64,000 bases of DNA from a virus (taxonomy: Duplodnaviria; Caudoviricetes). The notes under the pieces were generated by a model that saw nothing but the letters and a program-made list of their open reading frames with translations, did no database searches and was not told the origin of the DNA. Numbering within the stretch: the first letter of the stretch is position 1; every line of letters begins with the position of its first letter. Shown here in pieces: positions 1-64,000 of the stretch. The translations under genes were made by a program, and so were the position numbers. The stretch lies in the IMG/VR virus record IMGVR_UViG_3300028197_000002; one strand, given 5' to 3'.

Positions 1-10
1 TGAAGATCAG

Positions 11-1090
11 ATGTTCCCAGATTTATATCCAAGTTTCACAGTAGAAACAATAGAAACTACAGAAAGAATATCAGAAAACATTACAATCCCCGGCGTAAAT
101 TATTTACTAAACATTAATTTCAAAAATCCCACGAACAGCATTTTTGGGCCGTATAAAATTAAATATGGATGGGGTTTGGAAGAAGACCGTGGATCTTATG
201 TAGGTGACTATGAAACAACAGCATTATCTGATCCTTATGGCGGAGGACCTTACTGGACAGATGCGAATATACCAGAAGGTTATGTGATTGAATATATTGA
301 CAAAGAAATTTATGAAACTCAAACCGATTCCTATGATCCTCCGGGAGTTTATCAAGCCTCAGCGCCTCCATACGGTCAGATGCCAACAGAGCCTTTGTCA
401 AACCCTTCTACCTTTGCGTTATCTCAGGGCGCTGCGGCGTCTCAGGCAACTGCTGCGGTTGGTACCGCTGCAGCCATCACGCCAAGACCAAATGGGGTTG
501 GAGAGCCACCGTTCGATGGCGAACCAATACGCTATACATTAATTCATCCTCATTATCCACCCGAAACTGGACTCGTTACTGGACTTGCGGATGTTACGCA
601 AGCAGAGGGCGGTTGGGGTGCGTCTGGAGTACCTTTAAAACATAAAAATGAGTATCTTCGGTCACAAATTACCCCTCCTTTTGAACGAGCTGTGCCCTTA
701 TCAAACACACATGACATTAGAGAAAAAGATCCCAATCTTAGAGAGGAGTACTATGATGGTACGATTTTAAAAGGGCACCTTGGATCTTCCCAGTCGCCAG
801 ATGATGTTGATATTGTTACTTCTTTAATAATAACAAGATTTAGAGCCAATATTAAAGGTGATGAAATTGAAGGAGATAAATCCACCCCAGAATCTTATCC
901 TAGTGGATATACAAATAGAGAAGTTAATGGGCTTGTTCCCGGAAAATCTTATTATTTTAGAATAGCTCTTATTCCAAGAAGCACTGAGAACCCGGAAGGA
1001 ATCCTTGGCGGAGGGAGCCAAATTGGAGATTTAGGGTCAAGTCGCTGGCATTATATCCCAGAACCAATCTACATAGAAGAATTATCATGA
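11..1090 (+). CDS. Probable virion structural protein with C-terminal fibronectin type III-like motif; may be 5'-truncated by the window edge
   Basis: Frame is open upstream of ATG 11 to the window start; Pro/Thr/Gly-rich; VNGLVPGKSYYFRIAL matches the FN3 'GL.PG..Y.FRV.A' pattern. Confidence 0.45.
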   Translation: MFPDLYPSFTVETIETTERISENITIPGVNYLLNINFKNPTNSIFGPYKIKYGWGLEEDRGSYVGDYETTALSDPYGGGPYWTDANIPEGYVIEYIDKEIYETQTDSYDPPGVYQASAPPYGQMPTEPLSNPSTFALSQGAAASQATAAVGTAAAITPRPNGVGEPPFDGEPIRYTLIHPHYPPETGLVTGLADVTQAEGGWGASGVPLKHKNEYLRSQITPPFERAVPLSNTHDIREKDPNLREEYYDGTILKGHLGSSQSPDDVDIVTSLIITRFRANIKGDEIEGDKSTPESYPSGYTNREVNGLVPGKSYYFRIALIPRSTENPEGILGGGSQIGDLGSSRWHYIPEPIYIEELS

Positions 1091-1153
1091 ATTTTCATTT
1101 AAAGGATTACTTAATATATTTGGAGAAGCAAAAGTTATAATTACTACTCAAAA

Positions 1154-1843
1154 ATGATTTATTATTTATTATTCGTATTTTTAATGCCACTATTCATAGC
1201 ATACATTTTAATATGCCTTGTGGCTCCACCTTTATTTTTTAATAAAAAAGAAATAAAGATGGAAGAAATATTAGAAGATAAAGAAGAAGAAGATAAAGAA
1301 GATAAAGAAGAAGATGATGAAGAAGAAGATGATGATGAAGATGATGAACCTAAAGATAGAAAAGTTTTCATAACCAAAGATTACATTCACTCTGATTTTA
1401 TTTTTTATTCATCTGAATGGAGTTCTATATTCATTACTGAAAAGAAATATATTGTAATTGGATGGGGAGATAGAGGAATATTTTTAGAAACAAAAACTTG
1501 GCCTGAATTAAAAATATCTAATGTGATTAAAGCTTTTTTTGGACTTAATGAATCTGTTGTAAGGGTTAAGTTCATAGACAGACTGCCTGAAGACTATGTT
1601 AAAAATAAAATAAACATAGATCAATTTGAATCTTTGAAAAATCACATAATGTCCTCTTTTTTAGATTTCCAAGAAATTGAAAAAGAGGACGATTATTGTG
1701 AAGATGGCATTTTTTACAAATCAAAATTAAATTACAATTGCATAAACACTTGTAACAACTGGGTAAATCAAGGTCTTATTAAGTCTGATGTTGCAAAAAG
1801 AACTTGGGCGCCATTAAGTGTCAATATTAAAGTTATTGATTAA
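1154..1843 (+). CDS. DUF2459-like membrane-anchored protein with acidic insertion
   Basis: N-terminal TM helix, D/E tract, then GWGDRGIFLETKTW...Y...NTCNNW motifs typical of DUF2459. Confidence 0.6.
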   Translation: MIYYLLFVFLMPLFIAYILICLVAPPLFFNKKEIKMEEILEDKEEEDKEDKEEDDEEEDDDEDDEPKDRKVFITKDYIHSDFIFYSSEWSSIFITEKKYIVIGWGDRGIFLETKTWPELKISNVIKAFFGLNESVVRVKFIDRLPEDYVKNKINIDQFESLKNHIMSSFLDFQEIEKEDDYCEDGIFYKSKLNYNCINTCNNWVNQGLIKSDVAKRTWAPLSVNIKVID

Positions 1844-1979
1844 GCAATTCTTGTATTTGTTGATTTCTTTTTTTCATAATATCTTTTATTCCTGAATCAC
1901 CTAAATTACTATTTGAAATAAAAGACATTGCAATTACCAAAAACAACAAAAACATAAACAAAACAAATACAACTCTCAT
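1833..1979 (-). CDS. Small single-TM protein (48 aa, not in ORF track)
   Basis: Manual translation MRVVFVLFMFLLFLVIAMSFISNSNLGDSGIKDIMKKRNQQIQELLNQ; AGGAGG SD at 1984-1989 (minus strand). Confidence 0.7.
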   Translation of the reverse strand: MRVVFVLFMFLLFLVIAMSFISNSNLGDSGIKDIMKKRNQQIQELLNQ

Positions 1980-1990
1980 ATAGCCTCCTG

Positions 1991-2575
1991 CTATTTATTT
2001 TTTTTCCATATTCCGGATTTTTCTTTGCTGTCCGAATCAGCTTTTTCATAAGCTTTACAAAAACTTGTGAAATCAATATTTGACAAGGCAGGTTTTAGTT
2101 TTTCATAAACATATTCCCTATTGCTTGTCATTTTTTCAAAATCTAAAAATATAGTTTCTATATCATGCAAGGTTGTTTCTCTAATCAAAATTGAAATTGA
2201 TTTATAAAACTCATCCAGTTGAGATTCATAATCAGTAGCGTTCCAAGTAAGACCACCAGCACGGTTTTGAAAATGCTCTCTAGATTTTGCTGCTTCTTCA
2301 TATTTTCTAATGGGAACTATTACAAAATCTATTTTCCATTTTTTCTCCGTAACCAGATTTGAGATATGTCTAGAGAAAGTTGGAGATTTTATGAACCTAA
2401 TAGATTCATTTTTGGGATCGTTTCCATTAAGTTCTATTCCTGAATTACATTTATTGAATATATATTTCTGAATCTCTTTAGGATCTATTCCCGTATTTAG
2501 ATTAAGGTAAGTAAACAGCCTCATTAAAAATGTAGTGCCACACCTACCTGTTCCTGTCACCAGCACTTTGTTCAT
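1991..2575 (-). CDS. Sulfotransferase-family / P-loop protein
   Basis: VLVTGTGRCGTTFL resembles the 5'-PSB loop (GxGRSGTT); KSP and IVPIR motifs follow; AGGAGG SD. Confidence 0.6.
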   Translation of the reverse strand: MNKVLVTGTGRCGTTFLMRLFTYLNLNTGIDPKEIQKYIFNKCNSGIELNGNDPKNESIRFIKSPTFSRHISNLVTEKKWKIDFVIVPIRKYEEAAKSREHFQNRAGGLTWNATDYESQLDEFYKSISILIRETTLHDIETIFLDFEKMTSNREYVYEKLKPALSNIDFTSFCKAYEKADSDSKEKSGIWKKNK

Positions 2576-2664
2576 TTACAACCTCCTTGTTGTTTTTGAA
2601 AAACTTTGAAATTAGGTACACAATAGTTCCTACAATTCCTGTTAGTAAAATCATTTCGAACTCC

Positions 2665-3123
2665 TTATCTGTTTTGATTAATCCAACTTGAATAGTCAGA
2701 TTTTCTATAGCCTTTCTTTTTGCTTTTTATCACTTCATTTTTAAGAATAAAAGAAGTGGGATAAGATCTTACTTTAAAACTTTTAGCTAGATCTTTTCTC
2801 TCATCAGCATTTACAAAACAAATAACGTAGTTTGTTAAATCGAAATTCCTTATTTCATTTTTTAACTTTACGCAATATCCACACCAATCTGTTCCTAAAA
2901 CAACCAATAAAGGTTTGTCTTTTGAAATCTTTAGTGCTTCTTCGTAGCTATCAGCAAAGATAGGCTCTGAAGATTTAGGTTCTTCTGAGCTTTTTGGCAT
3001 TACTATTTGAGAGTTAGAATTTTCCCAATTGCCACTTGCTCCATTTGCGTCATGCGCAGAAGTGCAGCCAATTGTAGGAATTAATACTAATGCCAATGCA
3101 ATTAAACATATTTTTTTTATCAT
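2665..3123 (-). CDS. Thioredoxin-like (lipo)protein
   Basis: Signal peptide ending IGC (lipobox-like); WCGYC redox motif; VRSYPT cis-Pro motif; AGGAGG SD. Confidence 0.8.
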   Translation of the reverse strand: MIKKICLIALALVLIPTIGCTSAHDANGASGNWENSNSQIVMPKSSEEPKSSEPIFADSYEEALKISKDKPLLVVLGTDWCGYCVKLKNEIRNFDLTNYVICFVNADERKDLAKSFKVRSYPTSFILKNEVIKSKKKGYRKSDYSSWINQNR

Positions 3124-3214
3124 TTTTTCCTCCTTGAATGATGTTTTCCTAATAATTATGTATTACTAATAAATCTTTTTATTTAATGCATAGATAAAAA
3201 GAAAGAGGTTTATC

Positions 3215-3622
3215 ATGAATGAATTAATATTAGAAATAAATAAACTGAGTGTAGAAGAAGTTGCCATAATAGTAGAAAACTATTGGTTGGAGTTGGCTGA
3301 GGTCGCAAAAGATCCTGCTCAAAAACAAACATTTTTACAAAAAGCTGGTGCTGTTGGAAAAAAAGTACTTCAAGGTATAGGCGGAGCAGCAAGAGGTGTG
3401 GCAGACGCATTTAAACAGGGATATGAAAACAAATCTAATATTGACAAAGTAATCCAACTTCTCACCGATGAGGGTCTTTATAATAATGAAATAAAGGCAA
3501 TTCTTGCAAAAGCGGTGATGCAGAAAGCACAAAAAGCCAAGGCATCTAAATCACCAAATAAGTCCGGCCAAAAACAAATGAAATTGCCATTCAAAGAATG
3601 GCTTTTAGAAAACTCAAAATAA
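3215..3622 (+). CDS. Hypothetical protein, possible head/internal protein
   Basis: GAGG SD; helical, Lys/Ala-rich; C-terminus MKLPFKEWLLENSK resembles the motif found at N-termini of other ORFs here. Confidence 0.6.
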   Translation: MNELILEINKLSVEEVAIIVENYWLELAEVAKDPAQKQTFLQKAGAVGKKVLQGIGGAARGVADAFKQGYENKSNIDKVIQLLTDEGLYNNEIKAILAKAVMQKAQKAKASKSPNKSGQKQMKLPFKEWLLENSK

Positions 3623-4360
3623 ACTTTTATTTACCCGTAACTTTTTAGCTATTGGTTTTTTGTGATAGTTTAATGATGTAGATTCAATAAAATAAAAATT
3701 TATATAAGTAAAGTTTTCAACTTCTAAACGCATGTCTTTCAAGAGAGAAACGGCATTCATTAAGTCTTTTTTATTAGAATGATAATGTCCAGAATAATTA
3801 TCGACATTGATTATTTTCCCTGAAGAATTAATATGAAGCCTGCCTGCTCCATAAACAAAAGAGGATTCGTCGCTTAAGTAATAATGCTTATATCCTATTT
3901 TTAAATTTTTACTTTTTGTAATTACGAAATCTAAAAAGATATCAGTTGAAGAATTTACAAAATTTGATTTAACAATATCTTTGAAATTTTTAAATAATAT
4001 TTTTTTGTCAACAATTTCAAATTCAAAATTTTTATATTCGCGTATAACATATTTTTTGGGATTTATTTTTAGTGTAATTGCATATTGAAAATGTTTTTTC
4101 AAAAACGCAAGACATTCTTTTACTTCAGATTTTTCAACTTCATTTAATTTTACTTTGACTTTTTTGTTTTTTACCTTAGCCAATTCATCGTCAAAACTTT
4201 TGCCATTTAAATAAAATAAAATTAAAAACTCATCTATTAATTCTTTTTTCAAATCTGTACTTTCAATTAATCTAAATAGTTCTGCATTATTTCCAGGATC
4301 ATTTGGAAACAAATGAGCTTTTTCTAACCAACTCTTTAGTTCTACATTTTTATTTAACAT
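3614..4360 (-). CDS. Hypothetical protein with toxin-like 'N.SGHY' C-terminal domain
   Basis: GAGRLHINSSGKIINVDNYSGHYH resembles the AG.l....G.i..i.N.SGHY signature seen in polymorphic-toxin/effector-like domains. Confidence 0.4.
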   Translation of the reverse strand: MLNKNVELKSWLEKAHLFPNDPGNNAELFRLIESTDLKKELIDEFLILFYLNGKSFDDELAKVKNKKVKVKLNEVEKSEVKECLAFLKKHFQYAITLKINPKKYVIREYKNFEFEIVDKKILFKNFKDIVKSNFVNSSTDIFLDFVITKSKNLKIGYKHYYLSDESSFVYGAGRLHINSSGKIINVDNYSGHYHSNKKDLMNAVSLLKDMRLEVENFTYINFYFIESTSLNYHKKPIAKKLRVNKSLF

Positions 4361-4424
4361 TGATATTTTTTTTGCTCTACTTAGAATGAGTATTCTTGTT
4401 TAACTTAATATATTTAATCTAATT

Positions 4425-4661
4425 ATGAAATACACAGAAAAAGAATTAAACTTAGCCAAAAGATATGCAAATGGGGATTGTAATGATGTTCAATTAAATT
4501 ATTTAATCTCAACGAATAATTTGGATCAGAAAAAAGTAGAGCTTTTAATTAATTTTTGTAAGCACTCTGCTCCTTTTGTAACTTTTTGTTGGGTTGTTCT
4601 TTTGTTCTATGTCTTTCATCTTTCGCTATGTTTTGCATATTCTTTGTATAATGTTTGGTGA
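4425..4661 (+). CDS. Small membrane protein
   Basis: 78 aa with hydrophobic C-terminal helix. Confidence 0.55.
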   Translation: MKYTEKELNLAKRYANGDCNDVQLNYLISTNNLDQKKVELLINFCKHSAPFVTFCWVVLLFYVFHLSLCFAYSLYNVW

Positions 4662-4678
4662 AATATTTGCTTTAAACG

Positions 4679-4706
4679 TTGACAATTAATTTTGAAATCT
4701 TATAAT
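4679..4706 (+). promoter_or_regulatory. Consensus sigma70-type promoter for csrA
   Basis: TTGACA (4679-4684), 16-nt spacer, TATAAT (4701-4706), 40 nt upstream of the csrA ATG. Confidence 0.8.
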
Positions 4707-4745
4707 TAAAGCACCTAAACTTAAAATTTTATTCAAGGAGTGGAT

Positions 4746-4925
4746 ATGTTAGTTCTTACTAGAAAAATGAATGAAAGTATTATCATTCAAGACAACATAG
4801 AGATTTGTATTGTTAATGTTGATAGAGACAGAGTCAAAATTGGAATACAAGCTCCCAAAGAAATCTCAATTCATCGAGCTGAAATTTATGAAAAAATTAA
4901 AAACTCTGATGTCGAAAAAGCCTAA
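4746..4925 (+). CDS. csrA: Carbon storage regulator CsrA/RsmA-family RNA-binding protein
   Basis: [48 protein letters not shown] is the classic CsrA pattern; AAGGAG SD supports ATG 4746. Confidence 0.95.
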
Positions 4926-4930
4926 TTACA

Positions 4931-4992
4931 TGCATGGTGATATTAATCAGTAGTTGTAATCAATACCATTAATATCACTATGCAATTTTTTT
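4931..4992 (+). terminator. Long hairpin plus U-tract after csrA (terminator or structured RNA)
   Basis: Arms TGCATGGTGATATTAAT (4931-4947) and ATTAATATCACTATGCA (4968-4984) with one G-U pair; inner GTA(G)TTG/CAATAC stem; followed by A and 7 T. Confidence 0.65.
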
Positions 4993-4993
4993 A

Positions 4994-5248
4994 ATGAATA
5001 AGTTATTTTTTTTAATGTATAAGTTAGTTTTTTTAATAGCTTTCTTTTTATTGCTTTTTTTGTCACTGATTAATCTTCCTAAGACAGTTTCGAACCTAAC
5101 AGTTGAAAATAAAATTAAAGATTCTGAGCAAAAAGGGTTGACTCCTAGAGATTTTTTATTAGTTTATAAGTTGTGGTTTGACGAAGAATGGAGAAAAGTA
5201 GGAGAAGATGCTTTGGCTGAAGGTGACAGTTTTATCTTAAAAAATTAA
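4994..5248 (+). CDS. Small membrane-anchored protein
   Basis: Hydrophobic N-terminal helix, 84 aa. Confidence 0.55.
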   Translation: MNKLFFLMYKLVFLIAFFLLLFLSLINLPKTVSNLTVENKIKDSEQKGLTPRDFLLVYKLWFDEEWRKVGEDALAEGDSFILKN

Positions 5249-5303
5249 ATAATATCTTTTAATCCAATTGCTACATTCTGTTTTAATTAATTAATTAAAT
5301 AAG

Positions 5304-5311
5304 TATAAATA
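5304..5311 (+). promoter_or_regulatory. T4-type late promoter-like TATAAATA inside an imperfect inverted repeat
   Basis: Exact TATAAATA upstream of the AGGAGG SD and ATG 5352; flanked by CTGTTTTAATTAATTAA / TTAATTAATTAAACAG. Confidence 0.4.
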
Positions 5312-5351
5312 TATTATTACTTTTTAATTAATTAAACAGCAGGAGGTTGTA

Positions 5352-5549
5352 ATGGAGAAGGCGAAAAAAAGAATAGAAATACTGCACAAGGCAGACGAGC
5401 TTTATGATTTTGCTCAAAAAATATTTTCAAATAAAAGAATAGAATTATTAAAAAGATGTGGTGAATTATACAAAGAAGCTGACCTAAGTCTAATGGCAGA
5501 AAAAGTGAATAAAGAAGCAGAGACTTGGGATCGCTGGCTAAATGGATAA
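5352..5549 (+). CDS. Hypothetical protein
   Basis: AGGAGG SD, 65 aa helical. Confidence 0.65.
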   Translation: MEKAKKRIEILHKADELYDFAQKIFSNKRIELLKRCGELYKEADLSLMAEKVNKEAETWDRWLNG

Positions 5550-5584
5550 TTAACCAGCGACCGCCTCATCAATAACTCATTTGC

Positions 5585-6562
5585 TTAATCAATGCTACCT
5601 ATTTCTCCACCGTTGCGAGTAATAGCGCCAGCAAAGACTCTTAAATCAACATTGTCATTAATAGTTCTGGTTGATCCATCGGCATATACGCAGTTCATAA
5701 CTCCGGGATGCATACTATATGCCTCACCATCATTAATAACATTAAAAGGAACATTGCCAGAACAGTTCTTGCACTTATCACCATTGGCATCAATACCATG
5801 TAATTTAAATGGACCTAAACTATCTGCCCAACTAATGCATTGGTTAGTTCCACCTGTAGGAGATCTTCCATTACTGGCTTTATAAACATCAGGTCTACTT
5901 GCGCACTCTACAATCATAAGAGTGTTGGAAAAACCATCAATGATATCCTGTTCCTTAGTTACCTTATCTTTTATCAAACAACCATCGTCCCCAGTTTTAT
6001 TTGCATAAGGATCGCTACCAGCAGGAAAAACTTTATCTTTAACACCAGTAAATGTTTCATAGTCAGTATAACCAAGAATGTTAGGGTCTAAACTTGGAGC
6101 AGCACTATCGCTATCTCTAGTAGGCCCATCAACATTAACATAACCACCACCGGGAGGAAGTGCAGATGGACATTTTAGTACCGAGGCTTGTGTTGCAATA
6201 GCTTGAGTATTCTCCCACCAATTCTTATTAAAATCATATATGTTTGCTACATTGCCTTGCTCTAAATTTGCAAGAACAAATGCTCTCCAACTATGTTCTG
6301 TTCGTGATGGATTGCCAAGAGAACTAGGAGTTTCAGATAAATCTTTAGCCTCTATAGTCCAAGCAGCAGCAGGGAAATATTTTTTTTGATCTAAACTCAT
6401 GTGCATTGCAAGACCTTGTTGTTTTAAATTATTAGAGCAACTTGCTCGTCTTGCCGCTTCTCTAGCTTGTTGAACAGCAGGCAATAACAATCCTACTAGA
6501 ACGCCAATAATTGCAATAACCACTAGTAATTCAATCAGCGTGAAACCTTTGCGATTCTTCAT
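5585..6562 (-). CDS. DUF1559 (Planctomycete-type) prepilin N-terminal cleavage/methylation protein with H-X9-DG motif
   Basis: KG|FTLIELLVVIAIIGVLVGLLLPAVQQAREAARR..CSNNLKQ.GLAMH at the N-terminus; HPGVMNCVYADG (H-X9-DG) at the C-terminus. Confidence 0.95.
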   Translation of the reverse strand: MKNRKGFTLIELLVVIAIIGVLVGLLLPAVQQAREAARRASCSNNLKQQGLAMHMSLDQKKYFPAAAWTIEAKDLSETPSSLGNPSRTEHSWRAFVLANLEQGNVANIYDFNKNWWENTQAIATQASVLKCPSALPPGGGYVNVDGPTRDSDSAAPSLDPNILGYTDYETFTGVKDKVFPAGSDPYANKTGDDGCLIKDKVTKEQDIIDGFSNTLMIVECASRPDVYKASNGRSPTGGTNQCISWADSLGPFKLHGIDANGDKCKNCSGNVPFNVINDGEAYSMHPGVMNCVYADGSTRTINDNVDLRVFAGAITRNGGEIGSID

Positions 6563-6649
6563 TTTTATTTTTCCTTTATTATGAGTTTATTAAAAATATA
6601 AACTATAATATTCAATCTCAGAACAATAAAAACATTAGTATTTGATTAG

Positions 6650-7066
6650 TTATTCAAATTTGTCAAAAGGGTGAAAAACTTTGACCCATTTGCCTTTAAA
6701 TAAGCTTTCTGGATCTTCAAATACTTGAGGACTATCATCATGGTGAATTAAAGAGTTTAGACCAGACAACATTTTTCCTTTAGGACCGCCGGTGGCAATT
6801 ACATCTATTATTGGAAGCTCATTATCTTTAGCGAATTGCACTACTTCTGGTCTATCGCGATTTTTTCTTGCAGTTACAACATAAACTGAGTAGCCTTGAG
6901 AAGCGTATTTTTTTAGTTTTCTTACATTCTCTTCACACGGCTTCTCTGAACTAGAAGACCAAATTTCATTTTCTTCATCCCAAAAAGGCAAGGTTAATGT
7001 GTTATCAAAATCAAATGTAACTACACCTTTATCTTTTCGAGATTCTATCCATTTCTTAAAGCTCAT
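6650..7066 (-). CDS. HAD-superfamily phosphatase
   Basis: Motif I FDFDNT, motif II VVTAR, Lys, motif IV HHDDS; AGGAG SD. Confidence 0.8.
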   Translation of the reverse strand: MSFKKWIESRKDKGVVTFDFDNTLTLPFWDEENEIWSSSSEKPCEENVRKLKKYASQGYSVYVVTARKNRDRPEVVQFAKDNELPIIDVIATGGPKGKMLSGLNSLIHHDDSPQVFEDPESLFKGKWVKVFHPFDKFE

Positions 7067-7096
7067 TGCACTCCTAAACTTAGAAATCTTTTGGTT

Positions 7097-7507
7097 TTAT
7101 GGTGTGTGTTCAGTTGTATTTCTTTTTTCAAGATTTTTGTAATCTAGATGGTGATATACATCATCTAAATATTCTCCAGCAAGATTAATCTTAGATTTAA
7201 CCCAATCTCTTAATCCGGGAACTGAGTCGATATGTTTGAGTATTTGCAAAGCTTTGTCTTGAATGCTTTTTAAATCACCTATTGCCATTTTGTTTGGGAT
7301 TTTGCCTTCAAATTTATAATATTTAATATAATCCAGAACAGTATTTAAATAATCTTCTGCGTGAGTTAGTTTTGCTTTTATCCAATCTTCCAATTCTTCA
7401 CAAGGGCTTATCATTCCCATTAAATCTTCACTATATTTTGCAATTTTGTAAAGATCATTTTTGGCATGTTTGTAATCTTCTAAATGTTTTTTAAATTTTA
7501 ATTTCAT
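7097..7507 (-). CDS. Phage protein with two tandem copies of a helical domain
   Basis: AKNDL..IA......L....ELEDWIKAKLTHAEDYLNTV.DY and MAIGDL.SI...A..IL......LRDWVKSKINLAGEYLDDV.HHLDY. Confidence 0.6.
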   Translation of the reverse strand: MKLKFKKHLEDYKHAKNDLYKIAKYSEDLMGMISPCEELEDWIKAKLTHAEDYLNTVLDYIKYYKFEGKIPNKMAIGDLKSIQDKALQILKHIDSVPGLRDWVKSKINLAGEYLDDVYHHLDYKNLEKRNTTEHTP

Positions 7508-7509
7508 AA

Positions 7510-9036
7510 TTATCTTCTTTTTTCTAATTCGAAAGCTCTACCGTTAGATATTAATTTCAATATATGTTTATATGCTAATTCTGGTTTCATTTTTTTAAAT
7601 CTATTGTGATGTATAGCATCTGTCACAAAAGTTTTATCTTCTCCATCTATATTAGCTAAAATTCTTCCATCTTTAATCCATCCTGACAATACTACTTTTG
7701 GGATTGAAGGCTTTGGATCAAATTGAAGTTTGAGTTGTGTGTTTTCTTCCATGTCTTCAAACTCTATTTCTGTTTCTGTAACCTTATCTTCTATTCCATG
7801 TATTATCATTTTAGAAGCCTTTGCTATATTTTGTCTCCTAGCTTTAACATCATCACCTTTAGCTCGCCATAAAGCCAAGTAATTAGGGGCATCTTTGGTT
7901 TCAAAACCAAAATGATGACAAACAACATAGGCAGTTGTCTCAGCGTCTATTTCTTTTTGTTGTCTTGAAGATTGTTTTCCCAGATCAGATTTTTTACTTT
8001 TCTTTTCAAGCCAATGAAGTATTTCATGGGCTGTCTCATGAACCAAAGTGCTAAAAAGGTTCACTCCTTTAAACTTATTGTTGATAGCTATTTTGCCACC
8101 AGCAGAGTAACCGCCTAGGTCTTCAGCCATGTCTTCATAATCAACATTTATACTTTTTTCTTTATTCCATTTTACTAAAGAATTGATAAGAACATTAAGT
8201 TCTTCTACATCTTCATTAGTATCGCTACTCCAGTCTTTTCTATCAAGTGGCTTAAAAGAACTAGGATTACCCGGAATAGGGTCTGTTGCTGAATAATCAT
8301 AAACCTTAACAGCTCTAAAAAACTTAAGTTGAACCTTTTCTTTTTCTCCTGTGCTAGGGTTTTCTTTTTCTATATTTTTAAAATTAGGAGCAAATATAAC
8401 TATGCCTTTGTCCCAATTCGTAACTGTACGTCCTAGTTTTGTCCAATTTGTAGGAGAAGAAACATGCGCAGCTTGTCCTTTTGATTGAACATATATGAGA
8501 ATTTGATTTGCCAAGCTATAATTATGGAATTTAGAAGAAAACTTTAAAAAATCTTTTATGAAACGTTGTTTTCCAGCTTCATCTGTAGAGTTGGCAACTT
8601 TTTCTATTAAGTTTTCTATATTGTCAACTAACTTTTTAAGTTTAGCATCCGTTCCTTTTTTTAGTTCTCCTTCTAGTGAGTCTTGTACGTCTTGAAAGAA
8701 ATCTTCCGTCTCTTGAGAACTTTTATTTTTTACTACACTAGAACTCGAAGGAGGACTAGTCATTGTTTTTTCTAGGCCACTTAAATCAACTCCCAAATCA
8801 ACTAAAGATTGTTTAATATTTTCGAATTTAGATACTCCAATAGACCAAGTTCCTTTGAAGTATTTTAATCCTAATTTTTTCAATTCGTTTTTTATTGGAT
8901 AGGTTGCTCCATATAAAACAACAAATTCTTTTTCGCTGAAGGACTTGGAGGAATCATATTTTGGATTTTCTTTTTTATAAACTCGAACCCCTGTCGAATC
9001 TTCTTCCTCTAAAACTAGCCACTCTGAAAATTGCAT
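7510..9036 (-). CDS. ArdC-like ssDNA-binding + HExxH metallopeptidase-domain protein
   Basis: FSSKFHNYSLANQILIY...WTKLGRTV...IFAP (ArdC N-terminal-like); TLVHETAHEILH...EIDAETTAYVVCHHFG (HExxH); start moved to ATG 9036 because of GAGGG SD and TGA-T-ATG coupling. Confidence 0.75.
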   Translation of the reverse strand: MQFSEWLVLEEEDSTGVRVYKKENPKYDSSKSFSEKEFVVLYGATYPIKNELKKLGLKYFKGTWSIGVSKFENIKQSLVDLGVDLSGLEKTMTSPPSSSSVVKNKSSQETEDFFQDVQDSLEGELKKGTDAKLKKLVDNIENLIEKVANSTDEAGKQRFIKDFLKFSSKFHNYSLANQILIYVQSKGQAAHVSSPTNWTKLGRTVTNWDKGIVIFAPNFKNIEKENPSTGEKEKVQLKFFRAVKVYDYSATDPIPGNPSSFKPLDRKDWSSDTNEDVEELNVLINSLVKWNKEKSINVDYEDMAEDLGGYSAGGKIAINNKFKGVNLFSTLVHETAHEILHWLEKKSKKSDLGKQSSRQQKEIDAETTAYVVCHHFGFETKDAPNYLALWRAKGDDVKARRQNIAKASKMIIHGIEDKVTETEIEFEDMEENTQLKLQFDPKPSIPKVVLSGWIKDGRILANIDGEDKTFVTDAIHHNRFKKMKPELAYKHILKLISNGRAFELEKRR

Positions 9037-9037
9037 A

Positions 9038-9286
9038 TCAACCCTCTTTTTCAATTTTATCTTTTTGTTCGTTTTCATTAATAAGACTTTCTTCTTCTTT
9101 TTGTCTTCTTAAAACACAAACGCATGTTGGAAACTGTGCATTCTCAGAGTAATTAGAGCCACTAGAAGGCATGCCAGTTTCTCTAATAGGCTCCCAACCA
9201 TCTGAAATTAATTTTTCAAGCGGTTTAACAGAAGTGTTCGCGTCTTCTTCTAAAGTCAAAATGACATATTTGTAATCATATTCCAT
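9038..9286 (-). CDS. Hypothetical protein
   Basis: MEYDYKYVILTL...LISDGWEPI; probable ATG 9286, no SD. Confidence 0.55.
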   Translation of the reverse strand: MEYDYKYVILTLEEDANTSVKPLEKLISDGWEPIRETGMPSSGSNYSENAQFPTCVCVLRRQKEEESLINENEQKDKIEKEG

Positions 9287-9333
9287 ATTTTTATATATCA
9301 CATTTTTTCTAAATATGTGATATATAAAAATAT
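9285..9333. repeat. Perfect 19-bp inverted repeat between divergent genes
   Basis: ATATTTTTATATATCACAT (9285-9303), 11-nt spacer, ATGTGATATATAAAAATAT (9315-9333). Confidence 0.9.
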
Positions 9334-9353
9334 AAGGTTATTGGAGAAGAAAA

Positions 9354-9902
9354 ATGAATAAAACTTTTGAAGAATGGCTTAAACTTCGAGAAGAGGGCGG
9401 AGCATCAGGTGGATCAGGCGGAGCATCAGGTGGATCAGGCGGAGCATCAGGTGGATCAGGCGGAGCATCAGGTGGATCAGGCGGAGCATCAGGTGGATCA
9501 GGCGGAGCATCAGGTGGATCAAGTGGAGCATCAGGTGGATCAAGTGGAGCATCAGGTGGATCAAGTGGAGCATCAGGTGGATCAAGTGGAGCATCAGGTG
9601 GATCAAGTGGAGCATCAGGTGGATCAAGTGGAGCATCAGGTGGCGAATCAGGCGGCGACTCGGGTGGAACACCACTGGGAGGTGACTCGGGTGACTCTGA
9701 AGGCGACTCAGAATCCAATGACTCAGGATCAGATCCAAATGATTCCGCTACAACATCTAAAGACATTGCTAAACGTCCATACAGAGTAGGTTTTTATCCT
9801 TGGGGATTTGGACATTGGGTTCAGAAAAAGAAAAAGAAGAAATGCAAATACGGCAAAAGAAAAGATGGTAAATGCAGAAAAACTAAAAAGAGGAAAAAAT
9901 AA
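9354..9902 (+). CDS. Gly/Ser-repeat protein with polybasic C-terminus, probable internal head protein
   Basis: MNKTFEEWLKLREE + (GASGGSG/S)x11 + acidic linker + KKKKKKCKYGKRKDGKCRKTKKRKK; GGAG SD. Confidence 0.7.
   Translation: MNKTFEEWLKLREEGGASGGSGGASGGSGGASGGSGGASGGSGGASGGSGGASGGSSGASGGSSGASGGSSGASGGSSGASGGSSGASGGSSGASGGESGGDSGGTPLGGDSGDSEGDSESNDSGSDPNDSATTSKDIAKRPYRVGFYPWGFGHWVQKKKKKKCKYGKRKDGKCRKTKKRKK
9399..9643 (+). repeat. 21-nt coding tandem repeat, 11 full copies plus a partial copy
   Basis: GGAGCATCAGGTGGATCAGGC x5, then GGAGCATCAGGTGGATCAAGT x6, then a partial unit. Confidence 0.95.
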
Positions 9903-9913
9903 AAAGAGGAAAC

Positions 9914-10762
9914 ATGGATAAAGATAAAGTTGGTTTTTGTTTCACTGGAGAAGGTGCCCGAGGAGCAATTCAAGCCGGTATTGCTTTAAGTCTTTTCAAA
10001 AAAGGGATTAAACCAGACTTTACAATAGGAATATCTTCAGGATCTATTTGTGCATCTTCTTACTGTTATCTAGGTCCCGAAGGATTAGCTGACTTATGGT
10101 CTAGCGTAAAAAGTATTTTTAGTGTTTTTAGAATTAATTATAACTTTCTTTGGAAAAGAGGGTTGATGAATCAAAAACCAATGGAAAAAATACTTTCTGA
10201 TGCAATGAAAAATGACCCTATTTGCGAAAGTGTAGTAATTCGAATGAATATAGAAGATGGGTTCATGGACTATGTATCTAATAAATCAACTACTACAGAG
10301 GAGTTCAAAGAAGCTGTTTTGGCAAGTGTTGCAATAACTTCTTTAGTTGAAGATAGAGATGGATGGGTTGATGCCGGAAGTAGACAAATCGCTCCTTTAG
10401 AACAATGTATACATTCAGGATGCAATAAAATATACGTCATAATGGGAAGAAGATTGACTATAGATCCGTGGCGTAAACCAGAAGGCTTTTTAAGCTCTCT
10501 TAAAATGGGTTTTAGAGCATTTGATATAGCGTTACAGGAAATAATGATTAGAGATATTAATCGTTGTTTGAAAAAGATAGGAGATATGGATTATAAAGGA
10601 ATTGATATTTATTTGGTTGAACCAAATGAAACTTTTTATGAATCCGCAAATTTTAAAAAATGTAAAGATGGAGTCGTTTATGGAGAAGAAGGTAATTATC
10701 ACATCCAAGACAAAAAAGCTTTACAGTTAAATAATTTTTTGAAAGGTTATGAAGATGTTTGA
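9914..10762 (+). CDS. Patatin-like phospholipase
   Basis: GEGARG (oxyanion loop), GISSG (GxSxG nucleophile), WVDAG (DGG-like Asp). Confidence 0.85.
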   Translation: MDKDKVGFCFTGEGARGAIQAGIALSLFKKGIKPDFTIGISSGSICASSYCYLGPEGLADLWSSVKSIFSVFRINYNFLWKRGLMNQKPMEKILSDAMKNDPICESVVIRMNIEDGFMDYVSNKSTTTEEFKEAVLASVAITSLVEDRDGWVDAGSRQIAPLEQCIHSGCNKIYVIMGRRLTIDPWRKPEGFLSSLKMGFRAFDIALQEIMIRDINRCLKKIGDMDYKGIDIYLVEPNETFYESANFKKCKDGVVYGEEGNYHIQDKKALQLNNFLKGYEDV

Positions 10763-10979
10763 AAGAGAAGAAATAGATTATTCTGAAGAATCCTCTGGTA
10801 TTTTTTTGGAATCTAAAAAAAATACCAGAGATGAAGAAAAACTTAAAGAAGCATGGGCTTGTTGCTTTTTAGCTACTCATGCTCCTTCTTTTGAAGACTT
10901 TTCTAAATTAACTAATTTGAATATCACAAAAAGAAAGTACGAAGAACTTTGTAAAAAAATGTTTAAAAAATTTAGCTAA
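10749..10979 (+). CDS. Hypothetical protein
   Basis: Overlaps the upstream stop; 76 aa. Confidence 0.5.
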   Translation: MKMFEREEIDYSEESSGIFLESKKNTRDEEKLKEAWACCFLATHAPSFEDFSKLTNLNITKRKYEELCKKMFKKFS

Positions 10980-11388
10980 TCCAAAAAACAAAATCATCTA
11001 GTTCTTCATCAAACGCAGATTCAACTATTCCTTTTGAAGCAAGAATGGCAAGAGTATTACTTATTATTCTTGTGTGAATGCATTTCAATATATCGAAATA
11101 CATTCCTTCAGAAACAATCATTTTTCCATCCCTATGTTTTATCATAGGGAACATTAAAACTTCACACTCATGATCGGAGATTATCTGATTGTTGATTTCT
11201 TCAAAATCAAGTTTAGCTTTACTGGCAATCTCTATAAATTCACTTGTTATTTTATTTGTAACTTCATCATATTCTTCTTCAATATCTTTTTCTTCTACAA
11301 AAGTTTTAAAATTATCCACAGCTACTTTTTTTGTTTCTTTAACAAAAAAATTAAAATCTTTTATTAAATAATAGTTTTCTTTGCTCAT
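10972..11388 (-). CDS. Hypothetical acidic protein
   Basis: 138-aa ORF; TAAATT-N5-ATG upstream. Confidence 0.6.
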   Translation of the reverse strand: MSKENYYLIKDFNFFVKETKKVAVDNFKTFVEEKDIEEEYDEVTNKITSEFIEIASKAKLDFEEINNQIISDHECEVLMFPMIKHRDGKMIVSEGMYFDILKCIHTRIISNTLAILASKGIVESAFDEELDDFVFWIS

Positions 11389-11417
11389 AGTATAATTTAG
11401 TTATTAAGAACATAATT

Positions 11418-12299
11418 TTAATCAACATGTAAATTATATTCTTCAAGATAAGAATCTACTACCGATGCCACATAAGAAGCATGGGGAGACATATCTCTCA
11501 GTTGCAGAAGCCTCGAAAAAGGACTGGATTTTTCTGCTAGGAAAATTCCGTCCTTGTTTTTATAATAGTGTTTGCTGAAAGAAGGAGGTATTCCTTTGTC
11601 ATAATGTATAAAAGGAACATCAATTTCATCTGTTATATTACAAGACAAAACATCTCCTGATATTTCGCAATGCCCTACTGATTTTAAAAGGCTTTTTTTC
11701 CAAGAGGATTTTTCAAAAAATCTTCTATACTTTTCTTCTTGGTCTCCTCCAATAGAATTAATAACGTCTGCTAATAAAAAATTAAAAAAGTTTTCTTTAA
11801 AAGAATCAGTAGTATTTTCATCATGATTAAAAACTATAGGATGTGAGTAGTAAAAATTATTTAAAGATTTAAGAACTCCTGTTTTAATTAGATTATTTTT
11901 AATTTCATCAAAATCTATAAACATATCAATTTCTTCATCTTCTAATTGATATGTGTTTGTTGTTATATTAGATTCATATGGTTGAATAGGTTTGTTCAAA
12001 ACCATGTCGGAGTGTATCAGTGTAAATGGAAATGTCAAAATGTTTTTACGCAAGGCTACTGTCAGAGAATAGATTCTGTTTAATTCCAAACAATCATTTT
12101 CCCTACCTAAATTTCTATGAGTGATGCAATTCTTATGCTTAGATAAGTTCAGTATATAAGGCGTACTTTTAATAGTTTCATTTTCGGCTATGGCAATAAT
12201 AAGATCGTCTTCAATTCCATGCATTTTAAAACTTTGGATTAGAAGTTCAGTCTGCCAATAGAAGTAGTCTATATTTTCTATGCTTACAAAATATTTCAT
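11418..12299 (-). CDS. Glycosyltransferase-like protein resembling HPAT/SERGT1-type protein O-glycosyltransferases
   Basis: YFYWQTELLIQSFK resembles YFDWQ....+.SF; LIHSDMVL sits at the DxD-equivalent position; C-terminal FIHY. Confidence 0.45.
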   Translation of the reverse strand: MKYFVSIENIDYFYWQTELLIQSFKMHGIEDDLIIAIAENETIKSTPYILNLSKHKNCITHRNLGRENDCLELNRIYSLTVALRKNILTFPFTLIHSDMVLNKPIQPYESNITTNTYQLEDEEIDMFIDFDEIKNNLIKTGVLKSLNNFYYSHPIVFNHDENTTDSFKENFFNFLLADVINSIGGDQEEKYRRFFEKSSWKKSLLKSVGHCEISGDVLSCNITDEIDVPFIHYDKGIPPSFSKHYYKNKDGIFLAEKSSPFSRLLQLRDMSPHASYVASVVDSYLEEYNLHVD

Positions 12300-12328
12300 A
12301 AAATTATACTAGTAAGCAAATTTTAAAA

Positions 12329-13015
12329 TTACATTAAGTGTAGTTCTTTTTGATTGATATCATAAAACCCTCTTTCTGTTGGATCAAATAATTTACTATT
12401 CTCTCCATCAATTTTAGTAAGTTCGATATACATTGCGTCTACTGTAAATTTAACTCTCTCTACATCTTTTTTAATATCATTCGTATATCTAAGATGAGTT
12501 TTTCCTTCTTCTTGGTATTCTTCTGTAAGCGTATCTATTTCGAATTGTTCTTTGTCAACTATGGCGCAAACAGTTGCCTCATTTTTATTTTCATTTTTAT
12601 TTTTAATATACCATAATTTATGGTCGTTTTCATCCGCAATATCGGGTTTAAAAGAAATCTCAATTTTATTTTTACTTAAATTAAAATTTTCATTTGCTTT
12701 AAATCCAGCGCTATGAAGAATAAGGCAAATTTGCTCTGGAGTGGCATCTGTGGTTAATTCAAATTTCTTAGGAGTTTTATTTCTAAGGAAATCTCTAACT
12801 GTAGATCTGCACAGCAACAAGGTCTTTTTAGGCATTTTTATTTGCTTGGATGTATCATCCATTATTTCTATAGAGTTGCTTTTAGAAAAAGCTTCAATAA
12901 TAGGATTCATTTTAGAAGGAGGAACAAATCCTTCTTCTAATTTAATATATTGTTTTTTCCAATTTCCATCATCTTCGCCTTCTTTTTCTATTAAAAAATC
13001 TTTAAATTTTTTCAT
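12329..13015 (-). CDS. Degenerate CCA-adding/poly(A) polymerase head domain (pseudoenzyme)
   Basis: RSTVRDFLRNKTPKKFELTTDATPEQI aligns to GGxVRDLLLGKxPKDFDxxTxATPEQ; ERVKFTVDAMY aligns to RRDFTINAxY; ends after the head domain. Confidence 0.75.
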   Translation of the reverse strand: MKKFKDFLIEKEGEDDGNWKKQYIKLEEGFVPPSKMNPIIEAFSKSNSIEIMDDTSKQIKMPKKTLLLCRSTVRDFLRNKTPKKFELTTDATPEQICLILHSAGFKANENFNLSKNKIEISFKPDIADENDHKLWYIKNKNENKNEATVCAIVDKEQFEIDTLTEEYQEEGKTHLRYTNDIKKDVERVKFTVDAMYIELTKIDGENSKLFDPTERGFYDINQKELHLM

Positions 13016-13788
13016 TCCTCATCCTCATCTTTTTCTTTAGGATCATCAGGGCTTATGTCTCTTGCTGTTTTTCCTAACGGAAGAGGTTTTTTAGGCTTAA
13101 GCTGTATGCCAAGATCCAATTCATCGCCTTGTATGTTTCTGGAAACTATTTTAGGTTTTTCAAAATCAAAGTATTTTTCTAAATTTGTATGTTGCATTTT
13201 TATTACCTCTATAATAAGTGCAGTTGTAAATGCCACTGCTCTATCATAAGTGGCAGCGTTTTCCTGCTCCATTTCTCTAGTTACATGAGCGAATTTAGTA
13301 TCAGACTCTTTAGTTTCTCCTTCTTTTCTTATTCTTTTATCGTTTAAAATATCTTTTATTTTGTCTCGAATATTTTTTTTGTTTGTGCCGTAGCCTGATG
13401 GAGAAGTGCTTATGGTCATAGCATAATCGTCCTTATTAGGATCATTTCCAACCACTGGGACTTGAAGAGGAAGTTTCATATAAATTTCTAGTGGAACTCC
13501 TTCAGTAAGTCTTTTATAAATTAAAGGAACTTCTAGTCTTGAAACAGCAGTAGGTTTTACTAAATCTTTTTGAATAGCTTGGCCTAAAGCTCCCATGACG
13601 CCGCCGATTGCTCGTTCAACATCTCCCGGACTTGAGTCTTGACCGAATGTTCCTAAAGGTCCAATTCGTCCTATTCCAACGTTGCTTAATTCACTAGGCG
13701 TTTGATATCTTGTTCGTAATCTTGCTGGCCCAGCTTCATTTAATTGTTGTTCTTGTCGGCTTTTTAACCATTCATTAAAATTTTTCAT
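13012..13788 (-). CDS. Hypothetical protein, probable virion/internal protein
   Basis: MKNFNEWLKSRQE N-terminus; AGGA SD. Confidence 0.6.
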   Translation of the reverse strand: MKNFNEWLKSRQEQQLNEAGPARLRTRYQTPSELSNVGIGRIGPLGTFGQDSSPGDVERAIGGVMGALGQAIQKDLVKPTAVSRLEVPLIYKRLTEGVPLEIYMKLPLQVPVVGNDPNKDDYAMTISTSPSGYGTNKKNIRDKIKDILNDKRIRKEGETKESDTKFAHVTREMEQENAATYDRAVAFTTALIIEVIKMQHTNLEKYFDFEKPKIVSRNIQGDELDLGIQLKPKKPLPLGKTARDISPDDPKEKDEDEE

Positions 13789-13798
13789 AATTATTTTC

Positions 13799-14131
13799 CT
13801 ATAAGGGCGCTTCTAAACCTAATTTAAAAAGTAAATACGCAGCCATGATAACCCATAGTAGTTGTATTCCAAAATTAATAAACATATTCCATTTTTTTTC
13901 TTGACCACCTTGAGTAACTTCAACAGAGTGTATTCTCAAGTCTAATTTATGTATATTTTCTACTAATTTATTATTGTCAGAATTATTGATTTTGTTTTCT
14001 AATTTTTTAATGTCTTTTTTCAAAGATTCTATTTGAGACTCTAAATCTTTATTTTGAGCAACTTCACGTTCTATCTTATTCTCTGTGAGCCTTTGATAGT
14101 ACTTATTATGTGGATGAATCTCTTCTGACAT
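13799..14131 (-). CDS. Coiled-coil protein with C-terminal TM helix (holin/XhlA-like architecture)
   Basis: Heptad-rich N-terminus then WNMFINFGIQLLWVIMAAYLLFKLG. Confidence 0.4.
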   Translation of the reverse strand: MSEEIHPHNKYYQRLTENKIEREVAQNKDLESQIESLKKDIKKLENKINNSDNNKLVENIHKLDLRIHSVEVTQGGQEKKWNMFINFGIQLLWVIMAAYLLFKLGLEAPL

Positions 14132-14182
14132 AGTTTCTCTTTTTTTTTAACATTATTTGCTACAATTTATATATATTATATT

Positions 14183-14653
14183 ATGCCTAATAAAGAAGAA
14201 GAATTAATAAAATCAAAAGATGACGCTCTGATTGAAAAAGAAAAGCAAGAATTGGTTAAAAAAGAAGAACAAGAAAATTGCATAATAAGCGATGAAAATC
14301 TTCTTGGTGTATATGGGGAAGTAATGACTAATTTGAGGTCAGACAGAGATCAAATTTCTAATCTGGTGGATACTTTTTCGAATATGGTGATAAATGACGG
14401 AGATTGTTCTACTTCTAGCAAAGAGGCATTAGTTAATTTGCTAAAAACAAAAATAGACACTAGCGACAAAATGTCAAAAATAGCGGATTTAATGACGAGG
14501 ATAAAACTCAAGCAACCAGACACTTTCAAGCCATATATGAATGGCAGTAAAAAAGATAACGGAAATACAATAAATATTTATGATTCTAGTGGCATCAACA
14601 GAAAGTCTTTGATGGAAAAAATTCAGAAGGAAAAAAATAATGAACAAAAATAA
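14183..14653 (+). CDS. Hypothetical helical protein
   Basis: First gene of the long + strand operon; TATATT-N5-ATG upstream. Confidence 0.6.
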   Translation: MPNKEEELIKSKDDALIEKEKQELVKKEEQENCIISDENLLGVYGEVMTNLRSDRDQISNLVDTFSNMVINDGDCSTSSKEALVNLLKTKIDTSDKMSKIADLMTRIKLKQPDTFKPYMNGSKKDNGNTINIYDSSGINRKSLMEKIQKEKNNEQK

Positions 14654-15995
14654 TTTACAAGACTGGTTAGCAGAACAAGATTCTACTTCAGCTCCAGACG
14701 GCGCAGTAGGTCCTCCTACGTCACAACCTGATTTTGCTGACACTATGATTCAAAAAGGACAAGATCCACTTGATCCTAATGCTCCTGTTGAAGATCCGGC
14801 ATTAGCTGCATCTATGGGAATGGAAGATGAAGAATCTAAACCTGAAGATGAAGATTCTGCTCCGGAAGATAGTGTTGAGGATGAAATTGAAGAACCAGAA
14901 TTCCCCGACTTCCCAGAAGAAGAAAAAGATTTAGAAGATGATTTTGATTCTTGGAAAGAAAACTATTTTAGAGAATCAGTAAGTGGTAATTCAGCTAAGT
15001 TATTAGATTTGCTTTATCCTATGAGAAGCAAAGAAGAAGAATTAGAACCTTATCAAAGAAAGTTTGTTGAAGACAATATAAACATTCAACTAATAAGATT
15101 AAATGCAAATGTAGAAAAAGCAAGCAAAGCAATAAGAAAAAGTACAAAGCAGCAATTAGATAAAAACAACCCTTCTACAAGTTTAGTTGCGCATATCAAT
15201 ATGGTTTTAGATTCAATGCCTGATGTGAGCAACATATTTATAAAGATGACAGGATACTCAGGATACAAAGGCGAGCTTCATAGAAAGTTCATAGGAGCTT
15301 TAATAGGAGGCGTTCAAGTTAGCAGTAGCCCAGATAAAGAAAATTTAATTTTAAATGACAAAGAGTATTCAATAAAAATATCAACTAGATTGAATTCCGA
15401 ATGGGGCGATGTATCTTTAGGAAGTTGGTCCTTAAAAGAAGACGATCCAGAGAAGTATCTGTCTGAGCCTGAACTTGCACGATTAACAGAAGGCAGTCCA
15501 GAAGAAAGAGACATACTTAGAAAAAGAGTAATCATTGAATCAATATCAAAACAATTTGAAGAACAATCTTTTATAGTCAATGTAGTTGATGAAGATGGAA
15601 CAATTGTTTACTTGGGTTGTGATATAGCTAATGCTCTTAGAGGAGCTTATTCAGATGGAAAACTAGTTGTTAAAAACGACAAGTCTTTAGACTCTGAAGC
15701 CATCATTGATGAAAATGGAACTATATTGGCAATGTCAGATCTAAAAATAAATTTTGTAAAAGAAACAGGTGAGTTCGATGCAGAAGGTCAACCAGTGACA
15801 GAAGAATTAAGTTTCATGCAAAAGAAAAATGGAATGCTGTTCTTAACAGCTTCTTATTCAACAATAAACGATGCTGCATACGTGATGCAGGGAACAGTCG
15901 TAAAAGAAACACCATATAAAGGAAACCCTAGTGACCTTAAAGACATAAGAAGTTGTGTCTACAGCTGTCACGATTTATTGATGAGGCAGTGCTAA
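14640..15995 (+). CDS. Hypothetical protein with acidic N-terminus, probable virion protein
   Basis: 451 aa; NLQDWLAE motif; P/E/D-rich N-terminal region. Confidence 0.6.
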   Translation: MNKNNLQDWLAEQDSTSAPDGAVGPPTSQPDFADTMIQKGQDPLDPNAPVEDPALAASMGMEDEESKPEDEDSAPEDSVEDEIEEPEFPDFPEEEKDLEDDFDSWKENYFRESVSGNSAKLLDLLYPMRSKEEELEPYQRKFVEDNINIQLIRLNANVEKASKAIRKSTKQQLDKNNPSTSLVAHINMVLDSMPDVSNIFIKMTGYSGYKGELHRKFIGALIGGVQVSSSPDKENLILNDKEYSIKISTRLNSEWGDVSLGSWSLKEDDPEKYLSEPELARLTEGSPEERDILRKRVIIESISKQFEEQSFIVNVVDEDGTIVYLGCDIANALRGAYSDGKLVVKNDKSLDSEAIIDENGTILAMSDLKINFVKETGEFDAEGQPVTEELSFMQKKNGMLFLTASYSTINDAAYVMQGTVVKETPYKGNPSDLKDIRSCVYSCHDLLMRQC

Positions 15996-16489
15996 TGAAA
16001 TTTTCAAGTTTTGTAGATGTTAAAAATAAAGAAATAATTGAAAAATTAAAAGTTCTTTCTAAAGTTATAGGTCAAGATTTTGAAGTTAAAGAATTCTTAG
16101 AAGATATGGAAAATCCTTATTTGTATGTTTCGCCTGAAAAAACAATGGATTTACCTTTTGATGGAGTTAGAGTTTATCAAATAGGATCTAGCTTTGCATA
16201 TAGAGTTCAAAATGAGAATACGTCTGAGCCTTATGGAACTGCCTATTCTTTAAATATAGAAAAAGCATATGAAGATTTAGCTCCTGATATGGAAGGCGTG
16301 AAAATGGCAAAAACTATATCCAACATTGTAATTGAAGAATTTGAAAGTTTTTTCAAACAAAGTTCTAAAGCAGAAGTTGATCAAAGATCAGTTTTATTTT
16401 CTAGAAATCCAGTATCTAAAAACAATGATGTATCTAATCAAGTCACTGTTGGTAGAGCTTTGGGTGATTATTCTAATTCGATTTATTAA
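15995..16489 (+). CDS. Hypothetical protein
   Basis: TAATG coupling to the upstream gene gives start MKFSSFV. Confidence 0.6.
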   Translation: MKFSSFVDVKNKEIIEKLKVLSKVIGQDFEVKEFLEDMENPYLYVSPEKTMDLPFDGVRVYQIGSSFAYRVQNENTSEPYGTAYSLNIEKAYEDLAPDMEGVKMAKTISNIVIEEFESFFKQSSKAEVDQRSVLFSRNPVSKNNDVSNQVTVGRALGDYSNSIY

Positions 16490-16491
16490 TC

Positions 16492-17046
16492 ATGGCAGTT
16501 CCAAATAATTTAATTGAACAAGTTTTCAGGCGAGTTGGTTCAAATAAACAATTATCTAATACTGTAAAAAAAGGAAGTTTAATAACTTTCAATTATACTT
16601 TTTTTAAAAATGATCCTTATCCCTTGGTGATTGCCAGCACTGTTAATCCGGGAAGCAAAATCTGGGGAATAAACCTACATTATTTAACTTTTAACTATAT
16701 TAAAAAAACTTTAAGAAACTGCAATAATCCATTTTTTTCATATGCAGGATCTATAAAAGGCGATTCTTTTTTGCAAAATGCATATAGATCTTACAAATGG
16801 TCAGGCATTAGACAAATAAAAGTACTAGATTGCGATGTTCTATTGGATGCAATAGGCACTACAAGAAGCATAGATCCAGCAGAAGTTGAAATAATAAGAA
16901 GAAATGCAGAAGAGCAAATTAATAAACAAATTAACCCAAAAGCGAACGAAGTTAATTTGAAAACACTAAATAACATACAGCAAGATGCACCTACTGGAAT
17001 TATTCCTACCGTACCCAACGTCCCATCTATAAATGACCCGGAATAA
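16492..17046 (+). CDS. T4 gp2-like DNA end protector protein
   Basis: GSLITFNY...DPYPLVI...IWGINLHYL...YRSY matches the gp2 pattern (F.Y...D.FPLV...G+NLHYL). Confidence 0.65.
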   Translation: MAVPNNLIEQVFRRVGSNKQLSNTVKKGSLITFNYTFFKNDPYPLVIASTVNPGSKIWGINLHYLTFNYIKKTLRNCNNPFFSYAGSIKGDSFLQNAYRSYKWSGIRQIKVLDCDVLLDAIGTTRSIDPAEVEIIRRNAEEQINKQINPKANEVNLKTLNNIQQDAPTGIIPTVPNVPSINDPE

Positions 17047-17049
17047 TAA

Positions 17050-20000
17050 ATGGCAGATAAAGTACCACCTGATTTTTCAGAAATACATAAATCTTTTGAT
17101 TCATTAGTAAATGCACTAAATGAAGATACTAGTGCTATAAAAGATCTGCCTGATAATATGGCAAGCGCAATGAATAATAATAAATCTTCTTTTGATAAAT
17201 CAATAGAAGATTTAGTAAAAATCATGTCTGCTCTAACGGGACTTAATGAATCAGTTTTAAAGTCATCTCAAGATGCGCAGAAGTATTTCAAAGATCTTGC
17301 AAAATCAGCAAATGACGCTAATAAAGATAGACAAAAACAAGAAAAATCTTCTGAAAAAAGTAGTCAAGATTTACTTGGAGCGGTTGAGCGCGTAGGTGAA
17401 AACGTTAATGACATGAACAAAAACCTAGAAAAATCCATATCGGGATTTGCTGAGGTTAATAACAAGAATTTTGACGACACGATGGCTCTCACGAAGGCGA
17501 TTGGTTACAAACCGTCCACATCAACGCAAGCACAAGCAGGAGCAGCAGAAGTAGCAGCAGGAGTAGCAAATCCACCACCACCTGATTTTGGGAAAGGAAG
17601 GTTTGAATTTGATGATAATGACTTTTTCAAAAGACAAGGAAATCAGTTAACTAGTTATCTCGCTCAGTTAACAGGAGGCGTAGGTCTAACTCAAGTTTTA
17701 TTTACAGGTGCTGCTAAAGACGCTTTTATATTTCAAGCCGCATTGCGAGAAGTTGCATTTGAGACTCAAGGCATAACAGGAGATACTAGAGATCTACAAG
17801 TTGCATTTGGAAAATATGGTGATGTAGTTGAAGCAACTGGAAAAAACGTAGACGAGTTTCAAAATGAATACCTTAAAAATTTAAAGAAAGGAACCAAAGC
17901 TAATCAATCTGGACTTAAGGTTATAAAATCAGGATTAGCCGCGTCAACTTTAATAGGCTCAAGTACAGAAGCAACAGCTGATCTTTTTGGTGAATGGAAT
18001 AGAACTTTAGGTCTTAGCGAAAGGCAAATGCAACAATTGTCTAGAGATTCATTGTCTGTTTCTAGAAGTACAGGCGTGACTGGCGATGAACTTGTTAATG
18101 CAATGAATGCATCTAAAAAGATTTTAGAAAATTTAAGAAATCAAGGAAATCTCACAAGCCTTGCAATGAAAAATGTAATTGGCATGTCTGCTGAGGCTCA
18201 AAAAGTAGGCGTAGGAGATGCCTATATGAAAATTGCAAATGCTCTATCAAGTACAAATTCATTATTAGAATCTACAAGTGATGCGACTGGAGGTTATCTT
18301 CTTAGTGTAGGAGCTGCTATTGGGAAAACGGGAACCATGCTTGAAGGAACCTTCATGCAGTCAAGAAAAAATTTAGGTTCTTTAGCTTCAGGAATGGAAG
18401 GAACTTTAAAAAGACTGACCGGCGATGTTGGAATGACGTTTGAGCAGATAGGAAATCTGAGTGTTAAAGAACGACAAAGACTTTCTATACAGCTAAAAGG
18501 ATTAACTGGCATGGAACTTACTGAGTTCCAAAGAGTTGGAGAAACGTTTCGAAAGCAATCTAGAGGCATAGCAGGAACGCTAAAAGATCTTGAAGACGAA
18601 ATGAAAAATACCAACATGACAGCCGAGGAAAGAGTAAAGGCTGAAGCAGATTATGCAAATGCACTAAGCAACCAAGGACTTGCGGCATCAACAGCTTTTG
18701 ATAAATCCCTTAAAGCAATTGATCCAAATGCTTTTGGAAGCAAGATGAAAGCTTTTGAATCAGCAACTGGAAGTTTTGTTGATGATTTAAAGCAAAGCGG
18801 AAATCTTGGAGAATTTAGAGAAGATTTGTCTGCTGCGATTGGAGGTTTGGCTAGTAAAGATGTAGGCATCGAGATTAATGGTCAAAAGATAACACAAGAT
18901 GTATTAAAAGGATTAGATCCTATTAATAATGCTGGAGATGCCGCATTGATGATGGGAGCGCAGCAACTTGCTGCTGCCGAATCTTTGAAATTAGCTGCTG
19001 AGAAGAATAAAATTGATCTTAAAGACATGGGATTAGATGCTGATTTTTCAAGCAAACTTAAAAAAGCCATAGAAAGTGGAGATACTTTAAGAATAAGAGA
19101 GATAAATGATGAGATGTCTACTGCCGCTCAAAAAATGGGAGTTGACTTAAAAAAAGGAACAAGCCCTACAAGTGAGTTAAGTAATGCTCTTAACAAGCTT
19201 AATCAGACAATAAGAAATTTAACTTCTGGTCCTCTTATGATGTTTTTAGATATGTTGGGAGGCATGGGTTTACTTTTAACTATATTAGGTGGAACAGCAG
19301 TAGCTGCTGGTTTTGGTCTGTATCAGTCAGCTAAAATGTTCAGTTTAGGTTCAGCAGCTCTGACCAAAGGTTTGAGTGCTATGGGTTTGAAAAAACAAGC
19401 CCTTGCAGTACACAAGAATTCCAAAACTATTAATCGTGCTGTCGGAAGTGTAGAGAAATCAGTGGGCAATGCGGCTGCGAATATAAAAACAGGTACAAGA
19501 TCAATTTTTGAGCCATTCACTAAAGGATTCTCAAGAGCAAGATCTCAAGGACAAGGTTTTTTCAAATCACTAGATCGAGGTCTAGGAGGACTGATTCAAT
19601 CAAGTAACAAAACTAGAGGACTTATGAAGCTCCCAAGTGCTGTTTACAACACGTTTGATTCAGTAGGAAAAGGAATCACACAAATTACAAATCCTGTAGC
19701 TCAAGGTGCAAAAAATATATTTAAACCTTTTGGGACAGGTTTCAAAACAGCAACGTCTCAAGGCGCAGGATTCTTCGAATCTTTAGGAAAAGGTTTCAAA
19801 TCACAAGGATTATCAAGTTATTTTAAAACAGCTAGTAAAGCTAGCACAGCTTATGCTAACTCTTTAACTAAAATAGGACAAGCTCAAAATTATTTAATTA
19901 GAAATGGATCAAACGCATTAAATGTTATAAAATCGTCAGGCGCAAGTACTTTGTCTTCTTTGAAATCTACTGGCTCTTCTGCTGTTAAAACCATCACCTC

Positions 20001-23000
20001 TAAAACAACAGATATGTTTGGAGCTTTTGGAAAAGGATTTACACGAGCAAGATCAGCAGGAGATGGATTCTTTAAATCTTTGATAAGAGGATTTAAAGGT
20101 GGGTCTATGACATTAGGAACAGTACAAAAAGGAGTAAGAGGTGTTGGTACTGTAAAAGCAGGTATTAGCTCGGCAAGAGCAGGCCTTGCTGCTAGAGGTG
20201 GAATAAAAGGACTAGCAAAAGCCGCAGATGCAAAAGCTCTTGTTGGATTTACTAAAACTTTAAGCGCAGGAAAATCTGGACTCAAACTAGCAACCGGTGG
20301 TATTAAAGGCTTGTTTAAAGCTATAAGTACCGCTGGTAAAAGTTTTCCTCCTTTAGCTATTGCTCTTGCTGCCATTGATGGCATCATAGGCGGGTTTATG
20401 GGCTTTTCTAGAACTGCTGGTAGGTTTGAAAAAGATTTTGGCGAATTAAATGCTGGAATGTATGCGTCTTCGACTGTAGCCGGTGTTTTAGTTGGAATAT
20501 TAGACGGTCTAACTTTTGGACTACTTAATTTCTCAGGTGTTGGTAGAGCTTTGGAAGATTACTTGGCTTATTCTATCAATACTATAATGGGTCTTTTCTA
20601 CGGAATGGTAGATGGAATTAAAGCGGCATTTTCTTTAGTAAGCAATGCATTTAGTGGAATAGGAGAACAGTTTGCAAGAATAGGACAAACAGTATTAGGC
20701 GCATTTAATAAAATATTTGGAATATTTGGAGTACAGGCAGACAGCATGGGAGGCATGTTTGCAATACTTTATGATGTTATGAAGGCAATTGGAAAGCCTA
20801 TAGGATTTATAATAGGACTTCCTTTGGCTGCAACATTTTTTGTTTTAGGAAAAGCAATAAGCTTGCTTATTGTTCCTATAGAAATTTTAGCAAATTTAAT
20901 ATCTGCTGCTGTTGATGTTGTTGTTGGTTTTAGTAAAGCCATATATGGACTTCTCACTTTTGATTTCGATATGATTGGTGCAGGATTCAAGCAAATTTTT
21001 GGTGGGTTGTATGATGCAGTAGCAGGAACTATTGGCCCTATAGTAAATTGGGTATCAGGAGTATTTACTGGATTATACGACATTGTAGCTGGAACTGTTG
21101 GTCCTGCACTTGATTGGCTTAAATGGGCATTTGGAGGAATATATGCTTTTATCGCTCCTATAGTAGTAGCTATTGGAACCGTAATTTCCACCGTATTTGG
21201 TGCAATATACAAAACAGTTAGTTATATTGCTAATGCAATAGCCTCCGTAATTTCCACCGTATTAAGTCCTATAGTAAATTTGGTATCAGGAGTATTTACT
21301 GGAATATACAATACCATCGCAAAAACTCTTGGAGGTATTGTAGATTGGTTTAGTTGGTTGTGGAAAACATTAGTAGGAGGTTCTATAGTTCCTGACATGG
21401 TTACAGGAATTATAAATTGGTTTTTAAAACTACCACAAAAAATATTCTCTGCTTTAATGACCATACCAAAAATGATTGGAAATGTTTTTTCTAATATTGG
21501 TTCTTATCTTTCTAGTTTTGGAACAGAAAGTTACTTTGGAACCTTAATGTCTCAAATAGGAAATGTATTTAGTTTTATTGGAAGCACTATATCAAATGTT
21601 GTCGGAGCTTTGCAAGGAGTATTTAATATATTCTATGGAATAGCTACTTTGGACTTTGGAAAAATATGGGAAGGCATAGTAGGCATAGGCGCCGCCATAG
21701 GAAATCAAATCAAAGACATAGGTAAGTTTTTATATGCAGGAATTAAAAATTCAGTTTCTTATCTTTTCAAAGTTTTAAAAAGAATTCCTGCCACAATCTT
21801 CAGAGTTTTAAAATCAACTTTCATAGCATTTCCTAAGTGGTTGTTAGGAAAAGTTATGGATGTTGCTTATCTATTTGGAACCTTCTTGGCACGAATACCA
21901 GAAATGCTCTACAAAGGAATTGTAAAAACTATAAAAAGAATAGGAGAATTTTTATACAACGCGTTTATGTGGCCTTTTAGAAAAATAGCTGAGTTTGCAA
22001 CATTTATTTATGACAAGGTCGTTGGGCTATTAAATAAAACACTCGAATTCTTTATGGATATTCCGGGACATGTAGGAGCTGGAATTTCTGCTTTGTGGGA
22101 GGGATTGTCAGGCTTAGGAGGAATGATATTAGATGGATTGGCAGGCTTAGGAGGAATGATATTAGGTGGATTGAAATCTGTTTTTGTAGATTTTCCAAGC
22201 TGGTTGCTTAGTAGCATAATTTCTGGACTTGGAAATTTAGGGGGAATGATATTAGGTGGATTGAAATCTGTTTTTGTAGATTTCCCAAGCTGGTTGCTTA
22301 GTAACATGATTTCTGGACTTGGAAATTTAGGGGGAATGCTAGCAGACGGTATTAAATCTGCTTTTTCAAGTATTGGTAATATTGCATCTTCAATAGGACA
22401 ATCAATACTAGATGGAATCTATAATGTTTTTGTAGGATTTCCAACTTGGCTATATGACCAATTCACAGGAGCTTTATCCGGTGTGTGGGATTACATAAAA
22501 AGTTGGATTCCGGGAATGGGAGCCATAGATGGTTATAATGAATCATCAGTTGCTCAAGAAGCAACTAGATTGCAAGAAGGAAATAGTATGCTCCATGCAG
22601 GAGGAGCAGCTGTTGGCGGTGTTGGTGATATACTAACTGGTGACTTTAGCGAAGGAGCATCTAAAGTTGGGGGAGCTATAAAAGAAGGAGTATACGCTGC
22701 TGGAGAAACTATATCTGATGCTGCTAATGGTGCTTGGGAAGGAGCAAAGGCAGTCGGATCTTATCTAAACCCTTTCAATTACTTTAATGAAGGAACAAGA
22801 CAAATACAGCAAACTGGATTGGCCATGCTTCATGAAGGCGAAATGGTTGTTCCAAAAAATATAACTAATATGGTTGCTGAAGGAAATGGAGTATTCCCAA
22901 GTTTGTCTTCAGCTTTCTCAGGAGTTTTCGCAGGTCTTGGAGACATGCTAACAAACCCTCTCGGCACAGCGAAAAATACTTTAGGTGGCATAAAAAACAT

Positions 23001-23865
23001 GTCGAGTATGTTTTCAAACGTAATAGATCCTTTGGGAATAGGAAAGATTACAGGAGACATGCTAACAAACCCTCTTGGCACAGCGAAAAATGATTTAGGT
23101 GGCATAGAAAACATATCGAGTATGTTTTCAAACGTAATAGATCCTTTGGGAATAGGAAAGATTGCAGGAGACATACTAACAGATCCTCTTGGCACAGCAA
23201 AAAATGCTTTAGGTGGAATTAAAAATTTGTTTTCTAACAAAGAGCCAAATGAAATAGCATCTAAAGAATTACCTTCAACTATTGTTCAAAAACATGGCAC
23301 AATGCCAGTTTTAATTATGAACTGGTCTGAGATAGCGAATGCCATGGGCATAAAAGAACCAAGTGCACCAGAAATTTCATTAGGTAAAATATTAGAAAAC
23401 ATAGGCCCACAAATTATGTCTCCTCTTGGATTGCTTGAATCCATAGGTCTTCCGGGAATTGGAAACATTGGAAGTGCAATAAGTTATTTTGGAAACGAAC
23501 CAGAAACAGCAACTCCATTAGACATGCAACCTGCACCATTAACAGATGTAGGTCAATCAATAGTCAAAGAAAGAACTTCTTCACAAGCTGGCGTCGGGAA
23601 GCTTCAAAGCGATGAGTTAACAAGAATGGAAGAAGCTTCTAATAAACAAGTGAGTGAATTAGAACAAATTAATCAAGGAATACAAGATCTAGTAGGATTT
23701 ATGCGTCCAACCGGAGGTGGAGCAACAGAATCTTCTTCTAGTGACGCTATAATAGGAGATACAAAAAATACTAGAGTTCCTAGGAACTCACCAATATTTG
23801 GAACAATGAAGTATGGATATGCTTCAGGAGGACCAAATAGACAAATTATAAATGATGGTAAATAA
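17050..23865 (+). CDS. Tail tape-measure-like protein (2271 aa)
   Basis: Long Ala/Gly-rich amphipathic helical protein with aromatic periodicity and hydrophobic segments; LAMLHEGEMVVP motif; immediately upstream of baseplate genes. Confidence 0.85.
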   Translation: MADKVPPDFSEIHKSFDSLVNALNEDTSAIKDLPDNMASAMNNNKSSFDKSIEDLVKIMSALTGLNESVLKSSQDAQKYFKDLAKSANDANKDRQKQEKSSEKSSQDLLGAVERVGENVNDMNKNLEKSISGFAEVNNKNFDDTMALTKAIGYKPSTSTQAQAGAAEVAAGVANPPPPDFGKGRFEFDDNDFFKRQGNQLTSYLAQLTGGVGLTQVLFTGAAKDAFIFQAALREVAFETQGITGDTRDLQVAFGKYGDVVEATGKNVDEFQNEYLKNLKKGTKANQSGLKVIKSGLAASTLIGSSTEATADLFGEWNRTLGLSERQMQQLSRDSLSVSRSTGVTGDELVNAMNASKKILENLRNQGNLTSLAMKNVIGMSAEAQKVGVGDAYMKIANALSSTNSLLESTSDATGGYLLSVGAAIGKTGTMLEGTFMQSRKNLGSLASGMEGTLKRLTGDVGMTFEQIGNLSVKERQRLSIQLKGLTGMELTEFQRVGETFRKQSRGIAGTLKDLEDEMKNTNMTAEERVKAEADYANALSNQGLAASTAFDKSLKAIDPNAFGSKMKAFESATGSFVDDLKQSGNLGEFREDLSAAIGGLASKDVGIEINGQKITQDVLKGLDPINNAGDAALMMGAQQLAAAESLKLAAEKNKIDLKDMGLDADFSSKLKKAIESGDTLRIREINDEMSTAAQKMGVDLKKGTSPTSELSNALNKLNQTIRNLTSGPLMMFLDMLGGMGLLLTILGGTAVAAGFGLYQSAKMFSLGSAALTKGLSAMGLKKQALAVHKNSKTINRAVGSVEKSVGNAAANIKTGTRSIFEPFTKGFSRARSQGQGFFKSLDRGLGGLIQSSNKTRGLMKLPSAVYNTFDSVGKGITQITNPVAQGAKNIFKPFGTGFKTATSQGAGFFESLGKGFKSQGLSSYFKTASKASTAYANSLTKIGQAQNYLIRNGSNALNVIKSSGASTLSSLKSTGSSAVKTITSKTTDMFGAFGKGFTRARSAGDGFFKSLIRGFKGGSMTLGTVQKGVRGVGTVKAGISSARAGLAARGGIKGLAKAADAKALVGFTKTLSAGKSGLKLATGGIKGLFKAISTAGKSFPPLAIALAAIDGIIGGFMGFSRTAGRFEKDFGELNAGMYASSTVAGVLVGILDGLTFGLLNFSGVGRALEDYLAYSINTIMGLFYGMVDGIKAAFSLVSNAFSGIGEQFARIGQTVLGAFNKIFGIFGVQADSMGGMFAILYDVMKAIGKPIGFIIGLPLAATFFVLGKAISLLIVPIEILANLISAAVDVVVGFSKAIYGLLTFDFDMIGAGFKQIFGGLYDAVAGTIGPIVNWVSGVFTGLYDIVAGTVGPALDWLKWAFGGIYAFIAPIVVAIGTVISTVFGAIYKTVSYIANAIASVISTVLSPIVNLVSGVFTGIYNTIAKTLGGIVDWFSWLWKTLVGGSIVPDMVTGIINWFLKLPQKIFSALMTIPKMIGNVFSNIGSYLSSFGTESYFGTLMSQIGNVFSFIGSTISNVVGALQGVFNIFYGIATLDFGKIWEGIVGIGAAIGNQIKDIGKFLYAGIKNSVSYLFKVLKRIPATIFRVLKSTFIAFPKWLLGKVMDVAYLFGTFLARIPEMLYKGIVKTIKRIGEFLYNAFMWPFRKIAEFATFIYDKVVGLLNKTLEFFMDIPGHVGAGISALWEGLSGLGGMILDGLAGLGGMILGGLKSVFVDFPSWLLSSIISGLGNLGGMILGGLKSVFVDFPSWLLSNMISGLGNLGGMLADGIKSAFSSIGNIASSIGQSILDGIYNVFVGFPTWLYDQFTGALSGVWDYIKSWIPGMGAIDGYNESSVAQEATRLQEGNSMLHAGGAAVGGVGDILTGDFSEGASKVGGAIKEGVYAAGETISDAANGAWEGAKAVGSYLNPFNYFNEGTRQIQQTGLAMLHEGEMVVPKNITNMVAEGNGVFPSLSSAFSGVFAGLGDMLTNPLGTAKNTLGGIKNMSSMFSNVIDPLGIGKITGDMLTNPLGTAKNDLGGIENISSMFSNVIDPLGIGKIAGDILTDPLGTAKNALGGIKNLFSNKEPNEIASKELPSTIVQKHGTMPVLIMNWSEIANAMGIKEPSAPEISLGKILENIGPQIMSPLGLLESIGLPGIGNIGSAISYFGNEPETATPLDMQPAPLTDVGQSIVKERTSSQAGVGKLQSDELTRMEEASNKQVSELEQINQGIQDLVGFMRPTGGGATESSSSDAIIGDTKNTRVPRNSPIFGTMKYGYASGGPNRQIINDGK
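22147..22338 (+). repeat. 90-nt tandem duplication inside the tape measure gene
   Basis: LGGMILGGLKSVFVDFPSWLLS..ISGLGN x2 plus start of a third copy; near-identical DNA. Confidence 0.9.
22939..23226 (+). repeat. 114-nt tandem repeat (about 2.5 copies) inside the tape measure gene
   Basis: GDMLTNPLGTAKN.LGGI.N.SSMFSNVIDPLGIGKI units start at 22939, 23053 and 23167. Confidence 0.9.
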
Positions 23866-23873
23866 GGAGTAGT

Positions 23874-24443
23874 ATGCCACTAGCAACAACATTAACAGGA
23901 CAGCTTAAACCGATACGAGAATGTTATATTATTATTCCGGGAGCTAAAACAATAATTTTAGATAATTTGCCTGATATAGGAGACACTAAAAGTGCAACCT
24001 ATGCTGACGAAACCATCATTGGAAGATCTAGTCCTATCAAAACATACTCCTTATCAGATAATAGAAGCATCACCATGCAGCTTCATTTCATCATATCAAA
24101 GCCTAACGATGTAACAGAGAACTTAGAGAGTTTAAGAGCAATTCAAAGTGCGGCATATCCAAGAAACGGAGCAGATGGCGAGCCTTTTATTCCTCCTCCT
24201 GTTTGTAAAATTAGATGTGGTCAGCTTTTGAAAAAAGATGGAGACTTGTGCGTTGTTTTAAAAAATTACTCGGTCAAATTCCCAACAGATGTTTCTTGGA
24301 TAAGTGATAATCAACTTGGAAACGGCGCTGGGTTTGATAAGCCTTTTACTCCTATGAAGTTTTCTGTTGACACAACTTGGGATGTTGTCTATTCGAGTTC
24401 TTCACTTCCGGGCCAAAATAAAATATTTTCATTAGGAGGATAA
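23874..24443 (+). CDS. Tail tube initiator / baseplate protein (gp54/CIS-tube-like)
   Basis: Position after TMP; I.D.KSA.Y....IIGRS.PI..Y..S..R.I...L.F and PPPVC.IR.G patterns. Confidence 0.6.
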   Translation: MPLATTLTGQLKPIRECYIIIPGAKTIILDNLPDIGDTKSATYADETIIGRSSPIKTYSLSDNRSITMQLHFIISKPNDVTENLESLRAIQSAAYPRNGADGEPFIPPPVCKIRCGQLLKKDGDLCVVLKNYSVKFPTDVSWISDNQLGNGAGFDKPFTPMKFSVDTTWDVVYSSSSLPGQNKIFSLGG

Positions 24444-24444
24444 A

Positions 24445-24774
24445 ATGGCAAATTCAATAGAATATTCAAGTAAAAATGCAAATGTTTTTGTTAGTCCTAC
24501 AAGCAGGTATTCAAGTAGCAGAGTAGTTCTTTATACAGATGAAAAATTTATAACTTTTGAAACATATAAGAAAAAAAAATATGATCCTACTGCACAAGAT
24601 CAAGTTACTGTCGTTCCAAGTGGAATGCAATACAGACCAGATTTGGTTTCCAAAAAAAAATACGGAACAGTAGATTTTTGGTGGAAGATAATGGAAATAA
24701 ATGGAATAAAAGACGTATATGATTTTAAAGCAGGAATGACAATCACTTTACCGGGGAATCCATATGCCTCATGA
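24445..24774 (+). CDS. Baseplate wedge gp53/LysM-like protein
   Basis: QYRPDLVSKKKYGTVDFWWKIMEINGIKDVYDFKAGMTITLP. Confidence 0.8.
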   Translation: MANSIEYSSKNANVFVSPTSRYSSSRVVLYTDEKFITFETYKKKKYDPTAQDQVTVVPSGMQYRPDLVSKKKYGTVDFWWKIMEINGIKDVYDFKAGMTITLPGNPYAS

Positions 24775-26317
24775 AAGAAAAGGATGTTTAGCAGGATGCA
24801 TTTCTGATTACAAAGCAGACGGACCAAATGGATCTGGCGTAGAACCACTAGGTGGCACTTTCAGCGAAGTTGCAAGCATGGCCCCTTATATAGAAGCAAG
24901 AATAGAAGGCTCAAATGGTGCCCAAGTAACAGTAGGCAACAACTCATTCAGTGCCGATCCAAATACTGCTGTTGTCAAATCTATAGAATACGGATTTGAT
25001 AATATGATGCAAGGAAAAATAGAAATAGTAGATGAAAACGGTGGGGAAACTGGATTTTTTCAAACAACCTTGCAGAAAATGGAAAAATGCATTCCTACGC
25101 TGGGTACAGGACACCAGATAATATTTAAAGTAGGCTGGGTTGGTGTTGATTGTGATGGAGCTGTAAAAAGGAGTCTAACAAGTGAAAAAAAAGCTATAAT
25201 TCAGCGAATTACTTCTCAAGTAAGTAACGGGTTGATAAGATTTACAATAGGCTTTGGCCCTGTTGAATCTGTTCTTCAAACTTTTCACATTGATAAAACT
25301 TTTGGAACTGAAGAAGATCCTATTAAGTTATCTGACGCTCTTCAGCAATTAGCAAGTTACACTGAAGGAGGAAGTCCTAAAATTGAAGTAACATATGCTA
25401 AAAGAAATGCAGACGGAGAAATCGTAACTGTTCCCTCTTTTAATTGGGATAAACATGGAGAAGAAAGTCCAAAAGCTTGCTGGGCAGCGAACATGTCAAA
25501 TAAATATGAAACTATAGCGTCTTGGATATCTCCTTACAGAGTTAAGGATGGAAGTGAAACTAAAGGAATCACAATAATACATGATCCACAAGTTCCGAAC
25601 AGAGTAACATTGCTTTTAGACCCTTCTCCAACTGAAAATGAAAAACTAGGGGGCAAAGTTGTTTGTAATTATATCGTTAATGGAGGATCTTGCTCGAATG
25701 TTTTAGAGTTTAATCCAACACTAGACATAGTTAGTGTAATGAAAAAAGCTAGATCTGGTGGAAGTTCTGGTGGTGCTCTAACTTCGAATGGAGAATTCGT
25801 AGAAGACGAAACAAAACCCACACCGGGAGCAGCCGGAGTTGACGCAGGACCACAAACACAAATAGTTCCTACTCAACCAGCAGTATACACAGAAGGAACA
25901 AGAAATGCTCAAAAAGAAATGAATAAATCTCAAGATGTTCATTTTAAAGCAGAAGGTGTCAATATGGTAGCTAAAGGTGGAATTACTGCTGATCTTAGAA
26001 TAGTAGGATCTACTTTACCAGATTATCATTCTATGCAGTCTAAAGGAAAGCTTGTTAGCATCACAATTATAAATCCATTTACCATAAAAGGAGGTGATGA
26101 TGAAAGTTGTGGAGATTTTTTACAAAAAGCAGAGTGCAATCAATTTCTTAGTAACAAATCTTGGCTGATTCTTGGATGGAGTCATTCTATTCAAGAAGGT
26201 TCTTTTGTTACTACTTTAAAGGTACAGCTAGCAGCTCCCGGATTTGATCTGTCCACAAGTGCCGAAAATACACTTGGTGCTAACCCTAGTGGAATTCCCG
26301 TAGAAAATGTATGTTAA
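24764..26317 (+). CDS. Baseplate hub protein (gp27/gpD-like)
   Basis: Synteny between gp53-like and gp5-like genes; C-terminal W.I.GWSHSIQEGSFVTTLKV beta pattern. Confidence 0.6.
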   Translation: MPHERKGCLAGCISDYKADGPNGSGVEPLGGTFSEVASMAPYIEARIEGSNGAQVTVGNNSFSADPNTAVVKSIEYGFDNMMQGKIEIVDENGGETGFFQTTLQKMEKCIPTLGTGHQIIFKVGWVGVDCDGAVKRSLTSEKKAIIQRITSQVSNGLIRFTIGFGPVESVLQTFHIDKTFGTEEDPIKLSDALQQLASYTEGGSPKIEVTYAKRNADGEIVTVPSFNWDKHGEESPKACWAANMSNKYETIASWISPYRVKDGSETKGITIIHDPQVPNRVTLLLDPSPTENEKLGGKVVCNYIVNGGSCSNVLEFNPTLDIVSVMKKARSGGSSGGALTSNGEFVEDETKPTPGAAGVDAGPQTQIVPTQPAVYTEGTRNAQKEMNKSQDVHFKAEGVNMVAKGGITADLRIVGSTLPDYHSMQSKGKLVSITIINPFTIKGGDDESCGDFLQKAECNQFLSNKSWLILGWSHSIQEGSFVTTLKVQLAAPGFDLSTSAENTLGANPSGIPVENVC

Positions 26318-26348
26318 ACCCTAAATTAAATAATATTAAAATAATAAA

Positions 26349-28448
26349 ATGGCACAAAACGATAGCAAAAGTATAGTAAATTTATCAATACCAGATAAAT
26401 TTGTAAATTTAAATGACAGATTATCTCAAATGGAACAAAGATTTTCTGATTTTGGATATTCTATGTCCAATATAGTTCAAAGTGAAATTAAAACTTATTA
26501 TGATCAACCTGCTCAAGCACAGTCAGTTCCATATTTGCACACTGCCGTATGCATAGAGACTATAGATCCATTGAAGCAAGGAAAAGTAAGGTTTTTCAGT
26601 CCTCTTCTTCATAAGAAAGAAACTCCTGTTAAAGCTTTGCCATGGGCGTACCCTATTTCTGCTCAAGGAGGATTTGATGATTGTGGATGTACGTGGGTTC
26701 CGCCAGCAGGTTCAAAGCTATGTTTGTTGTTCGAAGGAGGCAATAGAGATTGGGCTTTTTATATTGGAACTACTTGGGATAGAGATAGATCTAGAGGATG
26801 GGACATCCCCGTTCCTGAATACGAAGCTATACACAGAGGTCATAGAGGAGGTTATCTTTTAGGTCCCGACGAAGATCAAGTTTTTCCTCCTTGGAATACA
26901 GAAAATTATAATGGTCAAGATATAGATTCCCTAATAGATTTTGAAAGAGATGAAGATGGCGGAAGAGATAAAATAACTTATCCTAATATTTATGGTTGGA
27001 AAACTCCTCAAAAACATATGATTAAAATGGTTGACGGAAATTACAAATGTAATCACCGTTGGCAACGAATGGAATTAAAATCTGCTCAAGGCAATCATAT
27101 AATTCTTAAAGATGATAGAGTTCATCCTAGTGCACAATGGGCACATCCAAGCTGCGGCGGAGGTGGTGGAGATGTAAGTAAATGCAATGATGGTGATGAA
27201 CCAATAGAAAAACTAGACGATTGTCCTGCTGATCCATTTGAAGAAACTTCTGCCAATCCTTATTTTAAGCATAAAAACGAATGCAAGCCCTACCAAGGCC
27301 CTCAAAATTGTCAAAGCAATAGAGTTGATAAAGTAAGTTTGCCACAATCGGGAATACAATTTCTTTCTTTAAGCGGTCATACATTATGGATGGATGACTC
27401 TGTCAAAGAGCCTAAAGGAACAAACGAATGGGAAAAATCAAACGAACCTTTTGATTATGGGTGTCCTGAAGGAGAAGGAGTATTTAAAGGAAGAACTGTT
27501 TGGAAATCTGCTCATGGTCATCAAATTGAAATGAGTGATGTCGAGCCTGATGACAAGCCTAGGCTCAGAGGTCCAGATAATTACGTTAGACTTCTAAGTG
27601 CTTCTGGAAATAAAATTGAATTAAATGATGACAGCAATGATTGTGATTGCACTTGTGAAAATTGCGAATGTGGATGCGGAACAGACAGCGCTGGTCCTAA
27701 GCGTGGCATAAGTATGCAAAGTACATCTAATCATACTTTTGAGATGATAGATGAGAACAATAAGCAATGTGGACCCAACAGAAAAGAAGGAGGAGTGCCT
27801 ACCAATAAGGCTACTGATGCTTTTGTAAAAATAAGAACTGGTTATGGCTTGGAAATGATGATGGCTGATGACAATCATCAAGAAGAGACGCAACAACAAT
27901 ATATTCAGTTAATGGCTCCTCAATACGATGCCTGCTACGACACTGGAAACCCTCACATAATAAGAATGCAAGAAGATGTTAACTGTGGATATATTTTTGT
28001 TAAGGCTGCTGGCGATTATATCTGCATGACAGAAGGCGATCATTATACAGTAGTTGGAGTTGGCCAAGACACAGAAGAATTTTGTGAAGGTGGCTGTTTA
28101 GGTCCAAGAAATCATTTTACTGCGGTTAGTCAACATACTTTACATTATTCGTGTAATTTTTACTTTAATATTGCCGAAATACATGCGTTTTTAGCAGAAA
28201 AAATGATCCTTTTAATGGCTGGAAAGGACTGCCCTCCGGAAGATGCAGAAGGTCCAGATGATTGCGTTCCTTGCATAGGCCCAGTTGCTGTTCTTATTCC
28301 TTCGGGAGATCCACCTCAAGTTAAATTAAAAGCAAGTTCTAGAGTTTATGCCTCGGCAAATCCAACAGATCCGTGTGTTTCGCTGTTCCAATTATCACCA
28401 TTTGTAAAATGTGATGATCCCTGCCCAGAACCATGCGCTTGCGAATAA
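26349..28448 (+). CDS. Baseplate central spike, gp5/VgrG-like OB-fold protein, Cys-rich
   Basis: IDPLKQGKVRFF...LPWAYP...GCTWVPPAGSKLCLLFEGGNRDWAFYIG (gp5 OB-fold); repeated S.HGH.IEM.D-type beta-helix segments. Confidence 0.85.
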   Translation: MAQNDSKSIVNLSIPDKFVNLNDRLSQMEQRFSDFGYSMSNIVQSEIKTYYDQPAQAQSVPYLHTAVCIETIDPLKQGKVRFFSPLLHKKETPVKALPWAYPISAQGGFDDCGCTWVPPAGSKLCLLFEGGNRDWAFYIGTTWDRDRSRGWDIPVPEYEAIHRGHRGGYLLGPDEDQVFPPWNTENYNGQDIDSLIDFERDEDGGRDKITYPNIYGWKTPQKHMIKMVDGNYKCNHRWQRMELKSAQGNHIILKDDRVHPSAQWAHPSCGGGGGDVSKCNDGDEPIEKLDDCPADPFEETSANPYFKHKNECKPYQGPQNCQSNRVDKVSLPQSGIQFLSLSGHTLWMDDSVKEPKGTNEWEKSNEPFDYGCPEGEGVFKGRTVWKSAHGHQIEMSDVEPDDKPRLRGPDNYVRLLSASGNKIELNDDSNDCDCTCENCECGCGTDSAGPKRGISMQSTSNHTFEMIDENNKQCGPNRKEGGVPTNKATDAFVKIRTGYGLEMMMADDNHQEETQQQYIQLMAPQYDACYDTGNPHIIRMQEDVNCGYIFVKAAGDYICMTEGDHYTVVGVGQDTEEFCEGGCLGPRNHFTAVSQHTLHYSCNFYFNIAEIHAFLAEKMILLMAGKDCPPEDAEGPDDCVPCIGPVAVLIPSGDPPQVKLKASSRVYASANPTDPCVSLFQLSPFVKCDDPCPEPCACE

Positions 28449-28502
28449 GTATAATAATAATGTGAAATTATTATTATATTACTAAATAAAATAGGTAAAA
28501 TT

Positions 28503-28931
28503 ATGAGTTTTTTAGGCGCACCATATCCGATAATAAAAGATCCCAAGGGTTTTTTAAGAACAACTAGAGGAGTAGACCAGATTAAATCTGATCTGCTTAT
28601 TTTGTTATTAACACAACCCGGAGAACGTGTGATGTTGCCAGAGTTTGGAACACCGCTTAGAAAATTTATGTTTGAGCCGAATGATTCAGTTGTTAACGAA
28701 AAAGTCAGAGAAGCAATTGCTAATTCTATTTCTCAATGGGAACCAAGAATAGCAATCCAAGATATAGAAGTAGTAAATGAAGCTACTTCAGATATCTCTG
28801 GAAGTTTGAATGAATTAGATACTGGTCAAAATATACCACATATTTTGCTTATAAAAATTAGATTTTCTAATTTTGACAGTATAGACGTAGTAGAAGAATT
28901 AGAATTAAGATTACCTGCCGGAGGAGTTTAA
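28503..28931 (+). CDS. Baseplate wedge gp25-like protein
   Basis: IKSDLLILLLTQPGERVMLPEFGTPL..FMFEP...I..SISQWEPRI. Confidence 0.92.
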   Translation: MSFLGAPYPIIKDPKGFLRTTRGVDQIKSDLLILLLTQPGERVMLPEFGTPLRKFMFEPNDSVVNEKVREAIANSISQWEPRIAIQDIEVVNEATSDISGSLNELDTGQNIPHILLIKIRFSNFDSIDVVEELELRLPAGGV

Positions 28932-28933
28932 GA

Positions 28934-30508
28934 ATGCCCGATAATTGCCCATTTGACGTCAATCCTTTATCGGAACCTTTAATTACAAAAAATGAAAGTT
29001 TCAGTAATGTAAATTATACTAATCAAGACTTTTGGTCTTTAAAAAATAGATTGGTTGATTTTATTAATGAAAGATTTGGAGAAAATGGAAACACTCTTCC
29101 AAACACTTTTAATGATTTAGTAGAAGGTTCAATAGCAATAATGCTCATAGAAAATTGGGCGTTTATTGGAGATACTCTTTCATTCAAAATTGATCAAATT
29201 GTAAATGAGTTATTTATAGACACAGTCACAGAATCAGACAACGCTTTTAGACTATGTAAATTAGTTGGATTTGAACCAACTCCTCCAATTCCTTCTAGAG
29301 CTTTATTTACAGCAACAATAAATACAAGTTACGATCAAGACATAACATTGCCTGCACCTTTATCTGTTGATGTTGTTTCTGATGGCGCTCAAATACAATA
29401 TGAACTTTTCCCAGCAGACTCTGAAAACAATCCTATTTTCGATCAAGATATTATCATATCTTCTGGAACTTCTGTTAACTCTGCAATTGTGGGACTTCAA
29501 GGCTCAACAGCAGTCGATGAACATGCAGGAACTGGGGCTATCTTGCAATCTTATGAAACAAGATTTGATTCTATAATTTATGATTCTGTTTCAGTAAAAG
29601 TTGATGGCGCTCAATGGGAAAGAGTAGATTATTTTACGGATTCGCAACCTAGAAAAGAATTTAGAGTAGAATATGATTCAAGTTATAGAGCTTATGTAAT
29701 GTTTGGAAATAACAAAGTAGGGTTATCTCCAGCAAATGGTTCTAGTATAGAAATAAATTATAGAATTGGCGGAGGAACTATTGGAAATATAGTCACTGGT
29801 TCTGTGAATATACAGAGACAGGCTAGGGTTTTTGGAAATGATTTTAATGTCCCTGTTTTTATATCAAATTACACAAAAGGAGAATTTGGTTACGACGGGG
29901 ACACAGTAGACGACATAAGAGCAAAACTTCCGTTGTATTTAAGAACTCAAAATAGAGCAGTAACAGGAAGTGATTATAAAAATTTAACTGACCAATTTGT
30001 TTCTCCATATCACGGACAGATAGGAAAATCTACTGCTGTTTTAAGAAACCAAGGTTGTTCTGGAAACGTGGTTGATATTTACATATTATCAAAATTAAAC
30101 GCAAATGGATTACAAGAAGCAAATGATGAGTTAAAAAATGATTTAAGCGAAATGCTTGAAGAAAAGAAAATGATTACTGATTTTGTATGCTTGAAAAACG
30201 GCCAAATAATAGAAACAGATGTGTCTGTAGTGGTTGAAGTTCCAAGAACAGAAAGAAAATTTGAACAAGAAATTAAACAAAATATAGAAGTTAAAATTAA
30301 TGATTTTTTTAGCTTAAGTAATTGGGATTATGGTCAAGCTTTAAAAGAATCTGATTTAATTAAAAATTTATCTGCTATTAAGTCAGCAAAAAGTTTTGAT
30401 GTAATTTATACAACAAATGACGAAGATAATTCAGGAAGCATAGTAACCACTAAGTTTTATGAGATAATTAGACCTGACGTAGTAGAAATTTCATTTATGT
30501 ATGTTTAA
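28934..30508 (+). CDS. Baseplate wedge gp6 / Baseplate-J-like protein
   Basis: NYTNQDFWSLKNRL; FGNNKVG; YRIGGGTIGN; QNRAVTGSDY. Confidence 0.9.
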   Translation: MPDNCPFDVNPLSEPLITKNESFSNVNYTNQDFWSLKNRLVDFINERFGENGNTLPNTFNDLVEGSIAIMLIENWAFIGDTLSFKIDQIVNELFIDTVTESDNAFRLCKLVGFEPTPPIPSRALFTATINTSYDQDITLPAPLSVDVVSDGAQIQYELFPADSENNPIFDQDIIISSGTSVNSAIVGLQGSTAVDEHAGTGAILQSYETRFDSIIYDSVSVKVDGAQWERVDYFTDSQPRKEFRVEYDSSYRAYVMFGNNKVGLSPANGSSIEINYRIGGGTIGNIVTGSVNIQRQARVFGNDFNVPVFISNYTKGEFGYDGDTVDDIRAKLPLYLRTQNRAVTGSDYKNLTDQFVSPYHGQIGKSTAVLRNQGCSGNVVDIYILSKLNANGLQEANDELKNDLSEMLEEKKMITDFVCLKNGQIIETDVSVVVEVPRTERKFEQEIKQNIEVKINDFFSLSNWDYGQALKESDLIKNLSAIKSAKSFDVIYTTNDEDNSGSIVTTKFYEIIRPDVVEISFMYV

Positions 30509-30516
30509 GAGGGAAA

Positions 30517-33500
30517 ATGACAACTAAAATAATAGCAGAAAGACAAAAATCAGTTAATATAAGAAATACAGATGATATTAAGTTTGTATTATCGACGACT
30601 GATGCGGACGGTTGTCTTCAAACCCCTTATAAAATAAACCAAGTAACAATATATTTTATATCAAGAGAATTTGCTAGTAAAAATTCTTTTGAATATGAAA
30701 ACAGAATTTTAGATAGTAAAAATTTAGAAAATTATGATTCACAAAAACAAATTACATGTGATTCGCCAACAACTGAAAATATAAACAAGTTGGCAACTCT
30801 GAAAAAAGAACTTGATGATTCTACAACAAAGTCTCCGTTCTATTTTAAAGAATCCGTACCAGTTAAAATTTGGGGTGGTTATGTTAATGAAACTGGAGAG
30901 CTTTTTCCGGCTTGGATAAATCCAACTATGGTACCCGCGCCAGAAGTGGATCAGGTAACGCAAGACAACATGCTTACTTTGACTGAAGAGGGCAAATTTA
31001 GTTTAAACTGGGATGCAAGCGAATTAGGAGAAGGGGATTACTTTATTTGTTGGAATTGGAATCCCGGTTTATCTGGAAACGCTATCGCTGCGCACATGTT
31101 ATTTCAGTTAAAAGGGAATACACAACAAACTTGTGCGCTTCCAACACACTTTACAGATCCAGAGAAGTATCCAACATTGATGGAAAGATACCTTCCGGAG
31201 ATGTTTAAAACATTAATTTCAGAGAGTGATTTAACTCCTTATGTCCTTCAAGAACTGAACGCTTCTGTTGGCGATGGATTTGAAGTCATCGAAGACATGG
31301 CAAATCAAATAATAGATTTGCTAGATTCAAATACTCTTCAAACAAGACTTTTGCCTTTATTGTCAAATACGTTTAATTTAAATTTAAAATCTAACGATAT
31401 TGCTTTATGGAGAAGGCAAATTAAAAAAGCAATTCCTAATTTTAAACAAAAAGGAACTATTGGAGGTTTAAAATCTGCATTGGGAGATGTTGGAATAAAT
31501 CTTTTGAAAGTGACTAGACTTTGGCAAATTAATTCAAAATACACATATCAAGAAAACTTTGAAAAAGTTCAAGAAGATGTAGAAAAATTCATATTGTCTA
31601 AAAATGTAATTTTACCAATAGATCCAAATAACTTCTCAGCAAACTACAGATCTAAAGATTCAAACAATTGGCAATCAATAACACAAGATTATGTAAATAT
31701 ACAGCTAGAGTCAGACGGAAGCTATTCTGTCACTTGGACTGGAGATACTGCCTCTAGTCCTATTGCTTTAGAAGTTGGCGATAGTTTTAGAGTACGATAT
31801 CAGATAAAACAAGTGCCTTCTTCTTCAGAGCAGTCTTTAGAAGATTATATTATATCTTTAAATCTTATGGATCTAAGAGATGAAAGACTTCAGAATTACC
31901 CTCTTAAGAATTGGAACACAAGAGTTTTAGAAGAAGATGACCCTCTTTTCAGTGTGTTGATTCCTATAACACATCCAATTAAAGACGATATAATTTGGGG
32001 AAAAGTAAGAACAGAATTTCCATATAGTGAAAATGTTTATAATATGGAAGAATACAATGGATCTACAAGAGATAGTTATGATCCTTGTGATATAGAAAAA
32101 GAATTCATGGAAAGCTGTGGTCAATGTCAGGGATCAAAATTAAATATTGATGTAGAAATAGAAGAATTATCTGAAGATAGAATATTGGAAGCTCAGAGAA
32201 CTATAGAAGAATACATCCCTTTTCATAGCATAATCCATTCAATAAATTTTGTTGGTTCGGTGCATGAATTTGTAACCTCTCCAGTTGAGGTTATTAATTC
32301 TTTAATTACAAACAATTATGAGGACTCAACAATTTCAGGAAATGCTCAAGTTATATTTAACAGAGCAATTCCACCTGAGCAATGGGATTCTATAAAAAGA
32401 AATGTTTTGGCTACAATGTCAGACAAAACAGGTACAGTTACTGGAACTGGATACAATAATAAAATACTTCTATATTGTCCAAGTTCTAGCACTACTGCTG
32501 AACTTGAAAATTATGATTTCAAAGATAAGGTTGGATCTTTTATTCAAAGAAATATAAATGAAACTGATTTAAGTGGAGCCGCGTCTGACAACTCTAATAT
32601 ATTAGAAATACTTTCTCCTTCTGCAAACCAAGGAGCCTACAGCGTATCTAATGTTCAAAAAGACATGGTTGAAATTACTGTTGGAACTGTGAGTGAGCCA
32701 ATTGATACTTCGCAATTTGAATTTAGAATATCAAACAAAATTTTTGAAGAAAGCTCAGTAGACATAACTCAAGATGATCAATATATTTTCTCTGTAGAAA
32801 CAAATTTATCTACTTTTGGAATAGTTAGTCAAAAAGACATAGATGATGGAATAGCGACAGGTCCACCTTGGGAAATTCATCTTGAATGGACTCCTTTGAT
32901 AAGCGAATATGAAATTCAAGAAGTTCTTCCAAATGGAACTTTGATTTTAAGTGGATCTGCCCCATTGGGTTCTATGCCTTCAGATTGGAAATTGGTAAAG
33001 GATCCTTCATTACCTTCTGAGAGTATTGTTGCTCAAGGAACGTATGACGACGGAACCAACTCTTCTTTAGAAACTGTTTATCAAGCCATAGTTGACTTTG
33101 ATCCGTCAGGAACATCTACAATAACAGATGTTCGAAATCATGTCAAAATTGGAGATTATTTATCTTACAGTTCGTATGACTATAAAATTAAAAGTTTTTT
33201 AAAAAATGAAACTCATAAATTTTATATAGAAACTCCCGCTAGCAGCCCCGGATATCCATTTGGATTGGGTGGAGTTGCGGTCAAGACATATAGAAGAATC
33301 ATAGAGAATGCGGTTGGAAGACTTGGGTATGATGGTTTAAGCCTAGAAACGACAGTAAATTACGAATCTAATTTGCCCATTCAAAATGGAACAAATGCAA
33401 TAGCAATCAAAACATTAGAAAGTGAATTTAAAGAAAATTACTTAATTTTAATAGGTTCTGACTACTACTCTATAACAGACATAGATGGAACCACCATTAC

Positions 33501-33810
33501 GTTAAATGGGCCTAATGACAACATTTGGAAAACTACAGGGACACCTGTAGACTTTACTATATACCAATTTATTAATCAACCATTGAGCATACAAGAAAAT
33601 CAATATCCTGTAAATCCCGGACACGACTTTGAAGAAGTTGTGAGATCAGATAATGAAGTCATAACTAATAGCGTGGAATCTTCTGTGTCTTTTCTTGCTG
33701 CTAAAGCTTTGAATAATGCAAATGAACTTTTGGATTCAACGACACAAAACGAAGGTGTGAACTTTAAGATCGAGTATCAAGATGGAACAAGTGAGGAAGG
33801 TGAAATATGA
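30517..33810 (+). CDS. Large baseplate wedge protein (gp7 / P2 gpI-like domain)
   Basis: LLPLLSNTFN...WRRQIKKAIPNFKQKGTIGGLKSAL and TIEEYIPFH motifs; follows the gp6-like gene. Confidence 0.7.
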   Translation: MTTKIIAERQKSVNIRNTDDIKFVLSTTDADGCLQTPYKINQVTIYFISREFASKNSFEYENRILDSKNLENYDSQKQITCDSPTTENINKLATLKKELDDSTTKSPFYFKESVPVKIWGGYVNETGELFPAWINPTMVPAPEVDQVTQDNMLTLTEEGKFSLNWDASELGEGDYFICWNWNPGLSGNAIAAHMLFQLKGNTQQTCALPTHFTDPEKYPTLMERYLPEMFKTLISESDLTPYVLQELNASVGDGFEVIEDMANQIIDLLDSNTLQTRLLPLLSNTFNLNLKSNDIALWRRQIKKAIPNFKQKGTIGGLKSALGDVGINLLKVTRLWQINSKYTYQENFEKVQEDVEKFILSKNVILPIDPNNFSANYRSKDSNNWQSITQDYVNIQLESDGSYSVTWTGDTASSPIALEVGDSFRVRYQIKQVPSSSEQSLEDYIISLNLMDLRDERLQNYPLKNWNTRVLEEDDPLFSVLIPITHPIKDDIIWGKVRTEFPYSENVYNMEEYNGSTRDSYDPCDIEKEFMESCGQCQGSKLNIDVEIEELSEDRILEAQRTIEEYIPFHSIIHSINFVGSVHEFVTSPVEVINSLITNNYEDSTISGNAQVIFNRAIPPEQWDSIKRNVLATMSDKTGTVTGTGYNNKILLYCPSSSTTAELENYDFKDKVGSFIQRNINETDLSGAASDNSNILEILSPSANQGAYSVSNVQKDMVEITVGTVSEPIDTSQFEFRISNKIFEESSVDITQDDQYIFSVETNLSTFGIVSQKDIDDGIATGPPWEIHLEWTPLISEYEIQEVLPNGTLILSGSAPLGSMPSDWKLVKDPSLPSESIVAQGTYDDGTNSSLETVYQAIVDFDPSGTSTITDVRNHVKIGDYLSYSSYDYKIKSFLKNETHKFYIETPASSPGYPFGLGGVAVKTYRRIIENAVGRLGYDGLSLETTVNYESNLPIQNGTNAIAIKTLESEFKENYLILIGSDYYSITDIDGTTITLNGPNDNIWKTTGTPVDFTIYQFINQPLSIQENQYPVNPGHDFEEVVRSDNEVITNSVESSVSFLAAKALNNANELLDSTTQNEGVNFKIEYQDGTSEEGEI

Positions 33811-34283
33811 AGATAGAAAATTTTGCAGCCTGTAGAGGCGATGTAACTGTTCTTATTGAACATAAAGATGGTTGCCAACAAACAATAGAGTTCAGAAATA
33901 CAATTTTAAAAGCAGGAAGAAATGCTTTGGTTTCTGGATTAGCTAATGAAATTGGAAATGATTTTGATTTTTTTGTTAGTAGAATGATTTTTGGAGATGG
34001 TGGAACTCAAGGTGGAGTGCCAAAGCAAGTTGAAGAAACCAGAACTGGATTATTTGGTTCGGCAAGGGTTACAAAACCTGTGATTGCGAACATAGATCCA
34101 AATAATAGCACACAAGTTGTATTTACTTCTACTGTGCCTTACGACGAAGGCAATGGATACGCTTTAAATGAAATGGCTCTTCAATTAAATAATGGTGATT
34201 ATTATAGCATGGCTACTTTTCCGGGAATATCTAAAACATCAACCATGCAGATAACTTGGAATTGGAGATTGTCTTTTATCTAA
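33807..34283 (+). CDS. Tail/baseplate structural protein (tail-fibre-proximal type)
   Basis: FRNTIL..GR..L...MIFGDGG...LNEMALQL...YSMATFP.I.KT pattern; ATGA overlap. Confidence 0.6.
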   Translation: MKIENFAACRGDVTVLIEHKDGCQQTIEFRNTILKAGRNALVSGLANEIGNDFDFFVSRMIFGDGGTQGGVPKQVEETRTGLFGSARVTKPVIANIDPNNSTQVVFTSTVPYDEGNGYALNEMALQLNNGDYYSMATFPGISKTSTMQITWNWRLSFI

Positions 34284-34293
34284 TTTAATTAAA

Positions 34294-34548
34294 ATGAAAA
34301 GAAAAGTTTTATTTGAAATCAGAAGATTTAATGGCGAAGATTTAATTTTTATTGATAATCAATATTTTGATTTTGCAATAGATGATTCTTCTTTAGAAAA
34401 AGTTAATTCTTTAGAAGGCGAAGAATTAGAAAAAGTTCATGAAAATATTAAAAATTATCTTCTAACATCACTTGCTCAGGTTCTAGGCAGAGCAGTAGCA
34501 ATGAAAGAAGTTATGGAGGCTATTAAAACAGGCTATATACAACTATGA
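34294..34548 (+). CDS. Hypothetical protein
   Basis: 84 aa in the tail operon. Confidence 0.55.
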   Translation: MKRKVLFEIRRFNGEDLIFIDNQYFDFAIDDSSLEKVNSLEGEELEKVHENIKNYLLTSLAQVLGRAVAMKEVMEAIKTGYIQL

Positions 34549-35024
34549 TGCTAGTAGAAGAAAAGGACAAAAGGTTCTACATAAAAGAATCAAATATAAA
34601 AGATGCAGGAATGGGAGTTTTTGCTTCTGAGGATATCAAAAAAGAGTCTTATCTAGAAATAATAGGAGTCATGGTCAATGTAGGTTCGGTTTCGGATCAA
34701 TGCACTGATTTTGCAAAAGACTATAAATTTGCAGCTCAATATGAAGATAAATATACAAGACATATTATTCCAATGGGTTATGCGGCAATAATCAATCACG
34801 CGACAGAAGAAAAAGATCAAAATGCTACAATAAGATTTATAAATAAAAATAATAAGAACCCAGCCGCTTCTTCTGCTGTTTATTTTTTCACAAAAGATAT
34901 AAAAAAAGATGACGAAATATTGGGAAATTATGGAGAAAAATGGCAAACTAGAATTGCAGAAGATGCTGACTGGCAAATGTTTTTAGATTTAGAACTATAT
35001 AATTTAAAGAAATTAAAAAGATAA
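34545..35024 (+). CDS. SET-domain protein-lysine methyltransferase
   Basis: SNIKDAGMGVFASEDIKK (motif I), IINHA (NHS motif), KDIKKDDEILGNYG (GEEL..DY motif). Confidence 0.85.
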   Translation: MMLVEEKDKRFYIKESNIKDAGMGVFASEDIKKESYLEIIGVMVNVGSVSDQCTDFAKDYKFAAQYEDKYTRHIIPMGYAAIINHATEEKDQNATIRFINKNNKNPAASSAVYFFTKDIKKDDEILGNYGEKWQTRIAEDADWQMFLDLELYNLKKLKR

Positions 35025-35036
35025 TAAGGATTAAAT

Positions 35037-35870
35037 ATGCCAGACATCAGTAAAGTGCCAGAAGTTTTGTATCAAGGTCTTCAACCTTATCATGTACAAT
35101 ATGACAATCTACCTTTAGCAAATATATTAACGAGAATAGACTTAGTTAATAACCAAGTAGATATAAATGCAGATATTCTAAGAGGAGCTAACGGAACAGT
35201 TGGATCTTTAAGCAATAGGCTTTCTGTTGGCATTAATGATGACGGCACTTTAAAGTATGCTGCGGTTAACAATGTTCTTCACAATATAGGATATCATGTC
35301 GATGGAACATATGATGGCGTAGACTATGTAAGAATGAAAAGTGAAGAAAGAGATAAACTTTCTTTAATAGATTCCGAGGCCAATAAACTCTACATAGAAA
35401 TTGAGGATTCAATCCCAGTTTCTGCAATTTCTGCAGTGTCTTACATACCTAGCAACATAACTGTTTCCACTGGAACCCTGAGATTCAGAAGCACAGATAC
35501 AGTTAAGTTTGATTTTGAATCTCCAGATGTAATAAAAGCAAGATCTGTTTTTCCTGTGAGTAGTGCTCACCAACATCATTATGGATTATCTCCAGCTCAT
35601 CAAACACCATCAACTCCAGACTACAAAAACTTTATGACCACTTCTGTCAACACTCCTTTTATGGTAGGGACTCTTAGAGTATATGTAAACGGAATTAGAA
35701 TTTTAGATACAACTCCAACCTTAGTCCCAGCATATTCCGATGTGTCCACTTGGACAGAAACTTTTATAAGCTCTTCAACTGATACAAATGGCAATTTCAC
35801 ATTGAATAGAGCCTTGGCATCTAATGATGTAATAAGAATAGATTTTGATGAAGATCTGTCTGGTTCTTAA
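35037..35870 (+). CDS. Virion structural protein
   Basis: Short coiled coil then beta-rich C-terminus, GTLRVYVNGIRI...F.LNRAL...DVIRIDF. Confidence 0.55.
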   Translation: MPDISKVPEVLYQGLQPYHVQYDNLPLANILTRIDLVNNQVDINADILRGANGTVGSLSNRLSVGINDDGTLKYAAVNNVLHNIGYHVDGTYDGVDYVRMKSEERDKLSLIDSEANKLYIEIEDSIPVSAISAVSYIPSNITVSTGTLRFRSTDTVKFDFESPDVIKARSVFPVSSAHQHHYGLSPAHQTPSTPDYKNFMTTSVNTPFMVGTLRVYVNGIRILDTTPTLVPAYSDVSTWTETFISSSTDTNGNFTLNRALASNDVIRIDFDEDLSGS

Positions 35871-35881
35871 TCCTTAATGTA

Positions 35882-36418
35882 ATGAACAAAAACTTTGAAT
35901 TTATAATTTTATCTCCAAATTATAATATTGGAGGATTGAGAATTACTCTAAACTCTATAGAATGCTACTACCCAGATTCAAATGTTATTTGTGTAGTTAA
36001 CAAAGATGTTAAAAGCGATCAACTACAAGAAATGAAAAAGCATTGCAATTGCATTAGAAGTGGCAAAACAATTACATCTTTGATTAATAAAGGATATTCT
36101 AAAATAAAGTCTAATTGGGGAGTTTTAGTTCTTGAAGGAGCAAGAGTAAGTAGATGTTTGAACCGCTACAAAAACTGGATGGCTAGCAATGACGATATTT
36201 TCTTTCCTTTGATGGTGGAATTCAAAGGAGATAAAAAAATATTACATGATACTCTTTATAACTGTTCTTTAAATGGAATTTGCATACACAAAGAAATGTT
36301 CGACAAAGTAGGAAATTTTTCTGAAAACCCATTAGAAATATCAAGACGATTTTGGACTCTTCAAGCCTATGACGAAGGAGCGATATTCAAATCTGTCTTA
36401 GGGATCAGAATTTGTTAG
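35882..36418 (+). CDS. Degenerate GT-A (GT2-like) glycosyltransferase-fold protein
   Basis: FIILSPNYN..L..TLNSI...ITSLINKG...WGVLVLEG resembles the GT2 N-terminal strand/helix order. Confidence 0.3.
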   Translation: MNKNFEFIILSPNYNIGGLRITLNSIECYYPDSNVICVVNKDVKSDQLQEMKKHCNCIRSGKTITSLINKGYSKIKSNWGVLVLEGARVSRCLNRYKNWMASNDDIFFPLMVEFKGDKKILHDTLYNCSLNGICIHKEMFDKVGNFSENPLEISRRFWTLQAYDEGAIFKSVLGIRIC

Positions 36419-36948
36419 TTGACATTAAAAAAATACCATCTGTCATAAGTTTTGAAATATTTTCCTGAGTCAATATTTCTCAGATATTCTTTTATTTCAT
36501 CCCAACTAGAGAAAATCATTTGATGTGGTATTGTTCCAAACAACCAATCTGGAGCATTTTTCTTTCCTTGTTCCATGTGTATTAGAATAGGCTTTTTTTG
36601 TCTGTTCGCCCAAAAAATTTCTTCATAAGTTCCACAAGGATGAACATCTAAATCTAAATTAACAACTAAAAAATTACTTATATCAACTAATCGAAGATCT
36701 GTTGTCCTTATGGTTTTCATCATCTTAGATATTTCATCGTACTTTTCTTCTGCTTTGTAACGAGTTTTTATTGCATGAGCGTCATCTGTTTCTAAACCTA
36801 TTTCAAGTGGTTTTTTCAAAGGATTAAAAACTACTATATTTAGAGATTCTAAAAAAGGAGTGATGCTGTCTCTCCAAGCAACCCCACGGTCAGGAACTCT
36901 ATCCATCGCTCCTGCTAGGTAAACTTTTTGGTTGTTTAATTTATTCAT
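36415..36948 (-). CDS. Nucleoside 2-deoxyribosyltransferase / nucleotide N-glycosidase-like protein
   Basis: KVYLAG, VFNP, DLRLVDISNFLVV, GTYEE..WA...KKP motifs. Confidence 0.8.
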   Translation of the reverse strand: MNKLNNQKVYLAGAMDRVPDRGVAWRDSITPFLESLNIVVFNPLKKPLEIGLETDDAHAIKTRYKAEEKYDEISKMMKTIRTTDLRLVDISNFLVVNLDLDVHPCGTYEEIFWANRQKKPILIHMEQGKKNAPDWLFGTIPHQMIFSSWDEIKEYLRNIDSGKYFKTYDRWYFFNVN

Positions 36949-37034
36949 GATCACAGTTTATCAGAATAACATATTTAAAAAAAGACTAAAAATACTCTAA
37001 TAGATTGAATGTTTATATTTTTAGGAGAAATGAA

Positions 37035-37727
37035 ATGAATGAAATGAGCTTGCTATCTGAAGTAGATAATTTATTAAAAAGCAATAAGTTGTCTAATCGA
37101 CACACTTTTTTTCAACTTAAGCACTTTGTAATAGGTAAAGAATTAACAACACAAGCAAAAATGCAAAAATGCCTTAAAGAAATGGAATCGAGAGCAGCTG
37201 CTTTAAAATCAATGAAATTAAGCCAAGATGAGGCAAAAGATGACATTGAATTGATTAATCTAAAAATTATTAATTTAGATAAAAAGAAATCCAAAAATAA
37301 CATAAATAAACAGTATAAAGAAATTCAGATAAGAAAGTTAAAAAGAAAATCGCACCAATTTGAAGAAGCTTTGTCTAGCATTATTTCTAAGCAAAAAGAC
37401 ACAGAAGAAGAAATTGATTTTTTTCTATCTGCATTCAAACAACTAGAACAAATAGAACCATACAAAGGACACGACGACCCAGAATCTAATGCAAAACTTT
37501 GGAATGACACCTTCGGACAAGAATTGCAATTAAGACTATTAATGCAAAAACCTCTAGATTTAGAATTAGTTAAATCCATACTGTGTCTAGATACCAACTC
37601 ACCTGTTCGACAAGAAATGGTTAGCATCTTAGATCAAATACAACATAAGGCAATAGCTCAAAAAAAACAGCAAGAAGCATTGAGCCAACAAAATAACGCA
37701 TTGGAGCAGAAAAATAAAAATGAGTAG
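37035..37727 (+). CDS. Coiled-coil phage protein
   Basis: AGGAG SD before ATG 37035; heptad-rich. Confidence 0.6.
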   Translation: MNEMSLLSEVDNLLKSNKLSNRHTFFQLKHFVIGKELTTQAKMQKCLKEMESRAAALKSMKLSQDEAKDDIELINLKIINLDKKKSKNNINKQYKEIQIRKLKRKSHQFEEALSSIISKQKDTEEEIDFFLSAFKQLEQIEPYKGHDDPESNAKLWNDTFGQELQLRLLMQKPLDLELVKSILCLDTNSPVRQEMVSILDQIQHKAIAQKKQQEALSQQNNALEQKNKNE

Positions 37728-38787
37728 AAAATCAACTTTAGATAATGACTATATCACAGGAAGTCTTTCTAATTTTTCACCAGACCCAAGAACGCTAGCT
37801 ACAGATCCAAAAGTTTTAGACTCTAAAGATAGTTTGTATGAAGTTTCAAATAATGGCGAGACAAAACTAAAAGCAAACTTATCTTACAATGGAAAGTTAT
37901 TAGTTGTAGAAGATACAAGCTCATTTCCAGACAAAGGACTTATTAGAGTAGGTGCGGCTGCTGGGGATTCTGGCCCTGCTGAATTAATCTACTATGGTGA
38001 AAAAACAAAAGGAACTTTTAAAAAGTTGACAAGAGGATTTGCGGGTTCGAGACAAAACCAATGGACAGTAGATAGCTGGGTAACTAATGCTGTGACTGCT
38101 GAACCCCACAATGCTGTAAAAGATGCTTTGCTAAACATAGAAGAAAAAACAGGCGTGAAAAATAATCCTGTAGATACAAGTTTAAATGGAAGAGTGAATT
38201 CATTAGAGCAAAGATTTTTAGCTCCTAAATCATCTTTTAAAGGATTTCCAAAAGAAGGAGAGAGTGGTTTAAAAGTAACTTTTCATGACTTTTCTGAAGG
38301 CGATGTCGTAAGATACTTGTGGGATTTTGGAGATGGTACTCAATCAACAAAAAAAAATCCAACACACACTTATCTTTCTGAAGGATTTTTTACAGTTAAA
38401 CTTAGCATCATAACGAGTACAGGTGGGCAAGGCGCTGCAGAAAAATTAAATTATATAAAAATAGACAATGAATCAAAACAAGCATTTTTTTATGTGTTAC
38501 CACAAGAAACCGGAGTTTCAGTAAAAACAGCTCAAGAAAGAACAGATAGTGGAACTCCGACAGCTGCTACCAGATACAGATTTGTAGACCAAACTGATGG
38601 AGATGTTAAGCAAAGATTTTGGATCTTTGGAGATGGTAGTGAGAATTTAGTTACTGATGATCCAAATGTGCATGAAGTTGAGCACGAATATGAAAACCCG
38701 GGGCAGTACGATCCTTCTGTTCTGGTGGCTTTTGCAGATGATAGTTTGAAAAGAATTTACTTACAAAGGACGGTTATTGTAGAATGA
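37720..38787 (+). CDS. PKD-domain tail appendage protein 1
   Basis: YLWDFGDGTQSTKKNPTHTYLSEGFFTVKL and a second FWIFGDG..HEYENPGQY PKD. Confidence 0.85.
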   Translation: MSRKSTLDNDYITGSLSNFSPDPRTLATDPKVLDSKDSLYEVSNNGETKLKANLSYNGKLLVVEDTSSFPDKGLIRVGAAAGDSGPAELIYYGEKTKGTFKKLTRGFAGSRQNQWTVDSWVTNAVTAEPHNAVKDALLNIEEKTGVKNNPVDTSLNGRVNSLEQRFLAPKSSFKGFPKEGESGLKVTFHDFSEGDVVRYLWDFGDGTQSTKKNPTHTYLSEGFFTVKLSIITSTGGQGAAEKLNYIKIDNESKQAFFYVLPQETGVSVKTAQERTDSGTPTAATRYRFVDQTDGDVKQRFWIFGDGSENLVTDDPNVHEVEHEYENPGQYDPSVLVAFADDSLKRIYLQRTVIVE

Positions 38788-41231
38788 TACCAAATCCAAC
38801 AAAGTTCCCAACAGAATTAGACACAGATGAAAATTTATTTTTAGTTCATGATTCTCTTAGGGTTCGTCTCGTAAGTGATTATAATCCCGGGGATGTATCT
38901 ATAACTGTAGAGGGTGATTCCGATACACTAAGTACATTTCCTCCTACTGGGATAATAACTTTAACAGAACAATGTAGCGATATAGATAAAAGAGCTATAA
39001 GTTTTTTTTACGGGTCGAGAACACAATCAGCTGACGGAAGAACAGGAACATTTGATCAATTAGACATTCTTCCTGAATTTGAAGATGTGGTTAAATTAAA
39101 AAAAATCACAAACATCACAATGAATGTTTTGGACAAACACCATAATCATTTAAAAGATGCTTTGATTGCTGTTGAAACTTTTTTAGGAATCCAAGGTCAA
39201 ACAGACACTATTCCTTTTGGAACAACGATTACAGGGAGGATGAATTTTCTAAAAAAATTAGTTTTGAGTCCAAGAGCTTGGTTTACAGTAGATAAAAGAA
39301 TTGGATTAACACCTTTGTGTGTTGAGTTTAAACAAGAATCTTTTAGAACAGATACTGATGATGTAGTTTACATGTGGGACTTTGGAGACGATACTTCATA
39401 TAATGCCTCTTACATATCAGGAGTTTCTACAATAACTCCTGACAATGGAACTATATCTGTTACCAATCAAGTTCCTGATGGAGCGACTAACGTAACAGTT
39501 AGAGATATAGATGGAGGCAAAATTACAAAATGTTATGATAATGCTGGATTGTATAATGTGAAGCTAACTGTAAGAAATCAGTATGGCGAAGATACAATTG
39601 AATTTAAAGAATTAATTAATGCAAAGATACCAGCTCCTGAATATGCTGCCATTCAGCTTAATCCAAATGCAAGCCAATCTTTTACTGCTGGAATACCAGC
39701 TGGTGGACCTTATACTACGCCACCTAAAATAAGAACTTCTGTTAGTGAATTTGTTCAGATGGAAATTCCAGAAGGAGAAAATCCCAATACTCCGGGTTAC
39801 AGCTTTGGAGGAGAACTTTTAAATTCGAATTCAAATCCTATAGATCCGATTATAAATTGGACTTGGAGTTTGGGAGATGATTTGTCTCACCTGAACTTGG
39901 ATTCAACAAAAGCCTTATATTCAATTGGTGGATATTACGATTTGACTCTTAGAGTAGATACGCAGTTTGGAACATATAGAATAACGAGTTATAAAGATTC
40001 TATAGATGTAGTTGAAACAAGAAATCTTTGGCTATACAACTATCAAACTAAAAATTCCGATGATAGCGGAGTTATAGAGGCGTGGGAATTTGGAATTTTA
40101 GGAGAAACTTTTAAAAAGTTAGGAAACCAAACTTTCGCTTTAGATAGAGACAATAGATTCTTAAAAGAATATTCAAAGTCGGCATACCACACAGGAACAG
40201 AAGATAGAGCAAAAAAAGAATTTTTTCGAAACTTCAACATTGCTCAACAAGGTTCAACGCCTTCTGGAGATAAAGGTAATTCTTTATTGTTTTGGGCAAA
40301 AGGAGCAGACGATAGCAGCTTCAATGCCTCTGGTCCACCTGCCTATCCTTCCGGCACCGAGCCGTCATTTTCCAATCCTTCCGGCTTTGCCCAAATATTA
40401 ACTAAAAAATATAATGGGTTTTCTGACACATATACTACCACTTCAAATATAAATTCTTCCACTGTTCCCCCTGCGTTTCCAGAATGGAATTGGGCACCTT
40501 TAATATCAGCAGACAACATTTATTTTATACTAGGTGTTTATGGCGATGGGCCAAGCTCTCCCGGTGATACCTCATATGACGCAATGTCTGATTCAATTGT
40601 AAACTATGATCTTCAAACAGAAACTTTTGAAATGGAATCAAATAATTCTTTTTCAAATGGAGCTAATGAAGTTCTTAGTATGGTTGAAAACATACAGGAT
40701 GATGGAGGTGGCACTTTATACCCAACAAATGGTTGGTTTGCAACATACCGAACTGCTTGGAAAGATCAAACTGGGTATCTTTTAAGAAACTCTGGTATTA
40801 ATGAATTTTTTAGGATTAGTAATTTTTATAGAACCGAAGGCGTAATTACTAATCCATTTACTAGTCTTTCAAAATTATCTGATATGACAGGCAGCTCTAA
40901 AGTTGAAGGAGAATTAGTAAATTTAAGTAACGGAGTATTTTTCTTTAATAACAGTGGAGAAATATCTGCTTGGAATGATATTACACAAACTTGGGAAATT
41001 GGAAGATCAAATTCTACTACTATTTCTTTTAGAAATTTGCAAGACTCTAACGTTTCTGGATTTGATAGTCGAGCAAATACCTTAATTGCAGCTTCCGATG
41101 GAGATAAAAACGCATACTTAAGTTACGACTATAGCAGGAACGCATTTATTAAATTTAATGGAACAGATCTCACCTTTAGCTCTATCGGTTCAAGGCCTAT
41201 GGAAAATCAATTAAAAATGACAGTTTACTAG
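38784..41231 (+). CDS. PKD-domain tail appendage protein 2
   Basis: YMWDFGDD...YDNAGLYNVKLTV and WTWSLGDD...GGYYDLTL PKD domains; propeller-like C-terminal half. Confidence 0.8.
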   Translation: MIPNPTKFPTELDTDENLFLVHDSLRVRLVSDYNPGDVSITVEGDSDTLSTFPPTGIITLTEQCSDIDKRAISFFYGSRTQSADGRTGTFDQLDILPEFEDVVKLKKITNITMNVLDKHHNHLKDALIAVETFLGIQGQTDTIPFGTTITGRMNFLKKLVLSPRAWFTVDKRIGLTPLCVEFKQESFRTDTDDVVYMWDFGDDTSYNASYISGVSTITPDNGTISVTNQVPDGATNVTVRDIDGGKITKCYDNAGLYNVKLTVRNQYGEDTIEFKELINAKIPAPEYAAIQLNPNASQSFTAGIPAGGPYTTPPKIRTSVSEFVQMEIPEGENPNTPGYSFGGELLNSNSNPIDPIINWTWSLGDDLSHLNLDSTKALYSIGGYYDLTLRVDTQFGTYRITSYKDSIDVVETRNLWLYNYQTKNSDDSGVIEAWEFGILGETFKKLGNQTFALDRDNRFLKEYSKSAYHTGTEDRAKKEFFRNFNIAQQGSTPSGDKGNSLLFWAKGADDSSFNASGPPAYPSGTEPSFSNPSGFAQILTKKYNGFSDTYTTTSNINSSTVPPAFPEWNWAPLISADNIYFILGVYGDGPSSPGDTSYDAMSDSIVNYDLQTETFEMESNNSFSNGANEVLSMVENIQDDGGGTLYPTNGWFATYRTAWKDQTGYLLRNSGINEFFRISNFYRTEGVITNPFTSLSKLSDMTGSSKVEGELVNLSNGVFFFNNSGEISAWNDITQTWEIGRSNSTTISFRNLQDSNVSGFDSRANTLIAASDGDKNAYLSYDYSRNAFIKFNGTDLTFSSIGSRPMENQLKMTVY

Positions 41232-41247
41232 GGTAAATAATCTTATT

Positions 41248-43962
41248 ATGACAGCAGGATTCCCACCACAACCACTATATCCATTGGAATTAGATTCCGA
41301 TAGAACTCTTTTTTTGGTACTTAACACCAGTGAAGCCAAAATCACGAGTGATAATTCTGCATGGTCTGACGAGGTAGAAATAACGCCAGTTGGAGCAAAT
41401 GAAGAAGAGCAGTGGGCTGAAAGTGGGTTTGCAAATATTTCAGGAGAACTTTTTTACTACAATTCTGTAGAAAAAAATTCTGATGGAAAAATAATTAAAT
41501 TCAAAAGATGTGCGAGAAATATTGGAGGAAGACAAACCCAATTTAATTACTCAGGAACTTGGGTAAGAGGCTTTGTGATTGCTGAACATCACAATCAATT
41601 AGTAGATACAGTAGTATCTATACAAAACTATCTTCTTGACTTAGAAGATGAGATCATACTCTTAGAAAGTCAACCAATTTGCCTTGATGATGTTTTATGT
41701 CCTGAAGTCACACTAGAAATCACCGAAATTGCAAGTGATCCGTGTGTTGGTTTAACTATAGAATATAATATAATAATAAATGGATCATATAATAACTTTA
41801 CTTTAGATTTTGGAGATGGAACATCAACCAGATCAACGCAGTCTGGAACTCATACTTATGGGATAAATACAGTTTATGACCCAGTTGTTACAGTTAGTAA
41901 TGAATTTTGTTCTATTGTTCAAACTCCTCCAGATAGAGATGTGCCCACTACTCCGCCATCAGATACACCACCCCCGGCGCCCGACATTCTTTTACCACCG
42001 CCACCAGATTTCCCAAATATAACAATACCTGATTGTCCAGAATTCGATCCAGATTTTGATTTGCCACAAGTAGTATTGCCTACATTGTCCTTTACCCCGG
42101 GTGGAGGAGGAGATATTTCAATATTTATAAGTATTGAACCTCCAATTATAAGCATACCTCCTATAAGCTTAGAGCCTATAAGTTTCTTCGGATCTTTTAC
42201 ATTTGGACCCGCACCTGAAATTACGCCTGTAACATTTATATTTGGTCCTGCACCTGTAATTGAACCTGTAACATTTGTATTTGGTCCTGCTCCTGTAATT
42301 GAACCTGTAACATTTGAGTTTGGTCCTGCACCTTTAATTACACCTGTAACATTTGAGTTTGGTCCTGCACCTTTAATTACACCTGTAACATTTGAGTTTG
42401 GTCCTGCACCTTTAATTACACCTGTAACATTTGAGTTTGGTCCTGCACCTTTAATTACGCCTGTAACATTTGAATTCGGTCCTGCACCTTTAATTACACC
42501 TGTAACATTTGAGTTTGGTCCTGCACCTTTAATTACGCCTGTAACATTTGAGTTTGGTCCTGCACCTTTAATTACACCTGTAACATTTGAGTTTGGTCCT
42601 GCACCTACAATCACACCTGTAACATTTGAGTTTGGTCCTGCACCTTTAATTACGCCTGCAACATTTGAGTTTGGTCCTGCACCTGTTGTACAGCCTGTAA
42701 CATTTGAGTTTGGTCCTGCGCCTGTTGTACAGCCTGTAACATTTGAGTTTGGTCCTGCGCCTGTTGTTTATGGCTCGTTCGAGTGGGGAAGTCCACCTAC
42801 TGCTAGCGGTACGTTCGAGTGGGGAAGTCCACCTACTGCTAGCGGCACGTTTGAATGGGGAAGTCCACCTACTGCTACTGGTACGTTCGAGTGGGGAAGT
42901 CCACCTACTGCTACTGGTACATTCGAGTGGGGAAGTCCACCTACTGCTACTGGTACGTTTACTTGGGGAAGTCCACCTAGTGCTACTGGTACATTCGAGT
43001 GGGGAAGTCCACCTACTGCTACTGGTACGTTTACTTGGGGAAGTCCACCTAGTGCTACTGGTACGTTTACTTGGGGAAGTCCACCTACTGCTACTGGTAC
43101 GTTTACTTGGGGAAGTCCACCTAGTGCTAGCGGTACGTTTACTTGGGGAAGTCCACCTAGTGCTAGCGGTACGTTTACTTGGGGAAGTCCACCTAGTGCT
43201 ACCGGCTCGTTCGATTGGGGAAGTCCACCTAGTGTTGGTGGCTCGTTCGATTGGGGAAGTCCACCTAGTGTTGGTGTTTCATGGGGAAGCCCTCCTTCTG
43301 TAACAGGTACGGTCACAGTAAGTTGTCCGGGAGGAAGTGGTTACGCAGCTCCAAGATCCAAAATGTTTGATGATGAATATAGCGATGATTTTTCAGACAG
43401 TTTTGGAGAAGACTTGAAGTTTGAGATAGAAGGTTCAGATGTAGGCATACCTTCTGAAATTAAAATCGTAGCTCCAGAATTTCCAGAAATTCGAGTTAAA
43501 CATGATTTACCAGAAACTATAAATGTAAAATCATTTTTGCCAGAAAGAATTGAACTTTACCAAAGCCAGCCTTTATTACACACATACGAAGTTAAAATAA
43601 TAAATGAAAATTTAATACCCAAGTCAATTAATTTAGAATCTAAAGATCTGCCTAGGTCTATAAAACTAGACACTAGCGACTTGCCTGAACACATTAGCTT
43701 AGTAGTCCCAGAAATTTCTAATATTAAGATAGATGCTTCTGATATCCCGGACGTAATTAGAGTTGAAGGAGTTCCGGACTTTATTGATGTGAAAATGCCT
43801 AGTGAAATAACCGCAAAGCTAGAACTTCCAGAAAATCTTGAAGTTCCACTAGTTTATAAAGGAGGTCCTTTGCCAATACAATTTGATGCAAAAAATTTAC
43901 TAGGCGGGGATGATGATGATCAACCTTGTTTTGCCTTAGTTCCTTGCAATCCTAAAAAATGA
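41248..43962 (+). CDS. PKD-domain tail fibre-like protein 3 with Pro-rich tandem repeats
   Basis: LDFGDGT..THTY PKD; PPPP linker; FGPAP and WGSPP repeat arrays. Confidence 0.8.
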   Translation: MTAGFPPQPLYPLELDSDRTLFLVLNTSEAKITSDNSAWSDEVEITPVGANEEEQWAESGFANISGELFYYNSVEKNSDGKIIKFKRCARNIGGRQTQFNYSGTWVRGFVIAEHHNQLVDTVVSIQNYLLDLEDEIILLESQPICLDDVLCPEVTLEITEIASDPCVGLTIEYNIIINGSYNNFTLDFGDGTSTRSTQSGTHTYGINTVYDPVVTVSNEFCSIVQTPPDRDVPTTPPSDTPPPAPDILLPPPPDFPNITIPDCPEFDPDFDLPQVVLPTLSFTPGGGGDISIFISIEPPIISIPPISLEPISFFGSFTFGPAPEITPVTFIFGPAPVIEPVTFVFGPAPVIEPVTFEFGPAPLITPVTFEFGPAPLITPVTFEFGPAPLITPVTFEFGPAPLITPVTFEFGPAPLITPVTFEFGPAPLITPVTFEFGPAPLITPVTFEFGPAPTITPVTFEFGPAPLITPATFEFGPAPVVQPVTFEFGPAPVVQPVTFEFGPAPVVYGSFEWGSPPTASGTFEWGSPPTASGTFEWGSPPTATGTFEWGSPPTATGTFEWGSPPTATGTFTWGSPPSATGTFEWGSPPTATGTFTWGSPPSATGTFTWGSPPTATGTFTWGSPPSASGTFTWGSPPSASGTFTWGSPPSATGSFDWGSPPSVGGSFDWGSPPSVGVSWGSPPSVTGTVTVSCPGGSGYAAPRSKMFDDEYSDDFSDSFGEDLKFEIEGSDVGIPSEIKIVAPEFPEIRVKHDLPETINVKSFLPERIELYQSQPLLHTYEVKIINENLIPKSINLESKDLPRSIKLDTSDLPEHISLVVPEISNIKIDASDIPDVIRVEGVPDFIDVKMPSEITAKLELPENLEVPLVYKGGPLPIQFDAKNLLGGDDDDQPCFALVPCNPKK
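42202..42783 (+). repeat. 39-nt coding tandem array (FGPAPLITPVTFE), 14 units plus one 36-nt hybrid unit
   Basis: Units start every 39 nt from 42202 to 42709; hybrid FGPAPVVYGSFE at 42748. Confidence 0.95.
42784..43308 (+). repeat. 36-nt coding tandem array (WGSPPTATGTFE-type), 13 full plus 2 degenerate units
   Basis: TGGGGAAGTCCACCT repeats every 36 nt from 42784 to 43252; last WGSPP at 43282. Confidence 0.95.
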
Positions 43963-44816
43963 GAATTAAAAAGTATAAAAAAAACGAATATTCTTTGTCA
44001 AAAGATGGAATATGGGTGAGAAACTTATGTTCTAAAGAAAAAAATTTTGATATAAATTATCTTTACAAAGAAGATAAAGAAATTTGTTTAGAAAATGAAT
44101 ATCAAAATATCAAAGGCATAAAAAATATAAATTTTAACAATTTTCATAGTGATGTAATCATATGTTCCGATGGATTTAAATGGAATAAAAAACAATTTGC
44201 TTTGAGCGAAATCCCAAACAGCAAAGCAAGAGTAATAGGAACAAATGGTTCTTTAAGAGAATGGCAAATGGTCGGATCTCTTTCTGACAAAAAAAGAGTT
44301 ATGAATTATTATTTTATAAATAATCCATACAAAGAAGCTTTAAGCTATTTGCCAACAAAACATGCCTACTACCCACCGGTAATTTCATCTTTAAGAACGC
44401 ATCCTGAATTCATAAACGCGTATAGAGATAAAGATGTTTCTTGGTACAGTCCTCCTGAAGAAGATAATTATTCTATTCCAAAAAATAGAGTTCAAACATT
44501 TTTAGATGACTACAGGAATCCAATTTGTGGCGCTGTAAATTTGGCTTATAGAATCGGTGCAAAAAGAATATTCTTATTTTGCTGTGATGAGGCTTTCAAA
44601 GATCATAGAGACGCTTCTATAGAAATGCACAACGGTTTGTATCAATATCCTCAGCAAATAATGTCTCAAAACATATTGGATAAACAATTTTATTGGCTTA
44701 ATAAAAATAATGTTGAAATTTTTGACTGCTCTAGTGGTATAAAATATGAAAATGCAACATATATAACAGAAGAAGAATTAATTTCGTTTTTTCAAAGGAG
44801 TGATAAAAATGGATAA
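43959..44816 (+). CDS. MAF/DUF115(MptE)-like protein, possible glycosylation-associated enzyme
   Basis: VIICSDG, VIGTNGS and NPICGAVNLAYRIGAKRIFLFCCD resemble the MAF-type 'A+.LA..+G.K.I.L.G.D' pattern. Confidence 0.45.
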   Translation: MRIKKYKKNEYSLSKDGIWVRNLCSKEKNFDINYLYKEDKEICLENEYQNIKGIKNINFNNFHSDVIICSDGFKWNKKQFALSEIPNSKARVIGTNGSLREWQMVGSLSDKKRVMNYYFINNPYKEALSYLPTKHAYYPPVISSLRTHPEFINAYRDKDVSWYSPPEEDNYSIPKNRVQTFLDDYRNPICGAVNLAYRIGAKRIFLFCCDEAFKDHRDASIEMHNGLYQYPQQIMSQNILDKQFYWLNKNNVEIFDCSSGIKYENATYITEEELISFFQRSDKNG

Positions 44817-45108
44817 CAATAACAAAAATGACTTATCTTTAGACGATTTCAAAAAATGGATAAAAGGTCAGGATGACTTTGCATCTAGATTTTCCAAAAG
44901 ATTCCCAATAGGCGAAAAAGTAATATCGCGTTGTGGCGGAAGAAAACTTTCAGAAACAATAACTCTTGATGAAGGCAATTTAAAAAGAGTTATAAAAGAA
45001 TTTCTAAAAAATGGCGGAAAAATAAAAGAATTCGACGATTACGAATATATTATCGAAGTTAGATGTGGATCTTTTTCTGTTAAGAAAAACTATGTGATGT
45101 TAGATTGA
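44809..45108 (+). CDS. Hypothetical protein
   Basis: AGGAG SD before ATG 44809. Confidence 0.55.
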   Translation: MDNNNKNDLSLDDFKKWIKGQDDFASRFSKRFPIGEKVISRCGGRKLSETITLDEGNLKRVIKEFLKNGGKIKEFDDYEYIIEVRCGSFSVKKNYVMLD

Positions 45109-45112
45109 TTAA

Positions 45113-45490
45113 TTATTTTTTCTTTCTTAGCATTGTGCTACGTGTATCTAAAAGAGCATCTTTATTTATTTTGGATATATTATTTGTGATATAGAAATTT
45201 GTTTCTCGAAAAGGCAAATTTCTATATCCTCTTTTTGCTAAAGACCTCTTTAGTCCCTCATACCCTTCTTCAGATGATTCTATCCACATTTCATTAAGCA
45301 TATTATTTTCACGCAGCTCAGTATTGAGTTTTTTTATAAGATCTTTAGAAAGACCTAATTCAATTAATTTATTTATATTTTCTATCTTTATAGGATAAGT
45401 TTTTGATTTAGTAGCAAAAGACAACAAGACTTTCACGCCTCTTTTATCTCTTCTTGCTAGATATATAAAAATTTTATTTTTTGCTTTCAT
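45113..45490 (-). CDS. Hypothetical basic protein
   Basis: 125 aa, Lys/Arg-rich. Confidence 0.5.
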   Translation of the reverse strand: MKAKNKIFIYLARRDKRGVKVLLSFATKSKTYPIKIENINKLIELGLSKDLIKKLNTELRENNMLNEMWIESSEEGYEGLKRSLAKRGYRNLPFRETNFYITNNISKINKDALLDTRSTMLRKKK

Positions 45491-45609
45491 TTAACAACTT
45501 CTTAAAAAATTCTTCTAAAACTATTTTAGTATGTGAATCCATTTTTCCAAATTGGTTAAAAAAAGATTCAAAAGTTTCAACAATTTCTTTGTCTTTATTT
45601 GTATTTGTC

Positions 45610-45882
45610 ATGATACCACTTTCTGAATACGCAAAAGCATACAACAAGATATGTATATATTATTTCGGGGATTCAATTAATTTCATTAATTCTCTAATTG
45701 ATAGTCAAAAAATTTATAAAGAAAATTTTCCTGATATAAAGGTATTTATATGTTGTAAGGACGAACTTTTTGAAACTTTTGAAAATAAAGAAAATATGAT
45801 ATGTCGGTCTGATCTTATTAAATCTAAAAATAAATTCGCCTACATAAGAGAAGTTAATCCAAATTTCAACAATATTGTTTAA
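45610..45882 (+). CDS. Short GT9-N-terminal-like hypothetical protein (start uncertain)
   Basis: YYFGDSINFI...KENFPDIKVFICC resembles GT9 'GD.i.....K..FP...I....'. Confidence 0.3.
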   Translation: MIPLSEYAKAYNKICIYYFGDSINFINSLIDSQKIYKENFPDIKVFICCKDELFETFENKENMICRSDLIKSKNKFAYIREVNPNFNNIV

Positions 45883-45924
45883 GTTTATTTTTAAAATAAT
45901 ATATAATATTAGGAGAAATGATAT

Positions 45925-46497
45925 ATGAGTACTTTTAAAGTTAAATTAACTGGATATGGCACAGGCCCGACAGCGCAAGGAGCCTTGGCATCAGCAGGCG
46001 GCGTTGATCAAAGAACTGTTTGGATAATGGGTCCAGACAGAACAAATAGAAAATTAAAAGATGGAGCTGTTTTTGATGATGTAAATTATTGGAAAAGATA
46101 CGCATATCCACAAGTTCCTTTAGACGAAGCAATTATTGAAGTTGTAACCGATGACGGAATTGAATGGCTAGACGATAGACAAACTAATTTTCCAAGAGTA
46201 TATGACATCACAGCTGCCGGAGGTTCTGCTTTTTCTACCAATATAGCTGACATATTAAGCACCACAGATGGCTATGCTGTGTTTGCTCAAATAACTAATA
46301 AAAGTACAACTCAAGATGTAACTTTAAGACTAAACAAAGATGATTCTGCCATCATAGATCTTCCAGCAGGATCAACTCAATCTTTTCAAGCAGGAGATGT
46401 TTCTATAAGCACTATTGAAATTGGAAATGATGCAGTAGGAGCAGTAGACGCTGAAGTTCAAATCTTAGTCTCAATATCAGTCGTTCCAAGAAGCTAA
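45925..46497 (+). CDS. Probable virion structural protein
   Basis: AGGAG SD; beta-rich, small-residue-rich. Confidence 0.55.
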   Translation: MSTFKVKLTGYGTGPTAQGALASAGGVDQRTVWIMGPDRTNRKLKDGAVFDDVNYWKRYAYPQVPLDEAIIEVVTDDGIEWLDDRQTNFPRVYDITAAGGSAFSTNIADILSTTDGYAVFAQITNKSTTQDVTLRLNKDDSAIIDLPAGSTQSFQAGDVSISTIEIGNDAVGAVDAEVQILVSISVVPRS

Positions 46498-46645
46498 TTT
46501 ATTATGCATGAATAATTTAACAAGAGCGTTAAAAAAGTTTCAAGGAGGAAACATGGATGTTGTTAAATTAGCAGGAAGAAAAGACATGGTTTTATATAAA
46601 AAAGATTAAATTGCTAAAAGACATGGTTCTAAACTACATTATTAA

Positions 46646-47590
46646 ATGTCAAGATTAGATCGTCAAAATGGACTTTCGATTAGTGAGTTTGTCGAAAAAA
46701 GAAATAAGATTCTTATACTGATGAAAGACGGTGGCTTGGGCGATGTGTTCTCTTACAGAATGATTTTTGAAGATATTAAAAAATTAATTCCAAATGCTTA
46801 TGTGGTTTTTGCGTGTCCAGAAAAATACTTTTCAGCAATTGAAGATCATCCTTTTATAGATGAGGTCACAAATTGTGAAACAATAGATAAAAAAGAATTT
46901 ATTGTTCACTATGACATAACTTCAGTTTGTTTTGAACATGAAATGAAAATTGCTCCATTCTCTGATTTAAATAGAAGCGATATTGTGTCTGAGCATTGTG
47001 GCTTTGCATTAACCAACCATAACATGCATATTAATCTAGAAGAAATTCATGTAAAAGAAGCAAAAGAAAAATTGCCAAATAAAATTAATTTTGCTATATG
47101 TCCTTTTTCAAAAGTTCCAGCTCGATCAATGACAATGAGTCAAATTAAAAAAATAAAAAATAAATTAGACAGTCTAGATATTAATTTAATTTGTTTACAT
47201 AATAAAGAAAACAAAGACTTAGAAAATATTGGAATTCCTGTTTGGAGCGAATTGAATAATAAGCAATGGATGGGATCTTTAGCAGCGGTAGATTATGTAA
47301 TAAGCGTAGATACAGCCAGCTTTCATTTTTCTGGTGGGATTGAAAAACCTTTAATTGGAATTTTTGGACCTACAGATGGAAAAGTAATCGGAAAGCATTA
47401 CAAATTCATTTTAATTCAAAGACACAGGGATGAAGGAGACTGGGATTGTGGACCTTGCCATAACTGGTTTAGTTGTCCAAAAACAAAAAATGCAATAAAA
47501 CCTTGTATAAAAGAAATAAATGATGAAAAGTTAATAAATAGTATTGACGTAATTTTAGAAAAATATCCCATAAAATACTCTAATAACTAA
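46646..47590 (+). CDS. Glycosyltransferase family 9 (heptosyltransferase-like)
   Basis: GGLGDV, and DYVISVDTASFHFSGGIEKPLIGIFGPT. Confidence 0.9.
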   Translation: MSRLDRQNGLSISEFVEKRNKILILMKDGGLGDVFSYRMIFEDIKKLIPNAYVVFACPEKYFSAIEDHPFIDEVTNCETIDKKEFIVHYDITSVCFEHEMKIAPFSDLNRSDIVSEHCGFALTNHNMHINLEEIHVKEAKEKLPNKINFAICPFSKVPARSMTMSQIKKIKNKLDSLDINLICLHNKENKDLENIGIPVWSELNNKQWMGSLAAVDYVISVDTASFHFSGGIEKPLIGIFGPTDGKVIGKHYKFILIQRHRDEGDWDCGPCHNWFSCPKTKNAIKPCIKEINDEKLINSIDVILEKYPIKYSNN

Positions 47591-47604
47591 GAATACATAA
47601 TAAT

Positions 47605-47853
47605 ATGGCACATTTAATAAAACCCGGAGAAATAAAAGTAGTTAGTAAAGATAATGAGGTATCAGTCAATATCTCATTAGACTTAAATATTTCTCTAGAC
47701 GGGACTGTAACTGGTGTGAGTACCCAGATTCAAAACTCTCAGCAACCATCTTTAGGCGAAAATAAAATTGATTCTCCTGAAGACACCACATGGGCGATAC
47801 CAGATTTTGAATCTGCTTCAGGCAAGTTGAAATTTGGAAAAGAAGAAAAATAA
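47605..47853 (+). CDS. Small protein upstream of the actin-like gene
   Basis: 82 aa; TACATA-N5-ATG upstream. Confidence 0.55.
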   Translation: MAHLIKPGEIKVVSKDNEVSVNISLDLNISLDGTVTGVSTQIQNSQQPSLGENKIDSPEDTTWAIPDFESASGKLKFGKEEK

Positions 47854-47876
47854 AATAAGAAAGAAAGAGGTGAAAA

Positions 47877-48896
47877 ATGGCAATAGGATTTGACGCAGGA
47901 ACTTATCATTTAGTTAGTTGTAAAAAACAAGGCGAAGAATATATTTACAAAAAAGAGGTAAATGCTTTTTTGGAAATGCCTTTAGAAAACAGATTTGTTT
48001 TCAATATGATGAACAACGCAGGAGTCCCTTTAATCGAAAACAAAGAAGCAAATGTTGCTTACGCTCTTGGTGAAAAGGCTGTAGATATGGCTTACACTAT
48101 GAATCAAATAGAACTTAAAAGGCCTATGAAAGATGGATGCTTAAATCCAAAAGAAAGACATGCGCAACAAATAATGAATGTTATGGCGCATAGTCTCATA
48201 GGAGAGATTTCGCAAAATGAAGAAAAGTTGTATTACTCTGTCCCTGCAAATGCTATAAATCAAGAAACTGACGCTGATTATCACTCTAAGATATTGCAAG
48301 CAATGTTCAAAGCTTACGAAAGTGAGCAAGGCTTTAAAGTTGATGCATATCCTATTAATGAAGCTTTGGCTTTAGTGTATGCTGAGTTAACAAATAAAAA
48401 TTGGACTGGAATTGGAATTTCTTTTGGCGCTGGAATGGTGAATCTTTGTTACGCTATTTATGGAGCGCCAATTTTTCAGTTTTCTTTAGTTAACAGTGGA
48501 GATTGGATTGACAAGATGGCTTCAAAAGCAATAGGTGAAGATACTACCACTTATGTAAACAAAGAAAAAATGAAATCTGATCTAACTATTGATCAACCTG
48601 ATACGCTTGTTCAAAGAGCAATCAAAACTCAGTACGAGATCATGATTCAACACACAGTCAATGGAATAAAACAAGGTTTAGAAAATGCTGGAAACAAAGC
48701 AAGATCAGAGGAACCTATTGACATAGTAATTGCTGGCGGTACTAGTATGCCAGTTGGATTCGAAAAAATGTTTTCTACAATATTAGAGCAATCAGGTATT
48801 TCTGATAACATTAAAGTCGGCTCTGTAATTCGACCAAACGACCCTTTGTTCTCTGTGGCCAGAGGATGTTACATCGCAGCTGAAAACGCAACTTAA
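47877..48896 (+). CDS. Actin-fold ATPase (MreB/FtsA/ParM superfamily)
   Basis: Phosphate-1 IGFDAGT, connect-1 INEALA, phosphate-2 GISFGAGM, adenosine IVIAGGTSM, connect-2 FSVARGC; GAGGTG SD. Confidence 0.85.
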   Translation: MAIGFDAGTYHLVSCKKQGEEYIYKKEVNAFLEMPLENRFVFNMMNNAGVPLIENKEANVAYALGEKAVDMAYTMNQIELKRPMKDGCLNPKERHAQQIMNVMAHSLIGEISQNEEKLYYSVPANAINQETDADYHSKILQAMFKAYESEQGFKVDAYPINEALALVYAELTNKNWTGIGISFGAGMVNLCYAIYGAPIFQFSLVNSGDWIDKMASKAIGEDTTTYVNKEKMKSDLTIDQPDTLVQRAIKTQYEIMIQHTVNGIKQGLENAGNKARSEEPIDIVIAGGTSMPVGFEKMFSTILEQSGISDNIKVGSVIRPNDPLFSVARGCYIAAENAT

Positions 48897-49129
48897 TGAG
48901 AGGAAAAATGAAGAAAATTGTCACGGACCTAGGAGCAGGAGCTTACCTTCTTATGCATGGCCATAAAGTGGTAGGAAGAAAAGGCAAAGAATTTATATTT
49001 GAAGTAAATGAATCAGAGGAAAATGAATTCGAAGAAAGAAAGCTAGAATATCTCTCTAGTGAGTTTCATAGATTTGATTCTTACATTATGTCTTTAAAGA
49101 AAATAGGGGAGTATTATCCTCGAAAATAA
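48896..49129 (+). CDS. Small DUF5659-like protein
   Basis: TDLGAGAYLLMHG...KEFIF pattern; coupled to the actin-like gene (alternative start 48908). Confidence 0.45.
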   Translation: MRGKMKKIVTDLGAGAYLLMHGHKVVGRKGKEFIFEVNESEENEFEERKLEYLSSEFHRFDSYIMSLKKIGEYYPRK

Positions 49130-49167
49130 TAACTAAAAATATTATTTTAATATAATAAATAAGTATT

Positions 49168-50622
49168 ATGAAAAGCATAGCAGATTATTTCAGAGATGTA
49201 CTTATAGAACTTTCGAGCAATCTAAGAAAGCACTTAGAGGAGCTTGAAGCTTCGGTAAGAAAACATATAGCAGATTCAACTTCACCTTCGGGACAGCCAG
49301 CCAATGCAACGAACCGAAGTGAATCTTCAATTGTTGAGTCATACAAGAAAAAAAGAAAACTTTTTGATTTTGTGAAGTTAGAAAGCGAAAACTTTTTATT
49401 AAATTTTCCAGAAGGAAAGTTGAAACAATACACTTTTAAGCAAAATTTTGCAAATAAACTAATTGAATTTGCAATCAATGAAGCAGAAGTAATAAATGAA
49501 GAAGATCTTTCAAAAATCATAAATGATTTTAAAGAAAAAGTTATTAGATCAATGTCTGTGGCTAGCAATTCTATTCGAACAAAACAGCAGTTCACTAAAG
49601 AATTTGATCCTAAAGCAATAGTTGATAACGACGATGATGATGGACCATCTACACAAACGTATGATGATAAATCTGATGATGAAATTGAAGATATTGTCAA
49701 AAATCAACAAGCATCCACAAGCCAAAAGTCAAGTGCAGATGTCAAAAATCAACAAGCATCTAAAAGCCAAAAATCAAGTTCAGACGTCAAAGGAACTGCT
49801 ACCGCTAGTGACGTAGAAGAATTAGAACAACGTGAAGATGAAGAAAAAATAGCTTTAGATGAATTAAATTCTTTTTCAGACGAAGATAAAGAAGCAATAA
49901 TTTCTAATTTTCTTAATGCAGGTATTTTAAATCTTGATGGAAAAGTAAAAATTCCAACTGGAGATTTCAAGGGCATTCTCAAAAGAAGGACAGATAAAGA
50001 ATTAGAAAAGTATCTTCCGTCATTAACGAGCGATCACGTTGCTCATCTTATGGCCATAATGGTACATATAGCTCATGAACAAGAAGAAGATGGCTACGCT
50101 TCTATTTTTGAGAAAATTAAAAAGTTATATAAAAAAACAATAACTGAAATTGGAAAAAAATCTGGCGAGGAAGCAGCTAAACCACAAGATTCTAATAAAA
50201 CAACATCTAAAGCAGCTAAACCACAAGAAGATCCTAAAACAAAGCCCCAGAAAGCCCCAGAATCGTCAGTTAAGCCTCAGATGAAGTCTTACTCGTCTAA
50301 TTCGGTTAAGCCGGAAACAAAGCCTACAGACGATTCTAGGGATACACCGTCTATTCCAAGGCCAAAACTTCCACAAAGTGTCAAAACACCCACAGATTTT
50401 GCCAATTGGATGCAAAAGCTTTCTAGAGACATATATTCTACAAATAAATCAATAGGAACAATGGCTCAAGAAACCGCCAAAACTGCAAAAGATGCAGTTA
50501 GTCGTGGCGCTTTTAATGCCATAAACCCAGAAGAGCAATTTAATGCTTTTATGAATCTGGCTTTATCAGAACTTTCAGAAGAAGATTTATATAAATTAAT
50601 TACTTCAACTTCTGGATTTTAA
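49168..50622 (+). CDS. Hypothetical low-complexity protein
   Basis: 484 aa; acidic and K/P/S-rich linkers; TAAATA-N6-ATG upstream. Confidence 0.6.
   Translation: MKSIADYFRDVLIELSSNLRKHLEELEASVRKHIADSTSPSGQPANATNRSESSIVESYKKKRKLFDFVKLESENFLLNFPEGKLKQYTFKQNFANKLIEFAINEAEVINEEDLSKIINDFKEKVIRSMSVASNSIRTKQQFTKEFDPKAIVDNDDDDGPSTQTYDDKSDDEIEDIVKNQQASTSQKSSADVKNQQASKSQKSSSDVKGTATASDVEELEQREDEEKIALDELNSFSDEDKEAIISNFLNAGILNLDGKVKIPTGDFKGILKRRTDKELEKYLPSLTSDHVAHLMAIMVHIAHEQEEDGYASIFEKIKKLYKKTITEIGKKSGEEAAKPQDSNKTTSKAAKPQEDPKTKPQKAPESSVKPQMKSYSSNSVKPETKPTDDSRDTPSIPRPKLPQSVKTPTDFANWMQKLSRDIYSTNKSIGTMAQETAKTAKDAVSRGAFNAINPEEQFNAFMNLALSELSEEDLYKLITSTSGF
49696..49791 (+). repeat. 45-nt coding tandem duplication
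   Basis: GTCAAAAATCAACAAGCATC...CAGA(T/C) at 49696 and 49741, then GTCAAA. Confidence 0.85.
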
Positions 50623-52862
50623 TTAAATAAGTCTTTAATATTAATAGATGGATCTCTCTTTCTAGTCTTAGGATCAGTTCTCATAACTCTACTTTTTCTT
50701 CTTACGTTTTTCGCAAGCCATTTAAGAGCAGAAGTAAAAATTCCGTCTTTTTTGCCTTTTTGAGAAGTATCAACACCACTTTTCTTTGCCTGTTTTTCTT
50801 CAGCATCTTGAGCGACTTTGCCAACCTCTCTGTCAATAGAATCTACATTTGAGGATTGCATCTGTTTTAATTTAGATTTCAATTCATCTTGTCTTTTTTC
50901 AAGTTCTTTATCTAAAGCTTCTCCTGAATGACTAGATCTTCCTAGATTAAGTTCTATATCTTCTATCTCTTGCTCTAAAGAATCAACTTGAGATTCATTT
51001 TGATAAACTTGAGCAAGTAATTGTGGTATAGTTGCTATTTCTTGCTGTGGGTTGACTTTTCGAATAATTCTATTCCATTTCTCAGGAGTTTCTAATCTCA
51101 AGAATATTTGCAATATCATTTTTGCATAATTATCTCCTTGAGTATTTGCATTTGATTTGACTTTATTTGCCAATCTTTGCATTTTCTCTTTATCACCAGA
51201 CTTATATGCTTTTGCATAAGAAGGAATTATATCTCTAGATGCTTTGTCTCTAAAATAAATTAAAGCATTAGGCAATATTTTCGAATCAGCGTTTTCAGAC
51301 AATCCATATACTAAAGCTTTTTGATAAGGATTGTTAGATTTCATCATTTCGCTTTGAAGACGATTTGTTATTCCGTCTTTCACATCTTCACTGACATTTA
51401 ATTCTTTAAACACATGATTGTGAAATTCTTGAAGATCTTGATCTGATCCATCGAATATGTCTAATAATCTTGTGTGTATTTTTTCTTTTTGTTGCCAGTT
51501 TGGATTCATAGTTCCATAACCAGTAAATTTGGTATGTGGGTTCGAAGTTCCACCTTTTTGATAAGCAACATTAAATTTGTCGACATTAAGTCTTCGAGCT
51601 TTATTTCTTATCTTGTCAGTATGACCTTTTACTTTTCTTGAATAAGCTTCTATTTTTTTCTTTATAACACCAGAGATGTATTTTTCTTGTTGTTCTTCAG
51701 AAAGATCTTTTATAATAGGAATTAATTTTTTATATTCATCTTCAAATTTATCTTTTTTACGACTGATGTACTGAGCTGTTTTAATTAAACGATTAAGCTT
51801 ATCTCTTTCCAGTATCTTTTTTCTTCTTTCGCTAGTTCCTTTTTTATTTTCTTCAAGCCATTTGACAACTTCTTCTAGTTCCTTCTCTTTTTTAGAAAGC
51901 TCACTCTTATTTAAAAAAGTTTCGTCTGACAAATCAATCAAATCTATGTAATCTTTAAAATTTTCTTCTTCTAAATCTTTATCAAGTTGTTTTTCTATTC
52001 CACTCCAAATATCATGTGCTTTTTTAGTGGATGTCGCAATCATAAAAGCAGGTTTTAATATTGGAACATTTTCTTCAAAAGTAACAGTTTGGGTAATGCC
52101 ATTTTTACCTTTCTTTTGAACTGTAAACGTCTTAGGTTCAATAGGAATATCTTTTTTGCTGTAGAGAGTTTCTCTTCCTTGAGTAGAACCAACCCACTTC
52201 TCTTTTTTAATTTTACCAGAAGTATTAAATTTTCCTCTTTGATGCTCTCCTATCTCATTGTCATGCCAACCTTCTTCTGTCGCATTTATTAAGGTTCTAA
52301 GTCTTTTTCGAATTGAATTTAAATCAGGGACAATGTACCCAGCAGCTTTTCCAAAATTTTGAGCTTTACCTTTTCCTGTTTCGTTTCCACTCCATTTGAA
52401 ATCTTCAAAACTAAATCCATATTTGCCTTTTTTACCTTCTCTAGATATTTCAGAATACTTATCTGATTTATTGAAAGCTAAAGACGCATAAGCTTCATCA
52501 TCTACATCTGCATTGAGCTTGTCATATAATTTATTAATCCCAGTATCTACATTTGGAACTTTATAGCCATTTTTAAAATTTACTGTTTGGCGGTCCGATA
52601 TCTTTCCATTTTTTTCTCTGGCTTCATGAGCCTTATATAATAACCATCCATATCTTTGATATAAAGCTTGCGACCAAAACTTAGTTGGAAACTGATTCAA
52701 ATAATCAATATCATCTTGATCTAAAAAGATAGGTGTTTTTCTTGTTTCGTGAACAACTTCTTCTGTGCCGTCATCTTTTGTATATTTGATAGGCTTTGTA
52801 GCCATCTCCGAAACTGTTGCTTCATGAATGTCTTTTGCTTTTAAATAATCATTAAATTTCAT
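50619..52862 (-). CDS. Large hypothetical protein, possible internal head protein
   Basis: 747 aa, Lys-rich, coiled coils; MKFNDYLK N-terminus. Confidence 0.6.
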   Translation of the reverse strand: MKFNDYLKAKDIHEATVSEMATKPIKYTKDDGTEEVVHETRKTPIFLDQDDIDYLNQFPTKFWSQALYQRYGWLLYKAHEAREKNGKISDRQTVNFKNGYKVPNVDTGINKLYDKLNADVDDEAYASLAFNKSDKYSEISREGKKGKYGFSFEDFKWSGNETGKGKAQNFGKAAGYIVPDLNSIRKRLRTLINATEEGWHDNEIGEHQRGKFNTSGKIKKEKWVGSTQGRETLYSKKDIPIEPKTFTVQKKGKNGITQTVTFEENVPILKPAFMIATSTKKAHDIWSGIEKQLDKDLEEENFKDYIDLIDLSDETFLNKSELSKKEKELEEVVKWLEENKKGTSERRKKILERDKLNRLIKTAQYISRKKDKFEDEYKKLIPIIKDLSEEQQEKYISGVIKKKIEAYSRKVKGHTDKIRNKARRLNVDKFNVAYQKGGTSNPHTKFTGYGTMNPNWQQKEKIHTRLLDIFDGSDQDLQEFHNHVFKELNVSEDVKDGITNRLQSEMMKSNNPYQKALVYGLSENADSKILPNALIYFRDKASRDIIPSYAKAYKSGDKEKMQRLANKVKSNANTQGDNYAKMILQIFLRLETPEKWNRIIRKVNPQQEIATIPQLLAQVYQNESQVDSLEQEIEDIELNLGRSSHSGEALDKELEKRQDELKSKLKQMQSSNVDSIDREVGKVAQDAEEKQAKKSGVDTSQKGKKDGIFTSALKWLAKNVRRKSRVMRTDPKTRKRDPSINIKDLFN

Positions 52863-53293
52863 TTTTTTCCTTGGTTCATCATCGAATCCGACAAATTAGA
52901 TAGTTCTCCTATATTTATTTCTTGATCTTTCAAAATTTCTCTTTGTTCTTTTAATTTTTCCAGTTGTTTTTCGGCTTTTTCAGGAGCTTTTTTATTTAAT
53001 TCTTTATAACTGTCTATTTCTTTAGCGTCTTTAGGGTCATTTGGGTTTAATATTTCTTCTTCAGAAAGTCCCACAATGTGTTGCAAAAAGAAAAAGCTTC
53101 TAAGTTTTTTGTTGTTGTTCCACTGTTCTAATGTGACTCCATGACTATTAATTTCTAAAATCTTACCCACAAAATAATGAAATACTGGTTGTGGAAATGT
53201 ATTTGGGTTTTCTGACTTGAAGTCTCTGTTAGTAGGAATTGTGAATATGGTGCATACTCGTCCTTGAAAATATTCTAAATCTTTTATTTTCAC
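52859..53293 (-). CDS. Hypothetical protein (Sm-like beta N-terminus)
   Basis: GRVCTIFT...YFVGKILEINSHGVTL. Confidence 0.45.
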   Translation of the reverse strand: MKIKDLEYFQGRVCTIFTIPTNRDFKSENPNTFPQPVFHYFVGKILEINSHGVTLEQWNNNKKLRSFFFLQHIVGLSEEEILNPNDPKDAKEIDSYKELNKKAPEKAEKQLEKLKEQREILKDQEINIGELSNLSDSMMNQGKK

Positions 53294-54306
53294 AGTCTTC
53301 TTCCTCTTAATTGTGTGCTAAGAAAAAAATCGTATTGTTTTTCGTGTTGATGTATATAGTACCTAACAACTTTTAAGCCATCGTGTTGATACATGGCATT
53401 CCAGTCTTTATGTTCCTTAGATGCTCTCACATAAAAAATATTTTTAAATCCTTTTTGTAATAAAAAATCTCCCATTTTTGGCAAGGCGTCAGCACCAGCA
53501 CTGTCCGCATCTAGGCATAAAACAGGAACGTAGGATTTTATAATCTCTATTTGAGCATCCGAAAGTTCTTTTCCTCCAAAAGCAGCAGAGTAAAGACCAC
53601 ATTGACTAAGAGAAATTGCATCAAATTCTCCTTCTGTCAAATAAATTTTTTCTCCATCTTTTGGCCACTCAGGAACGTAAAGGACATCTCCTTTTCCAAT
53701 TCCAAGTTCTTTAGGAGGACCTAAGTATCTTAATTTACTATCACCTATACTTCTTCCATTGTAGTAAATTAATTCTTTATTTTTATTATAATAAGGAATT
53801 AAAATTCTATTTTTATATCTCCCTGATGTACAGACAAATAATTTGTCTGTACTGATCTTTCTTCCTTTCAGATAATCTTCGGCATTTTTTTTATAAAAAT
53901 TATTTGAAGGAAGATCATCAAATTTATACGTTCCTTCAGGAAGTTTTAAAGAAGTATTTTCTATTTCAATAAATGTTTTTTCAATTTTTATTTCAAATAT
54001 ATTCTTAACTTTATTTTCAAGATCTGCAATAGTGTGATTTGAAGTTTCAAGTATTTCTAAAGCATCATCAAAAGAGCATTTGTCAACTTGCATTACAAGA
54101 TTGACTAAAGAGCCTTTGCTGTCTGTTTTCCAGCAATGAAAAACTCCATAGGGAGCTTTGTTTTTACCTCCACTTGGATTACACCACATGTGATGTTTGT
54201 AATCATCGCAAAATATTGAATTTAATTTAACCTCTTCTCCTTTCACAACAACGTCATGAAAGCGAGATTCAGCCCAATCTAAAAATAAATCAAAATCTAT
54301 AGACAT
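53290..54306 (-). CDS. DNA primase (DnaG/T4 gp61-like)
   Basis: N-terminal Zn-binding region (C..HH..C..FHCW); TOPRIM IYLTEGEFDA and LCLDADSAG. Confidence 0.9.
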   Translation of the reverse strand: MSIDFDLFLDWAESRFHDVVVKGEEVKLNSIFCDDYKHHMWCNPSGGKNKAPYGVFHCWKTDSKGSLVNLVMQVDKCSFDDALEILETSNHTIADLENKVKNIFEIKIEKTFIEIENTSLKLPEGTYKFDDLPSNNFYKKNAEDYLKGRKISTDKLFVCTSGRYKNRILIPYYNKNKELIYYNGRSIGDSKLRYLGPPKELGIGKGDVLYVPEWPKDGEKIYLTEGEFDAISLSQCGLYSAAFGGKELSDAQIEIIKSYVPVLCLDADSAGADALPKMGDFLLQKGFKNIFYVRASKEHKDWNAMYQHDGLKVVRYYIHQHEKQYDFFLSTQLRGRRL

Positions 54307-54312
54307 GCGTTT

Positions 54313-54340
54313 ATTATATTAAAAATTATGAAAAAGTCTA
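54313..54340 (-). promoter_or_regulatory. Possible sigma70-type promoter for primase
   Basis: TAGACT-N16-TATAAT on the minus strand, 6 nt before ATG 54306. Confidence 0.4.
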
Positions 54341-54362
54341 CTGTAAAACTATTTTAAAAGGT

Positions 54363-55145
54363 ATGAATATAACACACATGAGCGTTTCAAGAAAGAACCT
54401 TTGGGATGAATGCAAAAAAAAATATTATTATAAATATCATGTAAAGCTAAAACCTGAAGAGCCTGAGCCTTTTTACTTCACTTACGGAAAAATAATTCAT
54501 AAAATAGCAGAAGAATATATTGAAAAAAAAGGAGAATTTGATTTAGGCCAAATAACAGAATCTATAGTCAAAGGAGAGATTCCGATTGAAAGGAATGGCG
54601 ATAATCCTGTTTATGCTCCTAAAATTCCATCTTTTTACAAAGCAAGAATTCCTGGAAATTTAAAATCTATACAAAACCTCACTAAATCAATTGGATTTGA
54701 TGGAGAATTAGAATGGGAATTTAAATATGATTTAGATCCTCCAAACAAAAAACTTATGGTTGGATTCATTGACCGATTAATTATTAAAAAAGACCATGCT
54801 TTCATAATAGATTACAAGACAACAAAAAGAGGAAGTAGTTTTAGAAAAAATAAAAATACTATAAAAGATGATTTGCAACTAAGAGCTTATTCTAAAATAG
54901 TTCAAGAAGAATTCAATATTCCAGCAAAAAACATCATGTCTGCTTTGTATTTTCTTGAAGGGGGTGAACTAGTAGATGCAAAATTTTCTCAAGAATCTCT
55001 AGACGAAGCAAAAAATATACTTCTTAAAGGATATGATGAAATTTACAATTGTGACACTAAAGATGCTTGGGGAAATGTGGGGAGCCATTGTAGATTTTGT
55101 GACTACAAGAAAGTTTGTCCTTTTTATAAGAATAAGAAAGGTTAA
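54363..55145 (+). CDS. Cas4-like / PD-(D/E)XK exonuclease with Fe-S cysteines
   Basis: N-terminal C (ECKKKYYY), GFIDRL..IIDYKT, QLRAY, and C-terminal CRFCDYKKVC. Confidence 0.85.
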   Translation: MNITHMSVSRKNLWDECKKKYYYKYHVKLKPEEPEPFYFTYGKIIHKIAEEYIEKKGEFDLGQITESIVKGEIPIERNGDNPVYAPKIPSFYKARIPGNLKSIQNLTKSIGFDGELEWEFKYDLDPPNKKLMVGFIDRLIIKKDHAFIIDYKTTKRGSSFRKNKNTIKDDLQLRAYSKIVQEEFNIPAKNIMSALYFLEGGELVDAKFSQESLDEAKNILLKGYDEIYNCDTKDAWGNVGSHCRFCDYKKVCPFYKNKKG

Positions 55146-56116
55146 AACCTTGTTCCAGCTGGCGCTGGAACAAGATCCCAATTGACTTTTTTCAATTCTT
55201 CAGTTAGAGGAATTGGTATGTAATCCCATTTGAATTTATTGCTAGGATTTTTCCAATCATAAATCGGAATATCTCTTCCTATAAATTCATTTGTTTTAAC
55301 TAACCACTCATGATCATTGTCTTTGAAAATTTTATGTATAGATTTCAAAGGAGTGAAATATCCAGTTCCATTACCAGAAGTGGTATCAGAAGTTCCCCAA
55401 CATATTCCAACATACCAGCTAGTATCTGTAATTAGGCCTCCACCAGATCTTCCCGGTCTTGGACTATTACGCCTAGTGACAAGGTCTAAGCCTCTCATTT
55501 CTATATACTCTACTTCATATCTTGCAACTTCTCTTCCTCCGTCACAACCCATAGAATTTAATCTTTCTTTTTCTTTTATTTTAAAGTCTACGGGAGCTAT
55601 AGGATAATACTTAGGCTTCCAGTCAGGCTTGAATCTCAAGCAACTAACGTCATAGCCACGATCATTACTCCAAAATAAAATTTCTGCCTCGTAAGAAGCA
55701 GGTTTGTCTAACTTGGTTTTATTTTTATACCAAGTTGTAACTTTAGCTTTCATCTTAGAGTTTAGATTGTATTTGTGATTTCCGGACCACAAATGACCAC
55801 ATGATATTACATAAGCCCAATTTTCTTCAGCATCATAATAGCATATAGTTCCAGAGCCACTTGCTCCATTAACAATAATCTTTAAAGAACAAGACAATAA
55901 ATCTACAAATTTAGAATCTCTTTGAGCTTTTGGCTCAAAAGAATGTCTAGATAAAGAGATTTCGGGCGATTGATCTCTAACAATTGGCATTTCTACCACA
56001 TTGTTATTTGGTGCCCATTTAAAACTAATTAAATCACTTTTAGCATGATTTAAAATTGAAGCTACTAATATAAGTAGCGAGGCGCTTAAGAACGCCAATA
56101 TCGAATTCCATTTCAT
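55142..56116 (-). CDS. Exported trypsin-like serine protease
   Basis: Signal/TM N-terminus; SGSGT, SCGHL (His), YDVS (Asp), PGRSGGGL (Ser); AGGAGG SD. Confidence 0.85.
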   Translation of the reverse strand: MKWNSILAFLSASLLILVASILNHAKSDLISFKWAPNNNVVEMPIVRDQSPEISLSRHSFEPKAQRDSKFVDLLSCSLKIIVNGASGSGTICYYDAEENWAYVISCGHLWSGNHKYNLNSKMKAKVTTWYKNKTKLDKPASYEAEILFWSNDRGYDVSCLRFKPDWKPKYYPIAPVDFKIKEKERLNSMGCDGGREVARYEVEYIEMRGLDLVTRRNSPRPGRSGGGLITDTSWYVGICWGTSDTTSGNGTGYFTPLKSIHKIFKDNDHEWLVKTNEFIGRDIPIYDWKNPSNKFKWDYIPIPLTEELKKVNWDLVPAPAGTRF

Positions 56117-56145
56117 AATAAGCCTCCTGCTTGTTACTTATATAT

Positions 56146-56661
56146 ATGGTAAATAAATTAGCATTATTCATAAATCATAATATTTTTTTAACAAAAGAAG
56201 AGTTAGAAAAAACATTAAACAAAAAAATTGTAAAAGTAATAGGAGCTAGCGTTCCTGTTTGGATGAACGTAAAAACAACAGAAACAACAGAGCCAGCCAA
56301 AGAGTTTTTTTGTGAATATGAAATTTATTATGACTCTGAAGAAGATGAGATTATTAAATCTGAATATGGTTACAATATATTCTTAAAAAAAGTTGATTGG
56401 AAAAAACCCAAAACAATTTCTTTAGAAGATTCATTGAAAATGACGCATCAAGAAAGAATGCTATATGAAAGAGAAATACAAATATTGTGGAAAAGCAATC
56501 CCGAGCCTCCAAATTTAAACAGATTAAGAAGCAAAGGAATATTTAAGAAATCTATAACTGAATTAAATATAACGCTGGATGAAATAGACAATAGCGTGAT
56601 TGACATTCAACATGTGTTAAATATAAAAAATATAAAAGATTTAAATGAAACTTTATGTTGA
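56146..56661 (+). CDS. Hypothetical protein
   Basis: About 171 aa from ATG 56146. Confidence 0.55.
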   Translation: MVNKLALFINHNIFLTKEELEKTLNKKIVKVIGASVPVWMNVKTTETTEPAKEFFCEYEIYYDSEEDEIIKSEYGYNIFLKKVDWKKPKTISLEDSLKMTHQERMLYEREIQILWKSNPEPPNLNRLRSKGIFKKSITELNITLDEIDNSVIDIQHVLNIKNIKDLNETLC

Positions 56662-56671
56662 ACTAAGGAGT

Positions 56672-57208
56672 TTATGTGAAATTTTCTAATCCTAAAGAAA
56701 TCTTCATACTAACACTCTCACCAGCATTAACAGTAACTGCCGAGCTTAAAGATATAGAAGAAATTACAGTATTAATAATAGGTTTAGACCCACTTGAGTC
56801 AAGGCCTGACGTTGTGCTAAGAGTAGATGATAAGAACACATTCTTAACAGGACCCCACAATCCACCAGTAGCTCGAAATAGAACTATAGGGCTATCTGCT
56901 TTGTAATTTGCATCAGGCGATCCGACAATCAAATTAAATTGATCATTACCTACGCTTTGTCTAGCGTATCCATTTGATGAAGGTTCGACAGGAGATATGG
57001 TTTCCAAAGTATCTTCTAATTGCAAGGTTGTTCTGTTATCTAAACCTATATAATAGTCATTAGGTATTCCATATCCATCAAATAATACTCTTAATATGTA
57101 TTCTTGGCCTTTTGAGTGAATTATATTTTTAATATCTTTTTCTTCATAAAGAATATTGCCATTAATGTCTAAATGTCTAAAGTAATCAATTTTTATTAAG
57201 TGTTTCAT
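56672..57208 (-). CDS. Virion structural protein (tail-associated type)
   Basis: KNIIHSKGQEYIL...YYIGL...NGYARQSV...FRATGG.WGPV...FL; GGAGG SD. Confidence 0.6.
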   Translation of the reverse strand: MKHLIKIDYFRHLDINGNILYEEKDIKNIIHSKGQEYILRVLFDGYGIPNDYYIGLDNRTTLQLEDTLETISPVEPSSNGYARQSVGNDQFNLIVGSPDANYKADSPIVLFRATGGLWGPVKNVFLSSTLSTTSGLDSSGSKPIINTVISSISLSSAVTVNAGESVSMKISLGLENFT

Positions 57209-57253
57209 GTTTCCTCCAACAAAAGTATTTATTATTTGCTAAATACTTTTGTT

Positions 57254-57508
57254 ATGATTATTATAAATTTTAGAAAGTGGTTAGAAGCTAGTGGTGGATC
57301 TGGTGGTGTCGGAAGTGGAATTCACCCTCCAAAACAAAAGCCCTTGTTGTATAAGGGAGCTTTATCCGATTATCATAGTAAGAGTGGAACAGATCCTTCT
57401 AATCAGAATGGAAAACTTCCTCCTGTCAGCAAAGAATCTAAAAAAAGAAGATACTGGGGCAAGAATCCTACAACTTACATGGGCAAAGAAATAAAAGAAT
57501 TAAAATAA
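57254..57508 (+). CDS. Small Gly-rich/basic protein, probable internal head protein
   Basis: INFRKWLEASGGSGG...KKRRYWGK; TAAATA-N8-ATG upstream. Confidence 0.55.
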   Translation: MIIINFRKWLEASGGSGGVGSGIHPPKQKPLLYKGALSDYHSKSGTDPSNQNGKLPPVSKESKKRRYWGKNPTTYMGKEIKELK

Positions 57509-57511
57509 TTA

Positions 57512-57652
57512 ATGAGTATAAAAGTAAAAATAATTATAGCTTTGTTTTTCTTTATGCTTCTTTTAACCATGAACAAAGATTTTCAAAATAAGCATCCATA
57601 TTGGTTCAACATAGATTGTTGTAAGAATATTTTTGAAAAATGGGAAAAATAA
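57512..57652 (+). CDS. Small single-TM protein (46 aa, not in ORF track)
   Basis: MSIKVKIIIALFFFMLLLTMNKDFQNKHPYWFNIDCCKNIFEKWEK. Confidence 0.5.
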   Translation: MSIKVKIIIALFFFMLLLTMNKDFQNKHPYWFNIDCCKNIFEKWEK

Positions 57653-57697
57653 ATTTCAATTTAAAGGGGTATTGAAAAAGCCACACTAAATTAATCT

Positions 57698-58435
57698 ATG
57701 GATGTTTCTGTACTGGTTCAAACTTGCGATAAATATGAAAAATATTGGCAAGGGTTTTTTTATTACATGGATATTTTTTGGGACAAAAAAATAAATTGTC
57801 CAATATATTTTTGCAATCAAAATAAAAAAATTGTCACTGAAAGTGATCTGAACATCATCAACATAAACGCAGGGGAAGGAACTTTTGTAGAAAATCTTAA
57901 ATTTGCTTTAGAAAAAATAAAGACTAAATATGTCTTTTATATGTTGGAAGACTTTTGGCCAATTAGAAACTTCGAGGCAGATCTTTTCAAATCACTTTGC
58001 GAAATAATAGAAAAAGAAAAAATTAAATCTCTTCAAGTTAGCCCCATAACAAAATACTATTCTTTAGAAAAAACCTCAATCAGTTTAGATAATTTAAACT
58101 TAATGAAATTTAAAAAAACAAGTGAATGGATTTTTAATTTTCAATCTAGATTTTGGGACAAAGAGTTACTTTTGAATTCTTTACGCGAACCAGACGTGTC
58201 AGAATCTTTAGTAAGTTCAGCAATAACAGTTGAAGATAAAATAAATAAAATATTTGATAGAGATGTTGATTGTTATCTCTATCAGCATTTTTGGTATCCT
58301 CTTAGTGGGGTTTGCTACAGAGGAGAATTTACAGGATTAGGCAAAGAGCTGAACAATAACATGTTGGTTGATTTATATGGAAAACACATAAGTCACCAAT
58401 CTTCTCCATCAAGTTCGCACAAGTCTGTGTCATAA
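57698..58435 (+). CDS. GT-A-fold glycosyltransferase-like protein
   Basis: VLVQTCDKY...W and YVFYMLEDFW (acidic motif at the DxD position). Confidence 0.5.
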   Translation: MDVSVLVQTCDKYEKYWQGFFYYMDIFWDKKINCPIYFCNQNKKIVTESDLNIININAGEGTFVENLKFALEKIKTKYVFYMLEDFWPIRNFEADLFKSLCEIIEKEKIKSLQVSPITKYYSLEKTSISLDNLNLMKFKKTSEWIFNFQSRFWDKELLLNSLREPDVSESLVSSAITVEDKINKIFDRDVDCYLYQHFWYPLSGVCYRGEFTGLGKELNNNMLVDLYGKHISHQSSPSSSHKSVS

Positions 58436-58818
58436 TCATTCTCATCGTCGTCGTCGTCATTGTTATCATCCCATTCTCCATCATACCCATCGTCGTCATC
58501 TTCATCTTCTGCCCAATCCTCATCATCTGACCAGTCCTCATCGTCGTCGTCTTCGTCTTCATCCCAGTCGTCGTCTTCATCATCTATGTTCATTGTGTCG
58601 TCGTCGTCATCTTCACCGACCTCTTGCCAATCGGCATAGCCATCGTCATCATCGTCGTCGTCTTCATCGTCGTCGTCGTCTTCATCTTCATCGTCTTCAT
58701 ATTCATAATCATCAAAATTTGAAATGCATTTTGCAGATCCGTTTTCTAGATCTTCATACCAGCCTGACTCATCGTCATAAATATCACCTTCATGAAAAAC
58801 TTTATCTATGCAAGACAT
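58393..58818 (-). CDS. Extremely acidic Asp/Glu-rich protein
   Basis: AGGAG SD; majority D/E interspersed with W/Y; start ATG 58818 or TTG 58824. Confidence 0.7.
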   Translation of the reverse strand: MSCIDKVFHEGDIYDDESGWYEDLENGSAKCISNFDDYEYEDDEDEDDDDDEDDDDDDDGYADWQEVGEDDDDDTMNIDDEDDDWDEDEDDDDEDWSDDEDWAEDEDDDDGYDGEWDDNNDDDDDENDYDTDLCELDGEDW

Positions 58819-58978
58819 TTCCAACTACGCTCCTGTAATAATAATTATGATTATATTTGCTTTTTATCTATTCATTTGATTCATTTTTTTATTAGGAAAA
58901 AGTAATTTTACTTCATTGCAATTTCCTAATTTTTCTAATACTATAAAATATAGTAGATTTAGTCAATTTAAAGCTAAA

Positions 58979-60403
58979 TTAAGAAATAAAATTTCTGTTC
59001 AATTTGTTGTTTTCAATTTTCCACATTTTATTTAAATCTATATTTTCTAAAGACATAATAGTGTCTAAAGTAATTTCTTTTTCACTAAAGTCTATTTCAT
59101 CAACCAAATTGCCTTTTTTGTCAAATTCATAATAAGTATCATTTGGAACTTCAATTTCCACATTATTTAAAGCAGAAAAATTATTATTATTAGACATTGA
59201 AGAGATTTGGTTTATTTTTATTGATTTGCTATCTTTTAAACAAACGATAGTTCTATTTTTATTTTTTATGACGCTGTCTTCTTTTTTCAAGTTTGCCACT
59301 ACATCCTTCCAAGAAATATTAGAAAGCATTTTTAATTCTGGTTTTGATTGGCCTATAATCTTCCAATCTTTAAACGTATCAATTAAAACATTTTGATATT
59401 TAACATATTTTCTATGACTAGAATAATTGATCATAGATCTTGCTATTGAATTAAAATAATTAATATTTTTAGCACTACTTGGAATCGACTTAATTAATAT
59501 TGAGAAGGAAATGTCTCTTGCATTTTTTAAAGCTTCAAAAGGGCGATTGTGTTTTAGCTCAATTTTGTAAATTTTAATTAAAATCTGATACCAAGCAGCA
59601 GAAAAAACTCTTCCAAAACTATGACATTCCGAGAGTAGTTGGTTATCTCTTCCCTTTGCGGGTAATTTTTTTGGATCTTTATATTTGAATAGTTCTATCG
59701 CTGGATCTCTTAAAGATTTAGCAAGACTTCCTGTTTGACTTCCACCTAATTTTTTGTGAACTAAAATTCCTAATTCTTCTGCTAATCTTGAAGCTAAATT
59801 TGAATTAGAAATATCATTTTCTGTGCTTTTTAAAACACTTCCAATAACAGAATCATATTGAAGTATGCTAAATATTGAACAGATATCGCTAAATGCTTCA
59901 TGAAAAGAAGATATTTCTAAAGATGGAGTGTGCCAAAAATCAGGTCTTATGGCATCTAATATAGCATGTCCTAATTCATGAGTAACTATGTCAGCAGAAT
60001 CAGATGTAAATAATGTCATGCCCCCATGAGGATAATAACAGAACTGCAAGCTTTTTCTATTGTAGAAAGCATTTAACTGCTTTGAAGCTTGAGGCCATAT
60101 TTCAAGTTCATTAGTTCCAGCCCATTTTTTTATTGGGTTGGAAGATTGTTTTTGAATCGCATTAATAGAATTTGTAATTGTTATATGACAATTTAAAGCT
60201 CTTTTTTGTTTTTTGTTTTTTGGAGCAGTGTTTGATCCATGGACCTTATATTTCAAAGAAGAGGTCACAGGAATATTTGTTATTTGATCTACTACAGATG
60301 GAGTAGAAGGGTCGTTAATTAAATAATCAACATTTACAAGATTGTTTACTTTATTATTATTAGAAACTTTATTGTTTTTTTTAAAAAAACTAAAACTACA
60401 CAT
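58979..60403 (-). CDS. Zinc metalloprotease (M4/M36-like gluzincin)
   Basis: NAFY, DIVTHELGHAILD (HExxH), FHEAFSD (third ligand), CHSFGRVF; GGAGG SD supports ATG 60403. Confidence 0.85.
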   Translation of the reverse strand: MCSFSFFKKNNKVSNNNKVNNLVNVDYLINDPSTPSVVDQITNIPVTSSLKYKVHGSNTAPKNKKQKRALNCHITITNSINAIQKQSSNPIKKWAGTNELEIWPQASKQLNAFYNRKSLQFCYYPHGGMTLFTSDSADIVTHELGHAILDAIRPDFWHTPSLEISSFHEAFSDICSIFSILQYDSVIGSVLKSTENDISNSNLASRLAEELGILVHKKLGGSQTGSLAKSLRDPAIELFKYKDPKKLPAKGRDNQLLSECHSFGRVFSAAWYQILIKIYKIELKHNRPFEALKNARDISFSILIKSIPSSAKNINYFNSIARSMINYSSHRKYVKYQNVLIDTFKDWKIIGQSKPELKMLSNISWKDVVANLKKEDSVIKNKNRTIVCLKDSKSIKINQISSMSNNNNFSALNNVEIEVPNDTYYEFDKKGNLVDEIDFSEKEITLDTIMSLENIDLNKMWKIENNKLNRNFIS

Positions 60404-60453
60404 AATTGCACCTCCATGTGACATAATCGTAATCTATAGTCTTATATACTGTT

Positions 60454-60903
60454 ATGAATAAAAATTTCATTTCTAACAAAGAACTAGTAGAATACAAAAA
60501 ATTTGCTTTAAAAGAAGACATGTTGAAAATGTCTACTGCTTTTATATTAGGAGGTGCATTTAATAGTGTTGTAAAAGGAATATCAGATATTTTGATAATG
60601 CCTTTTATAAATTTTATTATATTGCAAACAGGAGAATCTTGGAGAACATTTAAAATAGAGCCAGTTACAGGATTGGTAATAGAGTTAGGTAAATTTTTAG
60701 GCGTGTCGGTTGATTTCATATTAATATCAATAATACTCTACGTATTTTATATGAAAATACTAAAAAACATAAAACTAAAAGAAGAATTTGAAATTAAATG
60801 TGTAGAAACAAAGACTTGCAGATTATGCAAAAGTTCAATCCATTACGAAGCAACTAAATGTCCAGAATGCACTGGTGATATTGGAGAAATTATAGATGAA
60901 TAG
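60454..60903 (+). CDS. mscL: MscL-like large-conductance mechanosensitive channel with C-terminal zinc ribbon
   Basis: EYKKFAL...AFILGGAFNSVV...DILIMP (TM1), IELGKFLGVSVDFILI (TM2), then TKTCRLCKSSIHYEATKCPECTG. Confidence 0.8.
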   Translation: MNKNFISNKELVEYKKFALKEDMLKMSTAFILGGAFNSVVKGISDILIMPFINFIILQTGESWRTFKIEPVTGLVIELGKFLGVSVDFILISIILYVFYMKILKNIKLKEEFEIKCVETKTCRLCKSSIHYEATKCPECTGDIGEIIDE

Positions 60904-61549
60904 TCCTGAAGACTTTGAAAAAAGAATAAAAGAAGAAAGAACTCTAGAGGCAAATAAAAAAGGTATTATTGGACCAAGTGGAAAAATAGCCACCATATTA
61001 AGAAATCTTGGAGAGCCTATAGTAGGACAAACTGAAGATTCGATTTATGATTATAATTATGATTATGACATGAACAATCATAATTCAATTCATGAAGTAA
61101 CTAACTCCAAAGATTTAACAAAAAAAATACCCACAATGAACATGGATGAAGGAACAAGGCCCAATTCAGAAGAATCACTTCGCATTGATTCAATAGAATC
61201 TCTATACTCGGGCAACATGCCAGAAGAATTTAATTTTTCAACTAGGGAAATTGGATATTATTTTGAAGGCCTTAATAGAGGAATGCATTTAGAAATAAAA
61301 TACGATGAGTACACTTCTGAACTCATCGTAAATTATAAAGGCTATATTGTTTACAAAGAAGCAAAAGGGGATCTTTTAGCGTACTCCCCACAAGAAGAGT
61401 GGGAAGCGCATATAGAAAAGCTTTACAAAGAAGCAAAAAGAAAACAAATCAAAGGCAAAGAATCAGAATTTGAAAATTCTTTAAAAAATAATGAAAAACA
61501 GAAAGATAATTGGCTTCAAAAAATGAAAAGCAAATGGGGAATTACATAA
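60896..61549 (+). CDS. Hypothetical protein
   Basis: 217 aa; overlaps the MscL-like gene stop. Confidence 0.6.
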   Translation: MNSPEDFEKRIKEERTLEANKKGIIGPSGKIATILRNLGEPIVGQTEDSIYDYNYDYDMNNHNSIHEVTNSKDLTKKIPTMNMDEGTRPNSEESLRIDSIESLYSGNMPEEFNFSTREIGYYFEGLNRGMHLEIKYDEYTSELIVNYKGYIVYKEAKGDLLAYSPQEEWEAHIEKLYKEAKRKQIKGKESEFENSLKNNEKQKDNWLQKMKSKWGIT

Positions 61550-61916
61550 AAAATATGTAATAAATAAGAGCAACCGCTTGAATTCCAATTAACACAGTTA
61601 AGCCTAAACTAACTGGTGATATCTTTTTATCTTGTATTTTTTTCTCTATCATATCAACAATATTAGAATTTTCTGAAGCCATGCTAGTAACTTTATCGTC
61701 ACAGACCTTTTCAGTCACAGTATTAACAATCTCACCTGTGCTTTCATCAATTGTTTCAATTATTCTTTCACAAACACAATACTTTTCAGTCACTCGTTGT
61801 GCTAGTTTTTTCTCTAATTTAGGCTCAACAAAAATCTCTGTGACTTTGGTCTTGCCCTCATCTTTTTCTATTTTTTCTGCTTTTCGTCCATCATCAAATA
61901 CAATCTCTTCAGACAT
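61542..61916 (-). CDS. C-terminally membrane-anchored hypothetical protein
   Basis: AAAGGAG SD; C-terminal LGLTVLIGIQAVALIYYIFFM. Confidence 0.6.
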   Translation of the reverse strand: MSEEIVFDDGRKAEKIEKDEGKTKVTEIFVEPKLEKKLAQRVTEKYCVCERIIETIDESTGEIVNTVTEKVCDDKVTSMASENSNIVDMIEKKIQDKKISPVSLGLTVLIGIQAVALIYYIFFM

Positions 61917-62039
61917 CGTTTCTCCTTTATGTTTGTCTTAATTATTGAAGATTTAATAAATATATATCAAAAGCAAATGAAAATATTTTTATAATCTTAT
62001 TACCATATATAGTATGTAGTTAATCAAACAGGAGAAAAA

Positions 62040-62912
62040 ATGACATTTTTTCAGAACCCATTCGCTGAAGACTTTGAAGGAAACTGGGTCTTAGCAGACA
62101 GAGCGCAAATACCAAAATTTGTAGTAGGATGCAATAAAGGAAGAGGTCAAGAAGTTGTTTCTTCTTTTGCCACATTTCCAGTAGATCTATCTGGAAATGA
62201 TTCAGCAGGAGCGACTTCTGCGACTTTAAGCATTTCATTTTCAATGAACAATGCAAATAGCTGGGTAGATCTAGCTATTGACGTAACAGCAACAGCTTCT
62301 AGTTCAGCAGCAGTAACGGCACAAGAAGTCGCTAGTGCATTGCGAGCTAATGGTACTTTTAGTTCATACTTCACAGTAGCAGTTGAAACCTCTACGCAGT
62401 TTCCAGAAGGCAATGTTAAGATAACCCAAAATAAACAAATAACTCAATTTAAATTTTACATTAAAAATGGACAAGCGGAAGAGAGCGTCTTGTTTAATTT
62501 TAAAGGAGGAGTTACTGAAATTCCTTCTTACTTTGACAGACATACAATAGCAAATATTCTTAATTTTGAAGATTGTGTCGGAATGCTAATAGCCTTAGAT
62601 CCATCTGATGCTGTTGATGCTGCCGTAATTAACAATGCAGTTGACTTTAGAGGTAATTCTTTAGGCTTAGACTCGACAGCAGTAAAAGAAGATTACGAGT
62701 TGCTTGAGGGAAGATCTGGATTGTTTATGTTTCAAAAATCCACTGTTGATGGAAGTGGAAGAGTAACAGAAATGATTGAATATCAAGCTGGTGCCGCAGT
62801 AGGAAATATGGCCAAAAAGACAAAGTACACATACACAGGGTCAAACACTGCTCCTGATCAAATGACTCAGGAGCCTTACGTTTTAACTTCGGTCGATCTT
62901 GTTACTCCTTAA
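62040..62912 (+). CDS. Probable virion structural protein
   Basis: AGGAG SD; Ala/Ser/Thr-rich beta protein; own terminator. Confidence 0.55.
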   Translation: MTFFQNPFAEDFEGNWVLADRAQIPKFVVGCNKGRGQEVVSSFATFPVDLSGNDSAGATSATLSISFSMNNANSWVDLAIDVTATASSSAAVTAQEVASALRANGTFSSYFTVAVETSTQFPEGNVKITQNKQITQFKFYIKNGQAEESVLFNFKGGVTEIPSYFDRHTIANILNFEDCVGMLIALDPSDAVDAAVINNAVDFRGNSLGLDSTAVKEDYELLEGRSGLFMFQKSTVDGSGRVTEMIEYQAGAAVGNMAKKTKYTYTGSNTAPDQMTQEPYVLTSVDLVTP

Positions 62913-62927
62913 TTTTTTATAATAAAT

Positions 62928-62965
62928 AAAAAACCCACTTGAGCATGTGTTCAAGTGGGTTTTTT
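62928..62965. terminator. Bidirectional rho-independent terminator
   Basis: AAAAAA-CCCACTTGAGC-ATGT-GTTCAAGTGGG-TTTTTT between convergent genes. Confidence 0.9.
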
Positions 62966-62984
62966 GATTGGGTTGCAGATGGAA

Positions 62985-63266
62985 CTAAGCCCCACTTGTC
63001 AAATAATCTGTTATAGATTGTTTTGTGAGACTTGCCTTCTTAGTACGAGGATTTGTTGTGATTCCACATTTTTTAAATGACTGAATCTTCGCACGACCTA
63101 AAGTGGTAGTGACATCATTTCCTCTTCTGAGGACATATCCTGTCACTACCTTCGGAGTGTTAGATACAACAGCAATAGTTGTTCTAATTGGCTTCGAATG
63201 ACTTCCCTTGTAGTAGAACTTCCAGATAGGAAGATTTCTAACTAAACTAACGCTACTCTTAGGCAT
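62985..63266 (-). CDS. Small basic protein, WYL/SH3-like
   Basis: KFYYKGSHSKPIRTTI...VTGY...IQSFK resembles WYL-like order; AGGAG SD. Confidence 0.35.
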   Translation of the reverse strand: MPKSSVSLVRNLPIWKFYYKGSHSKPIRTTIAVVSNTPKVVTGYVLRRGNDVTTTLGRAKIQSFKKCGITTNPRTKKASLTKQSITDYLTSGA

Positions 63267-63335
63267 TTTTTTTCTCCTTTTGTAATACCCTTGACAACTA
63301 AATAATCATACATTAAACACAAATTCAAATCAATA

Positions 63336-63803
63336 TTAAACATTAGAAAGCATCATTCTAATGTGATCTGCGTCTTTTCTGCTATCGAGTATCTGATCTT
63401 CTAAGAAAAGTTCTATGTATTTTCCATCAATAGCATCTTCGCCACCATTCTCTTGTAATTTACAAGCCTGTTCAATCCTTGCAACATAATTTGAAACAAC
63501 GTCATCTTCCATTTTTAAAGCTGCTTTTAAGATTTTAGAGCAATCACTTAAATTATTATTAAAAGGAGCAATTTCAGTAAAGACTTTGAAATCTAAATTT
63601 CTTCTTTCAATTAGCCCATGCAAAAGCCTTTTGAAGGCTTCAACATGACCCATTTCGTCTTTAGATTGCTCTAGCAAAAATTCGCCAATTTCTTCTCTAT
63701 GAAATCCTTTAATAGAAGTAGCTGCTTGAAGATAAAAATTCCAATGGCTATATTCTCTTGAAAGATCTTTTAGTAGAAGTTCAACTATTTCATTAATGTC
63801 CAT
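63336..63803 (-). CDS. Ferritin/bacterioferritin-like protein
   Basis: Di-iron ligand spacing: REYSH (E), DEMGH (ExxH), MEDDVVSNY (E), DADH (D/ExxH). Confidence 0.85.
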   Translation of the reverse strand: MDINEIVELLLKDLSREYSHWNFYLQAATSIKGFHREEIGEFLLEQSKDEMGHVEAFKRLLHGLIERRNLDFKVFTEIAPFNNNLSDCSKILKAALKMEDDVVSNYVARIEQACKLQENGGEDAIDGKYIELFLEDQILDSRKDADHIRMMLSNV

Positions 63804-63985
63804 TAATTTTCTCCAAAAAGAGGTTCTTTGAATTCATCGAACCCAACAACAACTAAATTACCTGATAAGAAATTTTTTAACAGAATGTTTCCCACATTAA
63901 GACTTGTAGCCCAATCGGTCATTTTAACCATATCTTCTGTTTTTATAATTCCTTGCTCAATGCATTTTAAGATTATATCTCTCAA
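63803..63985 (-). CDS. Hypothetical protein
   Basis: 60 aa; stop overlaps the ferritin start. Confidence 0.5.
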   Translation of the reverse strand: MRDIILKCIEQGIIKTEDMVKMTDWATSLNVGNILLKNFLSGNLVVVGFDEFKEPLFGEN

Positions 63986-64000
63986 TTGCTTTTGAGAAAT

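Follow-up and report, generated by a model that had tools for sequence, protein, structure and literature searches.

Published truncation work on MscL shows that assembly and mechanosensitivity do not require the C-terminal helical bundle, which nevertheless tunes threshold and conductance. MtMscL deprived of its C-terminus is still a pentamer and still mechanosensitive, and MaMscL naturally lacks a cytoplasmic C-terminal domain (PMC6167328), so that the bundle is not a defining feature of the family. For viruses, one report (PMC6163359) lists MscL-like genes of putative function in Tetraselmis virus 1 and Cafeteria roenbergensis virus, and a second describes MscL genes on estuarine-coastal Caudoviricetes contigs as relatively more abundant with salinity (PMC13288924). 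Here we analyzed an MscL-family gene in a 64-kb stretch of DNA (64 000 nt, in the following called the window) from an uncultured marine T4-like jumbo phage with a genome of at least 372 kb, and compared its gate, its cytoplasmic tail and its genomic surroundings with those of its relatives.

The window encodes a member of the MscL family

A sequence-only reading of the window, made without database searches, had proposed an MscL homologue in the frame that we call P0001 (Table 1), which is open and intact according to its translation. The Pfam HMM search confirmed this assignment: residues 12–113 matched profile positions 3–103 of the 123 positions of MscL (PF01741) with 61.5 bits (E = 1.2e-16), above the curated cut-off of 27.4 bits. 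Sequence matches in the PDB comprised all solved MscLs, with 4y7k on top (E = 1.4e-11), followed by 3hzq, 2oar and the E. coli entries. The library homology search gave 1265 matches at E ≤ 1e-3, and 16 close homologues share 50–91% identity with P0001. The PHROG family phrog_25692, annotated as function unknown, matched residues 12–140 with the tail included (E = 3e-15) and has the same architecture over this range, from which it follows that phage copies of this architecture have already been clustered. Database matches labeled ‘Listeria phage’ and ‘Staphylococcus phage’ were set aside, as these fragments carry no annotation and could stem from host DNA.

Table 1. Features of the MscL gene and its surroundings (positions in the window)
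Feature	Position	Strand	Evidence
MscL-family gene P0001, 149 aa	60454..60903	+	Pfam PF01741, PDB sequence matches, Foldseek
N-terminal amphipathic S1 helix, residues 8–18	60475..60507	+	AF2 (helix 8–18); includes F17, corresponding to E. coli F10
Hinge E21-D22-M-L-K25 (canonical G-N-V-V-D)	60514..60528	+	Alignments, charge covariation
TM1 pore-lining helix, residues 21–56	60514..60621	+	AF2 (helix 21–56), column counts
Hydrophobic constriction M26/A29/F30	60529..60543	+	Alignment, column counts
Periplasmic loop, T-G-x-x-W-R motif and beta hairpin	60622..60684	+	AF2 (strands 68–71 and 74–76)
TM2 lipid-facing helix, residues 78–103	60685..60762	+	AF2 (helix 78–103)
Charged cluster K-L-K-E-E, residues 107–111	60772..60786	+	BLASTP, opposite E. 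coli R104-K-K-E-E108
Cys-rich cytoplasmic tail, C115 and C121xxC124-x11-C136xxC139	60796..60870	+	Tail alignment, AF2
TATATA box, 6–11 nt upstream of the MscL start	60443..60448	+	Within the 29-nt divergent intergenic gap
ORF217, soluble orphan	60896..61549	+	Synteny; 19 homologues
ORF481, thermolysin-like gluzincin, 481 aa	58979..60424	-	HELGH ... HEAFSD motifs; weak PF01447 (M4), E = 0.012
ORF124, tail-anchored membrane protein with C-terminal hydrophobic helix	61542..61916	-	Translation, synteny

The AF2 model, calculated from an alignment of 149 relatives, has a mean pLDDT of 84 and the S1/TM1/hairpin/TM2 topology of MscL followed by a small C-terminal beta ribbon. Foldseek placed it next to 4y7k (E = 1.5e-4, prob 1.0), 2oar and 3hzq, with prob values of 0.99–1.0. 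The predicted MscL fold and the phage context of the gene support the proposed phage-borne homologue. P0001 keeps the landmarks F17, G33, F36, P50, D87-F88 and the KLKEE cluster. F17 is nearly invariant (157 of 166 relatives), as is F88, which together with D87 lies opposite E. coli D84-F85 in the BLASTP alignment, and the loop residues T59, G60, W63 and R64 are invariant across the phage clade. We also considered a T4-like capsid-targeting tag at the N-terminus and rejected it: the only agreement in P0001 is M-N-K-x-F, and the acidic-W/F-L core is missing, while other ORFs in the genome begin with M-[KN]-x-F-x-[ED]-[WF]-L.

Hinge and constriction are variable within the family

For the N-terminal half, BLASTP against MscL of E. 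coli K-12 (b3291) sets residue n of P0001 opposite residue n-7 of E. coli, and alignments to the S. aureus and M. tuberculosis channels gave the same register. In this register R13 is replaced by K20, G14 by E21, N15 by D22, D18 by K25, L19 by M26, G22 by A29 and V23 by F30, while G26 and F29 are retained as G33 and F36. The residues given in the sequence-only reading, E/D/K for the hinge G14/N15/D18 and M/A/F for the constriction L19/G22/V23, are therefore correct. Its conclusion that the gate is ‘rewired’ was not supported, since the substitutions at the constriction are common among 166 relatives and the M. acetivorans structure 4y7k has L/A/F at this site and Y/K/P instead of G14/N15/D18 at the hinge.

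The column counts, which cover 166 proteins from two homology searches, document this variability. Alanine is the majority state at the G22 column (A 89, G 65), and at the V23 column phenylalanine was counted 68 times, valine 57 times and isoleucine 19 times. The L19 column contains 74 leucines and 57 methionines, and M/A/F is the constriction state seen most often in this set. At the hinge we found G 91 times in column G14, followed by K, E and D, N 91 and D 40 times in column N15, and D 63 and K 38 times in column D18. P0001 reads K-E-D-M-L-K-M-S where the consensus of the E. coli, S. aureus and M. tuberculosis channels gives the canonical TM1 signature K/R-G-N-[ILVM]2-D-[LM]-A. This signature is not universal, because M. 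acetivorans MscL lacks it and 75 of the 166 relatives lack G14.

Within the phage clade the L19 site is occupied by M or I only, the G22 site by A, G or S, and the V23 site by F or I only. The constriction is hydrophobic clade-wide, which is the pattern that a resting-closed channel would show. By regarding the hinge more closely we observed opposite charges at positions 21 and 25: acidic/basic pairs occur in 25 sequences, basic/acidic pairs in 10 and pairs of the same sign in 2, counts that come from related sequences and are not independent events. As both positions lie in the first turn of TM1 at a spacing of i, i+4 and their charges covary, the pattern is that of a salt bridge, and E21/K25 probably form one at the start of TM1. 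The charge-swapped pair can be viewed as a natural experiment on the junction between S1 and TM1, where gating is set, and it is cheap to test.

A predicted zinc-ribbon tail in place of the helical bundle

The C-terminal helical bundle of MscL is absent from P0001. Behind a T-K dipeptide, the counterpart of E. coli T116-K117, the tail reads C121-R-L-C124 ... C136-P-E-C139, and translation, AF2 model and alignment to E. coli MscL agree with the earlier description of a CxxC...CxxC ribbon that replaces the cytoplasmic helix. In the model this part forms a small beta ribbon with strands 119–121 and 128–130 and a pLDDT of ~95 (residues 121–140). An alignment of 40 tails shows no variation at the four ribbon cysteines, and a fifth cysteine, C115, is conserved within the phage clade. 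Scores against the Pfam zinc-ribbon models remained below threshold for the P0001 tail (DZR 14.4 bits, zf-C3HC4_3 16 bits) and likewise for the cellular tails (25 bits with UPF0547 and Zn_ribbon_3). Judged from its cysteine pattern and the model, we regard the tail as a Cys4 zinc ribbon with a putative metal site.

Such tails are widespread: a C-terminal CxxC...CxxC was counted in 91 of the 166 relatives, many of them with the canonical K-G-N-V-M-D-L-A-V-G gate. One cluster annotated as MscL, from Lachnospiraceae, Eubacterium and Bilifractor porci (WP_154458077.1), carries the tail T-K-L-C-P-Y-C-K-S-E-I-P-V-D-A-T-R-C-P-H-C-T-S, which is clearly homologous to the phage tail, and another ribbon-tailed canonical MscL is flanked by a histidine kinase and an NDH-2 gene and hence stands in a cellular context. 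Using a TM2-plus-ribbon alignment as query against one genome per prokaryotic species, we found ribbon-tailed MscL in at least 595 cellular species (595 of 600 listed stretches were confirmed); among the matches listed, most belong to Clostridia (Oscillospiraceae, Lachnospiraceae, Ruminococcus, Acutalibacteraceae), cultured isolates included. Since canonical MscLs from Lachnospiraceae, Oscillospiraceae and numerous further cellular genomes carry this tail as well, the ribbon is not a phage invention. Taken together, neither the gate substitutions nor the hinge change nor the ribbon is phage-specific. Our literature search for MscL paired with a zinc ribbon or zinc finger found no published description. 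The tail marks a branch, very large and apparently unstudied, of a channel that itself ranks among the best studied.

The cytoplasmic tail of the phage-type subfamily seems to be exchangeable, to judge from one relative: P0054 (L097:909-1508), a phage-type MscL relative of 199 aa, has a tail with helix-hairpin-helix (HhH) matches and no zinc ribbon. The contigs of P0054 and of two further relatives, P0044 and P0066, are too short to tell phage from cell.

The gene is conserved in position and sequence in a phage lineage

Using tblastn we found a conserved block of ORF481, MscL, ORF217, ORF124, ORF290 and ORF93 in 11 loci, with MscL identities of 36–81%. The contigs with this block are 135–372 kb long and also carry T4-type portal, terminase and baseplate genes; MscL relatives were located on contigs of 135–333 kb, and an identical copy of ORF217 on a contig of 372 493 bp. 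The window itself contains T4-type baseplate genes (gp25, wedge, spike OB domain), PKD-bearing fibers, a primase and a PD-(D/E)XK nuclease, and the large terminase and the T4-type portal were found on related contigs. Two peptide patterns recovered eight IMG/VR contigs, and a 37%-identical ribbon-tailed MscL occurs in another phage-like context (Kyano_Gp96, DUF5856).

Compared with a 79%-identical orthologue, the MscL gene shows dN = 0.127 at a saturated dS of ~2.8, which results in dN/dS ~0.045. The gene is under strong purifying selection. From this value and from the conservation of the block across loci we conclude that MscL is a long-standing, selected gene of the phage lineage, and almost certainly a genuine one. 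MscL is typically a cellular gene and phages acquire such genes, so that a recently captured host copy, useless to the phage or already decaying, has to be weighed as well. Such a copy would not be expected to hold its position and sequence over a deep phage clade at dN/dS ~0.05, nor to retain an intact frame with all landmark residues. The pattern scan of cellular genomes also found no phage-type copy, a result bound to the search patterns used, which therefore does not prove that cells lack one. We disfavor this explanation and consider it hardly credible.

Several other genes of the window deserve mention. An actin-fold protein at 47877-48896 (+) matches Pfam Volactin (PF25216, E = 3.6e-64) and represents an archaeal-type actin homologue in a jumbo phage. 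At 5585-6562 (-) a prepilin-type N-terminal methylation motif is combined with DUF1559 (SBP_bac_10, E = 1.6e-40); this family is greatly expanded in Planctomycetota, which gives a hint of a PVC-group host. The 143-aa ORF at 58393-58824 (-) consists almost entirely of Asp/Glu runs, and its low-complexity DNA matches hundreds of unrelated metagenomic contigs. A SET-domain methyltransferase lies amid the tail-fiber genes (34545-35024, +), and an ORF of 2271 aa precedes the baseplate module (17050-23865, +). The minus strand further encodes a ferritin-like protein (63336-63803), a thioredoxin with a lipoprotein-like N-terminus (2665-3123), a poly(A) polymerase/CCA-adding head domain (12329-13015) and an anti-restriction-like protein (7510-9078, phrog_7245). 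In a related phage the T4-type portal gene is interrupted by inteins (L003:19096-20501, L004:11101-12506; product of 1260 aa) with matches to Intein_splicing and, faintly, LAGLIDADG_3.

ORF217 and the possibility of a regulated channel

The gene directly behind MscL, ORF217, is co-oriented with it and overlaps its stop by 8 nt in the window, and the pair is kept in all syntenic loci. Neither ORF217 itself (Pfam, PHROG) nor its 19 homologues (Pfam) could be assigned to a known domain or family. Its predicted fold (AF2, pLDDT 73) gave structure rows in the Atlas that all had TM < 0.4 and no usable Atlas feature match, helical look-alikes with a best Z of 5.0 in VIA-align, and nothing at E ≤ 1e-3 in BFVD.

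This arrangement leads to an alternative in which the five ribbon tails of a pentamer would bind ORF217, nucleic acid or a metal/redox signal, so that gating or pore filtering would follow the state of infection and not tension alone. Consistent with it are the invariant ribbon cysteines, the extra Cys115 of the phage clade, the 8-nt overlap within a gene pair that is kept over 36–81% identity, and the related phage-type MscLs with other tails such as the HhH tail of P0054. On the other hand, ORF217 has no recognizable fold or family, and the same ribbon is found on at least 595 cellular MscLs without ORF217, which makes a structural role as replacement of the helical bundle the simpler explanation. 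ORF217, the fifth cysteine and the ribbon give a hint of regulation beyond plain tension gating; as an account of the channel we regard the regulated form as unlikely, though with some real chance of being right.

A further step would be a virus-adapted subfamily, marked jointly by the acidic/basic hinge pair, the M/F gate, Cys115, the ribbon and a translationally coupled ORF217, in which a phage factor or the redox/metal state would set opening through a ring of ribbons under the pore. We consider this very unlikely. If true, it would amount to a switchable large pore for lysis timing, dumping of host solutes or exclusion of competitors, and thus to a new class of phage membrane effector derived from a mechanosensitive channel.

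Expression and the question of lysis

A TATATA or TATAAT-like box was observed 6–25 nt upstream of the MscL start (the limit being ~25 nt) in 9 of 10 orthologous loci. Boxes of the form TATA[TA]A precede 17 of the 63 genes of the window, which is only ~1.8 times a rough estimate from base composition. In the sigma-70 promoter scan the number of promoter-like sites did not exceed that in shuffled sequence, and the accompanying terminator scan found none. A metatranscriptome contig of 161 nt is identical to 60477-60637 and covers part of the MscL gene; this is a weak hint of transcription, as RNA libraries can carry DNA.

The conserved box resembles the T4 late promoter core, and this fits a second alternative, in which P0001 would act as a lysis or depolarization device, either holin/pinholin-like or akin to the chlorovirus virion K+ channel. 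Opened late by a trigger other than tension, it would collapse the membrane potential or release solutes and in this way time lysis or block superinfection. The earlier statement that no canonical holin-endolysin pair was recognized in the window was corroborated and belongs on the same side: Pfam revealed no lysozyme, amidase, endolysin, other peptidoglycan hydrolase or holin family, neither among the neighbors of MscL nor elsewhere in the 64 kb. Moreover, the conserved block includes the metallopeptidase ORF481 and the tail-anchored ORF124, and the ribbon together with the co-operonic orphan ORF217 could provide a non-mechanical trigger. However, the lack of a lysis cassette carries little weight, as the 64-kb window makes up less than one-fifth of the genome, and lysis genes may be located elsewhere. 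ORF481, the divergent neighbor of MscL in all related loci, has no obvious signal peptide and is M4-like, and to our knowledge M4-type peptidases are not known endolysins. In addition, the clade-wide hydrophobic constriction resembles that of closed tension-gated MscLs, and cellular MscLs without a lysis role have the ribbon and the gate residues as well. A lysis or depolarization device is therefore unlikely in our view. As a separate observation, the window encodes a patatin-like phospholipase at 9914-10762 (+) (PF01734, E = 1.2e-10), a lipid hydrolase that could be relevant to membrane disruption, with no recognized lysis cassette in the window.

A proposed phage-made turgor valve

Our joint reading, towards which we lean slightly, is that P0001 is a functional member of the MscL family that serves as a phage-made, tension-gated solute valve in the host membrane and protects the infected cell. 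Each subunit would consist of an N-terminal amphipathic helix, two transmembrane helices and the cytoplasmic zinc-ribbon tail, and by homology the subunits would form a homo-oligomer, most likely a pentamer, with a pore across the host cytoplasmic membrane and an N-in/C-in orientation. E21/K25, with their probable salt bridge, stand in for the canonical G14/D18 and the ribbon takes the place of the helical bundle, while the hydrophobic M26/F30 constriction would hold the pore closed until membrane tension opens it. By analogy with the family, P0001 probably gates in this manner. Made during infection as the phage's own emergency valve, the channel would open at near-lytic tension and release solutes, as we infer from other MscLs, and so avert early bursting before the virions are finished, be it under osmotic downshift or under turgor that is driven by the long infection of a jumbo phage.

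Turgor protection as the role of P0001 is an even call for us, and it is favored over lysis or depolarization. The sequence-only reading had put forward an altered tension sensitivity, with osmoprotection, depolarization or lysis as candidate roles. It is not obvious what a phage would gain from a copy, given the stable salinity of the open ocean and the MscL and MscS that hosts normally possess themselves. Marine or seawater metagenomes from 14 studies contain the stretch. A role as turgor valve fits the reported salinity trend of Caudoviricetes MscL genes (PMC13288924). An active channel would provide a clear example of a tailed phage that brings its own turgor-relief valve. Osmotic and mechanical homeostasis would then join the host functions taken over by jumbo phages, and there would be a functional handle on MscL genes for which counts from marine viromes already exist.

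Comparison with known systems

Among the viral systems, the estuarine Caudoviricetes MscL resembles P0001 as a viral MscL copy of putative function, in its marine Caudoviricetes context and in its reading as osmoregulation (PMC13288924). The proteins of Tetraselmis virus 1 and Cafeteria roenbergensis virus have ~101 aa and are very weakly similar to cellular MscLs (PMC6163359). In their available parts both reports stay at the level of annotation, with no mention of gate residues, ribbon or synteny. The ribbon-tailed MscLs of Clostridia and others, for example those of Bilifractor porci (WP_154458077.1), Lachnospira pectinoschiza M83 and Longicatena caecimuris DSM 29481, have the same tail, T-K-x-C-P-x-C-x-S-x-I-x3-A-x-x-C-P-x-C-T behind an A-P-T-T-K linker, but differ from P0001 by their canonical K-G-N-V-M-D-L-A-V-G gate and their chromosomal location.

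With the canonical channels (E. coli b3291, M. tuberculosis 2OAR, S. aureus 3HZQ) P0001 has in common the S1/TM1/periplasmic loop/TM2 topology, the residues F10, G26 and F29, the I-M-P motif, D84-F85, an RKKEE-like cluster and hydrophobic L19 and V23 sites. It differs from them by an identity of 23% to E. coli MscL, by E/D/K in place of G14/N15/D18, by an N-terminal extension of 7 residues, by the Cys4 ribbon predicted in place of the helical bundle, and by being phage-encoded. The best match in both sequence and structure is M. acetivorans MscL (4Y7K/4Y7J; E = 1.4e-11, Foldseek prob 1.0), which likewise has A-F at G22/V23, no G-N-x-x-D signature, a G-x-x-W loop and no helical bundle, whereas it shows ~31% identity, lacks the zinc ribbon and is an archaeal cellular gene. 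Taken together, P0001 is a phage copy of a known channel and not a new kind of channel, and it combines two natural, little-studied variants: a charge-paired hinge with an M/F gate, and a putative zinc-ribbon tail.
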